A DNA stretch of 64,000 nt from Alphaproteobacteria bacterium. GTDB lineage: Bacteria; Pseudomonadota; Alphaproteobacteria; JAAXGF01. The DNA is taken from positions 1,376,001 to 1,440,000 of the forward strand of contig CAUVXB020000002.1 of assembly GCA_963555825.3 (NCBI GenBank), read 5' to 3'. The translations under genes were made by a program, and so were the position numbers. The notes under the pieces were generated by a model. The model had not been told where the DNA came from and did no database searches. It was given only the letters and a program-made list of their open reading frames with translations. This document shows positions 1 through 64,000 of the stretch, one piece after another; the first letter of the stretch is position 1, and the number at the start of each line of letters is the position of its first letter.

Positions 1-10
1 GGTTAAGGGG

Positions 11-595
11 TTGACGCTCGACCGCGTCCTGGCGGGCGACCCGGAATGCGGCGCCGATATCGTCGAGGCGGCCAAGGAACTGGAGGAATTCGGCGTCCGG
101 GGCATCTCGAGCGATTGCGGCTTCCTGGTGCAGTACCAGGCGTTGGTCACGCGGGCGGTCAAGGTGCCGGTCTTCATGTCGAGCCTGCTTCAGATCCCGT
201 TCCTTTCCAAGATGTTCGATGCGTCGCGACCAGTCGGCTGCATCACGGCGACGCGCAAGAAGCTCGGCAACCGCGTCCTCGAACTGGCCGGCATAACCAG
301 CGACATCAACGTCGTCGTCAAAGGCATGGAGGATTATCCCCATTTCAAGGAATCGATCCTCGAAGAGTGCGGCGATCTCGACTCGGAGGTGATCGAGCAG
401 GAAACCGTCGAGGCCGCTCGCGAGCTCCAGTCGCGGCATCCGGACCTGGGCGCCATCGTGCTGGAATGCTCGCTCCTGCCGCCCTACGCCAACGCGGTGC
501 AGGACGCGACCGGGCTGCCGGTCTTCGACTTCGTCACCATGATCAACTACTTCTACGAGGGCACGCACCGGCGGGCCTATCAGGGCTATTACTGA
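11..595 (+). CDS. Asp/Glu/hydantoin racemase family protein (5' end probably outside window)
   Basis: Two catalytic-Cys motifs SSDCGFL and LECSLLPPY; C-terminal ATGLPVFD typical of the family. Confidence 0.8.
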   Translation: MTLDRVLAGDPECGADIVEAAKELEEFGVRGISSDCGFLVQYQALVTRAVKVPVFMSSLLQIPFLSKMFDASRPVGCITATRKKLGNRVLELAGITSDINVVVKGMEDYPHFKESILEECGDLDSEVIEQETVEAARELQSRHPDLGAIVLECSLLPPYANAVQDATGLPVFDFVTMINYFYEGTHRRAYQGYY

Positions 596-625
596 GCGCT
601 GGCAAACGCGGAAGGCAACCGACCG

Positions 626-1717
626 ATGATTGACGGTTCCGACAAGGTCGTCGCCGCCTTCGAAATCCGGCGGCGGCAATTCCTCGACATCGACGGCTCA
701 CCGGTCGCGGCGCTCCCGCCCTGCGCCGAGGATGCGGAATTCGCGCGCAAGCTCTATCGCGGCATGCTGTTCGCGCGCGCCTTCGACGCCAAATGCGTCA
801 ACCTGCAACGCACCGGCCGTCTCGGCACCTTTTCGACGGCGGCCGGCCAGGAGGCGGTGCCGATCGGGATCGCGTCCGCCATGCGCCGCGACGACGTGTT
901 CGTCCCCGCCTATCGGGAGGGCTCGGCCCAGATCGCGCGCGGCGTCCGCATCGACGAACTGCTCACCTTTTGGGGCGGCGACGAGCGGGGCAACCGTTAC
1001 GCCGATCCCGCGGTGGCGGACGACCTGCCGGTATGCATCACGGTCGGCAATCACGCGCTCCATGCCGCGGGCGTCGCGACGGCGCTGCAGATCAAGGGTG
1101 AAGACCGCGCCGCGCTTTGCGTCTTCGGCGACGGCGCGACGTCGAAAGGCGACGTCTACGAAGCGCTCAACGTCGCCGGCGTCTGGTCCCTTCCGGTGGT
1201 CTTCGTGATCGCCAATAACCAATGGGCAATCTCCACGCCGCTGAAACACCAGACCGCCGCCCAAACGCTGGCGCAGAAGGGGCTCGCGGGCGGCATCGAG
1301 GTGCTGCAGGTCGACGGCAGCGACGTCATCGCCGTCTATGACGCCGTGTCGCAAGCGCTCGAACGGGCGCGGGGCGGCGGCGGCGCCACGCTCGTCGAAT
1401 GCTTGGCATACCGTCTCCACGATCACAATACCGCCGACGACTCGACGCGATACCGTGATCCGGAAGAGGTCGAACGACAGTGGGCGCATTGCCCGCTGAA
1501 ACGCATGAGAGGATTTCTCGAAAGCAGGGGGTGGTGGGGCGACGAGCGCGAGGCGGCCGCGAAGGCGGCGATCGACGCCGAACTCGAGGCGGCCGTGGCT
1601 TCCTATCTCGCCAGGGAGCCGGACGGCGCCGCCGCCATGTTCGACCACCTGTTCGCGACGCTGCCCGCCGCCTACGCCGATCAGCGCGACGAGGCGATAA
1701 GGTATGAGGATGCCTGA
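626..1717 (+). CDS. pdhA: Pyruvate/2-oxoacid dehydrogenase E1 alpha subunit
   Basis: TPP-binding motif GDGATSKGD...NNQWAIS; LQRTGRLG and HNTADDSTRYR motifs. Confidence 0.9.
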   Translation: MIDGSDKVVAAFEIRRRQFLDIDGSPVAALPPCAEDAEFARKLYRGMLFARAFDAKCVNLQRTGRLGTFSTAAGQEAVPIGIASAMRRDDVFVPAYREGSAQIARGVRIDELLTFWGGDERGNRYADPAVADDLPVCITVGNHALHAAGVATALQIKGEDRAALCVFGDGATSKGDVYEALNVAGVWSLPVVFVIANNQWAISTPLKHQTAAQTLAQKGLAGGIEVLQVDGSDVIAVYDAVSQALERARGGGGATLVECLAYRLHDHNTADDSTRYRDPEEVERQWAHCPLKRMRGFLESRGWWGDEREAAAKAAIDAELEAAVASYLAREPDGAAAMFDHLFATLPAAYADQRDEAIRYEDA

Positions 1718-2690
1718 ACTGAATCTGGTTCAGGCCGTCAACCAAGCCCTGGCCCGAGCCCTCGAGGATGACCCGGCGGTCGTCGTGCTGGGGCAGGACA
1801 TCGGCATTCACGGCGGCGTGTTTCGGGCGACCGACGGGCTCTATCAGCGATTCGGCGGCACGCGCGTGCGCGACACGCCGCTCGCCGAAACGGCGCTGGG
1901 CGGCCTGACGCTCGGCATGGCGACGCAGGGACTCAAGCCGGTCTGCGAGATTCAGTTCCTCGGCTTCATCTATCCGGTGCTCGACAACCTCGCCAATCAC
2001 GCCTCGCGCATGCGCAACCGCACGCGCGGCCGGCTGACCTGCCCGATGGTCGTTCGCGTGACGCATGGCGGTGGCGTGCGCGCGCCCGAACATCATTCCG
2101 AGGCGCTCGAGTCGATGCTCGCGCATATTCCCGGGCTCAGGGTGGTCATCCCGTCTTCGCCCACGAAAGCCTATGGCCTGCTGCTGAGCGCGATCCGCGA
2201 CCCCGACCCGGTGGTCTTCCTGGAGCCGACCCGGCTTTACCGCGCGTTCAAGGAGCCGGTCGAGGACGACGGCGCGGGGGCCCCGCTCGATCGCTGCTTC
2301 GTCGTCCGCGAGGGAACGGATATCACGCTGGTCGCCTGGGGCGCGATGATGAAGGAGACGTTGGAGGCGGCCGCGCTCCTCGAGGAGCGCGGCGTGTCGG
2401 CCGAGGTGATCGACATCGCGACGATCACGCCGTTCGACGCGGAAACCGTCATCGCATCGGTCGGCAGGACCGGCCGGTGCGTCATCGTGCACGAGGCCGC
2501 GCGGACTGCCGGCTTCGGGGCGGAGATCGCCGCAACGCTCGCCGAACGGGCGATACTGGCCCTCCTCGCGCCGATCGAACGGGTAACCGGCTACGACGTG
2601 GTCATGCCGTTGCCGCGGCTCGAGAAGCATAACATTCCCTCGCCGCAGCGAATATTGGCGGCATGCGAGCGCAGCCTGAGGTTCGGTTGA
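1710..2690 (+). CDS. pdhB: Pyruvate/2-oxoacid dehydrogenase E1 beta subunit
   Basis: GGVFRATDGL, DTPLAE, EIQF and EHHSE motifs; overlaps pdhA stop. Confidence 0.9.
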   Translation: MPELNLVQAVNQALARALEDDPAVVVLGQDIGIHGGVFRATDGLYQRFGGTRVRDTPLAETALGGLTLGMATQGLKPVCEIQFLGFIYPVLDNLANHASRMRNRTRGRLTCPMVVRVTHGGGVRAPEHHSEALESMLAHIPGLRVVIPSSPTKAYGLLLSAIRDPDPVVFLEPTRLYRAFKEPVEDDGAGAPLDRCFVVREGTDITLVAWGAMMKETLEAAALLEERGVSAEVIDIATITPFDAETVIASVGRTGRCVIVHEAARTAGFGAEIAATLAERAILALLAPIERVTGYDVVMPLPRLEKHNIPSPQRILAACERSLRFG

Positions 2691-2825
2691 AGGCCCGGCC
2701 GATCGCCGTCACAGGCCGTCACATCACGCCGAAATCTCGAGTCATTCAAATTCCAACCCCGGTCGGGCAGGCAAGACTAACTCGCAATCGTCCAATGCAG
2801 CCCGCCGCGACTTCGGCTCGGGGTC

Positions 2826-4337
2826 CAGACTGTGTAAGAACGTTTGCTGCGTGATCTGTACGGCGCGTCTTTGGCTTCGATGATCCGTCGCGGCGGGTAT
2901 TCCGGGATTAAGGATTTTCGCCACTCGTGCGGACCTGTCGGCCGGCTGGCGCCGGTGTGAGCTGCGATTTGGCCGGATATGGGCGCAATTTGCGGCGCAG
3001 AGAGGCCTATGCGGTCCTCATCGCCGCGATCAGCGGGTCGATGCCCGTGATGTTCATGACGCGCTTGAGATTGTAGGCCAGCACGTGCAGGGCCATCTCG
3101 GTCCTCACCCGTTTCAGCGTCTTCGTCTGGAAATGCGTCGCGCCCATCCAGGACTTGATGGTGCCGAAGGGATGCTCGGCCGTCTCGCGCCGCCGACGCA
3201 TCGCCTCCGGGTGCTCGTCGAGCCGCCTCTCGACGGCCTCGAGAACATGCTCGTGCTGCCAGCGGGTGATGCGGCGCTGCTTGGCCGTGGTGCAGCGATG
3301 CTTGATGGCGCATCCCTGACAGGCGTTGGTCCAGTAGCGCCGCATGCTCAGCCCCCTCTCCTGGCTGGTGAAGCGGTAGACCAAACGCTCGCCGGCCGGG
3401 CAGCGATAGACATCGTCGGCGGCCAGATAGACGAAGTCCTGTTTGCCGAAGCGGCCCTTGGCCTTGGCTCCAGAGGTCAGCGGCTTAGGCAATGTGACGG
3501 TGATGCCGGCCTCATCGCAGGCCAGAATCTCCTTGCCGTTGTAGTAGCCGCGATCGGCAACGACATCCAACTCGTCGGTCTCCAGAGCCGCCTTGGTCCG
3601 CTTCGCCATGGCTGAGAGCTGGGCGCGGTCGGTGCCCTGATTGGTCACCTCGTGGGCGACGATCAGGTGGTGCTTGGTGTCGACGGCGGCCTGAACGTTG
3701 TAGCCGACCACGCCGGAACCCCGGCCGCTCGTCGCCATCGAGCGGGCATCGGGATCGCTCAGAGAGATCTGCTGGTCCGGGCTCGCACGCCGCTCGACTT
3801 CAAGCGCCTTCAGGCGCCGCATCTCCTCCTTGAGGATCGCGATCTTGTCGGCCAGACGAGTCGTCTTGGTCGTGCGCGCCAGCGACGGCTCTTGCCGGTC
3901 GGCGCTGTCCAACTGGTCCAGATAGCGCGCAACGCTCTCCTCGATCTGCGCCACCCGCCGCGCCATCTTGGCCCGCGTGAAGTTCCTGTCCCGGCTGTTG
4001 ACCGCCTTGAACTTCGAGCCATCGATCGCCACGCTCGCCTCGGCGAACAGCCCGAGTTGCCGGCACAGCGCGACGAACCGGGCGCAGACCTTGCGGATCG
4101 CACGGCCGTTGTCCTTGCGGAAGTCGGCGATCGTCTTGTGATCCGGCGCCAGCCGGCCGACCAGCCACATCACTTCCACATTGCGCCCGGCCTCCCTCTC
4201 GAGCCGACGGCTCGACTGAACCCGGTTGAGATAGCCGTAGATGTAGAGCTTCAACAAATCGCAAGGATGATAGGCCGGCCTGCCGGTCGCCAGCGGCTCG
4301 ACCCGGTCGAACCCGAGGCCGCCAAGATCGAGCTCAT
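2826..4337 (-). mobile_element. IS1182-family element, 5'-truncated by IS21 insertion
   Basis: Appears identical to the copy at 33578-35261 (offset 30752) from the IR CAGACTGTGTAAGAACG up to AGCTCAT at 4337, where identity stops. Confidence 0.92.
3007..4337 (-). pseudogene. IS1182 transposase lacking its N-terminal ~37 codons
   Basis: Protein matches the 33759-35201 transposase from ELDLGGLGF onward; its own start is replaced by the IS21 end. Confidence 0.88.
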
Positions 4338-4528
4338 TGTCAATGGCGGAGCAAAAAGGGACCACCTCGGCGGTGTAAGAAGGGACCGCTTGGCGGCTGC
4401 GGGCTTGTCCCCGTAGTCCACGGGAGGGCCCCGCGCGCGACGCGGCGTGCCCTCAACAGGCTGACGCGGCGGCGCGCGCGGGAGGGACCTGTGGGCCCAC
4501 GGGGTCAAGCGTGGGCTGGGTGGTCGGT

Positions 4529-5293
4529 TCAGTTAGCAGTCGGGGTTTGACGCCTGCGGCTCTGGTTGAGCCTGTAGCTGTCACCGTTCATCTCGAGGAT
4601 GTTGACGTGGTGGGTGAGGCGATCGAGGAGCGCGCCGGTGAGGCGCTCGGAGCCGAACACCTCGGTCCATTCGTCGAAGGGCAGATTGGTGGTGACCAGG
4701 GTCGAGCCCCGCTCGTAGCGTTGGCTGAACACCTCGAACAACAGCTCGGCGCCGGTCTTCGACAGCGGCACGAAGCCGAGTTCGTCGACGATCAGAAGCT
4801 TGTAGGTGGCGAGCTTCTTCTGGAACCTCAGCAGCTGCTTGTCATCGCGGGCCTCGATGAGTTCGTGGACCAGCGCGGCGGCGGTGATGAAGCCGACCGA
4901 GAGGCCCTTCTGGCAGGCCGCCAGGCCGAGACCGAGGGCGATGTGGGTCTTGCCGGTCCCACTGTTGCCGAGCGCGATGAGGTTCTCGCGGCGCTCGATG
5001 TACTCGCAGCGGGCCAGCTCCAGGACCAGCGCCTTGTTGAGCGAGGGGATGACCTTGAAGTCGAAGCTGTCGAGGCTCTTGACCACGGGGAAGCGCGCCG
5101 CCTTGATGCGCCGCTCGACCATGCGGCGCTCGCGGTCGATCAGCTCGAGCTCGGCGAGTCTCAACAGGTAGCGGACGTGATCGACGCCTTCCGAGGCGCA
5201 CTGCCGGGCGATCTTGTCGTACTCGCGCAGGAAGGTCGGCAGCTTCAGCGTCTTGAGGTGGTGGGCGAGCAGCACTTGCGGTGTGTCGGTCAT
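4529..5293 (-). CDS. istB: IS21 helper ATPase IstB
   Basis: Walker A GNSGTGKT, Walker B LLIVDELG, LLDRLTHH. Confidence 0.95.
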   Translation of the reverse strand: MTDTPQVLLAHHLKTLKLPTFLREYDKIARQCASEGVDHVRYLLRLAELELIDRERRMVERRIKAARFPVVKSLDSFDFKVIPSLNKALVLELARCEYIERRENLIALGNSGTGKTHIALGLGLAACQKGLSVGFITAAALVHELIEARDDKQLLRFQKKLATYKLLIVDELGFVPLSKTGAELLFEVFSQRYERGSTLVTTNLPFDEWTEVFGSERLTGALLDRLTHHVNILEMNGDSYRLNQSRRRQTPTAN

Positions 5294-6789
5294 GCGCCGA
5301 GCCCCGACAGCAGGCTCATGTACGACTTGGCGGACGTCATCGCGACCCGGGCGCGCGGCAGATACGGATAGACGTCGAGGTTGAGCCTGGGCGGCCGCCG
5401 CTCGATGCGGCACAGTACCAGGTGCTTCACCGCATCAAAGCCGATTGCGCCGAGCCGCAGGGCGTCGCCGACCGCACCCTCGACCTCCTCGAGCCGGAAG
5501 GTCTCCAGTAGACGGAGCACCTGGACGTACTCGCGCTTGCCTGCCTTGCCCATACGAGCTTCGAGGAGCCGCCGCAGAGTGATGAAGGCCTCGGGCAGGT
5601 CCCAGCCCGCCAATGGCGCGGCCTGGTCGAGGGCGCCGATCTTCTGCTCGATCAAGGGCAGGTAATGCAGCGGGTCGAAGATCAGGTCCTCGCTGTCGTA
5701 GGACCGGCGGTGCCGGGCGATCACCTCGGCCCCGCAGCTGATCACCACCTCATCGACGTAGCCCCGGATGAGCACCTCACGGTGGCCGTAGGCCACGGGC
5801 ACGGAATAGTCGTTGCTGCGGTAACGCACCAGCGACAGCGAACTCGCCCGTCCAGGGCGCTTATCGCAGGCATCATAGGGAGCAGGCGGCAATGGCAAGA
5901 GAACTTGACGATCCCGCTCGAGACGCTCGCCGATGGTCTCCTTGTGGCCCCGCAGCCGCGCCGCCTGGCGCCGGCGGCACTGTTCGGCGAGAGCATCGTT
6001 GAGGGCCGCGAAGCTCTCGGCACGCGGGACGGGGACCAGGAAGTTCCGCCGGATGAAGCCGACCAGTCCCTCGACCTTGCCCTTGTCGTTGCCCTTGCCC
6101 GGCCGGCCGAACCTGTCCTCGAACAGATAGTGGGACTGAAGCTCCGTGAAGACGCGCGTTCGCTGCCGCTTCCCATCGCCCAGGATCCGGGCAACCGCCA
6201 GCTTGGTGTTGTCGTACAGGATGGATCGGGGGACGCCGCCGAAGAAGGCAAACGCCGCGTTGTGGCCATCGCAGAATGCTTCGGTCGTCTCCGCCGGATA
6301 GGCCGCAACAAAGCAACCATCACTGTGGGGAAGGTCGAAGGCAAGGAAGTGGATCTTCCGTAACGCGCCGCCGATCACCGCCATCGCTTCGCCGAAGTCC
6401 GCCTGGGCGTGACCGGGGGAATGGGAGAGTGGCACGAACACCTCACGCGACCGAAGCCCCTGCTCACGAACGTAGTCCTTCACGATGGTGTAGCCGCCCG
6501 TGAAACCGTACTCGTCCCGGAGGCGGTCGAAGATGCGCTTCGCAGTGTGCCGTTGCTTGCGGTGGCTGGTCCGATCGTCTTCCAAGATCCGATCGATGAT
6601 TCCCGTGAACGGACCCAGCTTTGGCCGCCTCGGCGGCGCGCTTCGGCGATACCCTGGCGGCACCGAGAACGACAGCATCTTACGGACCGTCTTGCGGTCT
6701 ACACCAAACACCCGCGAGGCCTCGCGGGTGCTCATCCCCTCGACATGACACGCCCGCCGAACCCGTGCGTACAACTCCACCCGATACAT
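5290..6789 (-). CDS. istA: IS21 transposase IstA
   Basis: N-terminal HTH; AQADFG, YDNTK and KGKVEG DDE motifs; overlaps istB start. Confidence 0.95.
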   Translation of the reverse strand: MYRVELYARVRRACHVEGMSTREASRVFGVDRKTVRKMLSFSVPPGYRRSAPPRRPKLGPFTGIIDRILEDDRTSHRKQRHTAKRIFDRLRDEYGFTGGYTIVKDYVREQGLRSREVFVPLSHSPGHAQADFGEAMAVIGGALRKIHFLAFDLPHSDGCFVAAYPAETTEAFCDGHNAAFAFFGGVPRSILYDNTKLAVARILGDGKRQRTRVFTELQSHYLFEDRFGRPGKGNDKGKVEGLVGFIRRNFLVPVPRAESFAALNDALAEQCRRRQAARLRGHKETIGERLERDRQVLLPLPPAPYDACDKRPGRASSLSLVRYRSNDYSVPVAYGHREVLIRGYVDEVVISCGAEVIARHRRSYDSEDLIFDPLHYLPLIEQKIGALDQAAPLAGWDLPEAFITLRRLLEARMGKAGKREYVQVLRLLETFRLEEVEGAVGDALRLGAIGFDAVKHLVLCRIERRPPRLNLDVYPYLPRARVAMTSAKSYMSLLSGLGA

Positions 6790-6907
6790 CCCCCCCGCCT
6801 TCCAGTCAGAGCAACCCTGACAGAAGGCTATACGCGGTCCCATTTTGGTCCGCCGCAGCCGGATCGACCGGCCGCTTCAGTGGGGGATTATTGCTCTGCC
6901 GTTCTCA

Positions 6908-7955
6908 CCTCGATCAGACACCCAGGAGCCTTGGCGACGTTCGCCCCTTCGACACTGCGGAGGCGTTCCTGCTCTACGACGCCATCTTTGCTCCCACCGA
7001 ACCGTTGCTCGAAGGTGTCCGCCACGTCTTCGTCGTGCCCGACGGGGCGCTACAGAGCTTGCCTGTTTGTGTCCTGGTGACGAAGGAGCCCGAGCACCGC
7101 GTGCGCAAGCTCGAGGACTACGCCGATGTGCCGTGGCTCGCTAAGCGGTATGCAATGACGGTGCTGCCCTCGGTGTCGTCGCTGCGCGCGCTGCGTCAGT
7201 TCGCCAAGGCGGCGCGGGCCACGTACCCCTTCGTCGGTTTTGGCGACCCGCTGCTCGAGGGCGATCCCGGTCGTGGGCGCGGTTTCGACGTCGCTGCCCT
7301 ATTCACCCGTGGCGCGGTAGCCGATGTCGACGGTGTCCGCAAACTTCCACGCCTGCCCGACACCGCCGACGAGTTGCGGGCGCTAGCTCAGAGCCTCGGG
7401 GTCGAGGACGAAATGGTGTTCCTAGGCGAGCGAGCGACAGAGACATTGGTGCGCTCGGAAGACCTCTCCCGTTACCGCGTCCTCGCCTTCGCTACCCACG
7501 GCCTCGTCGCCGGTGATCTCAAGGGCGTCGCCGAGCCGGCGCTCGTATTTACGCCGCCGGAGACTGGGTCCGAGGCGGACGACGGGCTCCTCACCGCAAG
7601 TGAGATCGCCACGCTGAACCTCGACGCTGATTGGGTCATCCTTTCCGCCTGCAACACTGCTGCGGCCGACGGCACACCGGGGGCCGAAGGCCTCTCTGGG
7701 CTCGCCAAGGCATTCTTCTACGCCGGCGCGCGAGCGCTCCTGGTGTCGCATTGGTCAGTGGTCTCGGATGCAGCGGTCAAGCTTACGACGACAATGTTCG
7801 ATGAAATGCGTGATGATCCCGACATAGGCCGCGCCGAGGCGCTGCGACGTGCAAGGCTCAAGCTGATGACCGACGTGGAGAAACCCTACTTCGCCCATCC
7901 CATGTTCTGGGCTCCATTCGTGGTCGTCGGAGAGGGCGGCGTACCGCAAGGGTAG
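6908..7955 (+). pseudogene. C-terminal CHAT (caspase-like) domain fragment, 5' part removed
   Basis: VPDGALQSLP, FATHG, VILSACNTA and HPMFWAPFVVVG CHAT motifs; reading frame begins at the IS21 boundary with no start codon. Confidence 0.85.
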
Positions 7956-8102
7956 TGCGAGGCGGCTCTCGCACGACCGTCGCCCGGATCAGCATGATCG
8001 CCATCGCCTGATGAGAGTTCCGATATGGGACCCATATCCACCTCCTCGGATGGGACCCGCTGGCTACCAGAAAAACCGACCTTGGAACGAGAGATCGCCG
8101 AC

Positions 8103-9250
8103 ATACAGCATGAACCTGATGGGACCCACCGCCGTCGCGATGTACCCCTCCCCCCGGGGTCCGAACATGTGCGGCCGATCTTGGTCCGATTGCCTGGCCT
8201 CCAACTTGACGCCCAGATCACCAGTCGAGCGGTGGCATCATGGGAAACCAGAGAGGATTGCAGCCACCGAGGGCCGCGAGGGCGACGATGACCCGGTGAC
8301 CAGCAACGCGATGATGATCCAATCACGCCCTGTCTTGTCCGTCATACGCCTCGCTCCCCCGTTTCGGCGCCGGCAGCGTGCCACGCTTCGGTAGTCGGGT
8401 CACGTTGAAGGCGTCGTCGAGCTCGTCATCCCGTTCCCATTGCGCGATGCGCTCGGCGATCGGCAGGATGCTACCATCACTCTCGCCTTCGCCGCCGTAG
8501 GCTTCGAGACCGTGGGCGATGCGCTCGATGGTGACAAGCTCCTTGAGCGCCGCCGTCAGGGACCGCGCGACCGCCGCCCTGGCCGGCAACGCCGCCGTCA
8601 CCACGCGGTCAAGCCGATGCTGGATGCGGTTCAATCCCGACATATCCTCTTTGCCGTCGGCAATCGCCCGAAGGTCGGTCAGCAAGGTCTCCACCTCGGC
8701 AGCGCGTTCGTGTTCGGTCGACAGCTCGGTGAACAGCCTGCACACCAGCTCTTGAGCGCGTGCCACGATGGTACGGTGATCGCGCACCACCTCGGACTGG
8801 TCGCGGCCGGCGAGTGCCTGGAGCTCGTCGTCGGTCAGCGCGCGGGCGTGAAAGGGCGTCTTCGACGCGGCTGCTAGGCCGTCCACATCCCCAAACGACA
8901 CATCATCGCCTTCAACCTGGTTGGTATCGCCAGGTTGACGGGGAGAGAATTCGCCGTGGTCGGTGAAGCTATCTGGCATGGTTCGTCGCTTCGCTCCCGA
9001 TGATGTTTTGAGGTGAGGTGCCACCAGCCAGGTTCGCCGGTAGCTCGGTGGGTGAGACCGATGGAGTTTCAGCTTGGCGGCGTTCCTGGCTGGCGGCTGG
9101 CGCTTTTATCACGTCGCTAGGGGGTCCAGGGTGATCGTGCGCCATAGTCGTCTCGCGCGCGTTCCGTTCACAGCTCTACGAGGTGAGACCCAGCCCATAC
9201 GACGTGAACCTAGTGGGACCCGCCACCGTCGCAATGTACCCTTCCCCCCC
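8103..9250 (+). repeat. Imperfect ~50-bp direct repeat pair (8103-8155 and 9196-9250) flanking a phage-like ORF
   Basis: TGAACCTGATGGGACCCACCGCCGTCGCGATGTACCCCTCCCCCC vs TGAACCTAGTGGGACCCGCCACCGTCGCAATGTACCCTTCCCCCC. Confidence 0.75.
8323..8979 (-). CDS. Hypothetical phage-like helical protein (possible terminase small subunit-like remnant)
   Basis: Long ORF; segment LTAALKELVTIERIAHGL resembles phage TerS-type C-termini (recollection, unverified); start uncertain (8979 or 9024). Confidence 0.45.
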   Translation of the reverse strand: MPDSFTDHGEFSPRQPGDTNQVEGDDVSFGDVDGLAAASKTPFHARALTDDELQALAGRDQSEVVRDHRTIVARAQELVCRLFTELSTEHERAAEVETLLTDLRAIADGKEDMSGLNRIQHRLDRVVTAALPARAAVARSLTAALKELVTIERIAHGLEAYGGEGESDGSILPIAERIAQWERDDELDDAFNVTRLPKRGTLPAPKRGSEAYDGQDRA

Positions 9251-9318
9251 ACCTGGTTCCTTATCGTCAGAGTCGGTTGGTCCAATCAGCATGGGGACAT
9301 TAGCACGGATTGGGGCAA

Positions 9319-9387
9319 TTCCCTACCCCGTTCCCTACCCAAGATCAAATTCTGGAGATTTGGGAACAGATAAGTCATTGATTTAAT
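9319..9387. other. Putative att-site arm of an element integrated at tRNA-Lys
   Basis: Tandem TTCCCTACCC (9319-9328, 9331-9340) and AT-rich TAAGTCATTGATTTAAT abutting the tRNA CCA end. Confidence 0.55.
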
Positions 9388-9463
<76 letters not shown>

Positions 9464-9674
9464 ACCGAGGCCCGGCGATATATCAGAGCCTTTGTGCTTT
9501 GTCGATAGCCGCCCACGCGTCGCTGGTTCGTGTCAGTCGCGCGTGCCGTTGCAAGGCTCGGTGATCCTGATCGGCGAGACGCGAACTTCAATGTCAACGG
9601 CCTCGACTCGGGCCTGCACCGGTTCAACATCAGCGTCAGCCTCGACCGGGTCCCCCGGCGGCGTGGGCGGCGGC

Positions 9675-10685
9675 TTAGCGCTGGCGGCGTGAGCGGCGGC
9701 GGAGCGCGCTGCCGGCGACCGGCGCCTTGATCGCCGCGGCGACCGGGCCCAGCGCGTCCTCGATGGCATCGAGGTCGGGCGCGTCCACAGGTGCATAGCC
9801 CTCGATCGCGTTGACGATAGCCCTCAAATGCACCGGCGTCGCGCCGCAGCAGGCACCGATGATGCGCGCGCCCGAATCGCGCGCCATGCGGCCATAGCGC
9901 GCCATCACCTCGGGCGTGCCGTCATATATGATCTTGCCGTCGATGTAGTCGGGCACGCCGCAGTTGCTCTTGGCGACCAGCACATCGTCGGGCCCGGCGA
10001 CACGCGCCAGGCCGGTCAGCACGTTGACCAACTCGGCCGGGCCGTTGCCGCAGTTGGCGCCGTAGGCGATCGGCGTCGGCGTGAGACCCTGGCAAAATGC
10101 CGCTGCCTGCGCCGGCGTCACGCCCATCATGGTGCGCCCGACGGTGTCGAAGGTCATCGTGCAGACCACCGGCAGGCCCGTCGTCGGGGCGCCGGCGGCG
10201 GCCGCGGCGACCTCCTCCTCGGACGACATGGTCTCGATCCAGATGACGTCGGCGCCGCCCGCCGCCAGCGCCTGGGCCTGGGCGGTGAAGGCCGCGACGC
10301 CGTCGGCCATCGACAGCGCGCCGAGCGGCGCGAACAGCTCGCCCGTCGGGCCGATATCGCCGGCGACGACAATCGGTCGGTCGGCCGCGTCGGCGACGCC
10401 GCGCGCGACACGCGCGCCCGCCTCGTTGAGCTCGGCGACCCGGTCTGCCATCTGGTGGAGCTTGAGCCGGTACGCGTTGGCGCCGAAGGTATTGGTCAGG
10501 ATGATGTCGGCGCCGGCATCGACGAAACCCTGGTGGACCAGGGCGATGCGGTCGGCATGATCGACGTTCCATTGCTCGGGCGAGCCGCCGGTCTCGAGGC
10601 CGAGCGCGAACAGGCTGGTGCCCATGCCGCCGTCGGAAACCAGATAGGGTTTGTGATCGAGCAGCCTGCGCAGCACATCGGTCAT
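9675..10685 (-). CDS. bmt: Betaine-homocysteine S-methyltransferase (MetH homocysteine-binding module)
   Basis: DGGMGT, GADIILTNTFG, GANCG and IIGACCG zinc-ligand motifs. Confidence 0.88.
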   Translation of the reverse strand: MTDVLRRLLDHKPYLVSDGGMGTSLFALGLETGGSPEQWNVDHADRIALVHQGFVDAGADIILTNTFGANAYRLKLHQMADRVAELNEAGARVARGVADAADRPIVVAGDIGPTGELFAPLGALSMADGVAAFTAQAQALAAGGADVIWIETMSSEEEVAAAAAGAPTTGLPVVCTMTFDTVGRTMMGVTPAQAAAFCQGLTPTPIAYGANCGNGPAELVNVLTGLARVAGPDDVLVAKSNCGVPDYIDGKIIYDGTPEVMARYGRMARDSGARIIGACCGATPVHLRAIVNAIEGYAPVDAPDLDAIEDALGPVAAAIKAPVAGSALRRRSRRQR

Positions 10686-10728
10686 CGGACGGCCAGTTCC
10701 CACTCTCGTATTATGTCGCTTGGGCGCA

Positions 10729-10971
10729 CTATGTCGCCCGGGCGCCCGACGCCCGGGCCCGGCCGCGACGGGTCTGGCGCCGGGCCGGCAGACCGATCGC
10801 CTGGCGCCGTTCGTGCAACCGCTCGAGCACCGCGCGCTTGCCATCGTAGTCGAGCGACGACCAGCCGGCGATTTCGTCGGTGGTGCGCAGGCAGCCCTGG
10901 CACCAGCCGTTCACCGGGTCCAGCGTGCAGACGCTGACACAGGGCGACACCAAATCGAACCGATCACTCAT
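10729..10971 (-). CDS. DUF1289 small Cys-rich (putative Fe-S) protein
   Basis: SPCVSVC...GWCQGCLRTTDEIAGW signature. Confidence 0.85.
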   Translation of the reverse strand: MSDRFDLVSPCVSVCTLDPVNGWCQGCLRTTDEIAGWSSLDYDGKRAVLERLHERRQAIGLPARRQTRRGRARASGARAT

Positions 10972-11041
10972 GTACCACCCCGTGACGAACCCACCGCAAA
11001 GGTAACGCCGGCGGCGTGGATGTAAAGCGCCGAAAACATTG

Positions 11042-11854
11042 CTAACCCTTGGTATGACCTTGGCGCGCCGCGATCAGCGTCTCGGCGAACTCGGCGAAGC
11101 CGTGGCCGCCGCGTCGGCGCGTCACCCAGGCGGGCTCGGCGTCGAGGCGGCCCGCGAAATCGGCGACGTTGGCGACGCCGACCGCGTCGGGAAAGTAGGC
11201 GAACATCGGCGCGTCGTTGGGCGAATCGCCGACGAAGACGGTCGCCTCGCGCACTGCGTCCAGCGCGACGCCGAATAACTCATCGAACATGCGGCGCGTC
11301 ATCTTGAGCTTGTCGTAATCGCCGAACCAGCCGTTGACGTGGATCGAACTGACCTTGGCATGGGCGCCCGCGGCCCGGAAAATCGCGACGATGCGCGCCA
11401 CTTCGGTCTCGTCGAGCGGCGTGACGTCCTCGCGAAAATCGATCGCCAGGTCGGCCTCGCGGTACGCCTGATCGGCGGCGACGGCCGCGCCGGGCACTTC
11501 GGCGAGAATTTGCGCCTCGATCTCGGCCAGCCGGCGGCGGTCGGCCGCCCGCGCCGCCGCGTCCTGCCAATAGCGCCGGCGCATGGTCCGCGCCGCATCG
11601 TCGTAATGAAAATAAAACGCACCGTTCTCGCCGACCACGCCGTCGACCGGCCACATGCGCGCGATGTGGTCGCACCAGCCCGCCGGGCGACCGGTGACCG
11701 GCACGACGACGAGACCCGCCGCGCGCAATTGCGCCATGGCGGCGAACGCCTCGGCGGGTATGCGGCCGTCGAGCGTCAACGTGTCGTCGATGTCGGTGAG
11801 CAGATAGCGCACGGCGCGGCGGCGGGCGGGCGGGAACGCGCTAATTGGACGCAT
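11042..11854 (-). CDS. HAD-IIB family hydrolase
   Basis: LTDIDDTLT, VTGR and GDSPND HAD motifs. Confidence 0.88.
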   Translation of the reverse strand: MRPISAFPPARRRAVRYLLTDIDDTLTLDGRIPAEAFAAMAQLRAAGLVVVPVTGRPAGWCDHIARMWPVDGVVGENGAFYFHYDDAARTMRRRYWQDAAARAADRRRLAEIEAQILAEVPGAAVAADQAYREADLAIDFREDVTPLDETEVARIVAIFRAAGAHAKVSSIHVNGWFGDYDKLKMTRRMFDELFGVALDAVREATVFVGDSPNDAPMFAYFPDAVGVANVADFAGRLDAEPAWVTRRRGGHGFAEFAETLIAARQGHTKG

Positions 11855-11953
11855 GATCAGCGGCAACACGGCACGGTGCACGCCCTGGCATGCGCGGCGC
11901 CCGGCTCCTTCGTCGTCAGCGGATCGACGAGCGGCCGCGTGGCCGCGGTTTCG

Positions 11954-12163
11954 TCACTCGACGAGCGACAGGTTCTCCGCCGAGCTGCGCCCCCGGTCGT
12001 CGGAGACCAGCTCGAATTCGACCTTCTGCCCTTCGCGCAGACCATCCAGCCCCGCGGCCTCGACGGCCGAGATATGCACGAAGGCGTCTTTGTCGCCGTC
12101 ATCCGGCTGGATAAACCCGTAACCCTTGACCCGGTTGAACCATTTCACAGTACCGACAGTCAT
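11954..12163 (-). CDS. cspA: Cold-shock protein (CspA family)
   Basis: GTVKWFN, KGYGFI (RNP1) and FVHISA (RNP2). Confidence 0.93.
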   Translation of the reverse strand: MTVGTVKWFNRVKGYGFIQPDDGDKDAFVHISAVEAAGLDGLREGQKVEFELVSDDRGRSSAENLSLVE

Positions 12164-12257
12164 CGTTCGAATCTCAGTGCGTATGTTTGTGGTATCCGCG
12201 TGAATAGCACGATCCGCGAGCTCTGGAAACTACTGTCATTGCACAACGCCCCCGCTC

Positions 12258-12400
12258 ATGGATGGGGTTTCAGGGGAAGGTCCTGGACCTTCCCCTGACC
12301 CTGATACCGCCATGGCGGCGTTCGCTTGGGCGGGTGAGGACATGCTCCGCGCATACGCGGCCCTCGGCCACGGTCGCTACGCATCCTCCCCCGTGCCCCC
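12258..12400 (+). repeat. Multi-hairpin repeat family A, copy 1 (extra sequence in the loop of hairpin 3)
   Basis: ATGGATGGGGTTTCAGGGGAAGGTCCTGGACCTTCCCCTGACCC...GCCATGGCGGCGTTCGC...CATCCTCCCCCGTGCCCCC. Confidence 0.85.
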
Positions 12401-12504
12401 TCCCGTTCGCTTGGGCAGCATCGCCATTAGTTCGAGGAAGGTCGGGGCCGGGCGCTGGACTTGCTATGATGGCCCGTCGAAAGGGCATCGGGGAGCGCCG
12501 GGTC

Positions 12505-12792
12505 ATGGACGAGGGGCCACGCGTCGAGATCACCTATTGCCGGCAGTGCCGTTGGCTGCTGCGCGCCACATGGACCGCGCAGGAGCTGCTGACCACGTTC
12601 GACGGTGAACTCGCCGAGGTCGCGCTCAGGCCGGGCACCGGGGGCGTCTTCGAGGTCCGCGTCGGCGACGCGCTGCTCTGGTCGCGCGCCGCCGAAGGCC
12701 GCTTTCCGGAGATCAAGGAGCTCAAGCAGCGCCTGCGCGACGTGATCGCCCCGGACAAGCCGCTCGGCCATTCGGACGCACCCGAAAGATGA
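12505..12792 (+). CDS. Rdx family (SelT/SelW/SelH) protein
   Basis: ITYCRQCRWLLRA CxxC motif; ELLTTF and GGVFEV. Confidence 0.9.
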   Translation: MDEGPRVEITYCRQCRWLLRATWTAQELLTTFDGELAEVALRPGTGGVFEVRVGDALLWSRAAEGRFPEIKELKQRLRDVIAPDKPLGHSDAPER

Positions 12793-13767
12793 CGGCTAAA
12801 GACGTACCAATGGATGGGGTTTCAGGGCAAGGTCCGAGACCTTCCCCTGACCCTGACGCCGCCATGGCGGCGTTCGCGGCGGGGGAGAATTCATCCTCCC
12901 CCGCGCCCCCACCTGTCAGTACGGTGGTCCTCGCTGCCCTCGCCGCTCTCGGCGCTATCGATCGCCGCACCGGCGCCGGCCGGCACGCCGGTCGAGCTCG
13001 AGCTGGTCCTGGCGGTCGATGCCTCGAGCAGCGTCGACGACGCCGAGTTCGCGCTGCAGATGCGGGGTATCGCGGCGGCGTTCCGTGACGCAGACGTGCA
13101 GGCGGCGATCGACGGCGCCGGTGGCCGAGGCATCGCCGTCGCCCTGATCCAGTGGTCCGATTTCGTCGGCCAGCGGAAGACGGTCGATTGGACCTTGGTG
13201 CGCGACGCCGCGGGCGCCGCCGCGCTGGCCGACGACATCGCCGCCGCCGGCCGCGCGATCCCGGGCGGCGGCACGGCAATATACGGCGTCGTCAACTTCA
13301 CGCTGCACGAGCTCGACGTCAACGGCTACGACGGGCGGCGCCGGGTGATCGACGTGTCGGGAGACGGCCGCTCCGACCTCCTGGTGCCGACCACCGCGGC
13401 GCGCGACCGTGCGGTCCGCCGCGGCGTCGTGGTCAACGGGCTCGCCATCCTCGACGACGAGCCGATGCTGGACGAATATTACCGTCGCTACGTGATCGGC
13501 GGCCCGGGCGCATTCGTCATGACCGCGGCCGACTACGACGCCTTCGCCGAGGCCATCGCCGCCAAGCTGATCCGCGAAATCGCCGGTCCTCGCGTGGCAA
13601 AAAGACGGCCCGACGACCCGCACATGGATGGGGTCGCAGGGGAAGGACTGAGTCCTTCCCCTGGTTCTGACGCCGCCTTGGCGGCGTTCGCGGTGGGGGA
13701 GGATTCATCCTCCCCCACGCCCCCACCTGTCAGTTCGGTGGACACAAATCCCTATCGAGGTTCGTGA
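12789..13767 (+). CDS. DUF1194 (vWA-like) exported protein with an apparent +1 frameshift near 12951 and repeat-derived peptides at both ends
   Basis: ELVLAVDASSSVD, VIDVSGDG and VIGGPGAFV motifs; ATG at 12789 overlaps the Rdx stop; removing one G at 12951-12952 restores signal peptide VVLAALAALALSIAAPAPA. Confidence 0.75.
12810..12927 (+). repeat. Repeat family A, copy 2
   Basis: Three hairpins: CAGGGCAAGGTC-CGA-GACCTTCCCCTG, GCCGCCATGGCGGC, GCGGGGGAG-AATTCATC-CTCCCCCGC. Confidence 0.9.
13624..13741 (+). repeat. Repeat family A, copy 3
   Basis: Colinear with copy 2 over 118 bp, with compensatory stem substitutions. Confidence 0.9.
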
Positions 13768-14179
13768 TCATCGGATCGCGGCACGCTGCCAGATGGATCA
13801 AGGCGTCGTTGGCGTGCATCCGGGCGCGAAAATCGCCCGGCGCCGCGGCGCGGCGCAAGGCCGCCTCGCCATCGGCGCCCAGCAACACCAGAAGCGCGCC
13901 GGCCGCGACCGCGACGGTGCCGCGTTGGTCGGTGAGCATACGTTCGAGGACCGCCGCATCGGCGACACCGATCGCGGGGCGCGCGTCCTTGATCGTGTCG
14001 GCGGTGACCGCCCAGGTGAAGTGGCGGCCGAAATGCAGGTTGTCCTCGACCAGATCGGCGATCACGTCATAACGGCCACCGTGCCGCGGCGCCGTGTCGC
14101 GGGCGATGAACCACGCCAGCCCGCCAAGCGCGATCACGGCAGCAGCGATCCAACAGTATCTCGATGATAAGAACTGCAT
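13730..14179 (-). CDS. Hypothetical membrane-anchored protein
   Basis: 149-aa ORF with N-terminal hydrophobic helix WIAAAVIALGGLAWFI and host-like codon usage. Confidence 0.65.
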   Translation of the reverse strand: MQFLSSRYCWIAAAVIALGGLAWFIARDTAPRHGGRYDVIADLVEDNLHFGRHFTWAVTADTIKDARPAIGVADAAVLERMLTDQRGTVAVAAGALLVLLGADGEAALRRAAAPGDFRARMHANDALIHLAACRDPMITNLDRDLCPPN

Positions 14180-14219
14180 GATGTGAATGGTACACGGTTG
14201 ACTGGAGACGGCGCACTAT

Positions 14220-14267
14220 TGGATGGGGTCACAGGGGAAGGCCCGAGGCCTTCCCCGGACCCCCACC
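14220..14267 (+). repeat. Repeat family A, copy 4 (first hairpin only)
   Basis: TGGATGGGGTCACAGGGGAAGGCC-CGA-GGCCTTCCCCGGACCCCCACC, 41 bp from the tRNA-Glu 3' end. Confidence 0.8.
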
Positions 14268-14308
14268 AAGTGGGGCCGGAGCACCATGATCAATCCAATT
14301 CAAAAATC

Positions 14309-14384
14309 TGGCGTCCCCAGGGGGAGTCGAACCCCCGTTTTCGGCGTGAGAGGCCGATGTCCTAGGCCACTAGACGATGGGGAC
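14309..14384 (-). tRNA. tRNA-Glu (anticodon CTC)
   Basis: GTCCCCATCGTCTAGTGGCCTAGGACATCGGCCTCTCACGCCGAAAACGGGGGTTCGACTCCCCCTGGGGACGCCA; 76 nt. Confidence 0.97.
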
Positions 14385-14450
14385 GTCGGGCCGGGGCGAA
14401 GTCATATCCCAGGCGGGCGGGCGCGGTCAACCATCGGTTAAAACCAAGCC

Positions 14451-15500
14451 TCAGGCCGCCGCCTCGCCATGGCGCGTCGCGGCGTCGACGAAGGCGGCGA
14501 TCTCCGCCTCGCCGGTGTCGAAAGCGGTGACCAGGCGTATGACGGTCGCGTCCGCCACGCTCTCGGGCCAACGGTAAAACAAGAAGCCATCGGCGATCAG
14601 CGCCTCGATGGTCGCCCCGGGCAGACGAGCGAAAAGCTGGTTGCCGTCGACCGGGTGGGCCAGCCCGGCGCCGGGCACGGCGCCGAGGCCCTGGGCGAGG
14701 CGTTGCGCCATGGCGTTGGCGTGCGCCGCGTTGCGCAGCCACAGCTCGTCTGTCAGATAGGCCTCGAGCTGAGCCGAGACGAAACGCATCTTCGACAAGA
14801 GATGACCCGCGCGCTTGCGCCGGTACGCCATCTCGACGGCGAGTGCGGGCGTGAACACGACGACCGCCTCGGCCGCCCAGGCGCCGTTCTTGGTGGCGCC
14901 GAACGACAGGATGTCGACGCCGGCGCGCCAGGTCATCTCGGCCGGCGTGCAGCCCAGGCCGACCAGCGCATTGGTAAAACGCGCGCCGTCCATGTGCACG
15001 CGCAGCCCATGGCCCCGGGCCACTTCGGCCAACGCAGCGATCTCGTCGACGCGGTATGCGGTACCGCATTCGGTGAGCTGAGCCAGGCTCAATGTTGCGG
15101 GCTGAAACCGGTGGACGTCGCCGGTGCCGTCCGCAGCGAGCACGGCGGCGAGGTCGGCGGCGGCGATCTTGCCGTCCGCCCCTTCGACCGGCACCAGCCT
15201 GGCGCCGCCGGCGTAGAACTCGGGCGCGCCGCATTCGTCGACCAGAATATGTGCCTCGGCGTGGCAATAGACCGCGCCGAAGGGCGGCGTCATGACCGCA
15301 AGCGCGAGCGCGTTGGCCGCCGTGCCGGTGACCACCGGGAAGACCGTGACCTCGTGTTCGAAAATTTCGGCGAAGCGCGCCTCGAGCCGCTTGGTCGCCG
15401 TGTCGTCGCCATAGGAGGTCTCGGTTCCCGTGTTGGCGGCGGCCAGTGCGGCGGCGATCTCGGGCGACGCGCCGTGGGTGTTGTCGCTGCGAAAATCCAT
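14451..15500 (-). CDS. ltaE: Low-specificity L-threonine aldolase
   Basis: MDFRSDN, GTAANALAL, HMDGARF and SFGATKNG (PLP lysine). Confidence 0.9.
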   Translation of the reverse strand: MDFRSDNTHGASPEIAAALAAANTGTETSYGDDTATKRLEARFAEIFEHEVTVFPVVTGTAANALALAVMTPPFGAVYCHAEAHILVDECGAPEFYAGGARLVPVEGADGKIAAADLAAVLAADGTGDVHRFQPATLSLAQLTECGTAYRVDEIAALAEVARGHGLRVHMDGARFTNALVGLGCTPAEMTWRAGVDILSFGATKNGAWAAEAVVVFTPALAVEMAYRRKRAGHLLSKMRFVSAQLEAYLTDELWLRNAAHANAMAQRLAQGLGAVPGAGLAHPVDGNQLFARLPGATIEALIADGFLFYRWPESVADATVIRLVTAFDTGEAEIAAFVDAATRHGEAAA

Positions 15501-15523
15501 AGTGAGAATTCCGAGTTGATTGA

Positions 15524-15838
15524 TTATTGGGAGTCGAATTCGAGCACGCCGAGCGTCGCGCCGGTCCGCCGGTCGACCGTCACGACGCGTTGGCGACCCT
15601 GCGCGTCCTCGACCAGGAACGACAGCGCGTCGCCCTCGCCGGTCATGCCGAGCACCCGCTCGCCAGCGGCGAGCGGTACCGCGACAGTGACGGCACCGTC
15701 TGGCGTGGCGTCGCCCATCGATCCGGCGCGGCGCACGATTTCATACGCCACCATGGTCGCGGCGCCGACGATCAGCACGCCGAGGATGATGACGACGGCC
15801 TTGAGCGCACGGGTGCTTTGGGTCCAGTCTTGGGTCAT
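15524..15838 (-). CDS. Hypothetical single-TM protein divergent from rluD
   Basis: RALKAVVIILGVLIVGA transmembrane helix; start uncertain. Confidence 0.7.
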   Translation of the reverse strand: MTQDWTQSTRALKAVVIILGVLIVGAATMVAYEIVRRAGSMGDATPDGAVTVAVPLAAGERVLGMTGEGDALSFLVEDAQGRQRVVTVDRRTGATLGVLEFDSQ

Positions 15839-16820
15839 GACCGCCAAGGGTGAAGTTCGTTACGTCGTCGACACGGGACCTGGCGACGCCGGCGCGCGGC
15901 TCGACAAGCTGCTCGCCGGCGCGCTGCCCGATCTGTCGCGCAGCCGCATCAAGGCGCTCGTCCTCGCGGGCAGCCTGGTCGCGGGCGGCGAGACCATAAC
16001 CGACCCGTCATACCGGGTCAAACCCGGCCAGCGTTTCGCGCTGACCGTGCCCGAGCCGGTGCCGGCGACGCCCGTGGGCCAGGACATCGCGCTTACCGTG
16101 GTCTACGAGGACGCCGACCTGATCGTCATCGACAAGCCCGCCGGACTGGTCGTCCACCCGGCCGCCGGCAACCACGATCGCACGCTGGTCAACGCGCTGA
16201 TCGCCCATTGCGGCGCGTCGCTCTCGGGCATCGGTGGCGTGCTCCGGCCGGGCATCGTGCACCGGCTCGACAAGGACACCTCGGGACTGATCGTCGCCGC
16301 CAAGAACGACGTCGCCCACACCTCGCTCGCCGCCCAGTTCGCCGACCGCAGCCTGACGCGCGTATACCGCGCGCTGGTCTGGGGCCTGCCGTCGCCGCCG
16401 GTTGGCGAGATCGAGGGCGCCATCGGGCGCTCGCCGCGCAACCGCAAGAAGATGGCGGTGATGACGCGCAGCGGTAAGCCCGCGCTGACCCGCTATCGAC
16501 TGATCGAGGCGTTCGGCGTGGCGGCGAGCCTGGTCGAATGCCGGCTCGCGACCGGCCGCACGCACCAGATCCGCGTCCACATGACGCATCGCGGCCACCC
16601 GGTGATCGGCGATGCGCTCTATGGCCGCGGCGGCCGGCGCACGGCGATGGTCGACGATCGGGTCCAGGGCGCGATCGCCGGCCTCGGCCGTCAGGCGCTT
16701 CACGCCCATTTGATGACGCTCCGCCACCCGAGAAGCGGCCTGGAACTCAGCTTCGAAAGCGAATTACCCGTGGATATCAATGAATTGATCGAGGTTTTCA
16801 GAAACGCGACCCCGATTTGA
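15837..16820 (+). CDS. rluD: RluA/RluD family pseudouridine synthase
   Basis: S4 domain RLDK; DKPAGLVVHP, GIVHRLDKDTSG and TGRTHQIRVH. Confidence 0.92.
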   Translation: MTAKGEVRYVVDTGPGDAGARLDKLLAGALPDLSRSRIKALVLAGSLVAGGETITDPSYRVKPGQRFALTVPEPVPATPVGQDIALTVVYEDADLIVIDKPAGLVVHPAAGNHDRTLVNALIAHCGASLSGIGGVLRPGIVHRLDKDTSGLIVAAKNDVAHTSLAAQFADRSLTRVYRALVWGLPSPPVGEIEGAIGRSPRNRKKMAVMTRSGKPALTRYRLIEAFGVAASLVECRLATGRTHQIRVHMTHRGHPVIGDALYGRGGRRTAMVDDRVQGAIAGLGRQALHAHLMTLRHPRSGLELSFESELPVDINELIEVFRNATPI

Positions 16821-16846
16821 CGGGTTCGGAACAAAGTGTGAATATT

Positions 16847-16874
16847 CTTGATTTTTCGCGCCCGATGCTTATAT
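16847..16874 (+). promoter_or_regulatory. Putative sigma-32 (RpoH)-dependent promoter upstream of rpoH
   Basis: CTTG-N17-CTTATAT, matching the alphaproteobacterial RpoH consensus CTTG-N17-CYTATNT. Confidence 0.65.
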
Positions 16875-16954
16875 ATACCCACAAGATTGGAGCAATACCA
16901 ATGAGGCCGAGCGCGTGGGCGCCCGGCCGTGTCGTCTTAAGGGTGTCGGTATTC

Positions 16955-17848
16955 ATGGCTGAAATTACGTTGCCGTCGGTGTCCTCCGAGGGCGGGCTGT
17001 CCCGCTACCTCGCCGAAATCCGTACGTTCCCGATGCTCGAGCGCGACGAGGAGTTCATGCTCGCCAAGCGTTGGCGCGAGGACGGCGATTCGGACGCCGC
17101 GCACCGGCTGGTGACCAGCCATCTGCGCCTGGTCGCCAAGATCGCCATGGGCTATCGCGGCTACGGCCTGCCGATCGGCGAGCTGATCTCGGAAGGCAAC
17201 GTCGGCATGATGCAGGCGGTCAAGCGCTTCGAGCCCGACCGCGGCTTCCGGCTCGCGACCTATGCCATGTGGTGGATCCGCGCGTCGATCCAGGAGTACA
17301 TCCTGCACTCGTGGTCGCTGGTCAAGATCGGCACCACGGCGGCGCAGAAGAAGCTGTTCTTCAACCTGCGCAAGCTCAAGGCCAAGCTGCATGCCTTCGA
17401 CGAGGGTGACATGCACCCCGCGACGGTGGCCGAGATCGCCCAGCAGTTGGGCGTGCCCGAGGTCGAGGTCGTCAACATGGACCGCCGGCTGGCCTCGAAG
17501 GACCACTCTTTGAACGCGCCGATCGGCGGCCTCGACGGCGAAGGCGCCGACTGGCAGGACCTGCTGGTCGACGAGACGGCCGAGGACCAGGAGACTGCGT
17601 TCGCCGCCCGCGAGGAGCTCGCCCAGCGCCGCGCGCTGCTGAGCAACGCGATGGGCGTCTTGAACGACCGCGAGCGCCACATCTTCACCGAGCGCCGCCT
17701 CGAGGACAAACCGAAGACCCTTGAGCAGCTCTCCAAGGTCTACGACATCTCCCGCGAACGCGTCCGCCAGATCGAAGTCCGCGCCTTCGAGAAGGTCGAG
17801 AAGGCGGTCAAGGCGGCGATGGCGGAGCCGACCCCCGCCGAGGCTTAA
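16955..17848 (+). CDS. rpoH: RNA polymerase sigma factor RpoH (sigma-32)
   Basis: RpoH box QKKLFFNLRK; LVTSHLRLV and SRERVRQIE. Confidence 0.96.
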   Translation: MAEITLPSVSSEGGLSRYLAEIRTFPMLERDEEFMLAKRWREDGDSDAAHRLVTSHLRLVAKIAMGYRGYGLPIGELISEGNVGMMQAVKRFEPDRGFRLATYAMWWIRASIQEYILHSWSLVKIGTTAAQKKLFFNLRKLKAKLHAFDEGDMHPATVAEIAQQLGVPEVEVVNMDRRLASKDHSLNAPIGGLDGEGADWQDLLVDETAEDQETAFAAREELAQRRALLSNAMGVLNDRERHIFTERRLEDKPKTLEQLSKVYDISRERVRQIEVRAFEKVEKAVKAAMAEPTPAEA

Positions 17849-17851
17849 CGT

Positions 17852-17952
17852 CAGGGGGCGCGGGGGACGAGTCCCCCGCCCCTTCCAGCCGCTGTCAGGC
17901 GGCCCACTCCCTCGTTCGCGAACACCAATTAAATGTATACTGCTTACGTTTA
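17852..17952 (+). repeat. Repeat family B, copy 1 (hairpins plus 8-7-8 site 1)
   Basis: ~98-bp direct repeat of 18488-18585 with about 5 mismatches. Confidence 0.9.
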
Positions 17953-17985
17953 GTAGTGGCAGCCACCCAATGCGCGCCACCCCAT

Positions 17986-18008
17986 TAAATGTAAGCAGTA
18001 TACATTTT
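17986..18008 (-). repeat. 8-7-8 palindromic site 2 (core inverted)
   Basis: TAAATGTA-AGCAGTA-TACATTTT; core is the reverse complement of TACTGCT. Confidence 0.8.
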
Positions 18009-18045
18009 CCGGGACGGGCGACCGCCCGCAGGCGGCGTCGCGGCG

Positions 18046-18408
18046 TTAGGCGACGGAACGCCCTGCATTCCAGCCCTCGGGCCCGAAGACATGCGGCCCG
18101 AGCGCGGGATCGGCGCTGTAACGCGGCACCAGATGCATATGGAGCTGGTGGTCGTCGACGTCGCCGATGAGCAGCAGGTAGAACCGCTCGACGTCGGTCG
18201 CGGCGCGCGTCTCGGCGGCGAATTTGGACACCAGCGACCCGACGGCGCGCCATTCCTCGGGCGTGACGTCCTCGAGCCGGCCCTTGTGGGCGGTCGTCAT
18301 GACCACCGCGTGGCCGTCGAACTGGGGTGTCGGAAAGGCGACGATCCGCGCCAATCCGGTCTCGTCGGTGGCGAGCGTCGGCGCGGCGCACAAGCGGCAA
18401 TCGGTCAT
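18046..18408 (-). CDS. HIT family protein
   Basis: N-terminal CxxC (CRLC), GHAVV, and HIT-like motif DHQLHMHLVPR. Confidence 0.8.
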   Translation of the reverse strand: MTDCRLCAAPTLATDETGLARIVAFPTPQFDGHAVVMTTAHKGRLEDVTPEEWRAVGSLVSKFAAETRAATDVERFYLLLIGDVDDHQLHMHLVPRYSADPALGPHVFGPEGWNAGRSVA

Positions 18409-18434
18409 CGGCCCTCTCTCCGCAATTCAACGAT

Positions 18435-18473
18435 AGAATGTATACTGCTTAGGTTATTATCTAGGTTATTATC
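18435..18473 (+). repeat. 8-7-8 site 3 followed by a 12-bp tandem duplication
   Basis: AGAATGTA-TACTGCT-TAGGTTAT; TAGGTTATTATC occurs twice (18450-18461, 18462-18473). Confidence 0.7.
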
Positions 18474-18487
18474 GGACGCCTAACGAA

Positions 18488-18606
18488 CAGGGGGCGCGGG
18501 GGACGAGTCCCCCGCCCCTTCCAGCCGCCGCCAGGCGGCCCACTACCTCGTCCGCGAACACCAATTAAATATATACTGCTTACGTATAATAGTCGGCTTA
18601 CGTTTA
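18488..18606 (+). repeat. Repeat family B, copy 2 (site 4 plus a degenerate half site)
   Basis: TAAATATA-TACTGCT-TACGTATA at 18566-18588, then GGCT-TACGTTTA ending at 18606. Confidence 0.88.
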
Positions 18607-18607
18607 A

Positions 18608-19900
<1,293 letters not shown>

Positions 19901-19914
19901 CTATCCGTGCCCCA

Positions 19915-21069
19915 TCATTCGTCGAGAGCGACGATAGCGCCGTCCGCAAGGACATGGCTACAGCCTTGGCGGCGCGCCTCCGCCCGGGCGTCGTCGCAGG
20001 GCTCCAGCGCGGCGGCTACGCGCCAGCCCTCGGCGCGCAGCCGGGCGACGTCGACGGCATCGACACCGACCGGCGCGAACAGACGCGATGCCGGCGCCGG
20101 GGCCGGCAAGGCGCGCAGCAGGCTGTCCATGTAAAGCGTGAATCCGGTCGCCGGCTCGCCGTCGCCGTCGTCACCGCCGGCGTGATAGCGTCCGCCGCGC
20201 CCGAGCTCGCCGCGCACGCCGAGGCCGAACACCGTGAAGCTGACACCGGTCTGGTATTCGAAGCCGCGGTGCTCGACCGGATCGACGGTGAGGCCGATGC
20301 CGGACGTGTCGGCGGCAACCAGCGACGCGACCTCGGCCAGGCCGTCGCGCATCGCCGCGGCGGCCGGCGGCAGCTCGAGCGCCGCCAGCGCGGCGAGCGC
20401 CGCCTCGTGCGGCCCGGCGGCGCGCAACATGGCGCCCAGGAGTTCGGCGGCCCGGCCACCGACCGCGGCGACCGCGGCGGCGTCCTTGCGGTCCAACGCG
20501 GCGCGCGCTTCGGCCGTCGCGTCGTCGTCGAGGCCGAGGCCCTCGCAGACCGCGGAAACCAGCGTCGGCAGCGTCAGATCGATACTCAGCCTGCCGGCGC
20601 CGACGGCGGCCAGCGCCCGCGCCGCCAGCAAGATGACCTCGGCGTCGCCACGGGCCGCTTGGCTGCCGATCAGCTCGGCACCGACCTGGACAAACTCGCG
20701 CTCGACGCGCAGCTGGCCGGCGGCGACACACAGCACCTCGCCGGCATAGCTCAAGCGCAGTGGTCGCGGCGCCGTGGCCAGCCGCGTGGCGGCGATGCGC
20801 GCGATTTGCGGCGTGATGTCGGCGCGTACCCCCATCATGCGCTGCGAGGCCGGGTCCATCAGCCGGAAGGTGGCGCCTGCCATCGCCGCGCCGGCGCCGG
20901 CGAACAGGCTCTCCTCGAACTCGACGAGCGGCGGCTTGACGCGCTCGTAGCCATGGGACGCGAAGCTTTCGAGCAGACGCGTGACGACGCCGGCCTCGAA
21001 CTCGGCATCGGGCGGCAGCGCATCGCCGAGGCCCGGCGGCAGCAGCGCGCGGTTGGGGGTCTTGTTCAT
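19915..21069 (-). CDS. hisZ: ATP phosphoribosyltransferase regulatory subunit
   Basis: RADITPQIARIA, QVGAELIG and GRGGRY; adjacent to purA. Confidence 0.93.
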   Translation of the reverse strand: MNKTPNRALLPPGLGDALPPDAEFEAGVVTRLLESFASHGYERVKPPLVEFEESLFAGAGAAMAGATFRLMDPASQRMMGVRADITPQIARIAATRLATAPRPLRLSYAGEVLCVAAGQLRVEREFVQVGAELIGSQAARGDAEVILLAARALAAVGAGRLSIDLTLPTLVSAVCEGLGLDDDATAEARAALDRKDAAAVAAVGGRAAELLGAMLRAAGPHEAALAALAALELPPAAAAMRDGLAEVASLVAADTSGIGLTVDPVEHRGFEYQTGVSFTVFGLGVRGELGRGGRYHAGGDDGDGEPATGFTLYMDSLLRALPAPAPASRLFAPVGVDAVDVARLRAEGWRVAAALEPCDDARAEARRQGCSHVLADGAIVALDE

Positions 21070-21088
21070 GACGGGTCCGCTTGATCCT

Positions 21089-22666
21089 TTAGAAGTTCAG
21101 CGCCGCGGCCTGGTGGACGCCGTCGATGGCGCGCACCTTGGCGAGCACGTCTTCGGGCAGCGCGCCGTCGACTTCGATCAGCGCGATGGCGTCGCCGCCG
21201 GCTTCGGCGCGGCCCAAGTGGAAAGTCGCGATGTTGACGCCGCCGTCGGCCAGCGCCATGCCGAGATGGCCGATGATGCCCGGCTTGTCCTCGTTGGTGA
21301 TGTAGAGCATGTGATGGCCCAGCTCGGCCTCGATGTTGATGCCCTTGATCTCGACGACGCGCGGCTTGTTGTCGCCAAACAGCGTGCCGGCGATCGACCG
21401 CGAGCGCCGTTCGGTGGTCACCGTGATGCGGATCAGCGATTGATAGTCGCCCCGGCGCGCGTGGCTGGTCTCGCTGACCGCGATGTTGCGCTCCCTGGCG
21501 ACCAGCGGCGCGTTGACCATGTTGACCGAATCCATCAACGGCGCGAGTAGGCCGGCGAGCGCGGTGGCGGTCAGCGCGCGGGTGTTGAGCTCGGCCGCGT
21601 GACCCTCGTACTCGACCGTCACCGCCACCAGCCCGGTCGCCGTGAGCTGACCGGCGAAACCACCGAGCTGCTCGGCGAGCCGCATGTAGGGCCTGAGCTT
21701 GGGCGCCTCCTCGGCGGTGACCGACGGCATGTTGAGCGCGTTGGTCACGGCGCCGGTCAACAGGAAATCCGACATCTGTTCGGCGATCTGGCGCGCCACG
21801 TTCTCTTGCGCCTCAGTCGTCGAGGCGCCGAGATGTGGCGTCACGATGACTTGGTCGAACGCGAACAGCGGGTTGTCGGTCGCCGGTTCCTCGGTGAAGA
21901 CGTCGAACGCGGCGCCCGCGACATGGCCGCTCTCGAGCGCCGCCACGAGGTCCGCCTCGACCACCAGGCCGCCGCGCGCGCAGTTGATGACGCGCACCCC
22001 CGGCTTGGTCTTGGCGAGTGCCGCGGCATCGATCATGCCGCGCGTCGCGTCGGTCAGCGGGACGTGGAGCGAGATGAAGTCAGCGCGCGCCAAAAGCTCG
22101 TCCAGCTCGACCTTCTCGACACCGAGCTCCTCGGCGCGTTGGGTCGAAACGAAGGGGTCGTAGGCCAGCACGCGCATCTTGAGACCCTGGGCGCGATTGG
22201 CGACGATCGCGCCGATATTGCCGCAGCCGACCAGGCCCAAGAGCTTGCCGGCGACCTCGGTGCCCATGAAGCGCGCCTTTTCCCACTTGCCGGCGCGCGT
22301 CGAGGCGTCGGCCGCCGGGATGCGTCGGGTGAGCGCCATGATCATGGCGATGGCGTGCTCGGCGGTGGTGATCGCGTTGCCGAACGGCGCATTCATGACG
22401 ACCACGCCGCGCGCCGTCGCGGCGGCGACGTCGACGTTGTCGACGCCCGAGCCGGCGCGGCCGACCACCTTGAGCGCATCGGCGGCGGCCAGCAGCTCGG
22501 CACTCACTTGGGTCGACGAGCGCACGACGAGGCCGTCGATGTCGGTCAGTTCGGCAGCCAGATCGTCCGCCGCCAGCCCGGTCGCCACCACGGCGTCGAT
22601 GCCGTTGGCGGTGAACACTTGCGCCGCGATGTCGCTCATCTCATCGGCGATCAATACCTTCGGCAT
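21089..22666 (-). CDS. serA: D-3-phosphoglycerate dehydrogenase
   Basis: MPKVLIAD, VGRAGSGVDNVD, GCGNIG, TPHLGAST and a C-terminal ACT domain. Confidence 0.95.
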   Translation of the reverse strand: MPKVLIADEMSDIAAQVFTANGIDAVVATGLAADDLAAELTDIDGLVVRSSTQVSAELLAAADALKVVGRAGSGVDNVDVAAATARGVVVMNAPFGNAITTAEHAIAMIMALTRRIPAADASTRAGKWEKARFMGTEVAGKLLGLVGCGNIGAIVANRAQGLKMRVLAYDPFVSTQRAEELGVEKVELDELLARADFISLHVPLTDATRGMIDAAALAKTKPGVRVINCARGGLVVEADLVAALESGHVAGAAFDVFTEEPATDNPLFAFDQVIVTPHLGASTTEAQENVARQIAEQMSDFLLTGAVTNALNMPSVTAEEAPKLRPYMRLAEQLGGFAGQLTATGLVAVTVEYEGHAAELNTRALTATALAGLLAPLMDSVNMVNAPLVARERNIAVSETSHARRGDYQSLIRITVTTERRSRSIAGTLFGDNKPRVVEIKGINIEAELGHHMLYITNEDKPGIIGHLGMALADGGVNIATFHLGRAEAGGDAIALIEVDGALPEDVLAKVRAIDGVHQAAALNF

Positions 22667-22671
22667 GTCCC

Positions 22672-23832
22672 CTACTCCGCCGCCGCGCGTTGCCTGATCT
22701 CGCGGTAGGCCCAATCGAGCCACGGCAGGAGCGCTTCGATGTCGGCCGTCTCGACCGTCGCGCCGCCCCAGATGCGCAGCCCCGGCGGCGCCGCGCGGTA
22801 GGCGCCGATGTCGTGCGCCACGCCCTCGGCGTCGAGCAGTACGGCGACCCGCTTGGCGGCGGCCGCCCGTTCGGCGTCGTCCAGCGTGGCGAACCAGGCG
22901 TCGGCGAAACGCAGGCAGATCGAGGTGCAGGAGCGTGTTTCGGGCGTCTGGGCCAGGAAGTCGGCCCAGTCGCTCGCCGCGACCCAGCGCGCGACGGCCG
23001 CGAGGTTGGCTTCGGCGCGGGCGATCAGCGCATCGAGCCCGCCGATCGCCTCGGCCCAGCGCAGCGCGTCGAGCACGTCCTCGACGCAGAGCATCGACGG
23101 CGTGTTGATCGTCGCGCCCTCGAACAGCGCCGCGTCGAGCTTGCCGCCCGACGTCATGCGGAAGAGCTTGGGCAGCGGCCAGGGCGGCGCGTAGCTTTCC
23201 AGGCGGGCGACCGCGCGGGGCGACAGGACGATCATGCCGTGCGCCGCCTCGCCGCCGAGCACCTTCTGCCAGGAGAAGGTGGCGACGTCGAGCTTGTCCC
23301 ACGGCAGGGCCATGGCGAAGGCCGCCGAGGTCGCGTCGCAGATCGTCAGGCCGGCGCGGTCGGCGGCGATCCAGTCGCCGTTCGGCACGCGCACGCCCGA
23401 GGTCGTGCCGTTCCAGACGAAGACGACGTCACGCTCGAAGTCGGCGTCGGCGAGGTCGGGCAGCGCGCCGTAGCCGGCCTTGAGCAGGCGCAGATCCTCG
23501 ATGCCGAGCTGTTCGGTGACATCGGTGATCCAGGTCTGGCCGAAGCTCTCCCAGGCAAGGACGTCGACGCCGCGCGCGCCCAGCAGCGACCACAGCGCCA
23601 TCTCGACGGCGCCGGTGTCCGACGCCGGCACGATGGCGACGCGGTGGTCATCGGGCACGCCGAGCAGCGCGCGCGTCCGGGCGATCACTTCGGCGAGCTT
23701 GGCCTTGCCCGGCGCGGCGCGATGCGAGCGACCGAGCAATGCGCCGTCGAGCACGGCCGGCGTCCAGCCGGGCCGCTTGGCGCAGGGACCGGACGAGAAC
23801 AGCGGGTTTTGCGGGCGGACCGATGGCTTCAC
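22672..23832 (-). CDS. serC: Phosphoserine transaminase (alphaproteobacterial type)
   Basis: [19 protein letters not shown] and [10 protein letters not shown]; GTG start. Confidence 0.93.
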
Positions 23833-23969
23833 GGGACGCGGGCCTTGGTTGTTTGTGGGTTCCCCCGCGCCGGCGGGGGCGTGACGGTTGCGCAGTTTAG
23901 GCCCGCAGACGGCCGCGTCAACGTTCGTGTTGCGCTGCAGCACGCGGACGAAGCATCGGGCGAGGCGGC

Positions 23970-24374
23970 CTATTGCTTGTCGAGCTGCCTGACGGCTGCG
24001 AGTTCCATCGCCCAGGGCTGCGCCGAGCGGCACCAGTACTGGAACTTCGGCTGGAGCTGGTCGCGCTGGCGCGCGGTACCGAGGCGGAGGTTGAGGGTTT
24101 TCGGCCCGTCGCCGACCGAGAACGAATAGAGCGGCGAGGCACATTCTGGGCAGAAGACCTGATGGTTCGTCGCGCCGCTCTCGGCCGTCTTGACGTGGGT
24201 CTTGGGCGTGCCCGAGAGCAGCTCGAAGTTCGCTTCGGGCGTATGCACCGCCCAACGAAACGCCGAGCCGGTGATCGACTGGCAGTCGGTACAATGGCAG
24301 ACGTAGACCCTGTCGGGATCAACCTCGGCCCGATACGTGATGTGCCCGCAGTGGCACGACCCGTCGATTTTCAT
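23970..24374 (-). CDS. GFA family (glutathione-dependent formaldehyde-activating-like) protein
   Basis: GSCHCG, CHCTDCQ and FCPECASP. Confidence 0.9.
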
Positions 24375-24510
24375 GTTCCCACTCCTTGCTGATGCCCACC
24401 GACGATCCAATCGGCAGGCCCAGATTATCAAACGTCGACCGGTGTTGCCTCGGTTAAGATGCGACAGGGGACCCGGCCCGGAGTTCCCACCGATTGCCCG
24501 AGGAAAACCA

Positions 24511-25281
24511 ATGTTGGGCGCCATTGCCGGCGACATCGTCGGCTCGATCTACGAGCACCGCAACATCAAGACCAAGGACTTTGCGCTGTTCGGCGCGCGC
24601 TGCGATTTCACCGACGACACCGTCTGCACGGTCGCCGTCGCCGACTGCCTGATCGCCGGTGGTGATTTCGCCGACTACCTGCGCCGCTATGCCCTGGCGT
24701 ATCCCAACCGGGGCTACGGCGGCATGTTCCAACAATGGGCGATGACCGGCGGCGGGCCCTACAACAGCTGGGGCAACGGCTCGGCCATGCGGGTCAGCCC
24801 GGTCGCCCACGCCGCGCGCGACGAGCACGACGCCCTCGAGCTCGCCCGGCGATCATCGGCGGTGACCCACGACCACCCGGACGCGGTCGCCGGCGCCCAG
24901 GCGGTCGCGCTCGCCATGTGGCTGGCGCGCGCGGGCGCCGACGCGCTGGCGATTCGCCGCGAGATCGCCGCCCGCTTCGGTTACGATCTCGCGCCGAGCG
25001 TCGACGACATCCGGCCGCATTACCGCTTCGACGTGTCGGCCGCCGGCACGGTGCCCCAGGCGATCACCTGCGCGCTCGAGGCGACCGGTTACGAGGACGC
25101 GCTGCGCAACGCGATCTCGATCGGCGGCGATTCCGACACGCTCGCCTGCATCACCGGCGGCATCGCCGAGCTCCTGTTCGGCCTGCCCGACGACATCGCC
25201 GAAACCGCGCGGCGCCACCTCACCGACGATCTGCGCGCCGTGGTCGACCGGTTTACCGACGCCGTCCAGACCGCCGAGTAG
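24511..25281 (+). CDS. ADP-ribosylglycohydrolase family protein
   Basis: GAIAGDIVGS, FTDDT, GNGSAMRVSP and GGDSDT. Confidence 0.92.
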   Translation: MLGAIAGDIVGSIYEHRNIKTKDFALFGARCDFTDDTVCTVAVADCLIAGGDFADYLRRYALAYPNRGYGGMFQQWAMTGGGPYNSWGNGSAMRVSPVAHAARDEHDALELARRSSAVTHDHPDAVAGAQAVALAMWLARAGADALAIRREIAARFGYDLAPSVDDIRPHYRFDVSAAGTVPQAITCALEATGYEDALRNAISIGGDSDTLACITGGIAELLFGLPDDIAETARRHLTDDLRAVVDRFTDAVQTAE

Positions 25282-25291
25282 CGCGCGTGGC

Positions 25292-26741
25292 GGCGATGTC
25301 CCTATCTCTGTTGAAATTCGTGGGGCAGGCGTCGCTGGTTGATGATGCTATGCTGCCTTCATGATGGTTTCAATGGCACTGTCGGCCTGAGCCTTTCTCA
25401 AGTGTTCCTGGAGAGCATTTCGGAGGATGGGCAGCTGACGATAGGCCTTGAGGCGACGGAAGGTTTTCTGGGCCTCCAGCAGGCCGGCGGCGGTCCATCT
25501 GAGCGCCATCTCGGCGTGTCTCCAGCGTTTGACGTTGCGGGTGACCTGGCGCACCGTGCCGAGCGCGTTCTCGACGATGTTGGTGCAGGCGAGCGAGCGC
25601 CGGAGTTCGTGCGGCAGGCCGAGGCGGATGACGGTGAGGATCTCGTCCAGCCCCTCCAGGATGCTGCCCGAGACGCCCGGTTCCTCATGCTCCAGACGCC
25701 GGGCCAGGTTGCGCAGCAGCCGTTCGGCCTTGTCTGCGTCGTCCTGGTCCCAGGCCTGACGGAGCGCCTTCTTGACGCTCGCATGCAAATGCAGGGGCAG
25801 GCGCTCGATGATGTTACGGCCCTTGTGGACCTGGCAGCGCTGGATGGCGGCGGCCACACCGAAGGTGTTGCGGATCGCTTTGCTGAGCGCCTTCGCGCCA
25901 TCGACGATGAACAGCCGGGGCAGCGTCGGATCGAGCCCCCTGGCGAGGAGATTGTCGAGCAAGGCCTGGACGACGACAGTGTTCTCCGTCGCCCCCTCGA
26001 CCACGGCCAGGACATGCTTGTCGCCGTTGCCATCGACGCCGATCGCCGCCACCAAGACATGGTCGCCGACATGCAGACCGTCGATCTGGATGACCAGCAG
26101 GTCGAGCTCCGAGAGGTCCGAGGCGAGCCAGGCCTTCATCTTCTTGCGCGACAGCGCCACAAAGCGCCGGGAAACGGCCGACTTCGAGGTGCCGTCGCCA
26201 CGCGCTTTCGCCAGGTCGCCCTCGGGCAGACGGACCGCGCGGTGGTACTTGCGGGTCGACACGTTCAGGACCATCAGGTTGAGCGCCCACTCGAGCAACA
26301 GGTTGCCGTCGCGCAGCACCTGCCAGCTCTCCAAACCCACCTCCTTGCCAGCATGGTCGCGAACCCGTGGCCGCTGCACTTTCACGCGGCCGCCGTGGTA
26401 GCCGATCTCGCTCTGCGTATGGCCCCAGCGATAACCCCGACGGTTCCCATGGCGACGATGTCGGGCCCCGCACACGGTCGTGGCGTCCTCCTCCATCATC
26501 TCGGCCAAGGCCTCGACCCCGGCCAGGAGACAGAACCGATCCACGCTGAGACGGACTGCGTCCATCGCGTCTGCCAGCGGCGGCATAGGAAACGAGGTGG
26601 CAAGGGCTTTCGGGCTACTGGAACTACGGATATTCTTTCCCATGGTGTCGTTCTCCCTCTTGGGTTTGCAGCACCCGGAGCCTAACGGCTCCAGGAGAGC
26701 GACACCTACCTCAACTTTTCAACATCGACCGGGACATCTCC
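25292..26741 (-). mobile_element. IS256-family element with 8-bp target duplication
   Basis: IRs GGCGATGTCCCTATCTCTGTTGAAA and (reverse complement) GGAGATGTCCCGGTCGATGTTGAAA; TSD CGCGTGGC at 25284-25291 and 26742-26749. Confidence 0.93.
25348..26643 (-). CDS. IS256 family transposase
   Basis: IQIDG, IVDG, QRCQVHK and TNIVEN Mutator-type DDE motifs. Confidence 0.93.
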   Translation of the reverse strand: MGKNIRSSSSPKALATSFPMPPLADAMDAVRLSVDRFCLLAGVEALAEMMEEDATTVCGARHRRHGNRRGYRWGHTQSEIGYHGGRVKVQRPRVRDHAGKEVGLESWQVLRDGNLLLEWALNLMVLNVSTRKYHRAVRLPEGDLAKARGDGTSKSAVSRRFVALSRKKMKAWLASDLSELDLLVIQIDGLHVGDHVLVAAIGVDGNGDKHVLAVVEGATENTVVVQALLDNLLARGLDPTLPRLFIVDGAKALSKAIRNTFGVAAAIQRCQVHKGRNIIERLPLHLHASVKKALRQAWDQDDADKAERLLRNLARRLEHEEPGVSGSILEGLDEILTVIRLGLPHELRRSLACTNIVENALGTVRQVTRNVKRWRHAEMALRWTAAGLLEAQKTFRRLKAYRQLPILRNALQEHLRKAQADSAIETIMKAA

Positions 26742-26802
26742 CGCGTGGCGCGCTGACAGCGGCCACGCATCCGCCAGGCCCCGACAAAGGGCCGGGAGCC
26801 AA

Positions 26803-27073
26803 CATGTGTGGACGGCTCCCTGTTGGCAAGAGATTTTGTGACGTTGATGCAAGCTGGTCGGGTGCTGCCATGTGTGGACGGCTCCCTGTTGGCAAGAGAT
26901 TTTGTGACGTTGATGCAAGCTGGTCGGGTGCTGCCATGTGTGGACGGCTCCCTGTTGGCAAGAGATTTTGTGACGTTGATGCAAGCTGGTCGGGTGCTGC
27001 CATGTGTGGACGGCTCCCTGTTGGCAAGAGATTTTGTGACGTTGATGCAAGCTGGTCGGGTGCTGCCATGTGT
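26803..27073 (+). repeat. Tandem array of 4 identical 66-bp units = terminal 66 bp of the IS110 downstream end
   Basis: Unit CATGTGTGGACGGCTCCCTGTTGGCAAGAGATTTTGTGACGTTGATGCAAGCTGGTCGGGTGCTGC starting at 26803, 26869, 26935 and 27001; also at 27873. Confidence 0.93.
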
Positions 27074-27874
27074 CCGGCCTTTTGGTGCGGCGTACATGGC
27101 CGCTGGCCCTAATGCGATCCGCGGGGTCGGGTCCCAGTCATAAGCACGCGCTCGAGGCGCCGTGGCTATAGCGGGTTTTCCCGATCCTCGGTTCGACCGA
27201 TTTTGCATTACGTCACTTACACTCCGCCAAACTCGTGAACGCCTTGTTTTCGTCGGCCTAGGCCGTCGCGGGCCTGCGATAGGTTCCGCCATGTCTCAGA
27301 AGCGCCCAGGCAATGCGGGCGTTCTTGTTGGCCAGCGCCACGGCCGCGACCTTGGTCGGCTTGTCGGCGATGATGTTGGCAAGCCATGGATCGGTCGTGC
27401 CGCGTCGCTTGGCGTGGCGGATGACCGTCATGGCGCCGGCGACCAGCAGCCAGCGCAGGTATTGATCGCCCTGCTTGGAGATCCGCCCCATGCGCTCCTT
27501 GCCACCGGTCGAGTTCTGTCTTGGCACCAGCCCGATCCAAGCGGCCATTGAGCGGCCCGATTTGAAGATCGACGGATTGGCAATCGAAGATGCCAGCGCG
27601 CTCGCCGTGATCGGTCCGATGCCGGGTGTGGTTTCGAGACGCAGGCTCTCTTCGTTCGTCCGGTGCCAGGCGTGGATACGCCTCTCAGCGCCGACGATCT
27701 CCCGCTCCAGCGACAGCAACTGCCGCGCCAGCCCTTCCAGGCAAGTCCGCGCCAGGGGCGGAATGCGCTCATCCGCCTCATCGCTGATCACCGCGAGCAG
27801 CTCCTTGACCTGCGGCAACCCGGTTCGCGCCACCACCCCGAACTCCGCCATGTGCGCCCGCGTAGCGTTGACCA
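27001..27874 (-). mobile_element. Partial IS110/IS1111 copy (downstream non-coding end plus 3' part of the transposase gene)
   Basis: Appears identical to 27873-28746 (offset 872); breaks at a CA dinucleotide inside the transposase gene. Confidence 0.9.
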
Positions 27875-27890
27875 TGTGTGGACGGCTCCC

Positions 27891-28129
27891 TGTTGGCAAG
27901 AGATTTTGTGACGTTGATGCAAGCTGGTCGGGTGCTGCCATGTGTCCGGCCTTTTGGTGCGGCGTACATGGCCGCTGGCCCTAATGCGATCCGCGGGGTC
28001 GGGTCCCAGTCATAAGCACGCGCTCGAGGCGCCGTGGCTATAGCGGGTTTTCCCGATCCTCGGTTCGACCGATTTTGCATTACGTCACTTACACTCCGCC
28101 AAACTCGTGAACGCCTTGTTTTCGTCGGC
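27891..28129 (-). ncRNA. Putative bridge RNA / seekRNA of the IS1111-type element (boundaries approximate)
   Basis: Position downstream of the transposase; two similar modules each containing GGTCGGGT, flanked by segments matching the IS termini (TGATGC, CATGTGT) and the right flank (CATAAGCA vs CATGAGCA). Confidence 0.6.
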
Positions 28130-29152
28130 CTAGGCCGTCGCGGGCCTGCGATAGGTTCCGCCATGTCTCAGAAGCGCCCAGGCAATGCGGGCGTTCTTGT
28201 TGGCCAGCGCCACGGCCGCGACCTTGGTCGGCTTGTCGGCGATGATGTTGGCAAGCCATGGATCGGTCGTGCCGCGTCGCTTGGCGTGGCGGATGACCGT
28301 CATGGCGCCGGCGACCAGCAGCCAGCGCAGGTATTGATCGCCCTGCTTGGAGATCCGCCCCATGCGCTCCTTGCCACCGGTCGAGTTCTGTCTTGGCACC
28401 AGCCCGATCCAAGCGGCCATTGAGCGGCCCGATTTGAAGATCGACGGATTGGCAATCGAAGATGCCAGCGCGCTCGCCGTGATCGGTCCGATGCCGGGTG
28501 TGGTTTCGAGACGCAGGCTCTCTTCGTTCGTCCGGTGCCAGGCGTGGATACGCCTCTCAGCGCCGACGATCTCCCGCTCCAGCGACAGCAACTGCCGCGC
28601 CAGCCCTTCCAGGCAAGTCCGCGCCAGGGGCGGAATGCGCTCATCCGCCTCATCGCTGATCACCGCGAGCAGCTCCTTGACCTGCGGCAACCCGGTTCGC
28701 GCCACCACCCCGAACTCCGCCATGTGCGCCCGCGTAGCGTTGACCAGCATGGTTCTCTGGCGGACCAGAAGCTCGCGCGTTCGGTGCAGCATCAGAACGC
28801 TCTGCTGCTCGACGCTCTTCACCGCGACAAAGCGCATCGTCGGGCGCGTGACGGCCTCGCAAATAGCCTCCGCATCGGCAGCGTCATTCTTGTTCCGCTT
28901 CACGTAGGGCTTCACATAGCGCGGCGGCATCAGCTTGACCTCATGCCCAAGCGCCGCGATCTCCCGCGCCCAGTAATGCGCGGTCGCACATGCCTCCATA
29001 CCAACCAGGCAGGGCGGCTGTTTCTCGAAGAAGGCCAGCACCTGACGCCGCCTCAACTGACGGCGGACGACCACGGTTCCCTCGGCGTCAACGCCATGCA
29101 CCTGAAATACGTTCTTCGCAAGATCAACACCGATCGTGATAACTTCGTTCAT
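28130..29152 (-). CDS. IS110 family transposase/recombinase
   Basis: IGVDLAK, MEAC and KNDAADAEAI (DEDD); GIGPITA and GLVPRQNSTGGK. Confidence 0.96.
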   Translation of the reverse strand: MNEVITIGVDLAKNVFQVHGVDAEGTVVVRRQLRRRQVLAFFEKQPPCLVGMEACATAHYWAREIAALGHEVKLMPPRYVKPYVKRNKNDAADAEAICEAVTRPTMRFVAVKSVEQQSVLMLHRTRELLVRQRTMLVNATRAHMAEFGVVARTGLPQVKELLAVISDEADERIPPLARTCLEGLARQLLSLEREIVGAERRIHAWHRTNEESLRLETTPGIGPITASALASSIANPSIFKSGRSMAAWIGLVPRQNSTGGKERMGRISKQGDQYLRWLLVAGAMTVIRHAKRRGTTDPWLANIIADKPTKVAAVALANKNARIAWALLRHGGTYRRPATA

Positions 29153-29319
29153 GGACGGCTCCTATTTCCCTGTGGTTCATCGAAACCACCATTTTGGCAC
29201 CTAGATGCCTGCGGGTGGGAGCCGTCCACCGCATCATGAGCAGACATTCCGAGGATTCCCTCCGCGCATAGATTCTTCCACTGCGACTCGCTAATCTCGC
29301 TGGCAAGGGAGGACGTCAC

Positions 29320-29658
29320 ATGAAGCGCCGCCTCGCGGCCATACTCGCTGTCGACGTGGTGGGCTACTCACGCCTCATGGAGGCGGACGAGGAGGCGACG
29401 CTCACGGCGCTAAACGCCTACCGCGAGGTCATCGACGGACTGATCGCGAACCACCGTGGCCGCGTGTTCGGCAGCGCCGGGGATAGCGTCGTTGCTGAAT
29501 TCCCAAGCTCGGTTGAGACGGTGCATTGTGCGGTCGATATGCTCGTAACCGAACGGTTGCCGCCCGACCTCGGCGCGGAACACGCGCAAGCCGACGTCGA
29601 GGTCGTCGAGGCCGGGACCGCTGCGCGGGATGGCCAGGATCCGGGACCGGCGCCGTGA
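29320..29658 (+). pseudogene. Chimeric ORF: N-terminus of a class III adenylate/guanylate cyclase fused to a DeoR/GlpR-like C-terminal tail
   Basis: MKRRLAAILAVDVVGYSRLM...AGDSVVAEF stops after about 73 aa; continues with DMLVTERLPPDL...DVEVVEA. Confidence 0.65.
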
Positions 29659-30521
29659 ATCCGCTCCAAGCCGATCCTGGCGAACGCGGGGTCGTGGACC
29701 CCTCGAGCGCTATCGAACGAATTCGAGGCCTGTCCTGTTGGCGGTCACCGCCCCGAATCCGAGCGATCTCCGACGGCCGGACGAACCAAAACTATTTCGT
29801 CCACGCCGGGGATCGAACCTTCTTCGCGCGCCTCGGCGTCGATCTCCCGCATCACGGCATCACGCGCGCCAATGAGGTTCGCTGTTGCCGCCTCGCCGCG
29901 GTCGCGGACATCGCGCCGAAGGTGGTCTTCGCCGCCGAGGGCGTTCTGGTCACGGAGTTCATCGACGGCCGGACACTGGTTCAGGGTGAACCGATCTCAG
30001 ACGAAATTCTCGTTCGATTGGCCCACGGCTTAAGGTGTCTGCACGAATCCGAGGTGCCCGCTGACCTAGCGCCCTTCGATCCCGTGGAAAGATGCCGGCG
30101 CCAGCTCGCGGCGTTGCCGATTTCCGCCGTGCCGCCCACGCGCCGCCGGCGGGTCCTGGAAATTCTCCAGCGCGCGCCAAGACGCGAGGCGCGCAGCCTC
30201 ATTCACGGCGACCTGATACCCGAGAACGTCATCGTCCGGGACGATGCGCTGTTTCTAGTGGATTGGGAATACGCGGGACTTGGCGACCCTTTGGTGGATT
30301 TGGCCATGGTCGGCGTGCATTTCGGATTGCCGGAGCGACGGCGGCAAAACTTCTATTCCAGCTATGGCGATGTCGATCCCGATGCGGTGGCGCGCTTGGT
30401 GCCGGCAATCGCGGCGCGCGAGGCGGTCTGGTGCGCGACTCAAATTCATTTCGTCGGCCTCGCCGGCGATCTCGATGATTATGCGCGGCTGTGTTGGGAT
30501 CGGATCGAGGTGGAGCCGTGA
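29655..30521 (+). CDS. Choline/ethanolamine kinase (APH-like) phosphotransferase
   Basis: GRTNQNY, HGDLIPEN and VDWEYAG; GTG start overlaps the upstream stop. Confidence 0.82.
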   Translation: MNPLQADPGERGVVDPSSAIERIRGLSCWRSPPRIRAISDGRTNQNYFVHAGDRTFFARLGVDLPHHGITRANEVRCCRLAAVADIAPKVVFAAEGVLVTEFIDGRTLVQGEPISDEILVRLAHGLRCLHESEVPADLAPFDPVERCRRQLAALPISAVPPTRRRRVLEILQRAPRREARSLIHGDLIPENVIVRDDALFLVDWEYAGLGDPLVDLAMVGVHFGLPERRRQNFYSSYGDVDPDAVARLVPAIAAREAVWCATQIHFVGLAGDLDDYARLCWDRIEVEP

Positions 30522-31912
30522 CCCAAACGGACTTCCAAGTCGCGGTCATCGGCGGCGGCGTGGTCGGTTGCGCGGTGCTGCGCGCCTTCGCGCTGGCTGG
30601 CGCGCGCGCCATCCTGATCGAGCGCGGGCCCGACATCCTTTCGGGTGCCAGCAAGGCCAACAGCGCCCTTCTGCATACCGGATACGACGCACCGACGGGC
30701 AGCCTGGAACTCGCGTGCGTGCGCGAGGGATACGACGCCTATCTGGAAATCCGGGAGCGTCTCAACCTGCCGCTGGTCGAGACCTCGGCCCTCATGGTTG
30801 CCTGGACTGAGGCCGAACGCGCGCGTTTGCCCGAACTGCTCGCCCACGCCGAGGCCAACGGAGTCGAAGGTGCAATCGCGCTCGATCGGCGCGAGGTTCT
30901 ACGCCGCGCCCCCGGTCTCAATCCCGAGGTGCGGGGTGCGATGCTGATCCCGGGCGAGCATGTCATCGATCCCTGGTCTGCACCGCTCGCCTATGCGCTG
31001 CAAGCGATCGCCAACGGTGCCATCGTGCAGCGGAACCGCGAGGTCACGGGCGGGGAGTTCGATGGCAGCCACTGGCGCCTAGAGACGACCCGGGGGCCGA
31101 TCGGCGCGGAGATTGTCATCAACTGCGCCGGTTTATTCGGCGACCTCGTGGAATCCATCATCCGCGACCCGCCGTTTCGCATCAACCCGCGCAAGGGTCA
31201 GTTCGTGGTCTTCGATAAGTCCGCGGCATCACTTGTGGATACGATCATCCTGCCGGTGCCGACCGAGGCGACGAAGGGCGTGTTGGTCGCGCCGACCGCC
31301 TTCGGCAACGTGTTGGTCGGACCTACCGCCGAGGAGCAGGACGATCGCGAGATGGCCGCCGTCGACACGGCAACGCTGAAGATGCTGGTCCGGCGCGCGG
31401 CGGAGATCGTTCCTGCACTCGCCAAACATCCGGTCACGGCGACCTATGCGGGCCTGCGCCCGGCTACCCAGTTCAAGGACTATCAGATCGAGGCACTCAC
31501 TGAACGTCAGTGGATAACGGTCGGTGGCATCCGCTCGACCGGCTTGACTGGCGCGCTCGGGATTGGCGCCCATGTCCGCCGGCTCTACGAGCAGAACTTC
31601 GCGCCGCTCGAAGACATTGCGGATCCGGTGTGGACGCCGGTGCCAAACCTGGCCGAGGCCCGGCCGAGGCCCTATCAGCAGGGCGGCTCGGGCGAGATCG
31701 TCTGTCACTGCGAATGGGTGACCCGCGGTGAGATTGAATCGGCGCTAGCGGGACCGCTGCCGGCTACCGACTTGAGCGGCCTCAAACGGCGCACCCGCTG
31801 CATGATGGGCCGCTGCCAGGGTTTCTATTGTGCTTGGCGCGTCGCCCAACTCGCGGCCGGACACATCGACATTCCGCCCGCCGCGGGAGACGTTGGGAGA
31901 GACGCCGCGTGA
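30518..31912 (+). CDS. FAD-dependent oxidoreductase with C-terminal BFD-like [2Fe-2S] domain (GlpA/LhgO-like)
   Basis: VIGGGVVG, GASKANS and YAGLRP; CHCE...GRCQGFYC. Confidence 0.85.
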   Translation: MTQTDFQVAVIGGGVVGCAVLRAFALAGARAILIERGPDILSGASKANSALLHTGYDAPTGSLELACVREGYDAYLEIRERLNLPLVETSALMVAWTEAERARLPELLAHAEANGVEGAIALDRREVLRRAPGLNPEVRGAMLIPGEHVIDPWSAPLAYALQAIANGAIVQRNREVTGGEFDGSHWRLETTRGPIGAEIVINCAGLFGDLVESIIRDPPFRINPRKGQFVVFDKSAASLVDTIILPVPTEATKGVLVAPTAFGNVLVGPTAEEQDDREMAAVDTATLKMLVRRAAEIVPALAKHPVTATYAGLRPATQFKDYQIEALTERQWITVGGIRSTGLTGALGIGAHVRRLYEQNFAPLEDIADPVWTPVPNLAEARPRPYQQGGSGEIVCHCEWVTRGEIESALAGPLPATDLSGLKRRTRCMMGRCQGFYCAWRVAQLAAGHIDIPPAAGDVGRDAA

Positions 31913-33129
31913 GCCGGCACGACGCCATCATCGTCGGCGGCGGCCCAGCCGGGCTCTCCGCCGCTCGGGCGCTGCGCGAGGCGGGCGTGGACGACGTGGT
32001 GGTGCTGGAGCGCGAGGCCGAGGCGGGTGGTGTCCCGCGCCACTGCCACCATTCTGGCTTCGGGTTCAGCCAGTTCCATTGGCCCTACTTTGGCCCGGCA
32101 TATGCGCGCCGTTTGCGTCGGGACGTAAAGGGCATCGACCTTCGGACCGACACGTCGGTGCTCGCTTTGCGTCCGGGCGGCGAACTCAGCGTTGCCACAA
32201 CCGACGGGCTCGAAACGATGACGGGAAGCACCGTCCTGCTCGCCACCGGCGTCCGCGAAACCCCGCGCTCGGCGCGCCTGGTTTCCGGCGAACGCCCGGC
32301 CTGGGGCGTGCTCACCACTGGCGCGTTGCAACAACTTCTGCATCTGGCCCATATCCGGCCGTGCCGGCGTCCGGTCATCGTCGGCAGCGAGTGGGTTTCG
32401 TTCTCCGCCCTTCTCACGCTTCGCCGGGCCGGTATCAAGCCCGTGGCCATGATCGAGGAAGCGGACCGCATCACCGCGCCCAGACCCGCAGACACTATTG
32501 CAAGGCTCGCCTTTGGGGTTCCCGTGCTGACCCGCACTCGGCTTCTCGGAATTCTGGGCCGCGAGGTCGTCGAGGCGGTCGAGATCGAGCGCGACGGCCG
32601 GCGTGAGCGCCTCGCCTGCGACGCCGTCGTGATGACTGGAGGCTTCGTGCCCGAGGCCGCGTTGCCGCGCGCGAGCCACCTCGAACTTGACGAGGGCAGC
32701 GGCGGACCCATCATTGACCAGCATTGGCGTTGCTCCGACCCCGTGTACTTCGCCGCCGGCAACCTCTTGCGCTCGGTCGAGACGTCGGGCGTCGTGGGCC
32801 GCGAGGGCGAAGCTGCCGGCCGCGCCATGGCGGCCGCGCTCGCAGGCCGCCTGATCGCGCCGGCGCGCCGGGTGCCAATCAAGGCGAGCTCGCCGCTCCA
32901 GTACGTCACACCCCAAGTCGTCGCGGTCCCGGGCGATCGGCCCAACGGCCTGCTGTTCCGGACACGCGTCGATCGCCCCGCGCGCGGAATACTGCGGCTG
33001 CTATGCAACGGTGAGGAAATTTGGCACCGTAAGATCTCCGCCCTTCCAGAGCGGCGCGTCCGGCTTCCAGGGGGACTCGTCTCCCTGGACGATATCGAGA
33101 GCGTCGAGGTCCGATTGGACCCGTCGTAA
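31909..33129 (+). CDS. NAD(P)/FAD-dependent oxidoreductase
   Basis: IVGGGPAGL, GGVPRHCHH, LLATGVRE and FAAGNLL. Confidence 0.85.
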   Translation: MSRHDAIIVGGGPAGLSAARALREAGVDDVVVLEREAEAGGVPRHCHHSGFGFSQFHWPYFGPAYARRLRRDVKGIDLRTDTSVLALRPGGELSVATTDGLETMTGSTVLLATGVRETPRSARLVSGERPAWGVLTTGALQQLLHLAHIRPCRRPVIVGSEWVSFSALLTLRRAGIKPVAMIEEADRITAPRPADTIARLAFGVPVLTRTRLLGILGREVVEAVEIERDGRRERLACDAVVMTGGFVPEAALPRASHLELDEGSGGPIIDQHWRCSDPVYFAAGNLLRSVETSGVVGREGEAAGRAMAAALAGRLIAPARRVPIKASSPLQYVTPQVVAVPGDRPNGLLFRTRVDRPARGILRLLCNGEEIWHRKISALPERRVRLPGGLVSLDDIESVEVRLDPS

Positions 33130-33219
33130 AGCGCAGCGCACACTGCGAGAGTCAATCTATCCAAGCGCGATTTAGGTAACTCGTGCGCCCGCCTCTGCTG
33201 ACCGAGAGGTGGGTTTGGA

Positions 33220-33442
33220 TGGGCGCCCGCGATCGTCGTGGTCAGGCACAACAGCGAGAAGAATATCCATTCCGGGTGGTCGTCGACCTTGGCGATGGCG
33301 TTCCAGATCGGATGCAATGACGCCGAAACCAGCACCAGCGCGGCGACAGTGAATTCCAATGGACCGCCTGCGCCGTCATTGTCGATCAGCGCGCCCTCGA
33401 GCACGACGAAATCCTCGTAGCCGGTGTGCTCGTGGGGCAGCG
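33220..33442 (-). pseudogene. Fused fragments of a ChrR-like cupin and a DMT/EamA transporter
   Basis: Minus-strand reading LPHEHTGYEDFVVLEGALIDNDG joined to ALVLVSASLHPIWNAIAK. Confidence 0.5.
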
Positions 33443-33563
33443 ACCAAGGCGTTCGCGCCCGAATTCCTACCCAGCATCCTTTGCGGCGATATGATCCTTT
33501 ACAAGTTGCCGGAGCACAATGCGCTTCTGGTGGACGGTTTGCGCAAGGCGAGGTTGCCGGAAT
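33443..33563 (+). pseudogene. C-terminal remnant of an adenylate cyclase/TolB-like/TPR protein
   Basis: YKLPEHNALLVDGLRKARLPE resembles the GLRKAGLPE terminus of this alphaproteobacterial family. Confidence 0.55.
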
Positions 33564-33577
33564 GTCCGCTCGGGGTC

Positions 33578-35261
33578 CAGACTGTGTAAGAACGTTTGCT
33601 GCGTGATCTGTACGGCGCGTCTTTGGCTTCGATGATCCGTCGCGGCGGGTATTCCGGGATTAAGGATTTTCGCCACTCGTGCGGACCTGTCGGCCGGCTG
33701 GCGCCGGTGTGAGCTGCGATTTGGCCGGATATGGGCGCAATTTGCGGCGCAGAGAGGCCTATGCGGTCCTCATCGCCGCGATCAGCGGGTCGATGCCCGT
33801 GATGTTCATGACGCGCTTGAGATTGTAGGCCAGCACGTGCAGGGCCATCTCGGTCCTCACCCGTTTCAGCGTCTTCGTCTGGAAATGCGTCGCGCCCATC
33901 CAGGACTTGATGGTGCCGAAGGGATGCTCGGCCGTCTCGCGCCGCCGACGCATCGCCTCCGGGTGCTCGTCGAGCCGCCTCTCGACGGCCTCGAGAACAT
34001 GCTCGTGCTGCCAGCGGGTGATGCGGCGCTGCTTGGCCGTGGTGCAGCGATGCTTGATGGCGCATCCCTGACAGGCGTTGGTCCAGTAGCGCCGCATGCT
34101 CAGCCCCCTCTCCTGGCTGGTGAAGCGGTAGACCAAACGCTCGCCGGCCGGGCAGCGATAGACATCGTCGGCGGCCAGATAGACGAAGTCCTGTTTGCCG
34201 AAGCGGCCCTTGGCCTTGGCTCCAGAGGTCAGCGGCTTAGGCAATGTGACGGTGATGCCGGCCTCATCGCAGGCCAGAATCTCCTTGCCGTTGTAGTAGC
34301 CGCGATCGGCAACGACATCCAACTCGTCGGTCTCCAGAGCCGCCTTGGTCCGCTTCGCCATGGCTGAGAGCTGGGCGCGGTCGGTGCCCTGATTGGTCAC
34401 CTCGTGGGCGACGATCAGGTGGTGCTTGGTGTCGACGGCGGCCTGAACGTTGTAGCCGACCACGCCGGAACCCCGGCCGCTCGTCGCCATCGAGCGGGCA
34501 TCGGGATCGCTCAGAGAGATCTGCTGGTCCGGGCTCGCACGCCGCTCGACTTCAAGCGCCTTCAGGCGCCGCATCTCCTCCTTGAGGATCGCGATCTTGT
34601 CGGCCAGACGAGTCGTCTTGGTCGTGCGCGCCAGCGACGGCTCTTGCCGGTCGGCGCTGTCCAACTGGTCCAGATAGCGCGCAACGCTCTCCTCGATCTG
34701 CGCCACCCGCCGCGCCATCTTGGCCCGCGTGAAGTTCCTGTCCCGGCTGTTGACCGCCTTGAACTTCGAGCCATCGATCGCCACGCTCGCCTCGGCGAAC
34801 AGCCCGAGTTGCCGGCACAGCGCGACGAACCGGGCGCAGACCTTGCGGATCGCACGGCCGTTGTCCTTGCGGAAGTCGGCGATCGTCTTGTGATCCGGCG
34901 CCAGCCGGCCGACCAGCCACATCACTTCCACATTGCGCCCGGCCTCCCTCTCGAGCCGACGGCTCGACTGAACCCGGTTGAGATAGCCGTAGATGTAGAG
35001 CTTCAACAAATCGCAAGGATGATAGGCCGGCCTGCCGGTCGCCAGCGGCTCGACCCGGTCGAACCCGAGGCCGCCAAGATCGAGCTCATCGACGAAGACG
35101 TCGATCGCCCGAACCGGGTTGTCGTCGCCGATCCAGTCTTCCAGGCGCTCCGGAAACAACGTGCCCTGGCTGCGATCGACACCCTCGACAAAACGCTTCA
35201 TCAGACCCTCCCGCCAAAGCACGAGAGAATCATAACACCATCGACGTTTTTACACAGGCTG
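33578..35261 (-). mobile_element. IS1182-family element, complete
   Basis: IRs CAGACTGTGTAAGAACG and (reverse complement) CAGCCTGTGTAAAAACG; flanks GGTC and GGCC. Confidence 0.92.
33759..35201 (-). CDS. IS1182 family transposase
   Basis: GRPAYHP, PDHKTIADFRK, AIDGSK, ADRGY and EHPFGTIK. Confidence 0.95.
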   Translation of the reverse strand: MKRFVEGVDRSQGTLFPERLEDWIGDDNPVRAIDVFVDELDLGGLGFDRVEPLATGRPAYHPCDLLKLYIYGYLNRVQSSRRLEREAGRNVEVMWLVGRLAPDHKTIADFRKDNGRAIRKVCARFVALCRQLGLFAEASVAIDGSKFKAVNSRDRNFTRAKMARRVAQIEESVARYLDQLDSADRQEPSLARTTKTTRLADKIAILKEEMRRLKALEVERRASPDQQISLSDPDARSMATSGRGSGVVGYNVQAAVDTKHHLIVAHEVTNQGTDRAQLSAMAKRTKAALETDELDVVADRGYYNGKEILACDEAGITVTLPKPLTSGAKAKGRFGKQDFVYLAADDVYRCPAGERLVYRFTSQERGLSMRRYWTNACQGCAIKHRCTTAKQRRITRWQHEHVLEAVERRLDEHPEAMRRRRETAEHPFGTIKSWMGATHFQTKTLKRVRTEMALHVLAYNLKRVMNITGIDPLIAAMRTA

Positions 35262-35375
35262 GGCCAGCAGCAGACATACGCAGCGTAGGCGCGCGGTGTC
35301 CGCTTCGGAGCGGTACGCGGACGTCGGACGGTCGAGCGTGGCTCCCCCCGGCGCGGCGCGCTCGATTCCCCCGCT

Positions 35376-36155
35376 CTAGACCTCGATGATGCCCTCGAGA
35401 TAGGTGACCGCGCGGCCGGTGAGCAGGACGCGGTCGCCCTTGACCTCGCAGTCGAGTTCGCCGCCGCGCGCCGAGACCTGATGCGCGGTCAGGCGTTGGC
35501 GGCCGAGGCGCTTGGCCCAATACGGCGCGAGTTCGCAATGGGCCGAGCCGGTCACCGGATCCTCGGGGATGCCGAACTTAGGCGCGAAATAGCGCGAGAC
35601 GAAGTCGACCGCCTCGCCGGGCGCCGTGGCGATGACGCCCTCGTAGGGCAGCGCCGCGATGCGGCCGATATCGGGCGCGAGACCGCGGACGTCGGCCTCG
35701 CTGGCGTAGACCGCGACGCAGTTGACATTGCCGAGCACCTCGGCGGGCGCCGCGCCCATCGCGCACGCCAGCGCGTCGGACGCGCCCCACGGCTCGGGCG
35801 CGAGCGCCGGGAAGTCCATCACCAGCCGTTTGCCGTCGCGGCTGACCGTGAGGCGGCCCGACCGCGTCTCGAAGGCGACCGTGTCGCCCGGCTCGTCGAG
35901 CAGGGTGAACAGGACGTGGGCGGTGGCGAGCGTCGCGTGGCCGCACAGATCGACCTCGGCGGTCGGCGTGAACCAGCGCAGGTCGTAGTGATCGCCGGCC
36001 TCGACGAAGAAGGCGGTCTCCGACAGGTTGTTTTCGGCCGCGATCGCCTGCATTTTCGCGTCGTCGAGCCAGACCTCGAGCGGGCAGACGGCGGCCGGGT
36101 TGCCGCCGAAGACGCGGCCGGTGAAGGCGTCGACCTGGAAGAGTGGCAGCTTCAC
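35376..36155 (-). CDS. PhzF family epimerase
   Basis: QVDAFT...GNPAAV, LSETAF, EVDLCGHATLA and EDPVTGSAH. Confidence 0.93.
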   Translation of the reverse strand: MKLPLFQVDAFTGRVFGGNPAAVCPLEVWLDDAKMQAIAAENNLSETAFFVEAGDHYDLRWFTPTAEVDLCGHATLATAHVLFTLLDEPGDTVAFETRSGRLTVSRDGKRLVMDFPALAPEPWGASDALACAMGAAPAEVLGNVNCVAVYASEADVRGLAPDIGRIAALPYEGVIATAPGEAVDFVSRYFAPKFGIPEDPVTGSAHCELAPYWAKRLGRQRLTAHQVSARGGELDCEVKGDRVLLTGRAVTYLEGIIEV

Positions 36156-36168
36156 GGTGTCATACCCG

Positions 36169-36620
36169 TCAGGCGCCCGCGGGCCGGCGCGCCAGGATCT
36201 GGATCGCGATCATCGTCATCACCGCCTCGTCGGCCTGGTTCGAGATGGTGTATTTGACGCGCGCGACGCCGCGGTCGGGCTTCGAGGCCGACGGCCGCGT
36301 CTCGAGCACCTCGCATGTCGTCTTGAGCGTGTCGCCGGGGCGCACCGGCTTGAGCCAGCGCACCTCGTCCATGCCCGGCGAGCCCATCGAGCAGCCGTTG
36401 AACAGGTTGGTCTGCCACATCAGCCGGAAGCCGATCACCAGGGTCTGGAATCCGCTGGCGATCAGCCCGCCGTATTGCGACGCCTCGGCGGCCACGGCAT
36501 CCATGTGGATCGGCTGCGGGTCGTAGCGGAAGCCGAAGTCGAGGATCTCGGCTTCGCTCAGCGTCTTGCCGTCAGAGACGAAGCGCTCGCCGACGGCGAA
36601 GTCGTCGAAGTAGCGCACGG

Positions 36621-36624
<4 letters not shown>
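36169..36624 (-). CDS. MaoC family dehydratase
   Basis: [20 protein letters not shown] and PVRPGDTL. Confidence 0.9.
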
Positions 36625-37967
<1,343 letters not shown>

Positions 37968-38026
37968 GGGTCGTTACGTTTCCAAACGCCAAACGCGGAC
38001 AGATTAGCGCCGCGCGTGCCAGCGCG

Positions 38027-39145
38027 CTAGTCCGTGATCGCGCGCCAGACGGCGAGCGCCTGGACGGTTTCGGCGACGTCGTGGACGCGGACGATCTGGA
38101 CGCCCCGGTCGAGGCCGGCTAGTGCGGCCGCCAAGCTGCCCGGCAGCCGTTCCTTGGGCGCGGCCTCGCCGGCGATAAGCGTGATGAAGCTCTTGCGCGA
38201 GACGCCGAGCAGCAACGCGCAGCCGAGCCCGTGGAAGATACCGATGTCGCGCAGGATGGCCAAGTTGTGGTCGAGCGTCTTGCCGAAGCCGATGCCCGGA
38301 TCGACGGCGATGCGCTGGCGTGGAATGCCGGCCGCCTCGCAGGCCGCGATACGCGCCTCGAGGGTGTCGTAGACGTCGAGCGGCGCGTCGACATAGACCG
38401 GGTCCCGCTGCATGGTCTTGGGCTCGCCCAGCATGTGCATCAGCACGACCGGCGCGCCGGCCGCGGCGACCACGGCAGGGCTGTCCGGGTCAGCGCTCAA
38501 CGCGCTGACGTCGTTGACGACGGCCGCCCCCGCCGCCAGCGCGGCGCGCATGACCGCCGCCCGGCGGCTGTCGATCGAGACCGTCGCGCCTGCCGCGGCG
38601 AGCGCCTCTATGACCGGCAGGACACGGGCGCGTTCGGCGTCGGGCGACACCGGGTCCGAGCCGGGCCGCGTCGATTCGCCGCCGACGTCGAGGATATCGG
38701 CGCCGGCGGCGCACATGGCGTGGCCCGCGGCGATTGCCGTCCCGGCATCGGCGAAGTCGCCGCCGTCCGAGAAGCTGTCGGGCGTGACATTGATGACGCC
38801 CATGACGCGCGGGGTATCGAGCGCCAGCCCGGCGAACGGTGCGCGCGGCGCGCCGATCCGCTCCAGCAAGCCGGTGACCCGCGCCGCTGGCGGCCCGGCG
38901 AGCGTTGCCGCCCAGTCGGTGACGTCGGCGAGCGGCGCGAGACAGGCGCAAACAGCCTCGCCGTCGCGCAGCAGCACCTCGCAGGCGCTGAAGGCGAGGC
39001 GCCCGCCGGCCAGCCGGCGGGCGCTGCCGGCCTCGACGGCCGCGCGCGCCGCCGGGCCCGAGAGGACGCCCGCCGGGCGCAGGTAGACTGTCGCTTCATG
39101 CGAGAAGCCCCGCGGCAGGGCGGGGCTTCTGGTTCGTGACGCCAT
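38027..39145 (-). CDS. folP: Dihydropteroate synthase with N-terminal extension (start uncertain)
   Basis: INVTPDSFSDGG, GGESTRPG, DPGIGFGK, SRKSF and RVHDV. Confidence 0.93.
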   Translation of the reverse strand: MASRTRSPALPRGFSHEATVYLRPAGVLSGPAARAAVEAGSARRLAGGRLAFSACEVLLRDGEAVCACLAPLADVTDWAATLAGPPAARVTGLLERIGAPRAPFAGLALDTPRVMGVINVTPDSFSDGGDFADAGTAIAAGHAMCAAGADILDVGGESTRPGSDPVSPDAERARVLPVIEALAAAGATVSIDSRRAAVMRAALAAGAAVVNDVSALSADPDSPAVVAAAGAPVVLMHMLGEPKTMQRDPVYVDAPLDVYDTLEARIAACEAAGIPRQRIAVDPGIGFGKTLDHNLAILRDIGIFHGLGCALLLGVSRKSFITLIAGEAAPKERLPGSLAAALAGLDRGVQIVRVHDVAETVQALAVWRAITD

Positions 39146-39161
39146 GACGGGGACGCGTAGC

Positions 39162-41084
<1,923 letters not shown>

Positions 41085-41181
41085 GTTCGATTACCCTTCC
41101 CTGACCGGCGCGGCCACCACTGGAGCCGCCTTGGTCCTAGCGCGCAATTTACCGTTCCCGACGCACCGACGGCCGGCCATT

Positions 41182-42558
41182 CTAGCCCCGCGGCGCGACG
41201 AACGCAAAGCCATGCGGACCCAATGCGTGCGCGGGCCTGAACGCGGATTCGAAAAGCGGCGCGCCGCCATCCGGCGATGCAGTACGCATGAATCCCAAAT
41301 GGGGAACCGCGAGGAGACCGTCAAGATCGTAAATCGCCGGCAAGCCCGGACGCACCGCGGCGGGAATCGCGGTCTTGCGCAACGCCGGGTGCCGCGCGAC
41401 GGCCGCGCGCCACCCGTCGTGCCCGAGCTTGCGCACCATGAACCGTCCCGGCGCCCGCCCCGGCGCCGCCGTCGCGCGCAGCGTGAACCGGCCGTCCCAG
41501 CGCACCGAACCACCGGCCTCGAGCACGGATTCTTCGGCCGCGGCGGCCGGTTCCCGGCAAATAAGAACACCGTCTCGGCGCGGCAGGATACGGCAGCCGC
41601 CGAGCGTTCGTCCCCGACGGAGAGATCCCTCCGCGAGCGCGCCATGCAGGCGCTCGAGGCGGTCGCTGCGTGGCGCGTATTCGCCGCCACCAACGCATTG
41701 CACGATACGTGCAAGGGCGCGCCGCGCAATTTCGGCCGGTGCGCCGGCATAACGAACTGGGTCGAGGCGGCAGAACCCGGCCGGGTGCGGCGCGACAGCG
41801 TCGGCCAGCAAGGCGGCGACGGCGGTGTCCACGACGCCTCGCGCACGACCCAGCGCCGCGGCCATCCGCGACAGGCGTTCGGCCGTCACCCCCTCGTCGG
41901 CAAGCACCGGCATGAGTGCGCGCAAGCGACCGCGCGCGAAAACGATATCGCGATTCGACGGGTCCTCCACCCAGGGCTGGCCAGACGCCTCGAGCGTCGC
42001 GTAGAGGCGCGCCTTGGGCGTCGCCAGCAAGGGCCGCAGGTAACGCGCATCGGGCGTCTCGACGACCGCCGCCATCGCCGCCAAGCCATCGGGGCCACTG
42101 TGCCGCTCGAGCCGCAGCAGCACGGTCTCGGCCTGGTCGTCGCGATGATGGGCCAGCAACAGATGCAGCACGCCGGCGCCGCGGCACCATTCGCCGAGCA
42201 GCCGGTAGCGCGCCGCGCGCGCGCGCGCCTGAATGTCGGTGGTCGGCTTCGGCCCAGACCAGGTCAGGACGACCGCCACGACATCGCGCGCCGCGAGCCA
42301 GGCCGCGACCCGGGCCGCCTCTTCGCGCGAGTCCGCGCGCAGCCCGTGATCGACGACCAGCGCCGTCAACCGCCCGGCGCGACACCGAACCCAGCCGTCG
42401 ACGAGCAGGGCAAGCGCCATGCTGTCGGCGCCGCCGGAGACGGCGACAGCGATTTCGGGGGGCCGCTCGAACGGGCCGAGCGGCGTCATCATGCGATCGA
42501 ATTCAACCGTGGCGATCGGCGCGGTGATCGGCAGGTCCTCGGTCCCGCCATGAGACAT
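41182..42558 (-). CDS. tilS: tRNA(Ile)-lysidine synthetase (start uncertain)
   Basis: AVSGGADS, VDHGLR, AHHRDDQAET and EDPSN. Confidence 0.93.
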   Translation of the reverse strand: MSHGGTEDLPITAPIATVEFDRMMTPLGPFERPPEIAVAVSGGADSMALALLVDGWVRCRAGRLTALVVDHGLRADSREEAARVAAWLAARDVVAVVLTWSGPKPTTDIQARARAARYRLLGEWCRGAGVLHLLLAHHRDDQAETVLLRLERHSGPDGLAAMAAVVETPDARYLRPLLATPKARLYATLEASGQPWVEDPSNRDIVFARGRLRALMPVLADEGVTAERLSRMAAALGRARGVVDTAVAALLADAVAPHPAGFCRLDPVRYAGAPAEIARRALARIVQCVGGGEYAPRSDRLERLHGALAEGSLRRGRTLGGCRILPRRDGVLICREPAAAAEESVLEAGGSVRWDGRFTLRATAAPGRAPGRFMVRKLGHDGWRAAVARHPALRKTAIPAAVRPGLPAIYDLDGLLAVPHLGFMRTASPDGGAPLFESAFRPAHALGPHGFAFVAPRG

Positions 42559-42832
42559 GCTTTTAGCCCGGATTTCTCACCATGGACAGGCGCGTCATCG
42601 CGTCGGGCGGTCGCCGATCCGCCAGGAGAAGGCCGCAGAGCGTAGCCTGGGCTACGGTCAAGGTCTTCGACGCCGCGGGCGGCCCGCCCGGCGCGACCCG
42701 CAGGGCGGCGGATCTCAGACGACAGGCCGCGTCAAGGCGCTTGCCCGATGCGCAAGCATCGCGCCGCGCGCCTTTCCTAGCCTGTCGTGCGATATCCGCC
42801 GTGCCGCATCTGTCCATGGTGAGAAGGCCGGG

Positions 42833-43900
42833 CTAGCCGCAGCCCGAGCGTTGCGCTTCCCGCGCCACCTTCTGCTTGAGCTGCGCCGAAGCGCCGGCGT
42901 ACAGCTCGCCGAACTTCTCGAAGGCGATGCAGGCCTCTTCGGTGCGCCCCGAACCAAAGAGCGACATGCCGAGCTTGAGCATGATGTCGGGCGCCTTGTT
43001 GCCGTCGGGGAAGCGCTGCAGGCCAAGCGCGAAGTGGTGCGACGCCGAGGCGTAGTCCTTGACCACGTAATAGGTCTCGCCCAGCCAGTAGTATGCGTTG
43101 TCCGTCAACTCGTGGTCGGGATGGCTCTCGATGAAGGCGTCGAACGCGCGCCGCGCCTCGTCGAATTCGCCCTGCTGTTGCACCGCCTGTTTCAGCACGT
43201 CGTAGGCGTAGTCGTACTGCTGCTTGGGCGTACCGGCGGGCAGCGCCGGTGCCAGCGCGACCATCTCGGTCGGCTCGGCCGCGGCGACCGCACCATCCGT
43301 CGTTACCGCCAGCAGCGCCGAGGCCGGAATAGTGCCGAGCACGCCAGGCTCGTCGGAGACCTGTGGGACGAGGGCCGGCTGCGTCGTTGCCGTCGTCGCT
43401 GGAACGGTCGCCGCCGTCGCCGGGATGGCCGCCGCCGGCGCGGTGAGCGCCGCGGCCGGCGCCATGCCGGTTGCCTGCCCCCGCTCGATCGCGGTCAGCC
43501 GAAAATCGACGTCGGCGACCAGCTTGTCGATCCGTTGGCCGAGCAGATCGATGCCGTGAGCGACCTCTTCGATACGCCCGGTCAGCGTGCGCATCTCGTC
43601 CTCGACCTGGCTGAAGCGGACTTCGAGCTGCGCCGTCCGGGCATCGCCGCCGCCGACCGTTGGCGCCGTCGTCGTCGGCTGAAGCGACGGTGGCGGCACC
43701 TCGCCGCCCTTGTACACGAACCTCTGAAGGTCGCTCATGTCGTTGCGCAGGCGCTCGAGTTCGAGGAGCAACTGCTGAATATTGGAGTCTTGCGCGGCGA
43801 CCGGCGCCGGGACGCCGCCGACCATCAGCACGATCAGCGCCATGACCGCCAATGCGCGAAGAATCGGTGCGTGGTGAATCGGTGCCGAACGAACGGGCAT
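42833..43900 (-). CDS. cpoB: Tol-Pal system protein CpoB/YbgF
   Basis: Signal peptide, coiled coil, TPR NAYYWLGE and KAPDIMLKLG; lies downstream of pal. Confidence 0.9.
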   Translation of the reverse strand: MPVRSAPIHHAPILRALAVMALIVLMVGGVPAPVAAQDSNIQQLLLELERLRNDMSDLQRFVYKGGEVPPPSLQPTTTAPTVGGGDARTAQLEVRFSQVEDEMRTLTGRIEEVAHGIDLLGQRIDKLVADVDFRLTAIERGQATGMAPAAALTAPAAAIPATAATVPATTATTQPALVPQVSDEPGVLGTIPASALLAVTTDGAVAAAEPTEMVALAPALPAGTPKQQYDYAYDVLKQAVQQQGEFDEARRAFDAFIESHPDHELTDNAYYWLGETYYVVKDYASASHHFALGLQRFPDGNKAPDIMLKLGMSLFGSGRTEEACIAFEKFGELYAGASAQLKQKVAREAQRSGCG

Positions 43901-44063
43901 ATGTCGGTTCTCCCCGCCGGTCATACCGCATCGGCGGCAGGGGGCCGGCGCTGCACTCGGCCGACGACGACCGCGCCACCCCCCGTGGCGGACGCGCCGG
44001 CCAAGCCGTTTACCCCATCTATAGTGGGCGCGCCGCCATTGCGCGCCGGGTCCGGTCGAGCCG

Positions 44064-44618
44064 TCAGGCGCCGCCGCTCGACGTGACGAGCGTGACGCCG
44101 CGCCGGTTCTGCGACCAGGCGGCCTCGCTATGGCCGACCGCATCGGGCCGTTCCTTGCCGTAGCTGATCGTCTCGATACGGTTCGGGTCGACGCCGAGCT
44201 GGACGAGGTAGTTCTTCGCCGACGTCGCGCGCCGATCGCCAAGCGCGAGGTTGTATTCGCGCGTGCCGCGTTCGTCGCAATGGCCCTCGATCATGATCGT
44301 CGCGCTGGGCCACTGGCTCAGCCACGCCGCCTGGCGCTCAAGCGTCCGTTGGGCCGAGGCGTTCAAAACCGCCTTGTCGAGATCGAAGAAGACGCGATCG
44401 CCGACGTTGACGACGAGGTCATCCTGGGTACCAGGCGTCGGCCCCATGGGCTCGGCCGGCATCGGCTCGGGCACCGCCTCCTGGGTCATCTCGCCACCAC
44501 CCGTCGAGCTTGCGGTCGTATCGCCACCGCCGCTGGTGTCACTCGATTGATCCGGCGTCGTCTCGCACGCGGCGACCAATAGCAGCGCCGCGAAAAGACC
44601 AACGAACTTATTCCACAT
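44064..44618 (-). CDS. pal: Peptidoglycan-associated lipoprotein
   Basis: Lipobox VAAC; EGHCDERGTREYN and SYGKERP. Confidence 0.96.
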   Translation of the reverse strand: MWNKFVGLFAALLLVAACETTPDQSSDTSGGGDTTASSTGGGEMTQEAVPEPMPAEPMGPTPGTQDDLVVNVGDRVFFDLDKAVLNASAQRTLERQAAWLSQWPSATIMIEGHCDERGTREYNLALGDRRATSAKNYLVQLGVDPNRIETISYGKERPDAVGHSEAAWSQNRRGVTLVTSSGGA

Positions 44619-44768
44619 ATAAAAACTCTCCTCTGCCGGGATTAATTCTTCGATCTGCGTCTGCTACACCTTGGAGTGACAGTCGAACCCACGCAAGTTG
44701 ACGAGAATCGACTCCTGAAACCGTTGAAATCGGCCGAAAAACCGCCACTGGACTATACTGTGCGCCAT

Positions 44769-46109
44769 TTACGGAATCAAGGGGGACCAAGCCGGGTCTG
44801 ACGCCTCTGCGGGCGTCACGATCTCGCGCTCGTTGTAGCCGGTCAGGTCGATCGAATACAGCTTCACGCTGCCCGGGTCGTTGCCGCCGCCGGCCGTCTG
44901 ACGAAAGAACATGATGACCCGGCCGTTCGGCGCCCAGGTCGGTCCTTCGACAAGGAAACCACTGGCCAGCAGCCGTTCGCCCTTGCCGTCGGGGCGCATG
45001 ACGCCGATATAGAACTGCCCCTTGTAGATCTTGGTGAAGGCGATCAGATCGCCCCGCGGCGACCACACCGGGGTGGCATAGCGGCCATTGCCGAAGCTGA
45101 CCCGCTTGACGTTCCGGCCGTCCGAATCCATCACGTAAATTTGTTGTGATCCACCGCGGTCCGAGTTGAACGCGATGAAGCGTTCGTCGGGCGCGAATGA
45201 CGGCGACGTGTCGATCGCCAGGTGATCGGTCAGCCGCTTCACGCGCCGCGTGCGCAGATCCATCGTATAGACGTCGGAATTGCCTTCGCTCGAGAGGCTC
45301 ATGATGATCTTGTTGCCGTCGGGCGAGAAGCGCGGCGCGAAGGTCATGTTTGGGAAATTGCCAACGACCTCTTGCTGGCCGGTGTCGATGTGCAGGATGT
45401 AGACGCGCGGCTGGTTGTGGAAATAGGAGAGATAGGTGATCTCCTGGGCCGACGCCGAGAAACGTGGCGTCAGCACCAGATGCTCGCCGTTGGTAAGAAA
45501 TCGGTGATTCTCGCCATCTTGGTCCATGATCGCGAGGCGTTTGATCCGCTTCGTCGCCGGCCCCGATTCCGAAATGTAGACGATGCGGGTATCGAAGTAG
45601 CCGGTCTCGCCGGTGATCCGCTTGTAAATCTGGTCGGCGACCTTATGCGCGACGCGCCGCCATGCGCTGGGCTGCGCCCGGAAGATCAGCCCGACCATCT
45701 GCTGTTCGGCGAAGACGTCCCAAAGCTGGAATGTCACCTTGATGCGCCCGTCGGTCTGGCGTTCGACGACGCCACTGACCAGCGCCTCGGCATTGATCTG
45801 GCGCCAGTCGCCGAAGCGCGGCGAACCGCGGATCGCCTCGGGCCGTTGGATGAACGCCTTGTCGTCGATCGGGCTGAACAGGCCCGACCGCTCGAGGTCG
45901 CTGGCGACTACCCTGGCGAGATCGGCGCCGATCGCCTGCTCGGCGCCGCTGCCGACGAAGCGGCTGACGGCGATCGGCATCGGCTCGACGGATCCGCGCG
46001 TGATGTCGATCTTGAGTTCCGCGAACGCCGTCGCCGGGCCCGCGCACCAAAGCGCCAAGGCGACTACCGCCAGTCCGAGCAACCGTTTCATATGCGACAT
46101 TCGATGCAT
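44769..46109 (-). CDS. tolB: Tol-Pal beta-propeller protein TolB
   Basis: [17 protein letters not shown]40 repeats and DPAWSP. Confidence 0.96.
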
Positions 46110-46152
46110 CCTGTCCCCGCGACGTAAGCCATTGTGATCAATTCGTTTAGGT

Positions 46153-47061
46153 TCAGACCGGTGGTCTGAACCGGAAAGTTATCTCGCGCCACTCCTCGTA
46201 GCGGTCGGGCGGCAGGTCGTGCAAGGGGCTTGCCTGCAGGACCGCGCGCCGCGCGCTTTCCGCCATCGACCGATAGTACTCGCCGCCGGGCTGTGCCATG
46301 CGCGCCCGGTCGACGATCTCCGCCTTGCGTACGGTGCCGTCGGGCAGCAGCGAGATGTAAATCTCGACGTCGAGCTCGCCGGCGTCGCGCGCGCCGGCCG
46401 GCACGTTCCACTTCTCCTCGACCTGACGGCGAATCGAATCGCTTACCGTCATCGACAGCGGCTCGTCGCGCGCCGAGGTCACGGTCGACGGCGTCGGTGC
46501 GGCCACGGCCGGCGCGATTTCGGGCTCCGGCGCACGCCGCTTTGGCGCGCTCTCGGTCAGGTCCTTGAGCAGCGTGTCGAACTGCTGCTTCTTGGCCGGC
46601 GCCTTGGGCTTCGACGGCGGCGCCGGTGGCGTATCGACGTCGAGCGCGGCGAGGCGCTCAGGCTTCGACGGCGGCGGCGGCGCCTCGGCCACCTCGGGTT
46701 CCGGCAGTGGCTCGACGATTTCGGGCTCGGGTTCGGGTTCCGGCACTGGCGGTGGCGGCGCCTCGACGACCTCCGGTATCGGCGCTGGCTCGGGCGGCGC
46801 CGGTTCGGGCAACGCCTCGGGCTCGGGCGGCACCGGATCCGGCTCGGGCAACGGTGGGATGTCCGCCGTTTCGACCGGCTCGGGTTTGGCCGCCGGCGCC
46901 GGCGGCGGCGGGTTGGAAATCTCGGCGACGGTCACGATCTCGACCGCGATCGACTGCGTCATGTCGAACTCGGGCTCGAAGAACGACGGCAAGCCAAAGA
47001 AGACCAGCGCAGCGACGCACAGGTGCAGCAGGAACGACGATATGGGGGCGCCAAATCGCAC
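46153..47061 (-). CDS. tolA: TolA / TonB-like energy transducer
   Basis: N-terminal TM helix with His, Pro/Glu-rich linker, C-terminal domain; lies between tolR and tolB. Confidence 0.85.
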
Positions 47062-47064
47062 GTC

Positions 47065-47511
47065 TCACCTCGCCACCTTAGTGCCAGGCAGGACCGCGAT
47101 GAGCGCGATGTTGTCGAAGCCGGCCTCGGCGAGCACGCCCATGACCTCCATGACCCGGCCGTAATCGATCGCCTTGTCGCCGCGCACGAAGATGCGCGTC
47201 TCGGGCTTGCGCAGGGTGATCGCACCGAGCCGGGGCGCCAGCTCGTCAATGGCGATCTCGGTGTCCTGCAGGAAGATCTTGCCGTCGGCGTCGATGCTGA
47301 CCGCCAGCGGCTCGTCCTCGCCGCGGATTTCAGGCACCGTGCTTTCCGGCAGATCGATCGGCACGCCGACCGTCAACAGTGGCGCCGTGATCATGAACAC
47401 GACCAGCAGCACCAGCATGACGTCGACGACCGGCGTCACGTTGATCTCGTGCATCAGGCCGTGCGAGCGGCGCGCGCTGCGTCGCGACGATGTCGGGGTG
47501 ACGGTCGTCAT
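47065..47511 (-). CDS. tolR: TolR
   Basis: EINVTPVVDVMLVLL and FVRGDK. Confidence 0.93.
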   Translation of the reverse strand: MTTVTPTSSRRSARRSHGLMHEINVTPVVDVMLVLLVVFMITAPLLTVGVPIDLPESTVPEIRGEDEPLAVSIDADGKIFLQDTEIAIDELAPRLGAITLRKPETRIFVRGDKAIDYGRVMEVMGVLAEAGFDNIALIAVLPGTKVAR

Positions 47512-48251
47512 CCGACGATGCCCTCCTCCTCGAGCTGGCGTGACAGGATCGCCGAGAATTCGGCCGAGAAGGTCTCGAGCCGTCCCTCATAGCGACCCAG
47601 ATCGGTCGACAGCTTGTTGTAGGCGACCACCGCCGGGATCGCCGCGACCAGGCCAAGCGCGGTCGCGAACAGCGCCTCGGCGATGCCCGGCGCGACCACC
47701 GCAAGCGACGAGTTCTTGCTCACCGCGATCGCCTGGAAACTGTCCATGATGCCCCACACCGTGCCGAACAGGCCGACGAACGGCGCCGTAGAGCCGACCG
47801 TGGCGAGGAAGTTCATATAGCGCTCCAACGCGTCGACCTCGCGGTCCAGCGTGATCTGCATCGCCTGGGTGATGCGCTGGTGCAGGCCGACCGTGAGGCC
47901 CTTGCCGGTCGCCGCCAGTCCGCGCGACAGCGAGCGCCGCCACTCGGCCATCGCGGCGGCGAAGATCGCCGCCATCGGATGATCGGCCTGCTTGCCGATG
48001 CGGTCGTAGAGTTCCTCAAGCGAGCCGCCCGACCAGAAAGATTCCTCGAACTTCTCGGCCTGGCCGCGCAGACGGCGAAAGCGCATGACCTTCTCGAAGA
48101 TGATCGTCCAGCTCCAGAACGACGCGACAATCAGCACGATCAGCACGAACTTGACGATCGGATCGGCCTCGAGGAAGAGCCCGATGATCGACAGCGGCTC
48201 GAACCCGACCGAACCCTCCAAAGCGATTGTTTCAACGGCGGTTTCTTGCAT
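47508..48251 (-). CDS. tolQ: TolQ
   Basis: APFVGLFGTVWGIM and APGIAEALFATA. Confidence 0.95.
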   Translation of the reverse strand: MQETAVETIALEGSVGFEPLSIIGLFLEADPIVKFVLIVLIVASFWSWTIIFEKVMRFRRLRGQAEKFEESFWSGGSLEELYDRIGKQADHPMAAIFAAAMAEWRRSLSRGLAATGKGLTVGLHQRITQAMQITLDREVDALERYMNFLATVGSTAPFVGLFGTVWGIMDSFQAIAVSKNSSLAVVAPGIAEALFATALGLVAAIPAVVAYNKLSTDLGRYEGRLETFSAEFSAILSRQLEEEGIVG

Positions 48252-48254
48252 CGA

Positions 48255-48701
48255 CTATGCCCCGGACAACGGTTGTATGACATTTTGCATGGCAGCGCGC
48301 AGCGCGGCGGGCAGCCGCCTCGGCTTGCCCGCCGGCGTGACGAAAGCGAGGCGCAGCAGAAGCCGCGCCAGGTCGACCGCACCACGCAGCACGGTCTGTT
48401 CGAGATCGGCGCTGGCGCCGCCCAGCGCGACGACGCGCGTGCGCACCTCGACTTCGTCGTCGAGCCGCGCGGGACGCAAGTAGTCGATCTCGCAGCGGCG
48501 CACGACCCAGCTGGCGCCCGCGTTCTCGGCGAGGCCGCTGTTCTCGAAGCCGAGCCCGCGCAGCCATTCGGTGCGCGCCCTCTCGGCGAATTTCAGATAG
48601 TTGGCGTAGTAGACCAGCCCGCCGGCGTCGGTGTCCTCGTAGTAGACACGCAGCGTCATGCTGTGCACGCCGGCCGCATTGACGCCGACGGCCTCAGTCA
48701 T
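48255..48701 (-). CDS. ybgC: Tol-Pal-associated acyl-CoA thioesterase
   Basis: [19 protein letters not shown]. Confidence 0.93.
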
Positions 48702-49752
48702 GGTCGGCCTCCTCGGCCTCCTCGGCGGCCAGCAGATCGAGCTGCTCGGCAATCTCTCTGGGCAGCGTGAGACCGAGATGGCGGAAGCTCGCCGGCGTCA
48801 AGACGCGGCCGCGCGGCGTGCGCTTCAACAATCCCTGCTGGATCAGGAACGGCTCGATGACGTCCTCGATCGCGTCGCGTTGCTCGGACAGCGCCGCCGC
48901 CAGGGTCTCGACGCCGACCGGGCCGCCCGCGTAGTGCTCGGCGATCAGCGCCAGATAGCGGCGGTCCATGGCATCGAGGCCGCGGCCGTCGACCTCGAGA
49001 CGGTTGAGCGCCGCGTCGGCCGCCGCCGCGTCGATGCGGGCGATGCCGGTCACGGCGGCGATGTCGCGCACGCGGCGCAACAGCCGGGTGGCGACGCGTG
49101 GCGTGCCGCGCGCGCGGCGGGAAATCTCGGCGGCGCCGTCATCGGTCAGCGGCGCATCGAGCACGCGCGCGCCGCGCACGACGATCTCGCGCAGCTCGTC
49201 CGGTTCGTAGAAACCCAGGCGCAGCGGGATGCCGAAACGCTCGCGCAGCGGCGTCGAGATCAGCCCCGAGCGCGTCGTCGCGCCGACCAGCGTGAAGGGT
49301 GGCAGGTCGAGCCGTACCGAGCGCGCCGCCGGCCCCTCGCCGATGATCAGGTCAAGCTCGAAGTCCTCCATCGCCGGGTAGAGAATCTCCTCGACCGCCG
49401 GGTTGAGCCGGTGGATTTCGTCGATGAACAACACGTCGCGCGGCTCGAGGTTGGTGACGATCGCCGCCAGGTCGCCGGCGCGCGCCAGCACAGGCCCCGA
49501 CGTCGCGCGGAAACCGACGCCCAGTTCGCGCGCGGTGATCTGCGCCAGCGTCGTCTTGCCCAGCCCGGGTGGCCCGTAGAACAGCACGTGGTCGAGCGCA
49601 TCGCCGCGGCCGCGCGCCGCCTGGACGAAGACGGAAAGGTTGTCGCACACCTGGCGCTGGCCGATGAAGTCGTCGAGCACCGCCGGGCGAAGCTTGATCT
49701 CGCCGCCGTCCTCGGCACCGGAATCGGCGGTCACGACACGCTCCTCGCTCAT
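48694..49752 (-). CDS. ruvB: Holliday junction branch migration helicase RuvB
   Basis: [17 protein letters not shown] and RGTPR. Confidence 0.97.
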
Positions 49753-50354
49753 CGGCCGAGCTCGCGCAGGCCGGCGCGGATCAGGACGTCGAGCTCGGCC
49801 TCGCCGGCCATCGACCGCGCCGCGCCGGCCACGGCCATCGCCGCCTCGGTGCGCCGATAGCCGAGGTTGACCAGCGCCGAGACGGCGTCGCCCTCGACGC
49901 CGACCTCGATCAGCGTCGCACCGCCGGTCACGCCGGCCGGATGCAACGCCAGTCCGCCGACCGCGTCCTTGAGCTCGGCAACGATGCGGCCCGCGAGCTT
50001 GGCGCCGACGCCGTTGGCCTGGGCCACCGCCGCCTTGTCCTGCGCCGCGATGATGAGCATCAGATCACCCGGCGCATGCACGCTCAGGATCGCCAACGCG
50101 ACCCGCGCGCCGACGCCCTGGACCGACTGCAAGAGCCGGAACCAGTCGCGCTCGGCCTCGTCGGCGAAGCCGTAGAGGTGGATGTGGTCTTCGCGCACAT
50201 GGGTCTCGACGTGGATCACGACCGGCTGGCCGGCCGCCGGCAGCGCGCGCATCGTGCGGCCCGAGCAGAACACCAGATAGCCGACGCCGCCGACGTCGAC
50301 CACGGCGTGATCGTCGCCGACCGAATCGAGCAACCCGGCGAGCTTGGCGATCAT
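49749..50354 (-). CDS. ruvA: Holliday junction branch migration protein RuvA
   Basis: [21 protein letters not shown] and ALVNLGY. Confidence 0.96.
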
Positions 50355-50866
50355 GCGGCGGTCTCGGCGATGCGCGCGTCGACGCGCCGTCGCGTCGCGG
50401 CGTGGTGCGCGTGGCAGATCGCGACGGCGAGCGCATCGGCCGCGTCGCTGCTCTTGGGCAGGCAGCCGGGCAGCAGCCGGCGCACCATCTCGGCGACCTG
50501 GCGCTTGTCGGCATGGCCGGTGCCGACGACCGACTTCTTGACCAGGTTGGCGGCATACTCGCTGACCGCAAGCCCGGCACGCGCCGGCGCCAGCAGCACG
50601 ACGCCACGCGCCAGGCCGAGCTTGAGCGTCGAGGCGGCGTTCTTGCTGACGAAAGTCTCCTCGACCGCCGCCGTTTCGGGCTGGTAGCTGTCGATGATCG
50701 CGCTGAGGCCCTCGTGGATCTGCAAGAGGCGGCCGGCGGTCGTTTCGTCGCTGTTGGTCTTCACCGTGCCATTGCCGACATGGCTGAGCTTGTTGCCGTC
50801 GACGTCGATGACGCCCCAGCCGGTGACGCGCAAGCCGGGATCGAGACCGAGGACCCTCATCGTCAC
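50351..50866 (-). CDS. ruvC: Crossover junction endodeoxyribonuclease RuvC
   Basis: LGLDPG, AVEETF and [12 protein letters not shown]. Confidence 0.96.
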
Positions 50867-50870
50867 GGCA

Positions 50871-50884
50871 CCCCCCCCCCCCCC
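50871..50884. repeat. C14 (G14 on the coding strand) homopolymer between yebC and ruvC
   Basis: 14 consecutive C seen directly. Confidence 0.8.
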
Positions 50885-51634
50885 TCAGGCGCTGAGTTTT
50901 TCCATGACGTCCTCGGGGACGTCATAGTTGGCCGAAACCGCCTGCACGTCGTCGCTGTCCTCGAGCGCCTCGAGCAGTCTGAACAGTTGGTCCGCGGTAT
51001 CCTCGTCGACCGGCACCAGGTTCTGTGGGCGCCACACCAGCTTGGCGCTGGCCGGCGGGCCGAAGCGCGCCTCGAGCGCATCGCGCACGTCGCTTAACTG
51101 GTCGTCGGCGCAGATCACCTCATGGCCTACCTCGCCCGATTCGCAGTCGTCGGCGCCGGCCTCCAAGGCGGCCTCGAACATCTCTTCGGCGCTCGCCGCG
51201 TCGGCCGGATAGCCGACTGCGCCGACGTGGTCGAACATGAAGGTGACGCTGCCCGTTCCGCCCATCGTGCCGCCGTTCTTGTTGAAGGCGGTGCGCATCT
51301 CGGCGGCGGTCCGGTTGCGGTTGTCGCTGAGCGCCTCGACGATGACCGCAACGCCGCCCGGCGCGTAGCCCTCGTAGCGCACCTCGTCGAACTGAGCGCC
51401 GTCGTCGTCGCCGCCGCCACGCTTGATCGCGCGCTCCACCGTGTCCTTGGGCATATTGGCCGCCTTGGCGGCCTGCAACGCGGTGCGCAGACGCGGGTTC
51501 ATCGCCGGGTCGGGAAGCCCCGACCGCGCCGCGACGGTCAGTTCGCGAATCAATTTGGTGAACAGTTTGGCCCGCTTGGCGTCCTGTGCGCCCTTGCGGT
51601 ACATGATGTTCTTGAACTGGGAATGGCCGGCCAT
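50885..51634 (-). CDS. yebC: YebC/PmpR family protein
   Basis: [15 protein letters not shown] and YEGYAPGG. Confidence 0.96.
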
Positions 51635-51779
51635 CGCCTCACTTCAACTGTATTCAACCGTATATAGTCGGGCCGCAGCCACAAAATACCACATCCGGTG
51701 GCGGGAACTACTCAATAACGCTATTGCGCCAATGTGGCAAGATTAGGGCGCGCGTGACGACCTTTTCCGCGCGCTTCGC

Positions 51780-52568
51780 CTACACGAACGCGCGCAGTGC
51801 GTCGAGCGTTTCGTTGGGCCGCTCGGCGATCGTCATGTGGCCACAGCCGGCGAAGCCGACGGTCTCGACCTCGGTCAGTTCGGCGGCGAGTTTGGCGGCG
51901 CCCTTAGGCGGCGTCATCATGTCCATCTCGCCGACGATCAGCTGCACCGGGCAGGTCACCTTGGTCGCCGTGGCGAGCGCGCCGGTGTAGTCGTTGCACG
52001 CCGTGAGGTCGGTGAACAGCAGCCCCGGCGCGGCTCGCTCGAACAGCCGCATGGCATTGCCCAGAACCCATAGCCCGGGCGCCGGCTGGCCGCCGACATG
52101 GCCGACCGGGCCGTGGCACCAGTCGACCATCAGCTCGAAGGCGCGGTGGTCACAGGCCTCGGCCGCGGCGAGCAGATCGGGATGCACCTTCATGGCGTCG
52201 GCCGCGCCGGCGAGCGAGATCTTGCGCACCCGCTCGGGCGCCCGCGCCGCGGCCTCAAGCGCGATATAGGTGCCCATCGAGAAGCCGATCAGAGTCGCCG
52301 TCTCGATGCCGGCGGCGTCGAGCACGTCGATCAGCCATTCGCCCATCGCCTCGACGGTCGCCAGCGGCGGTCCCTCGGACTGCCCGTGCTCCGGCATGTC
52401 GGGCCCCAGCACGCCGTATCCTTCCTGGGCGAAATAGCGCATCGGCACGGCCCACACCGTGTGGTCGAGCGAGGCGCCCGAGATGAACACCACGGCCGGC
52501 TTCGCGTTGTCGAACACCGTCCCCCCGGTGCCGGCACCGACTGTTCGGCCCTTGACGTTGAGCTTCAT
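51780..52568 (-). CDS. Alpha/beta hydrolase
   Basis: GFSMG nucleophile elbow, D..TP and GH catalytic His. Confidence 0.85.
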   Translation of the reverse strand: MKLNVKGRTVGAGTGGTVFDNAKPAVVFISGASLDHTVWAVPMRYFAQEGYGVLGPDMPEHGQSEGPPLATVEAMGEWLIDVLDAAGIETATLIGFSMGTYIALEAAARAPERVRKISLAGAADAMKVHPDLLAAAEACDHRAFELMVDWCHGPVGHVGGQPAPGLWVLGNAMRLFERAAPGLLFTDLTACNDYTGALATATKVTCPVQLIVGEMDMMTPPKGAAKLAAELTEVETVGFAGCGHMTIAERPNETLDALRAFV

Positions 52569-52742
52569 GATTACTTTGCTTTCCGATCATCTTCGCTGCG
52601 CGAAGATAACCTGCGCTCAATCGCCGCGCATGCCAATTTAAACTCCACAAGGACTGGCCGAACGGTCGGCGGCGCCCCTCTTGTCCCAATTAGACTGGCG
52701 CGCGCTGGGACGTGCCGTTAAACGATTCGATGCAAACATGCC

Positions 52743-54038
52743 CTACCCCTTCTGCGAGGCGCGCAGGCCGCGTTCGAGGTCGTCGATCAGGTCCGCCGGG
52801 TCCTCGACGCCGATCGAGAGCCGCACCAGGTCCTCGCCGACGCCGGCGGCCTCGAGCTCCTCGGCGCTCATCTGCTGGTGCGTCGTGGATGCCGGATGGA
52901 TGACCAGCGAGCGCGCGTCGCCGACGTTGGCGAGATGCGAGAACAGTTCGAGCGCCTCGATGAACTTGCGGCCCGCCGGGCGCCCGCCCTTGAGCCCGAA
53001 GCTGAAGATCGCGCCGCAGCCCTTGGGCAGCAGCTTCTTGGCGAGCGCGTGGTCGGGGTGGTTCTCGAGGTTGGGGTGGCTGACCCAGTCGACCGCCGCA
53101 TGGCCATCGAGATGGGCGACGATCTTGTCCGCGTTCTCGACGTGGCGCGCCATCCGCATGGGCAGCGTCTCGACGCCCTGGATGATGTAGAACGCGTTGG
53201 CCGGGCTCATGCAGGCGCCGAAGTCGCGCAGGCCCTCGACGCGGGCGCGCATGACGAAGGCCAGCGGGCCGAATTCGTCGGCGAAGTCGATACCGTGATA
53301 GCCGGCGTAGGGCTCGGTCAGCGTCGGGAACAGATCGCCGGCGTCCCAGTCGAACTGGCCGCCGTCGATCAGCGCACCGCCCATGGCGACGCCGTGGCCG
53401 CCGAGGAACTTGGTCACCGAGTGGTAGACCATGTCGGCGCCCAACTCGATCGGCCGGCTGAGATACGGCGTCGCGAAGGTGTTGTCGACCAGCAGCGGCA
53501 GGCCGTGGTCGTGGGCCACGGCCGCGATACGCGGGATGTCGAGCACCTCGAGCCCCGGGTTGCCGAGCGTCTCACCGAACACGAGCCGCGTCTCGGGCCG
53601 GATCGCCGCACCGAAGGCGCCCGCGTCGCGCGGGTCGACCAGCGTGGTGGTGATGCCGAAGCGCGGCAGCGTGTGGACGAACAGGTTGTGGCTGCCGCCG
53701 TAGAGCGAGCGCGACGAGACGATATGGCCGCCCGCCCCCATCAGCGTCATCACCGCGAGCGACAGCGCCGCCTGGCCCGACGCCGTGCACACCGAGCCGA
53801 CGCCGCCTTCGAGCGCCGCGAGTCGCTCCTCGAGCACCGCCGTCGTCGGGTTCGAGATGCGCGAATAGATGTGGCCCGAACGCGACAGGTTGAACAGCGA
53901 GGCGGCCTCGTCGGTGTCGCGGAAGACGTAAGACGTCGTCTGGTAAATCGGCACGGCGCGCGCGCCGGTCGTCGGGTCGGGCCGGTAGCCGGCGTGGACG
54001 GTACGCGTGTCGAATCGATGAAACTTGGGCTCGACCAT
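52743..54038 (-). CDS. metY: O-acetylhomoserine aminocarboxypropyltransferase / sulfhydrylase
   Basis: PIYQTTSY, YSRISNPT, HSVTKFLGGHG and HLANVGD. Confidence 0.88.
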   Translation of the reverse strand: MVEPKFHRFDTRTVHAGYRPDPTTGARAVPIYQTTSYVFRDTDEAASLFNLSRSGHIYSRISNPTTAVLEERLAALEGGVGSVCTASGQAALSLAVMTLMGAGGHIVSSRSLYGGSHNLFVHTLPRFGITTTLVDPRDAGAFGAAIRPETRLVFGETLGNPGLEVLDIPRIAAVAHDHGLPLLVDNTFATPYLSRPIELGADMVYHSVTKFLGGHGVAMGGALIDGGQFDWDAGDLFPTLTEPYAGYHGIDFADEFGPLAFVMRARVEGLRDFGACMSPANAFYIIQGVETLPMRMARHVENADKIVAHLDGHAAVDWVSHPNLENHPDHALAKKLLPKGCGAIFSFGLKGGRPAGRKFIEALELFSHLANVGDARSLVIHPASTTHQQMSAEELEAAGVGEDLVRLSIGVEDPADLIDDLERGLRASQKG

Positions 54039-54127
54039 GACGTTCCCCCGGGGGCTCGTGAATTGGCGGCCCGCACAGTACACAGGGCGCGCGGGAGCGT
54101 CCAGCCGGTGCGGGCCTAGATCGTATG

Positions 54128-54263
54128 TCACGCGGAGGCGCGGAGGACGCGGAGGTGGATGGATATGACGACCATATGTTTTGGAGGAAGTTACTGATAC
54201 CAAATCTGCGGCGGCGAGGCTTCCACGTCATCGCTTCTCCGCGCACTCCGCGCCTCCGCGTGA
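54128..54263. repeat. MITE-like element with 27-bp inverted ends built from CGCGGAG units
   Basis: TCACGCGGAGGCGCGGAGGACGCGGAG ... CTCCGCGCACTCCGCGCCTCCGCGTGA around an ~82-bp lower-GC interior. Confidence 0.8.
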
Positions 54264-54368
54264 ACCAAACGACGGCGGCCACCGGGCACGCCACTTGCCA
54301 TCGCCGCCCCGTTGCGCCGATGATCGGGCCGTGAAGCACGCCGCAGTCAAACCCCGGAGATTCGCGCG

Positions 54369-54581
54369 ATGAGCCCGCTCATCGGCTGGGCCGCCGTCCT
54401 GATCTTGCTCGTCGGACCGCTGATCCACGTCGCCGTGTCGCCGCGCGGCGGCCCCTTCCGGCCGCCCGAGGGCACCCGCTGCCCGTTGGGCCCGCGCGTC
54501 GGCTGGCTGGTCATCGTGTTGCTGCTGGGCCCGCTCGGTTGGCTGGTCTATATGGCGCGGCGGCGGGGCGGCGGTGAATGA
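54369..54581 (+). CDS. Small membrane protein (two TM helices)
   Basis: Hydrophobic helices; WLVIVLLLGPLGWLVY resembles PLDc_N-type small proteins. Confidence 0.6.
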   Translation: MSPLIGWAAVLILLVGPLIHVAVSPRGGPFRPPEGTRCPLGPRVGWLVIVLLLGPLGWLVYMARRRGGGE

Positions 54582-54636
54582 GCGGCGCGATGCCGTAGGT
54601 TTGGTTTGGCTGCTGGTGTCATGGGGAGCGAGACGA

Positions 54637-55002
54637 ATGTCGAAACGAGCGCGACATAGGGCCCGATACATCGAGGGTTGGAATTCCATGGACGCCGAAA
54701 AGCTTCTGGTATCGGTCACCGATGACTTCCTGTTCGACGATCCGGCCGACCCCGAACCCGTGACCAAGGCGACGCTCGTCGCCTATTTGCCGAAATGGCC
54801 GGCCAAGGCCGCGGCCCTGGGCGCGGCGTTCGAGTTCGATATCGTCGATAAGGTCGTGCGAGACGACGATGGTCTGTTGCTCGAGTGGTATTGGTGGCGA
54901 CTGATCGGCGCCGATGTCGAAGGTTCGGCGGTCATCAGGACGTCGGACGCGGGCGTCATCTCCGAGCGCCTGACCTATTATACCAGTGAGCGCCTGAATT
55001 GA
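54637..55002 (+). CDS. NTF2/SnoaL-like protein; C-terminus altered by IS630
   Basis: YIEGWNSMD...FLFDDP fold pattern; original tail YRTPWPLRR-stop found at 56157-56186. Confidence 0.7.
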   Translation: MSKRARHRARYIEGWNSMDAEKLLVSVTDDFLFDDPADPEPVTKATLVAYLPKWPAKAAALGAAFEFDIVDKVVRDDDGLLLEWYWWRLIGADVEGSAVIRTSDAGVISERLTYYTSERLN

Positions 55003-56156
55003 CTCTCGGGATATTCATTGATGGCGGATGATGGCGGATTGTGATTCTATGGTCTCCCACCAGATGTGGGGGATGTCATGGGATCAGCACTCAAGATACG
55101 GGATGATTTGACGCCTTTGGAGCTTCGGCGCTGGGCTCGCGTGGAATCGTACGGTCGAGCGGCGGCGCGGGCCTATGGGATCGCGAATGCTTTGGAGGAG
55201 ATGCCCCGGGCTGATGCCGCGCGGCTTGCGGGGATGGATCGCCAAACGCTTCGCGACGCGGTTGTTCGTTACAATGCAAAGGGATTGGAGGGGCTTCACG
55301 ACCGTCCAAAGGGCTACTCGCCGCGGCGGCTGACGGCAGACGAGGAAGCGGCGCTGGCGGCGGTCATCATCGCCGGGCCGGAGCCTGAGCGCGACGGGGT
55401 TTGCGCCTGGACCCGGGCCGATCTGTGCCGCTGGCTGGAGGAGCGCTTCGCCAAGACCTACCACCCCTCGAGCATGACCCGGGTTCTACGGCGGATGGGA
55501 TTTTCCCGCCAGAAGGCGCGCCCGAGCCACCCGCGAAGGGACGCCGAAGCGCAGGAGCGCTTCAAAAAAGGGGGCTTCGCGACATCCTGAAGGCGACCGC
55601 CGCGGCGCATCCCGACAAGCGCCTACAGCTGTGGTTTCAGGATGAAGCGCGCGTCGGCAACAAGGGCCGGGTGTGTCACCGGTGGTGGCGCAGGGGCGAG
55701 CGTGCCCCCGGGACGCGTCAAATCGGCTACCAGTGGGCCTACATCTTCTCCGCCGTGCGCCCGGACACCGGCGACGACGTCACCCTGGTGATGCCGAGCG
55801 TCAACGCCAAGGTCATGGACCTGTTTCTCGCACACTTCGCCGATACCCTGGACCAGGATGCGCACGCCGTCATGATGTGCGACGGCGCCGGTTGGCACGA
55901 CGAGCGCGCCCTCACCGTCCCCGACAACGTCACCTTGGCGCTGTTGCCGCCTTACAGTCCCGAACTCAACCCCGTCGAGCGGGTTTGGCTCTACCTACGC
56001 GAACGCTTCCTATCGCTCCGCGTCCTCGACGACACCGAGGCCATCATCGACGCCTGTTGCCAAGCATGGATCGACCTCATCGCAGAACCGGATCGTATGC
56101 GAACCCTCTGCGCCTATCCATGGATCATGAAGGTGATTTCATAGGCTCACTTGTAT
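54981..56156 (+). mobile_element. IS630-family element inserted at TA
   Basis: IRs (A)TACCAGTGAGC and (reverse complement) ATACAAGTGAGC; TA at 54979-54980 and 56157-56158; ends accurate to about 1 bp. Confidence 0.88.
55078..56144 (+). CDS. IS630 transposase, two ORFs joined by a probable -1 programmed frameshift
   Basis: HTH ORF to 55590; DDE ORF with WFQDEAR, CDGAGWH and YSPELNPVE; slippery AAAAAAG at 55564-55570. Confidence 0.9.
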
Positions 56157-56300
56157 TACAGGACGCCCTGGCCACTGCGCCGCTGAAGCACCCCGGGCCG
56201 GCTAAAGCGGCCAGGCCCGCGCGTCGGCTGGCTGGTCATCGTGCTGCTGCGCGGCCCGGGAAACATCGCTTACTAGGCGCTCTATAGCAGGAGGTACGGC

Positions 56301-57455
56301 ATGGCGGCGTTCGAGACGGGTGAGTATCGCGACCGGGTGGCGCGGGTATCGGCCGGCATGGCGGATGCCGGGGTCGACACGCTGGTGGTCTTCTCGGAAC
56401 CGCATATGTGCTTCCTGACCGGCTACGAGGGCCGCTCCGATTATGTCCCGCAGGTCACCGTGATCCGCGCCGGCGACCAGGACGCGCGCGTCATCCTGCG
56501 CGAGATGGACATTCACTGCGCCACCCCGACCGTCTATCTCGACGCCTCGCGCATCGAGAGCTACCCGGAGAGCTATATCGGCACGCCCGAGCGCTCGCCC
56601 TGGCAGGTCATCGGCCAGCGCGTCGCGGAGATCGCCAACGGCGGCCGCATCGGCCTCGAGCTGGGCGCCGACAACTTCTCCTTCGCCGACCACCAGGCGC
56701 TGACCCGCGCGCTGGGCGACCGACCGCTGGTCGACGCGAGCGACCTGGTGAGCCGGGCGCGGATCAAGAAATCGCCGGCCGAGCTCGGCTACATGCGCGA
56801 CGCCGCCAAGATCGTCGACCGGGCGCTGCAGAACGGCATCGCAGAGATCGCCGAGGGGGTGCGCCAGTGCGACGTCGCGGCGCGCATCACCCACGACCTG
56901 ATCGCCGGCACGCCCGAGCGCGGCGGCGACGCGACCAAGGCGGTGACCATGCCGACCGGGCCGGGCGTCGCCCAGGCGCCGCACCTCAAATGGACCGACC
57001 AGCCGTTCCGCCCGGGCGACCAGACCGACTTCGAGGCCGGCGCCTTCGTGCACCGCTACTGCTGCGCGCTGTCGCGCACGTCCTATCTGGGCGACCCGCC
57101 AGCGCGCCTGCTTCACGTCCACGACGCGGTCCTGGCGGGCTTCGAGGCGGCGCTCGACGCGGTCCGCCCGGGCGCCACCTGCGGCGACGTGCACCGCGCC
57201 TTCGCGGCGGCGTTCTATCCGCGCGGCGTGCGCAAGGAATCGCGCATCGGCTATTCGATCGGGCTCGATTGGAGCGACTTGTGCTTCAGTCTGCAGGACG
57301 ACGACGAAACGCCGCTCGAGACCGACTACACCTTTCACCTCATCATCGGCGTCTGGGAACACGACGACGCCTATGTCTTCAGCGAAACCATCCGGGTCGG
57401 CGAACGGCGCGGCGAGAGTCTCTCGACGACGCCGCGCATTCTCTTTGTGCGCTAA
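56301..57455 (+). CDS. M24 (Xaa-Pro peptidase/creatinase) family protein, ectoine hydrolase DoeA/EutD-like
   Basis: FLTGY, IKKSPAEL, APHLKWTD, RIGYSIGL and FSETI. Confidence 0.8.
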   Translation: MAAFETGEYRDRVARVSAGMADAGVDTLVVFSEPHMCFLTGYEGRSDYVPQVTVIRAGDQDARVILREMDIHCATPTVYLDASRIESYPESYIGTPERSPWQVIGQRVAEIANGGRIGLELGADNFSFADHQALTRALGDRPLVDASDLVSRARIKKSPAELGYMRDAAKIVDRALQNGIAEIAEGVRQCDVAARITHDLIAGTPERGGDATKAVTMPTGPGVAQAPHLKWTDQPFRPGDQTDFEAGAFVHRYCCALSRTSYLGDPPARLLHVHDAVLAGFEAALDAVRPGATCGDVHRAFAAAFYPRGVRKESRIGYSIGLDWSDLCFSLQDDDETPLETDYTFHLIIGVWEHDDAYVFSETIRVGERRGESLSTTPRILFVR

Positions 57456-57691
57456 GCGCGTGTCTGGTGGCGCCGGATGAAGCGCTGGGTGGTCAGGAAG
57501 GTGAGCAGGGCGGCGACGCCGACCGCCGCCGAGACGAGGGCCGCGAGGGCCGGATCGGCGAGGCCGGCGCTCGCCGAGAGGTCGGCGGCGGCGGCGCCGG
57601 CGGCGAGAATGCCGAGCGCGCCGAGGGCGACGCCGGGGTGGGCGTAGAGCAACATGTTGGTGTCGGTCGCCGCGATGCTCGCCTGGGTCAT
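57452..57691 (-). CDS. Small hypothetical membrane protein
   Basis: Two hydrophobic segments; GAGGAG RBS upstream. Confidence 0.55.
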   Translation of the reverse strand: MTQASIAATDTNMLLYAHPGVALGALGILAAGAAAADLSASAGLADPALAALVSAAVGVAALLTFLTTQRFIRRHQTRA

Positions 57692-57853
57692 GATCGTCTC
57701 CTCGGTTTATCGGTCCGCCTACGAGACCCACCATAGACGCCGCATGTCGAAGGTTTTTGTCGCCCGTGTCGTGAATTGTAACGTTTTGTCGCCGCGCACG
57801 CGCCACGCGGCCGAAGAATTGAGAGCGCCGTGAGACGGAATTGAGGCGGCCGC

Positions 57854-58477
57854 TCAGCCGCCTCGGCCGCCGGGGCAGCGCGCCGCGATGGTCGCGGCGA
57901 TGTCGATCAGCTCGTCGAGGTCGATCAGGGTCTCGACGTAACCGTCGGTGTGGACGCGGAGCCGCGCACCGTCGAGCCGGATGTCGAGGCGCGGCAGGCG
58001 CGCGGCCAGCAGCTTGCGGCGCAGGCGAGTGTCCAACAGGCGGGCGGCGAAGTCCTCGTTGTTCCACTTCATCCGAAACGCGGTGTCGAACGCGTGATCG
58101 CCGGTCGCCGGGCGGCCGTCGGGCGGCGGCTGGCCGAGCCGCCGGGTGGCGTCGGCCGTCGCCTCGACGTCGCGCCGCGCGAGGCGGAGCTGCTGGCCGG
58201 TATCGACGCCGAGCGCCACGTCGACGAAGCAGAACGGGCCGCCGTCGGGCCCCTCGCCGCCGCTCGTCGGCATCGCGCCGACGTGGAAGCGGCGGCCGTC
58301 GATCTCGAAGTGGAGCTGCGGCAGCACCAGCGAGGTGCCCGGCGTCACGCTGCCGCGGCGCTTGGCGGCGGCCAGGCCGAACAGCCGGCCGAGGTCGCGG
58401 CTGCGCCGGGTGTGCTCGCGGTAGGCGTAGAAGAGCGCCGCGCCGATGACCGCGACGATGATGAACCACCAGTGCAT
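57854..58477 (-). CDS. Hypothetical membrane-anchored protein
   Basis: N-terminal TM helix WWFIIVAVIGAALF; TGDHAFDTAF motif. Confidence 0.65.
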   Translation of the reverse strand: MHWWFIIVAVIGAALFYAYREHTRRSRDLGRLFGLAAAKRRGSVTPGTSLVLPQLHFEIDGRRFHVGAMPTSGGEGPDGGPFCFVDVALGVDTGQQLRLARRDVEATADATRRLGQPPPDGRPATGDHAFDTAFRMKWNNEDFAARLLDTRLRRKLLAARLPRLDIRLDGARLRVHTDGYVETLIDLDELIDIAATIAARCPGGRGG

Positions 58478-58492
58478 GGCGAGAATTCCGGG

Positions 58493-58675
58493 TTAGCCCC
58501 GGAAGAAGCCCTCGGCCTCGTTGCGCGCGTCGCCCTTGTCGGCGATGACCGCGCGGGCCCGGTCAATCTCGGACTCGAGCCCGGCGATGTAATCCTCGAG
58601 CGCCTCGATCGACATCTGCTCGAGGTTCTTCGGCACGGGCTTGACGTTGCGCGGCATCAAATCGTCTTCGTCCAT
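58493..58675 (-). CDS. DUF1192 family protein
   Basis: MDEDD...LEQMSIEALEDYIAGLESEIDR...AEGFF. Confidence 0.85.
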   Translation of the reverse strand: MDEDDLMPRNVKPVPKNLEQMSIEALEDYIAGLESEIDRARAVIADKGDARNEAEGFFRG

Positions 58676-58811
58676 CGGCCCATCCCCGTTGTTCGCGGAA
58701 CGCCGGCTATTATAATTGCCGCGTTCGCGTCCCGGAAGGCCGCGCGTTGGGCCTTCCATCGCCATGCCTGCTGGGGCAGAGTGGCGCGCCGCCCATCACG
58801 AGGAGCCGACG

Positions 58812-59801
58812 ATGACCGAGACCATGACCGCCATCGAGATCGCCGAGCCCGGCGGGCCTGAGGTGCTGCGGCCCGTCGAGCGCCCGCGGCCCGCGCCCGG
58901 CGTCGGCGAGCTGCTGATCGAGGTCGCCGCCGCCGGCGTCAACCGGCCCGACGTGCTGCAGCGCCAGGGCGGCTATCCGCCGCCGCCGGGCGCGTCCGAT
59001 ATTCCCGGGCTCGAGGTCGCCGGCACGGTCGCAGCACTCGGCCCCGGCGCCCATGGCTGGCAAATCGGCGACCCGGTCTGCGCGCTGGTCTCGGGCGGCG
59101 GCTATGCCGAGTTCTGCGCGGCGCCGACCGCGCAGTGCCTGCCGGTGCCCGAGGGCTTCGACATGACGCAAGCCGCGGCGCTGCCCGAGACTTTCTTCAC
59201 GGTCTGGACCAACGTCTTCCAGCGCGGCCGGCTGCAGGCCGGCGAACGATTCCTGGTCCACGGCGGCTCGTCAGGCATCGGCACGACGGCGATCCAGATC
59301 GCCGCGGCGCGCGGCGCGCGGGTCTTCGCGACCGCCGGCACGGCCGACAAATGCGCGGCCTGCGAGCGGCTCGGCGCCGAGCGCGCGATCAACTACCGCG
59401 ACGAGGACTTCGTCGCCGTCGTCAAGCAGGCGACCGGCGGCGAAGGCGTCGACGTCATCCTCGACATGGTCGGCGGCGACTACATCCAGCGCAACATCAA
59501 GGCGCTGCGCACCGAGGGCCGCATCGTCTACATCGCCTTCCTCGGCGGGTCCAAGGCCGAGATCGACTTCCTGCCGCTGATGCTCAAGCGCGCGACGCTC
59601 ACCGGCTCGACGCTTCGGCCGCGCTCGGTCGAGCAGAAGAGCGCGATCGCCGACGAGCTGCGCGCCGAGGTCTGGCCGCTGTTGGACGCCGGGCGCATCG
59701 CGCCGGTCATCGATTCGACGTTTGCGCTGGCCGACGCGGCGGGCGCGCATGCGCGCATGGACGGCGGCGAACACATCGGCAAGATCGTGCTGACGGTGTA
59801 A
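58812..59801 (+). CDS. NAD(P)H-quinone oxidoreductase, PIG3 family
   Basis: GGPEVL, GVNRPD, PGLEVAG, HGGSSGIG and HIGKIVL. Confidence 0.92.
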   Translation: MTETMTAIEIAEPGGPEVLRPVERPRPAPGVGELLIEVAAAGVNRPDVLQRQGGYPPPPGASDIPGLEVAGTVAALGPGAHGWQIGDPVCALVSGGGYAEFCAAPTAQCLPVPEGFDMTQAAALPETFFTVWTNVFQRGRLQAGERFLVHGGSSGIGTTAIQIAAARGARVFATAGTADKCAACERLGAERAINYRDEDFVAVVKQATGGEGVDVILDMVGGDYIQRNIKALRTEGRIVYIAFLGGSKAEIDFLPLMLKRATLTGSTLRPRSVEQKSAIADELRAEVWPLLDAGRIAPVIDSTFALADAAGAHARMDGGEHIGKIVLTV

Positions 59802-59830
59802 TACCAGGGCTCAGACGCCGTGGACGGCTC

Positions 59831-60934
59831 CTAGAAGCTATCGGCCAGGTGGGCCGCGACCGCCTTCTCGTTCCATGCCAGTCCGACGCCCGGCACGTTC
59901 GGGATATGCAGCGCGCCATCTTTGATCCGGTATGGCTGTTCAAGAATCGGATCGGCCCAATCCTGCCATTCGAGCCAGTGCGCGGTTTCGGTCACGCGCA
60001 TGACGTGGGCCGCCACTTCGGGATAGAGGTGGGTCGAAACCGGAATGCCCGCCGCGCCCGCGATCGCCGCCGCGCGCTGCCAGCCGGTGACGCCGCCGAT
60101 GCGCATGAAATCGGGCATGACGTAGTCGCAGGCCTTCATCTTCAGGGCGGTTTGCAGCGCCCGCGGGCCGTAGAAGTTCTCGCCGATCTGGATCGGTGTC
60201 TTCAGCTCGGCGGTGAGCCGCGCGTAACCCTCGAGGTCGTCGTAGACGATCGGCTCCTCGATCCAGGCGAGGCCGAGATCGTCGATCGCGTGGCACCGCT
60301 CCAAGGCCTCGCCGAGGTGAAGGCCCTGGTTGAAATCGATCATCAGCGCCATGTCGCCGCCGACGGCGTCGCGGACCGCCGCGATCGCCGCCAGGTCGTC
60401 GTCGATGCGATCGCGGCCGAGGCGCAGCTTAAGGCCGCGGAAACCGCCTTCGTCGCGCAAGGCGGCCGCCTCGTCGGCGAGCTCGCCGGGCGGCTTGAGC
60501 CAGAGCCCGTTGGAGTTGTACGCCGGCACGGCGCCGACACTGCCGCCCAAGAGGACGCACAAGGGCAGGCCGGCGGCCATCGCGAGCGCGTCCCAGACCG
60601 CCATGTCCATGCCGGCGACGGCGATCATGGACAGGCCCTCGTAGCCGACGAAATGCAGCGACTTGCGGCCCGCTTCCCAGAGGTCGTCCGGCGCCAGCCG
60701 GCGCCCTTCGAGCGCCTCGCCCAGATCGTGGATGGCGGGGATCAGGTAGCGCATTGCCTTGGCGATGTATGGCTCGAGATAACTTCGCCCCACGACTCCC
60801 TCGTTCGTGTAGAGATCGATCAGGATCAGCGGCCAATCGGTAAGCGTCGCGATCCGCGCGACGACGGGCCGCTCGAGCTTGAGCACGACGGGGCGCGCCT
60901 CGATGCGCTTAAGGGTCAAGGTCTCGAACGTCAT
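59831..60934 (-). CDS. Mandelate racemase family enolase-superfamily enzyme
   Basis: KLR, IDFNQ, WIEEP, GEN, MPDFMRIGGVTGW and STHLYPE. Confidence 0.87.
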   Translation of the reverse strand: MTFETLTLKRIEARPVVLKLERPVVARIATLTDWPLILIDLYTNEGVVGRSYLEPYIAKAMRYLIPAIHDLGEALEGRRLAPDDLWEAGRKSLHFVGYEGLSMIAVAGMDMAVWDALAMAAGLPLCVLLGGSVGAVPAYNSNGLWLKPPGELADEAAALRDEGGFRGLKLRLGRDRIDDDLAAIAAVRDAVGGDMALMIDFNQGLHLGEALERCHAIDDLGLAWIEEPIVYDDLEGYARLTAELKTPIQIGENFYGPRALQTALKMKACDYVMPDFMRIGGVTGWQRAAAIAGAAGIPVSTHLYPEVAAHVMRVTETAHWLEWQDWADPILEQPYRIKDGALHIPNVPGVGLAWNEKAVAAHLADSF

Positions 60935-61268
60935 CGCGCGCCTCTATCCAAGATAACCTTCGCCACAACGCTACTGCGGCCAAGCACGATCTGCCAGACG
61001 CAATGCCGGTATTCGGTCGGGGTTATTGTACAACCCGGTCGGGTATACGACGACGGTTCCTGGCCGCGCCCTGTCTCAGGCACCGCGCGAGAACGGTAAC
61101 CCCGTGGCCGAACAGCTCGGAATTCGAGCCAGCCGGCGCAAAAAGGATACCGCAACCCTTTGCCACGGCGCGAAAAGCGGTTATATGCTGCTGTGAGAAC
61201 GGACATCCGGCACACTCGCGTGCCCGCCGGACACCCCATGTAACAGTCCAGGCTTTCGAGGAGGTGAC

Positions 61269-61826
61269 ATGCCGCCACCGCTGATGCCCAAGGCCACCGC
61301 CGTGTGGCTGGTCGAGAATTCGGTTTTGACCTTCCAGCAGATCGCCGATTTCTGCGGCCTGCACGCGCTCGAGGTGCAGGCGATCGCCGACGGCGAGGTC
61401 GGCACCGGCATCATCGGTCTCGATCCGGTCGCCAACGGCCAACTTGCCAAGGACGAGCTCGAACGCTGCAGTGCCGACCCGAGTGCGCGCCTCGAACTGG
61501 TCAAGCCGCGCGAACTGCCCAAGATCAAGAATCGCGGCGCGCGCTACACGCCGGTCTCCAAGCGTGGCGACAAGCCCGACGCGATCGCCTGGCTGGTGCG
61601 CAACCATCCCGAGATCAGCGACGCGCAGGTCTCCAAGCTCTTGGGCACGACCAAGACGACGATCAAGGCGGTGCGCGAGCGCACCCACTGGAACTCGCCC
61701 AACATCCGGCCGCGCGATCCGGTGCTGCTTGGGCTCTGCACCCAGATATCGCTCAACCAGGTGATCGCGCGCAACCAAGCCGACACCGGCGTCGCGGCCA
61801 AGCAGGGCGGCGCGGCGCCGGGCTGA
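61269..61826 (+). CDS. trcR: DUF1013 / cell-cycle transcriptional regulator TrcR
   Basis: PLMPKATAVWLVEN, RYTPVSKR.DKPDAIAWL and DPVLLGLC. Confidence 0.88.
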   Translation: MPPPLMPKATAVWLVENSVLTFQQIADFCGLHALEVQAIADGEVGTGIIGLDPVANGQLAKDELERCSADPSARLELVKPRELPKIKNRGARYTPVSKRGDKPDAIAWLVRNHPEISDAQVSKLLGTTKTTIKAVRERTHWNSPNIRPRDPVLLGLCTQISLNQVIARNQADTGVAAKQGGAAPG

Positions 61827-61841
61827 CCCGGAATTCTCATC

Positions 61842-63488
61842 ATGGCCGGGGACGACGGCACAGCCAACATCTACGAGAGCGGCCTCGACAAGAACGCGGC
61901 CAATTACGTGCCGCTGACGCCGTTGAGCTATCTGGCGCGCTCGGCCGCCGTCTACCCCGACCGGACGGCATGGATCCACGGGCCCCGCCGCGCCAGCTAC
62001 GTAGAATTTTACGCACGCTGCCGGCGCCTCGCCTCGGCGCTCACGCGGCGCGGCATCGGCGCGGGCGACACGGTCGCCGTCATGGCGCCCAACGTGCCGG
62101 CGATCCTCGAGGCGCATTACGGCGTGCCGATGACCGGCGCCATCTTGAACACGCTCAACATCCGGCTCGACGCGGCGACCATCGCGTTTATCCTCGAGCA
62201 CGGCGAGGCCAAGGCGCTGATCACCGACCGCGAGTTCTCAGCCACCATCGAAGCCGCGCTCGCCGAGACCAGCGCCACGCCGATCATCATCGACATCGAC
62301 GACGCGCTCTACCAGGGCGACGGCAAGCGGCTCGGCGAGATCGAGTACGAGGACTTCATCGCCGCCGGCGACCCGGATTACGCCTGGACCGGCCCGGCCG
62401 ACGAGTGGCAGGCCATCTCGCTCAACTACACCTCGGGCACGACGGGCAAACCCAAGGGCGTCGTCTATCACCACCGGGGCGCCTATCTGAACGCCATCGG
62501 CAATGCGCTTGGCTGGGGCATGGCGACCGGCTCGGTCTATCTCTGGACGCTGCCGATGTTCCACTGCAACGGCTGGTGCTACCCGTGGACCATGGCGGCG
62601 ATGGGCGGCACCCAGGTGTGCCTGCGCAAGGTCGAGGCGGGCGCCATCTTCGACGCCATCGCCGACCACGGGGTGAGCCATTTCTGCGGCGCGCCGATCG
62701 TCCTCAACATGCTTGTCAACGCGCCCGAGGAGGCACGCCGGCCGCTCGGCCGCACGGTCGAGGTGATGACCGCGGCGGCGCCGCCGCCGGCCTCGGTGAT
62801 CGCGGCGATGGAGGACATGGGTTTCCACGTCACCCACGCCTATGGCCTGACCGAGAGCTACGGTCCCGCCGTGGTGTGTGCCTGGCACGACGAATGGGAC
62901 GCCCTGCCGGTCGACGAGCAGGCCCGCGTCAAGGCGCGCCAGGGTGTCGCCTACCCCGTGCTCGAGGGCCTCATGATCGGCGATCCCGAAACGCTCTCGC
63001 CGTGCCCGGGCGACGGCGCGACGATGGGCGAGACGTTCATGCGCGGCAACATCGTCATGAAGGGCTACCTGAAGAACCCGCAAGCCACCGAGGCGGCCTT
63101 CGCCGGCGGCTGGTTCCATACCGGCGATCTCGGCGTCATGCACGACGACGGCTATATCGAGCTCAAGGACCGCGCCAAGGACGTCATCATCTCGGGCGGC
63201 GAGAACATCTCGACCATCGAGGTCGAGAGCGTGCTTTATCGGCATCCGGCGGTGCTCGAGGCCGCGGTGGTCGCGCGGCCCGACGAGAAATGGGGCGAGA
63301 CGCCCTGCGCCTTCGTCACGCTGAAGGACGGCGCCGAGGCGGTCGACGACCAGACGCTGATCGATTTTTGCCGCGACAACATGGCGCATTTCAAGGCGCC
63401 CAAGTCCGTCGTCTTCGGGCCGCTGCCCAAGACCTCGACCGGCAAGGTTCAGAAGTTCGTGCTGCGCGACCGCGCAAAAGAGCTATGA
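61842..63488 (+). CDS. Acyl-CoA synthetase (AMP-forming)
   Basis: YTSGTTGKPKG, YGLTE, WFHTGD and PKTSTGK. Confidence 0.93.
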   Translation: MAGDDGTANIYESGLDKNAANYVPLTPLSYLARSAAVYPDRTAWIHGPRRASYVEFYARCRRLASALTRRGIGAGDTVAVMAPNVPAILEAHYGVPMTGAILNTLNIRLDAATIAFILEHGEAKALITDREFSATIEAALAETSATPIIIDIDDALYQGDGKRLGEIEYEDFIAAGDPDYAWTGPADEWQAISLNYTSGTTGKPKGVVYHHRGAYLNAIGNALGWGMATGSVYLWTLPMFHCNGWCYPWTMAAMGGTQVCLRKVEAGAIFDAIADHGVSHFCGAPIVLNMLVNAPEEARRPLGRTVEVMTAAAPPPASVIAAMEDMGFHVTHAYGLTESYGPAVVCAWHDEWDALPVDEQARVKARQGVAYPVLEGLMIGDPETLSPCPGDGATMGETFMRGNIVMKGYLKNPQATEAAFAGGWFHTGDLGVMHDDGYIELKDRAKDVIISGGENISTIEVESVLYRHPAVLEAAVVARPDEKWGETPCAFVTLKDGAEAVDDQTLIDFCRDNMAHFKAPKSVVFGPLPKTSTGKVQKFVLRDRAKEL

Positions 63489-63687
63489 TGCGCAAAGCCC
63501 CAGTTCCTGTGGCTTTGCTGCGTTCAAACGCCACGCAGGCCATTCTTTTCGAATCAAGATTGGCCGCAGGGGCGGCGGCCCGCAGTCGCGGGCTACGACG
63601 ACCGAACCGGTATGGCCGGTTTGATCGTCGATTCGATGCGAAGGCCGTCAAGTTCCGAGGTAGGTTCAAATCGAGTCCCGCCACGCC

Positions 63688-64000
63688 ATGAGCGATCCCC
63701 CGCCCCTTGCGGCGCGCGTCGCCGAGCTGAACCAGAGCCGCGTGCTGTGCATCGGCGACGTCATGCTCGACCGTTTCGTCTACGGCACGGTCAGCCGCAT
63801 CTCGCCCGAGGCGCCGATCCCGGTGTTCCAGATCGAACGCGAAACCGCGGTGCCGGGCGGCGCCGGCAATGTGGTGCGCAACGTGACGGCACTGGGCGCC
63901 GGCGCCTGCTTCATCACAGTGGTCGGCGACGATGCCGTCGGCCACCAGCTGACCGCGGCGATCGGCGACGGCGACGGTGTCGAGCCTTACCTGCTGATCG
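63688..64000 (+). CDS. rfaE1: D-glycero-beta-D-manno-heptose-7-phosphate kinase (RfaE1/HldE), runs off the window
   Basis: Manual translation MSDPPPLAARVAELNQSRVLCIGDVMLDRFVYGTVSRISPEAPIPV...GGAGNV. Confidence 0.88.
   Translation, partial: MSDPPPLAARVAELNQSRVLCIGDVMLDRFVYGTVSRISPEAPIPVFQIERETAVPGGAGNVVRNVTALGAGACFITVVGDDAVGHQLTAAIGDGDGVEPYLLI

Follow-up and report, generated by a model that had tools for sequence, protein, structure and literature searches.

Tandem non-coding repeat units beside IS110 transposases (n = 468) are described in the text of a recent preprint (10.64898/2026.08.14.744561), with boundaries that are almost only LD matches. According to that text, the screen called two or more neighbouring copies on one strand next to a transposase, with a minimum length of 50 bp and a minimum identity of 95%, and the authors regard the units as in-place resolution of half-match recombination. 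The text of a second preprint (10.64898/2026.08.31.748434) reports that IS621 needs only the core and a match in one arm, and that LD-only sites are used in vivo. In related elements, ISPpu9/ssr9 of Pseudomonas putida is reported to yield partial circles and solo RNA-gene modules (PMC12288879, in part), and a tandem cargo repeat of CazIS110-1 is described as a rare by-product (10.1101/2025.10.25.684509, in part). The IS1111 group is recognized by a longer downstream non-coding region and subterminal inverted repeats of 7-17 bp (excerpts of PMC11187229 and PMC11208160), and the seekRNAs of IS1111-type elements carry the top-strand complement 5' of the bottom-strand complement (PMC11187229, same excerpts). 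Tandem duplication for IS1111 was not found in the literature searched, among the matches listed.

The locus described here lies in the window, by which we mean the whole stretch of 64,000 nucleotides that was analysed (positions 1,376,001 to 1,440,000 of contig CAUVXB020000002.1 of an Alphaproteobacteria bacterium). With 4.1 copies of 66 bp at 100% identity and an 872-bp duplicate, the array falls within the repeat-unit definition of the first preprint. Like the IS110 units in the text of that preprint, the units are head-to-tail, non-coding and next to a transposase gene, and they retain the LD arm, which is the RE here; all 26 unit boundaries found in this genome retain the LD arm and not the RD arm. 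They differ from the units of at least 50 bp in that text in ranging from 22-24 bp up to 872 bp, and in forming seven junction classes within one genome, all at the core dinucleotide. A boundary on guide-encoding DNA is seen here and is absent from the text of the preprint, where IS1111 has 0 occurrences and neither "self-target" nor "guide-encoding" is mentioned. The kind of structure is thus already in the preprint of August 2026, and what is new is the IS1111-group case with its details.

The locus resembles IS621, as far as the text of 10.64898/2026.08.31.748434 describes it, in that a core plus one matching arm would be sufficient and LD-only sites are involved. IS621 is, however, an IS110-group element with a 5' bridge RNA, for which that text gives in vitro and plasmid or genome insertion data, whereas the present element belongs to the IS1111 group and is represented by junction sequences alone. 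ISEc11, ISPa11 and ISKpn4 (Siddiquee et al. 2024, PMC11187229, in part) are similar in their 340-aa DEDD transposase, downstream non-coding region, subterminal inverted repeats and guide order; a donor-end guide and tandem end fragments, present here in and beside a predicted RNA gene, are described for none of the three in the excerpts of that paper. As in the excerpts on ISPpu9/ssr9 (PMC12288879), alternative internal sites, there internal boxes, are joined to one end at a common dinucleotide (AG there, by the recombinase; CA here). The ISPpu9/ssr9 modules have duplicated A'/B' box bounds and move to new sites, and head-to-tail end arrays are not described in those excerpts.

Organization of the locus

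The locus comprises the following features.

26743-26802, unstranded: flank between an IS256-like element and the outermost unit, ending in ...GGGAGCCAAC before ATGTGT (sequence)
26803-26868, 26869-26934 and 26935-27000, minus strand: three extra 66-bp units (Tandem Repeats Finder, unit parsing, BLAST of the IS against the genome)
27001-27872, minus strand: partial IS copy, 872 bp (repeat search, family D2, spacing 872, 100%; BLAST)
27873-29236, minus strand: full IS1111-type element, 1363-1364 bp (ends set by the six full genome copies)
27873-28129, minus strand: non-coding region, predicted to encode the seekRNA/bridge RNA in the full copy (consensus fold with covariation)
28130-29152, minus strand: transposase gene, 340 aa (ORF list; Pfam)
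27878-27890 with partner 29217-29229, unstranded: 13-bp subterminal inverted repeat, GTGGACGGCTCCC with GGGAGCCGTCCAC (sequence)

Tandem Repeats Finder reports the array at 26803-27073 with a period of 66, 4.1 copies (as assembled), 100% matches, 0 indels and a score of 542, and the repeat is also visible when the sequence is read directly. Both observations agree with the sequence-only reading, an earlier interpretation of this DNA, which had described a 4 x 66 bp tandem here with units running from the terminal CATGTGT to the internal CATGTGT; the sequence confirms these unit limits as well. The 66-bp unit starts with CATGTGTGGACGG, and the sequence past the last unit is CATGTGTCCGG. The three extra units each match the RE terminus, namely the final 66 nt when the IS is read along the transposase strand, and the fourth unit is the native end of the 872-bp partial copy. 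This partial copy is a perfect tandem duplicate of IS positions 1-872 of the full element; it includes a second complete non-coding (predicted seekRNA) region at 27001-27257, together with a transposase gene that is cut at 27872 and retains its 3' two-thirds, and an ORF at 27258-27941 in the ORF list spans the junction between the partial and full copies. Read on the transposase strand, the order is the full IS (LE, transposase gene, RNA gene, RE), the 872-nt RE-terminated fragment, three 66-nt RE-terminated fragments and the flank. The locus thereby contains five RE termini and one LE terminus.

The 340-aa ORF matches DEDD_Tnp_IS110 (PF01548, E 1.7e-16) and Transposase_20 (PF02371, E 7.9e-26) in Pfam. 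Non-coding DNA extends over 256 nt downstream of the transposase gene versus ~84 nt upstream (29153-29236). Together with the 13-bp subterminal repeats, these features place the element in the IS110 family, IS1111 group, as first assigned, with the RNA gene between the transposase gene and the RE. CA is found at both junctions of all six full copies, with no longer target duplication; because this one CA core is common to the IS and the flank, the boundary of the full element is ambiguous by 1-2 nt. The insertion flanks are alike across copies (…GTCCGCTAG-TG-GCTGAGG… on the transposase strand). An Rfam scan of 26000-29600, with E up to 1, assigned the RNA region to no curated family; chance-level matches to the bZIP intron and mir-9318 were rejected, both being far below their gathering scores.

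At the outermost unit, the flank in window positions 26790-26810 reads GGGAGCCA-AC-ATGTGT, and its best match to the target guide (…AGCCA) lies ~3 nt off the junction, in contrast to the other copies. Next to this flank is an IS256-like element (25294-26742) that encodes a 431-aa Mutator-family transposase on the minus strand, has the direct repeat CGCGTGGCG on both sides and separates the IS1111 array from an ADP-ribosylglycohydrolase gene (24337-25281). When the RE is joined to the LE (27873-27910 with 29200-29236), TTGCCA would lie, judged by eye, 17 nt upstream of CATGAT, and this could be a junction promoter like those of other IS110/IS1111 circles.

Probable guide templates and predicted RNA structure

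The genome contains two further groups of related elements besides the six copies of this element (group A), namely group B (~77% identical, 6 copies) and group C (~72% identical, 5 full and 3 partial copies). We aligned groups A, B and C with homologues from six related genomes; 16 sequences entered the fold and the heptamer count, and the deletion derivative G007c, present in the alignment as a seventeenth row, was excluded from both. The candidate guide segments are listed below.

27939-27945, minus strand: internal CATGTGT (RNA ACACAUG), probable left-donor guide template (covariation; 3' side of loop 2)
27914-27919, minus strand: TGATGC (RNA GCAUCA, 188-193), matching the other terminus in this IS
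27982-27990, minus strand: TAATGCGAT (RNA AUCGCAUUA), candidate right-donor guide template (5' side of loop 2)
28011-28017, minus strand: CATAAGC, target-guide template (covaries with the flanks of groups A, B and C)
28035-28043, minus strand: TGGCTATAG, second target-guide template (covariation with flanks)

The core differs by group at both termini within this genome (CA, TA and CT), and variation of this kind at both junctions is characteristic of an IS110-family core. The internal CATGTGT, which has a second instance at 27067-27073 in the partial copy, consists of the core and the first 5 nt of the RE, and it tracks the core between groups (cCATGTGTcc, cTATGTGTcc, tCTTGTGTcc). G004 provides a fourth state with CATCTG at both the terminus and the internal site, giving four covarying heptamer states: CATGTGT, TATGTGT, CTTGTGT and CATCTGT. 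Terminal and internal heptamers agree at 7/7 positions in 12 of the 16 sequences and at 6/7 positions in the other four. The internal CATGTGT is therefore very probably the guide template for the RE.

The target segments covary with the insertion flanks. CATAAGC corresponds to the core and the LE-side flank and is replaced by TAAACCC in group B and CTGCTTA in group C; the 138-bp units of another locus have their junction at this site as well. TGGCTATAG is the complement of the RE-side flank, with TAGCCAAG or TAGCCATG at its place in group B and AGGACATT in group C. The top-strand complement is placed 5' of the bottom-strand complement in the predicted RNA.

The consensus fold of the 16 sequences (RNAalifold) has two internal loops within a long-range stem. 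Loop 1 holds both target segments, CUAUAGCCA (RNA 65-73) and UGCUUAUG (RNA 90-97), on either side of a hairpin. Loop 2 has AUCGCAUUAG (RNA 118-127) on the 5' side and GGACACAUGG (RNA 163-170) on the 3' side, with ACACAUG at RNA 163-169. Compensatory changes were found in its stems, at pairs 114-174 (GC 11, AU 4, GU 1), 136-146 (GC 12, AU 3, GU 1) and 137-145 (CG 5, UA 10, UG 1). We note that these counts lean towards the structure, since alignment and structure come from the same related sequences.

The internal CATGTGT was earlier proposed to serve as a donor-guide template, with TGATGC as its partner. The first part of this proposal is supported by the covariation of the heptamer with terminus and core, and by the fold, in which the heptamer lies inside internal loop 2 between covarying stems. 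The second part is not supported, as the TGATGC position does not covary with the other terminus and is unpaired outside loop 2: group B has TCATGC, TGCTGC or TGATGC against an expected TAATGG, group C has CGTAGC against an expected AGATGG, and G007a is likewise out of step with its terminus. TAATGCGAT, which agrees with the other terminus at 6-7 of 9 positions and is a candidate only, appears to be a better choice for the right-donor guide, although unproven.

The 66-nt unit corresponds to RNA 170-235 and starts just past the guide. From the outer stem it has the 3' strand, together with the tail, the inverted repeat and the terminal ACACAUG. The 5' half of loop 2, which comprises the opposite guide side as well as the inner stem and its hairpin, is missing. 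Therefore the array is neither an amplification of the donor-binding loop, as had been suggested, nor a template for an RNA with several donor loops, as had also been suggested: only the 3' half of the loop is in the unit, and units in which the 5' half is not repeated cannot encode such loops.

In a separate case of duplication, three partial group-C copies (C1:945995-946514, C1:1262874-1263400 and C1:1714258-1714793) contain a 42-bp tandem duplication of the target-loop module. The duplication begins directly after the core of the target-guide template, and its copies differ at one base of the other target guide (ATTCG versus ATTGG); judged from the sequence, it would make an RNA gene with two target modules. 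In the group C' copies of the same genome, the target loop is duplicated and its two versions carry different guide variants.

Junctions across the genome

BLAST of the IS against this genome revealed arrays beside four of the six full copies, all on the same side; the three outside the window are at C1:169450-170080, C1:2233600-2234620 and C2:2097930-2099800. Parsing gave a total of 26 units at four loci, 22-872 bp long and of at least seven lengths. All 26 begin exactly at the RE terminus ("left donor"), downstream of the transposase. Every unit junction is C|ATGTGT, of the form X-CA|TGTGTGG, in which CA is the core dinucleotide found at both IS ends. Clean units, which are exact or near-exact IS prefixes, make up 17 of the 26 (three each of 66, 94, 134 and 138 bp, two each of 24 and 296 bp, and one of 872 bp), and the remaining nine are mosaics with many small deletions. 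The seven distinct clean junction positions (24, 66, 94, 134, 138, 296 and 872) all fall on CA, a dinucleotide that takes up only 13 of the first 300 IS positions. Five of the first six CA sites from the end are used (24, 66, 94, 134 and 138), the unused one being at 47. The sequence joined to the RE terminus never resembles the LE arm ATGCGGTGG in any of the 26 units. No tandem fragment ending at the other (LE) terminus was found by BLAST in this genome, and the right flanks of all six copies lead directly into unique DNA.

These junctions bear on whether the 66-bp array was built without any recombinase, by replication slippage or RecA-independent unequal exchange on the 7-bp CATGTGT. The unit is indeed bounded by a perfect 7-bp direct repeat, its copies are 100% identical, which fits a recent event, and growth from two to four copies needs no site-specific enzyme; enzyme-free slippage could thus account for the 66-bp unit alone. 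However, the six junction classes other than 66 share a mere 2-nt CA with the terminus (BLAST overlap 1-3 nt) and yet start exactly at the IS terminus. In addition, groups B and C have internal heptamers as good as those of group A, and their 7-8-nt repeat is the same and equally spaced, but end-fragment arrays are absent from both groups in this genome. Slippage also leaves the constant transposon-end boundary unexplained, and we consider it quite improbable. A boundary fixed at the IS end, a core needed at the other boundary and arrays with the RE only favour the recombinase over generic slippage.

Self-insertion would involve the recombinase by another path. An excised IS circle would enter core sites of a resident copy, and the long direct repeat of the transposase-side part would then be lost by homologous recombination, so that the IS and an end fragment remain. 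The product expected after such a collapse is the observed structure, and off-target insertion of IS621 uses LD-only and LT-like half sites according to the text of 10.64898/2026.08.31.748434. Site 66 is a perfect LD arm with core, the target guide is matched perfectly at site 138, and the CA|GAAGCG of site 296 is similar to the flanks CA|TAAGCG. On the other hand, no uncollapsed nested copy is present among the six full copies and 26 units, the 872-bp unit demands loss of the shorter repeat (491 bp) and not the longer one, and units of 22-40 bp within arrays need insertion into tiny fragments. We regard this path as unlikely, if somewhat less so than slippage.

Several other IS arrangements were observed in this genome. 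A group-A copy abuts the RE of a group-B copy end-to-end at C2:524029-525627, and the flank of the former is the inverted terminus of the latter; one IS end thus acts as a target-like sequence for another. Two diverged RE-end fragments with no IS adjacent, at C2:2633437-2633510 (~70 nt) and C1:1638220-1638260 (~41 nt), may be leftovers of excision or inserted partial circles. A "1.2-kb insert" in three group-B copies was considered as cargo and rejected, being an unrelated IS of ~1177 bp with ~80 genome copies. This IS occurs at window positions 54980-56156 (C2:1430980-1432156) and at ~80 other places in the genome, and it lies at the same position (~240) of the non-coding region in the three group-B elements (C2:525635-526811, 1068141-1069313 and 2450688-2451864), which suggests that it has a preferred site there.

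Recurrence in other genomes and metagenomes

For the 66-type junction, we used a pattern in which the conserved bases that precede the internal heptamer lead into the terminal inverted repeat. Five loci matched in the genome collection: one is clean (L063), one is degraded (L064) and three are chance matches. L063 is a clean 2 x 66 tandem of a 67%-identical IS in another alphaproteobacterial MAG. Among metagenome contigs there were 15 matches, of which ten are real end-to-guide duplications, with at least six different IS sequences and periods of 64-67 bp, and five are chance. L078 has at least three units, and L071 and L073 carry the same IS with its duplicate within two different flanks. End-to-guide duplications were thus found on ten metagenome contigs and in one or two other genomes.

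Among 401 genomes sampled evenly from the class, this genome alone has the junction pattern (three matches). The normal internal site is present in 16 of the 401, and the 66-type junction in 0 of the 15 other carrier genomes, so that the reaction is either rare or confined to an active lineage. When a terminus pattern for other junction types was applied to the carrier genomes G018, G202, G311, G207 and G068, whose termini differ from it, three isolated matches and 0 pairs were obtained. The matches to the 66-type pattern show that end-to-guide duplication is recurrent yet sporadic, and that this genome is unusually rich in it.

The related genome G007 contains short IS derivatives of ~300-390 bp without a transposase gene, L032 (G007:C119), L041 (G007:C255) and L045 (G007:C97). 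They retain the non-coding RNA region or its end together with the other terminus and may be non-autonomous elements.

This distribution also speaks to a functional idea, in which the array would serve as a working template for an RNA with several donor loops or would be a multi-end structure under selection. A second, complete RNA gene lies immediately upstream of the array on its strand, and duplicated ends move with the element in metagenomes, as the two flanks of L071 and L073 indicate. But each unit lacks the 5' half of the loop, and the duplication is sporadic, missing in two of the six copies here and in all 15 other sampled carriers. We find this idea scarcely credible, and the extra units probably have no function. 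They do multiply the RE ends, the 872-bp unit doubles the RNA gene, and the RE of the intact copy is parted from its target flank.

Mis-assembly or mis-polishing of the long-read consensus at IS ends was considered against 24 sequencing runs in the form of short assembled contigs, with four of the runs compared (X1, X3, X6 and X15). No contig spans the array in these four runs, and the nine scrambled mosaic units look like poor consensus. However, one core rule holds across four loci, and clean versions with two to three units occur in another MAG and in metagenome contigs assembled independently from short reads. The 296-type junction is also present, as a loose end at 26803, on a contig of run X3, and such junctions are therefore present in a second data set. 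The joints, compared with the runs, show skips of 61, 193 and 272 and short sides of 21-26 nt. We judge an artefact to be very improbable, only slightly less so than a working template.

Discussion

We believe it probable, with considerable reservation, that the arrays are by-products of the element's own RNA-guided recombinase, generated by half-match exchange of the RE junction with internal core sites. In this mechanism, which we derive from the junction sequences and the predicted RNA, the RE junction (left-donor arm and core) would be bound by the donor guide ACACAUG of the RNA and then cut. Its exchange partner would be a second DNA in the 3' region of the element that offers little beyond the CA core. 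For the 66-bp unit, the partner site would be the very DNA that codes for the donor guide and so has to match the RE arm and core perfectly. If the partner lies on the sister chromosome or in another copy, a single exchange would give ...RE|[x..RE], a tandem duplicate of the end fragment, and further events or later unequal crossing-over among units could raise the number to four. By an equivalent route, the product could arise in two steps, with an excised circle entering the internal site and homologous recombination removing the long direct repeat; the present data fit either route.

The sequence-only reading had proposed that the element end either recombined with its own guide DNA or slipped on the 7-bp homology. 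Recombination with internal sites stands, since 26 of 26 units have the terminus and C|A at the junction. A special role of the 7-bp homology is not supported, as five of the first six CA sites are used and most of them share only the 2-nt core. For the same reason, it is not statistically telling that junctions 66 and 138 fall on guide templates; initially counted as strong support for guide-template self-targeting, this overlap is, after the CA-site count, suggestive only. The absence of arrays from groups B and C despite their good heptamers counts against the recombinase model. Nor does the model predict the nine mosaic units, which may be consensus errors of the assembly.

A bolder claim, that the arrays are a natural record of half-match recombination by a seekRNA-guided IS1111-type recombinase, is one we put forward only tentatively and think rather doubtful. 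The locus extends LD-bounded repeat units from IS110 loci to the IS1111 group, here an element whose RNA gene is 3', and it illustrates that DNA coding for a guide inevitably provides that guide with a half-site. It also offers a natural data set within one genome, with 26 junctions, seven site classes and one fixed arm, which points to a requirement for the donor arm and core only. For annotation, such arrays account for odd tandem repeats and "truncated transposase" calls beside IS1111 elements. Bridge/seekRNA recombinases are under development as genome editors, for which off-target and self-directed reactions are relevant.

If the arrays are such a record, the reaction in vivo would require just the RE (left-donor) arm and a 2-nt core, and the element would carry a hot spot of its own in the DNA of its same-sense guides (donor at 66, target at 138). 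As heritable products, the arrays would move with the element, leading to several right ends and to duplicated or diversified guide modules. End-fragment duplication would then be a route for guide RNAs to acquire modules.
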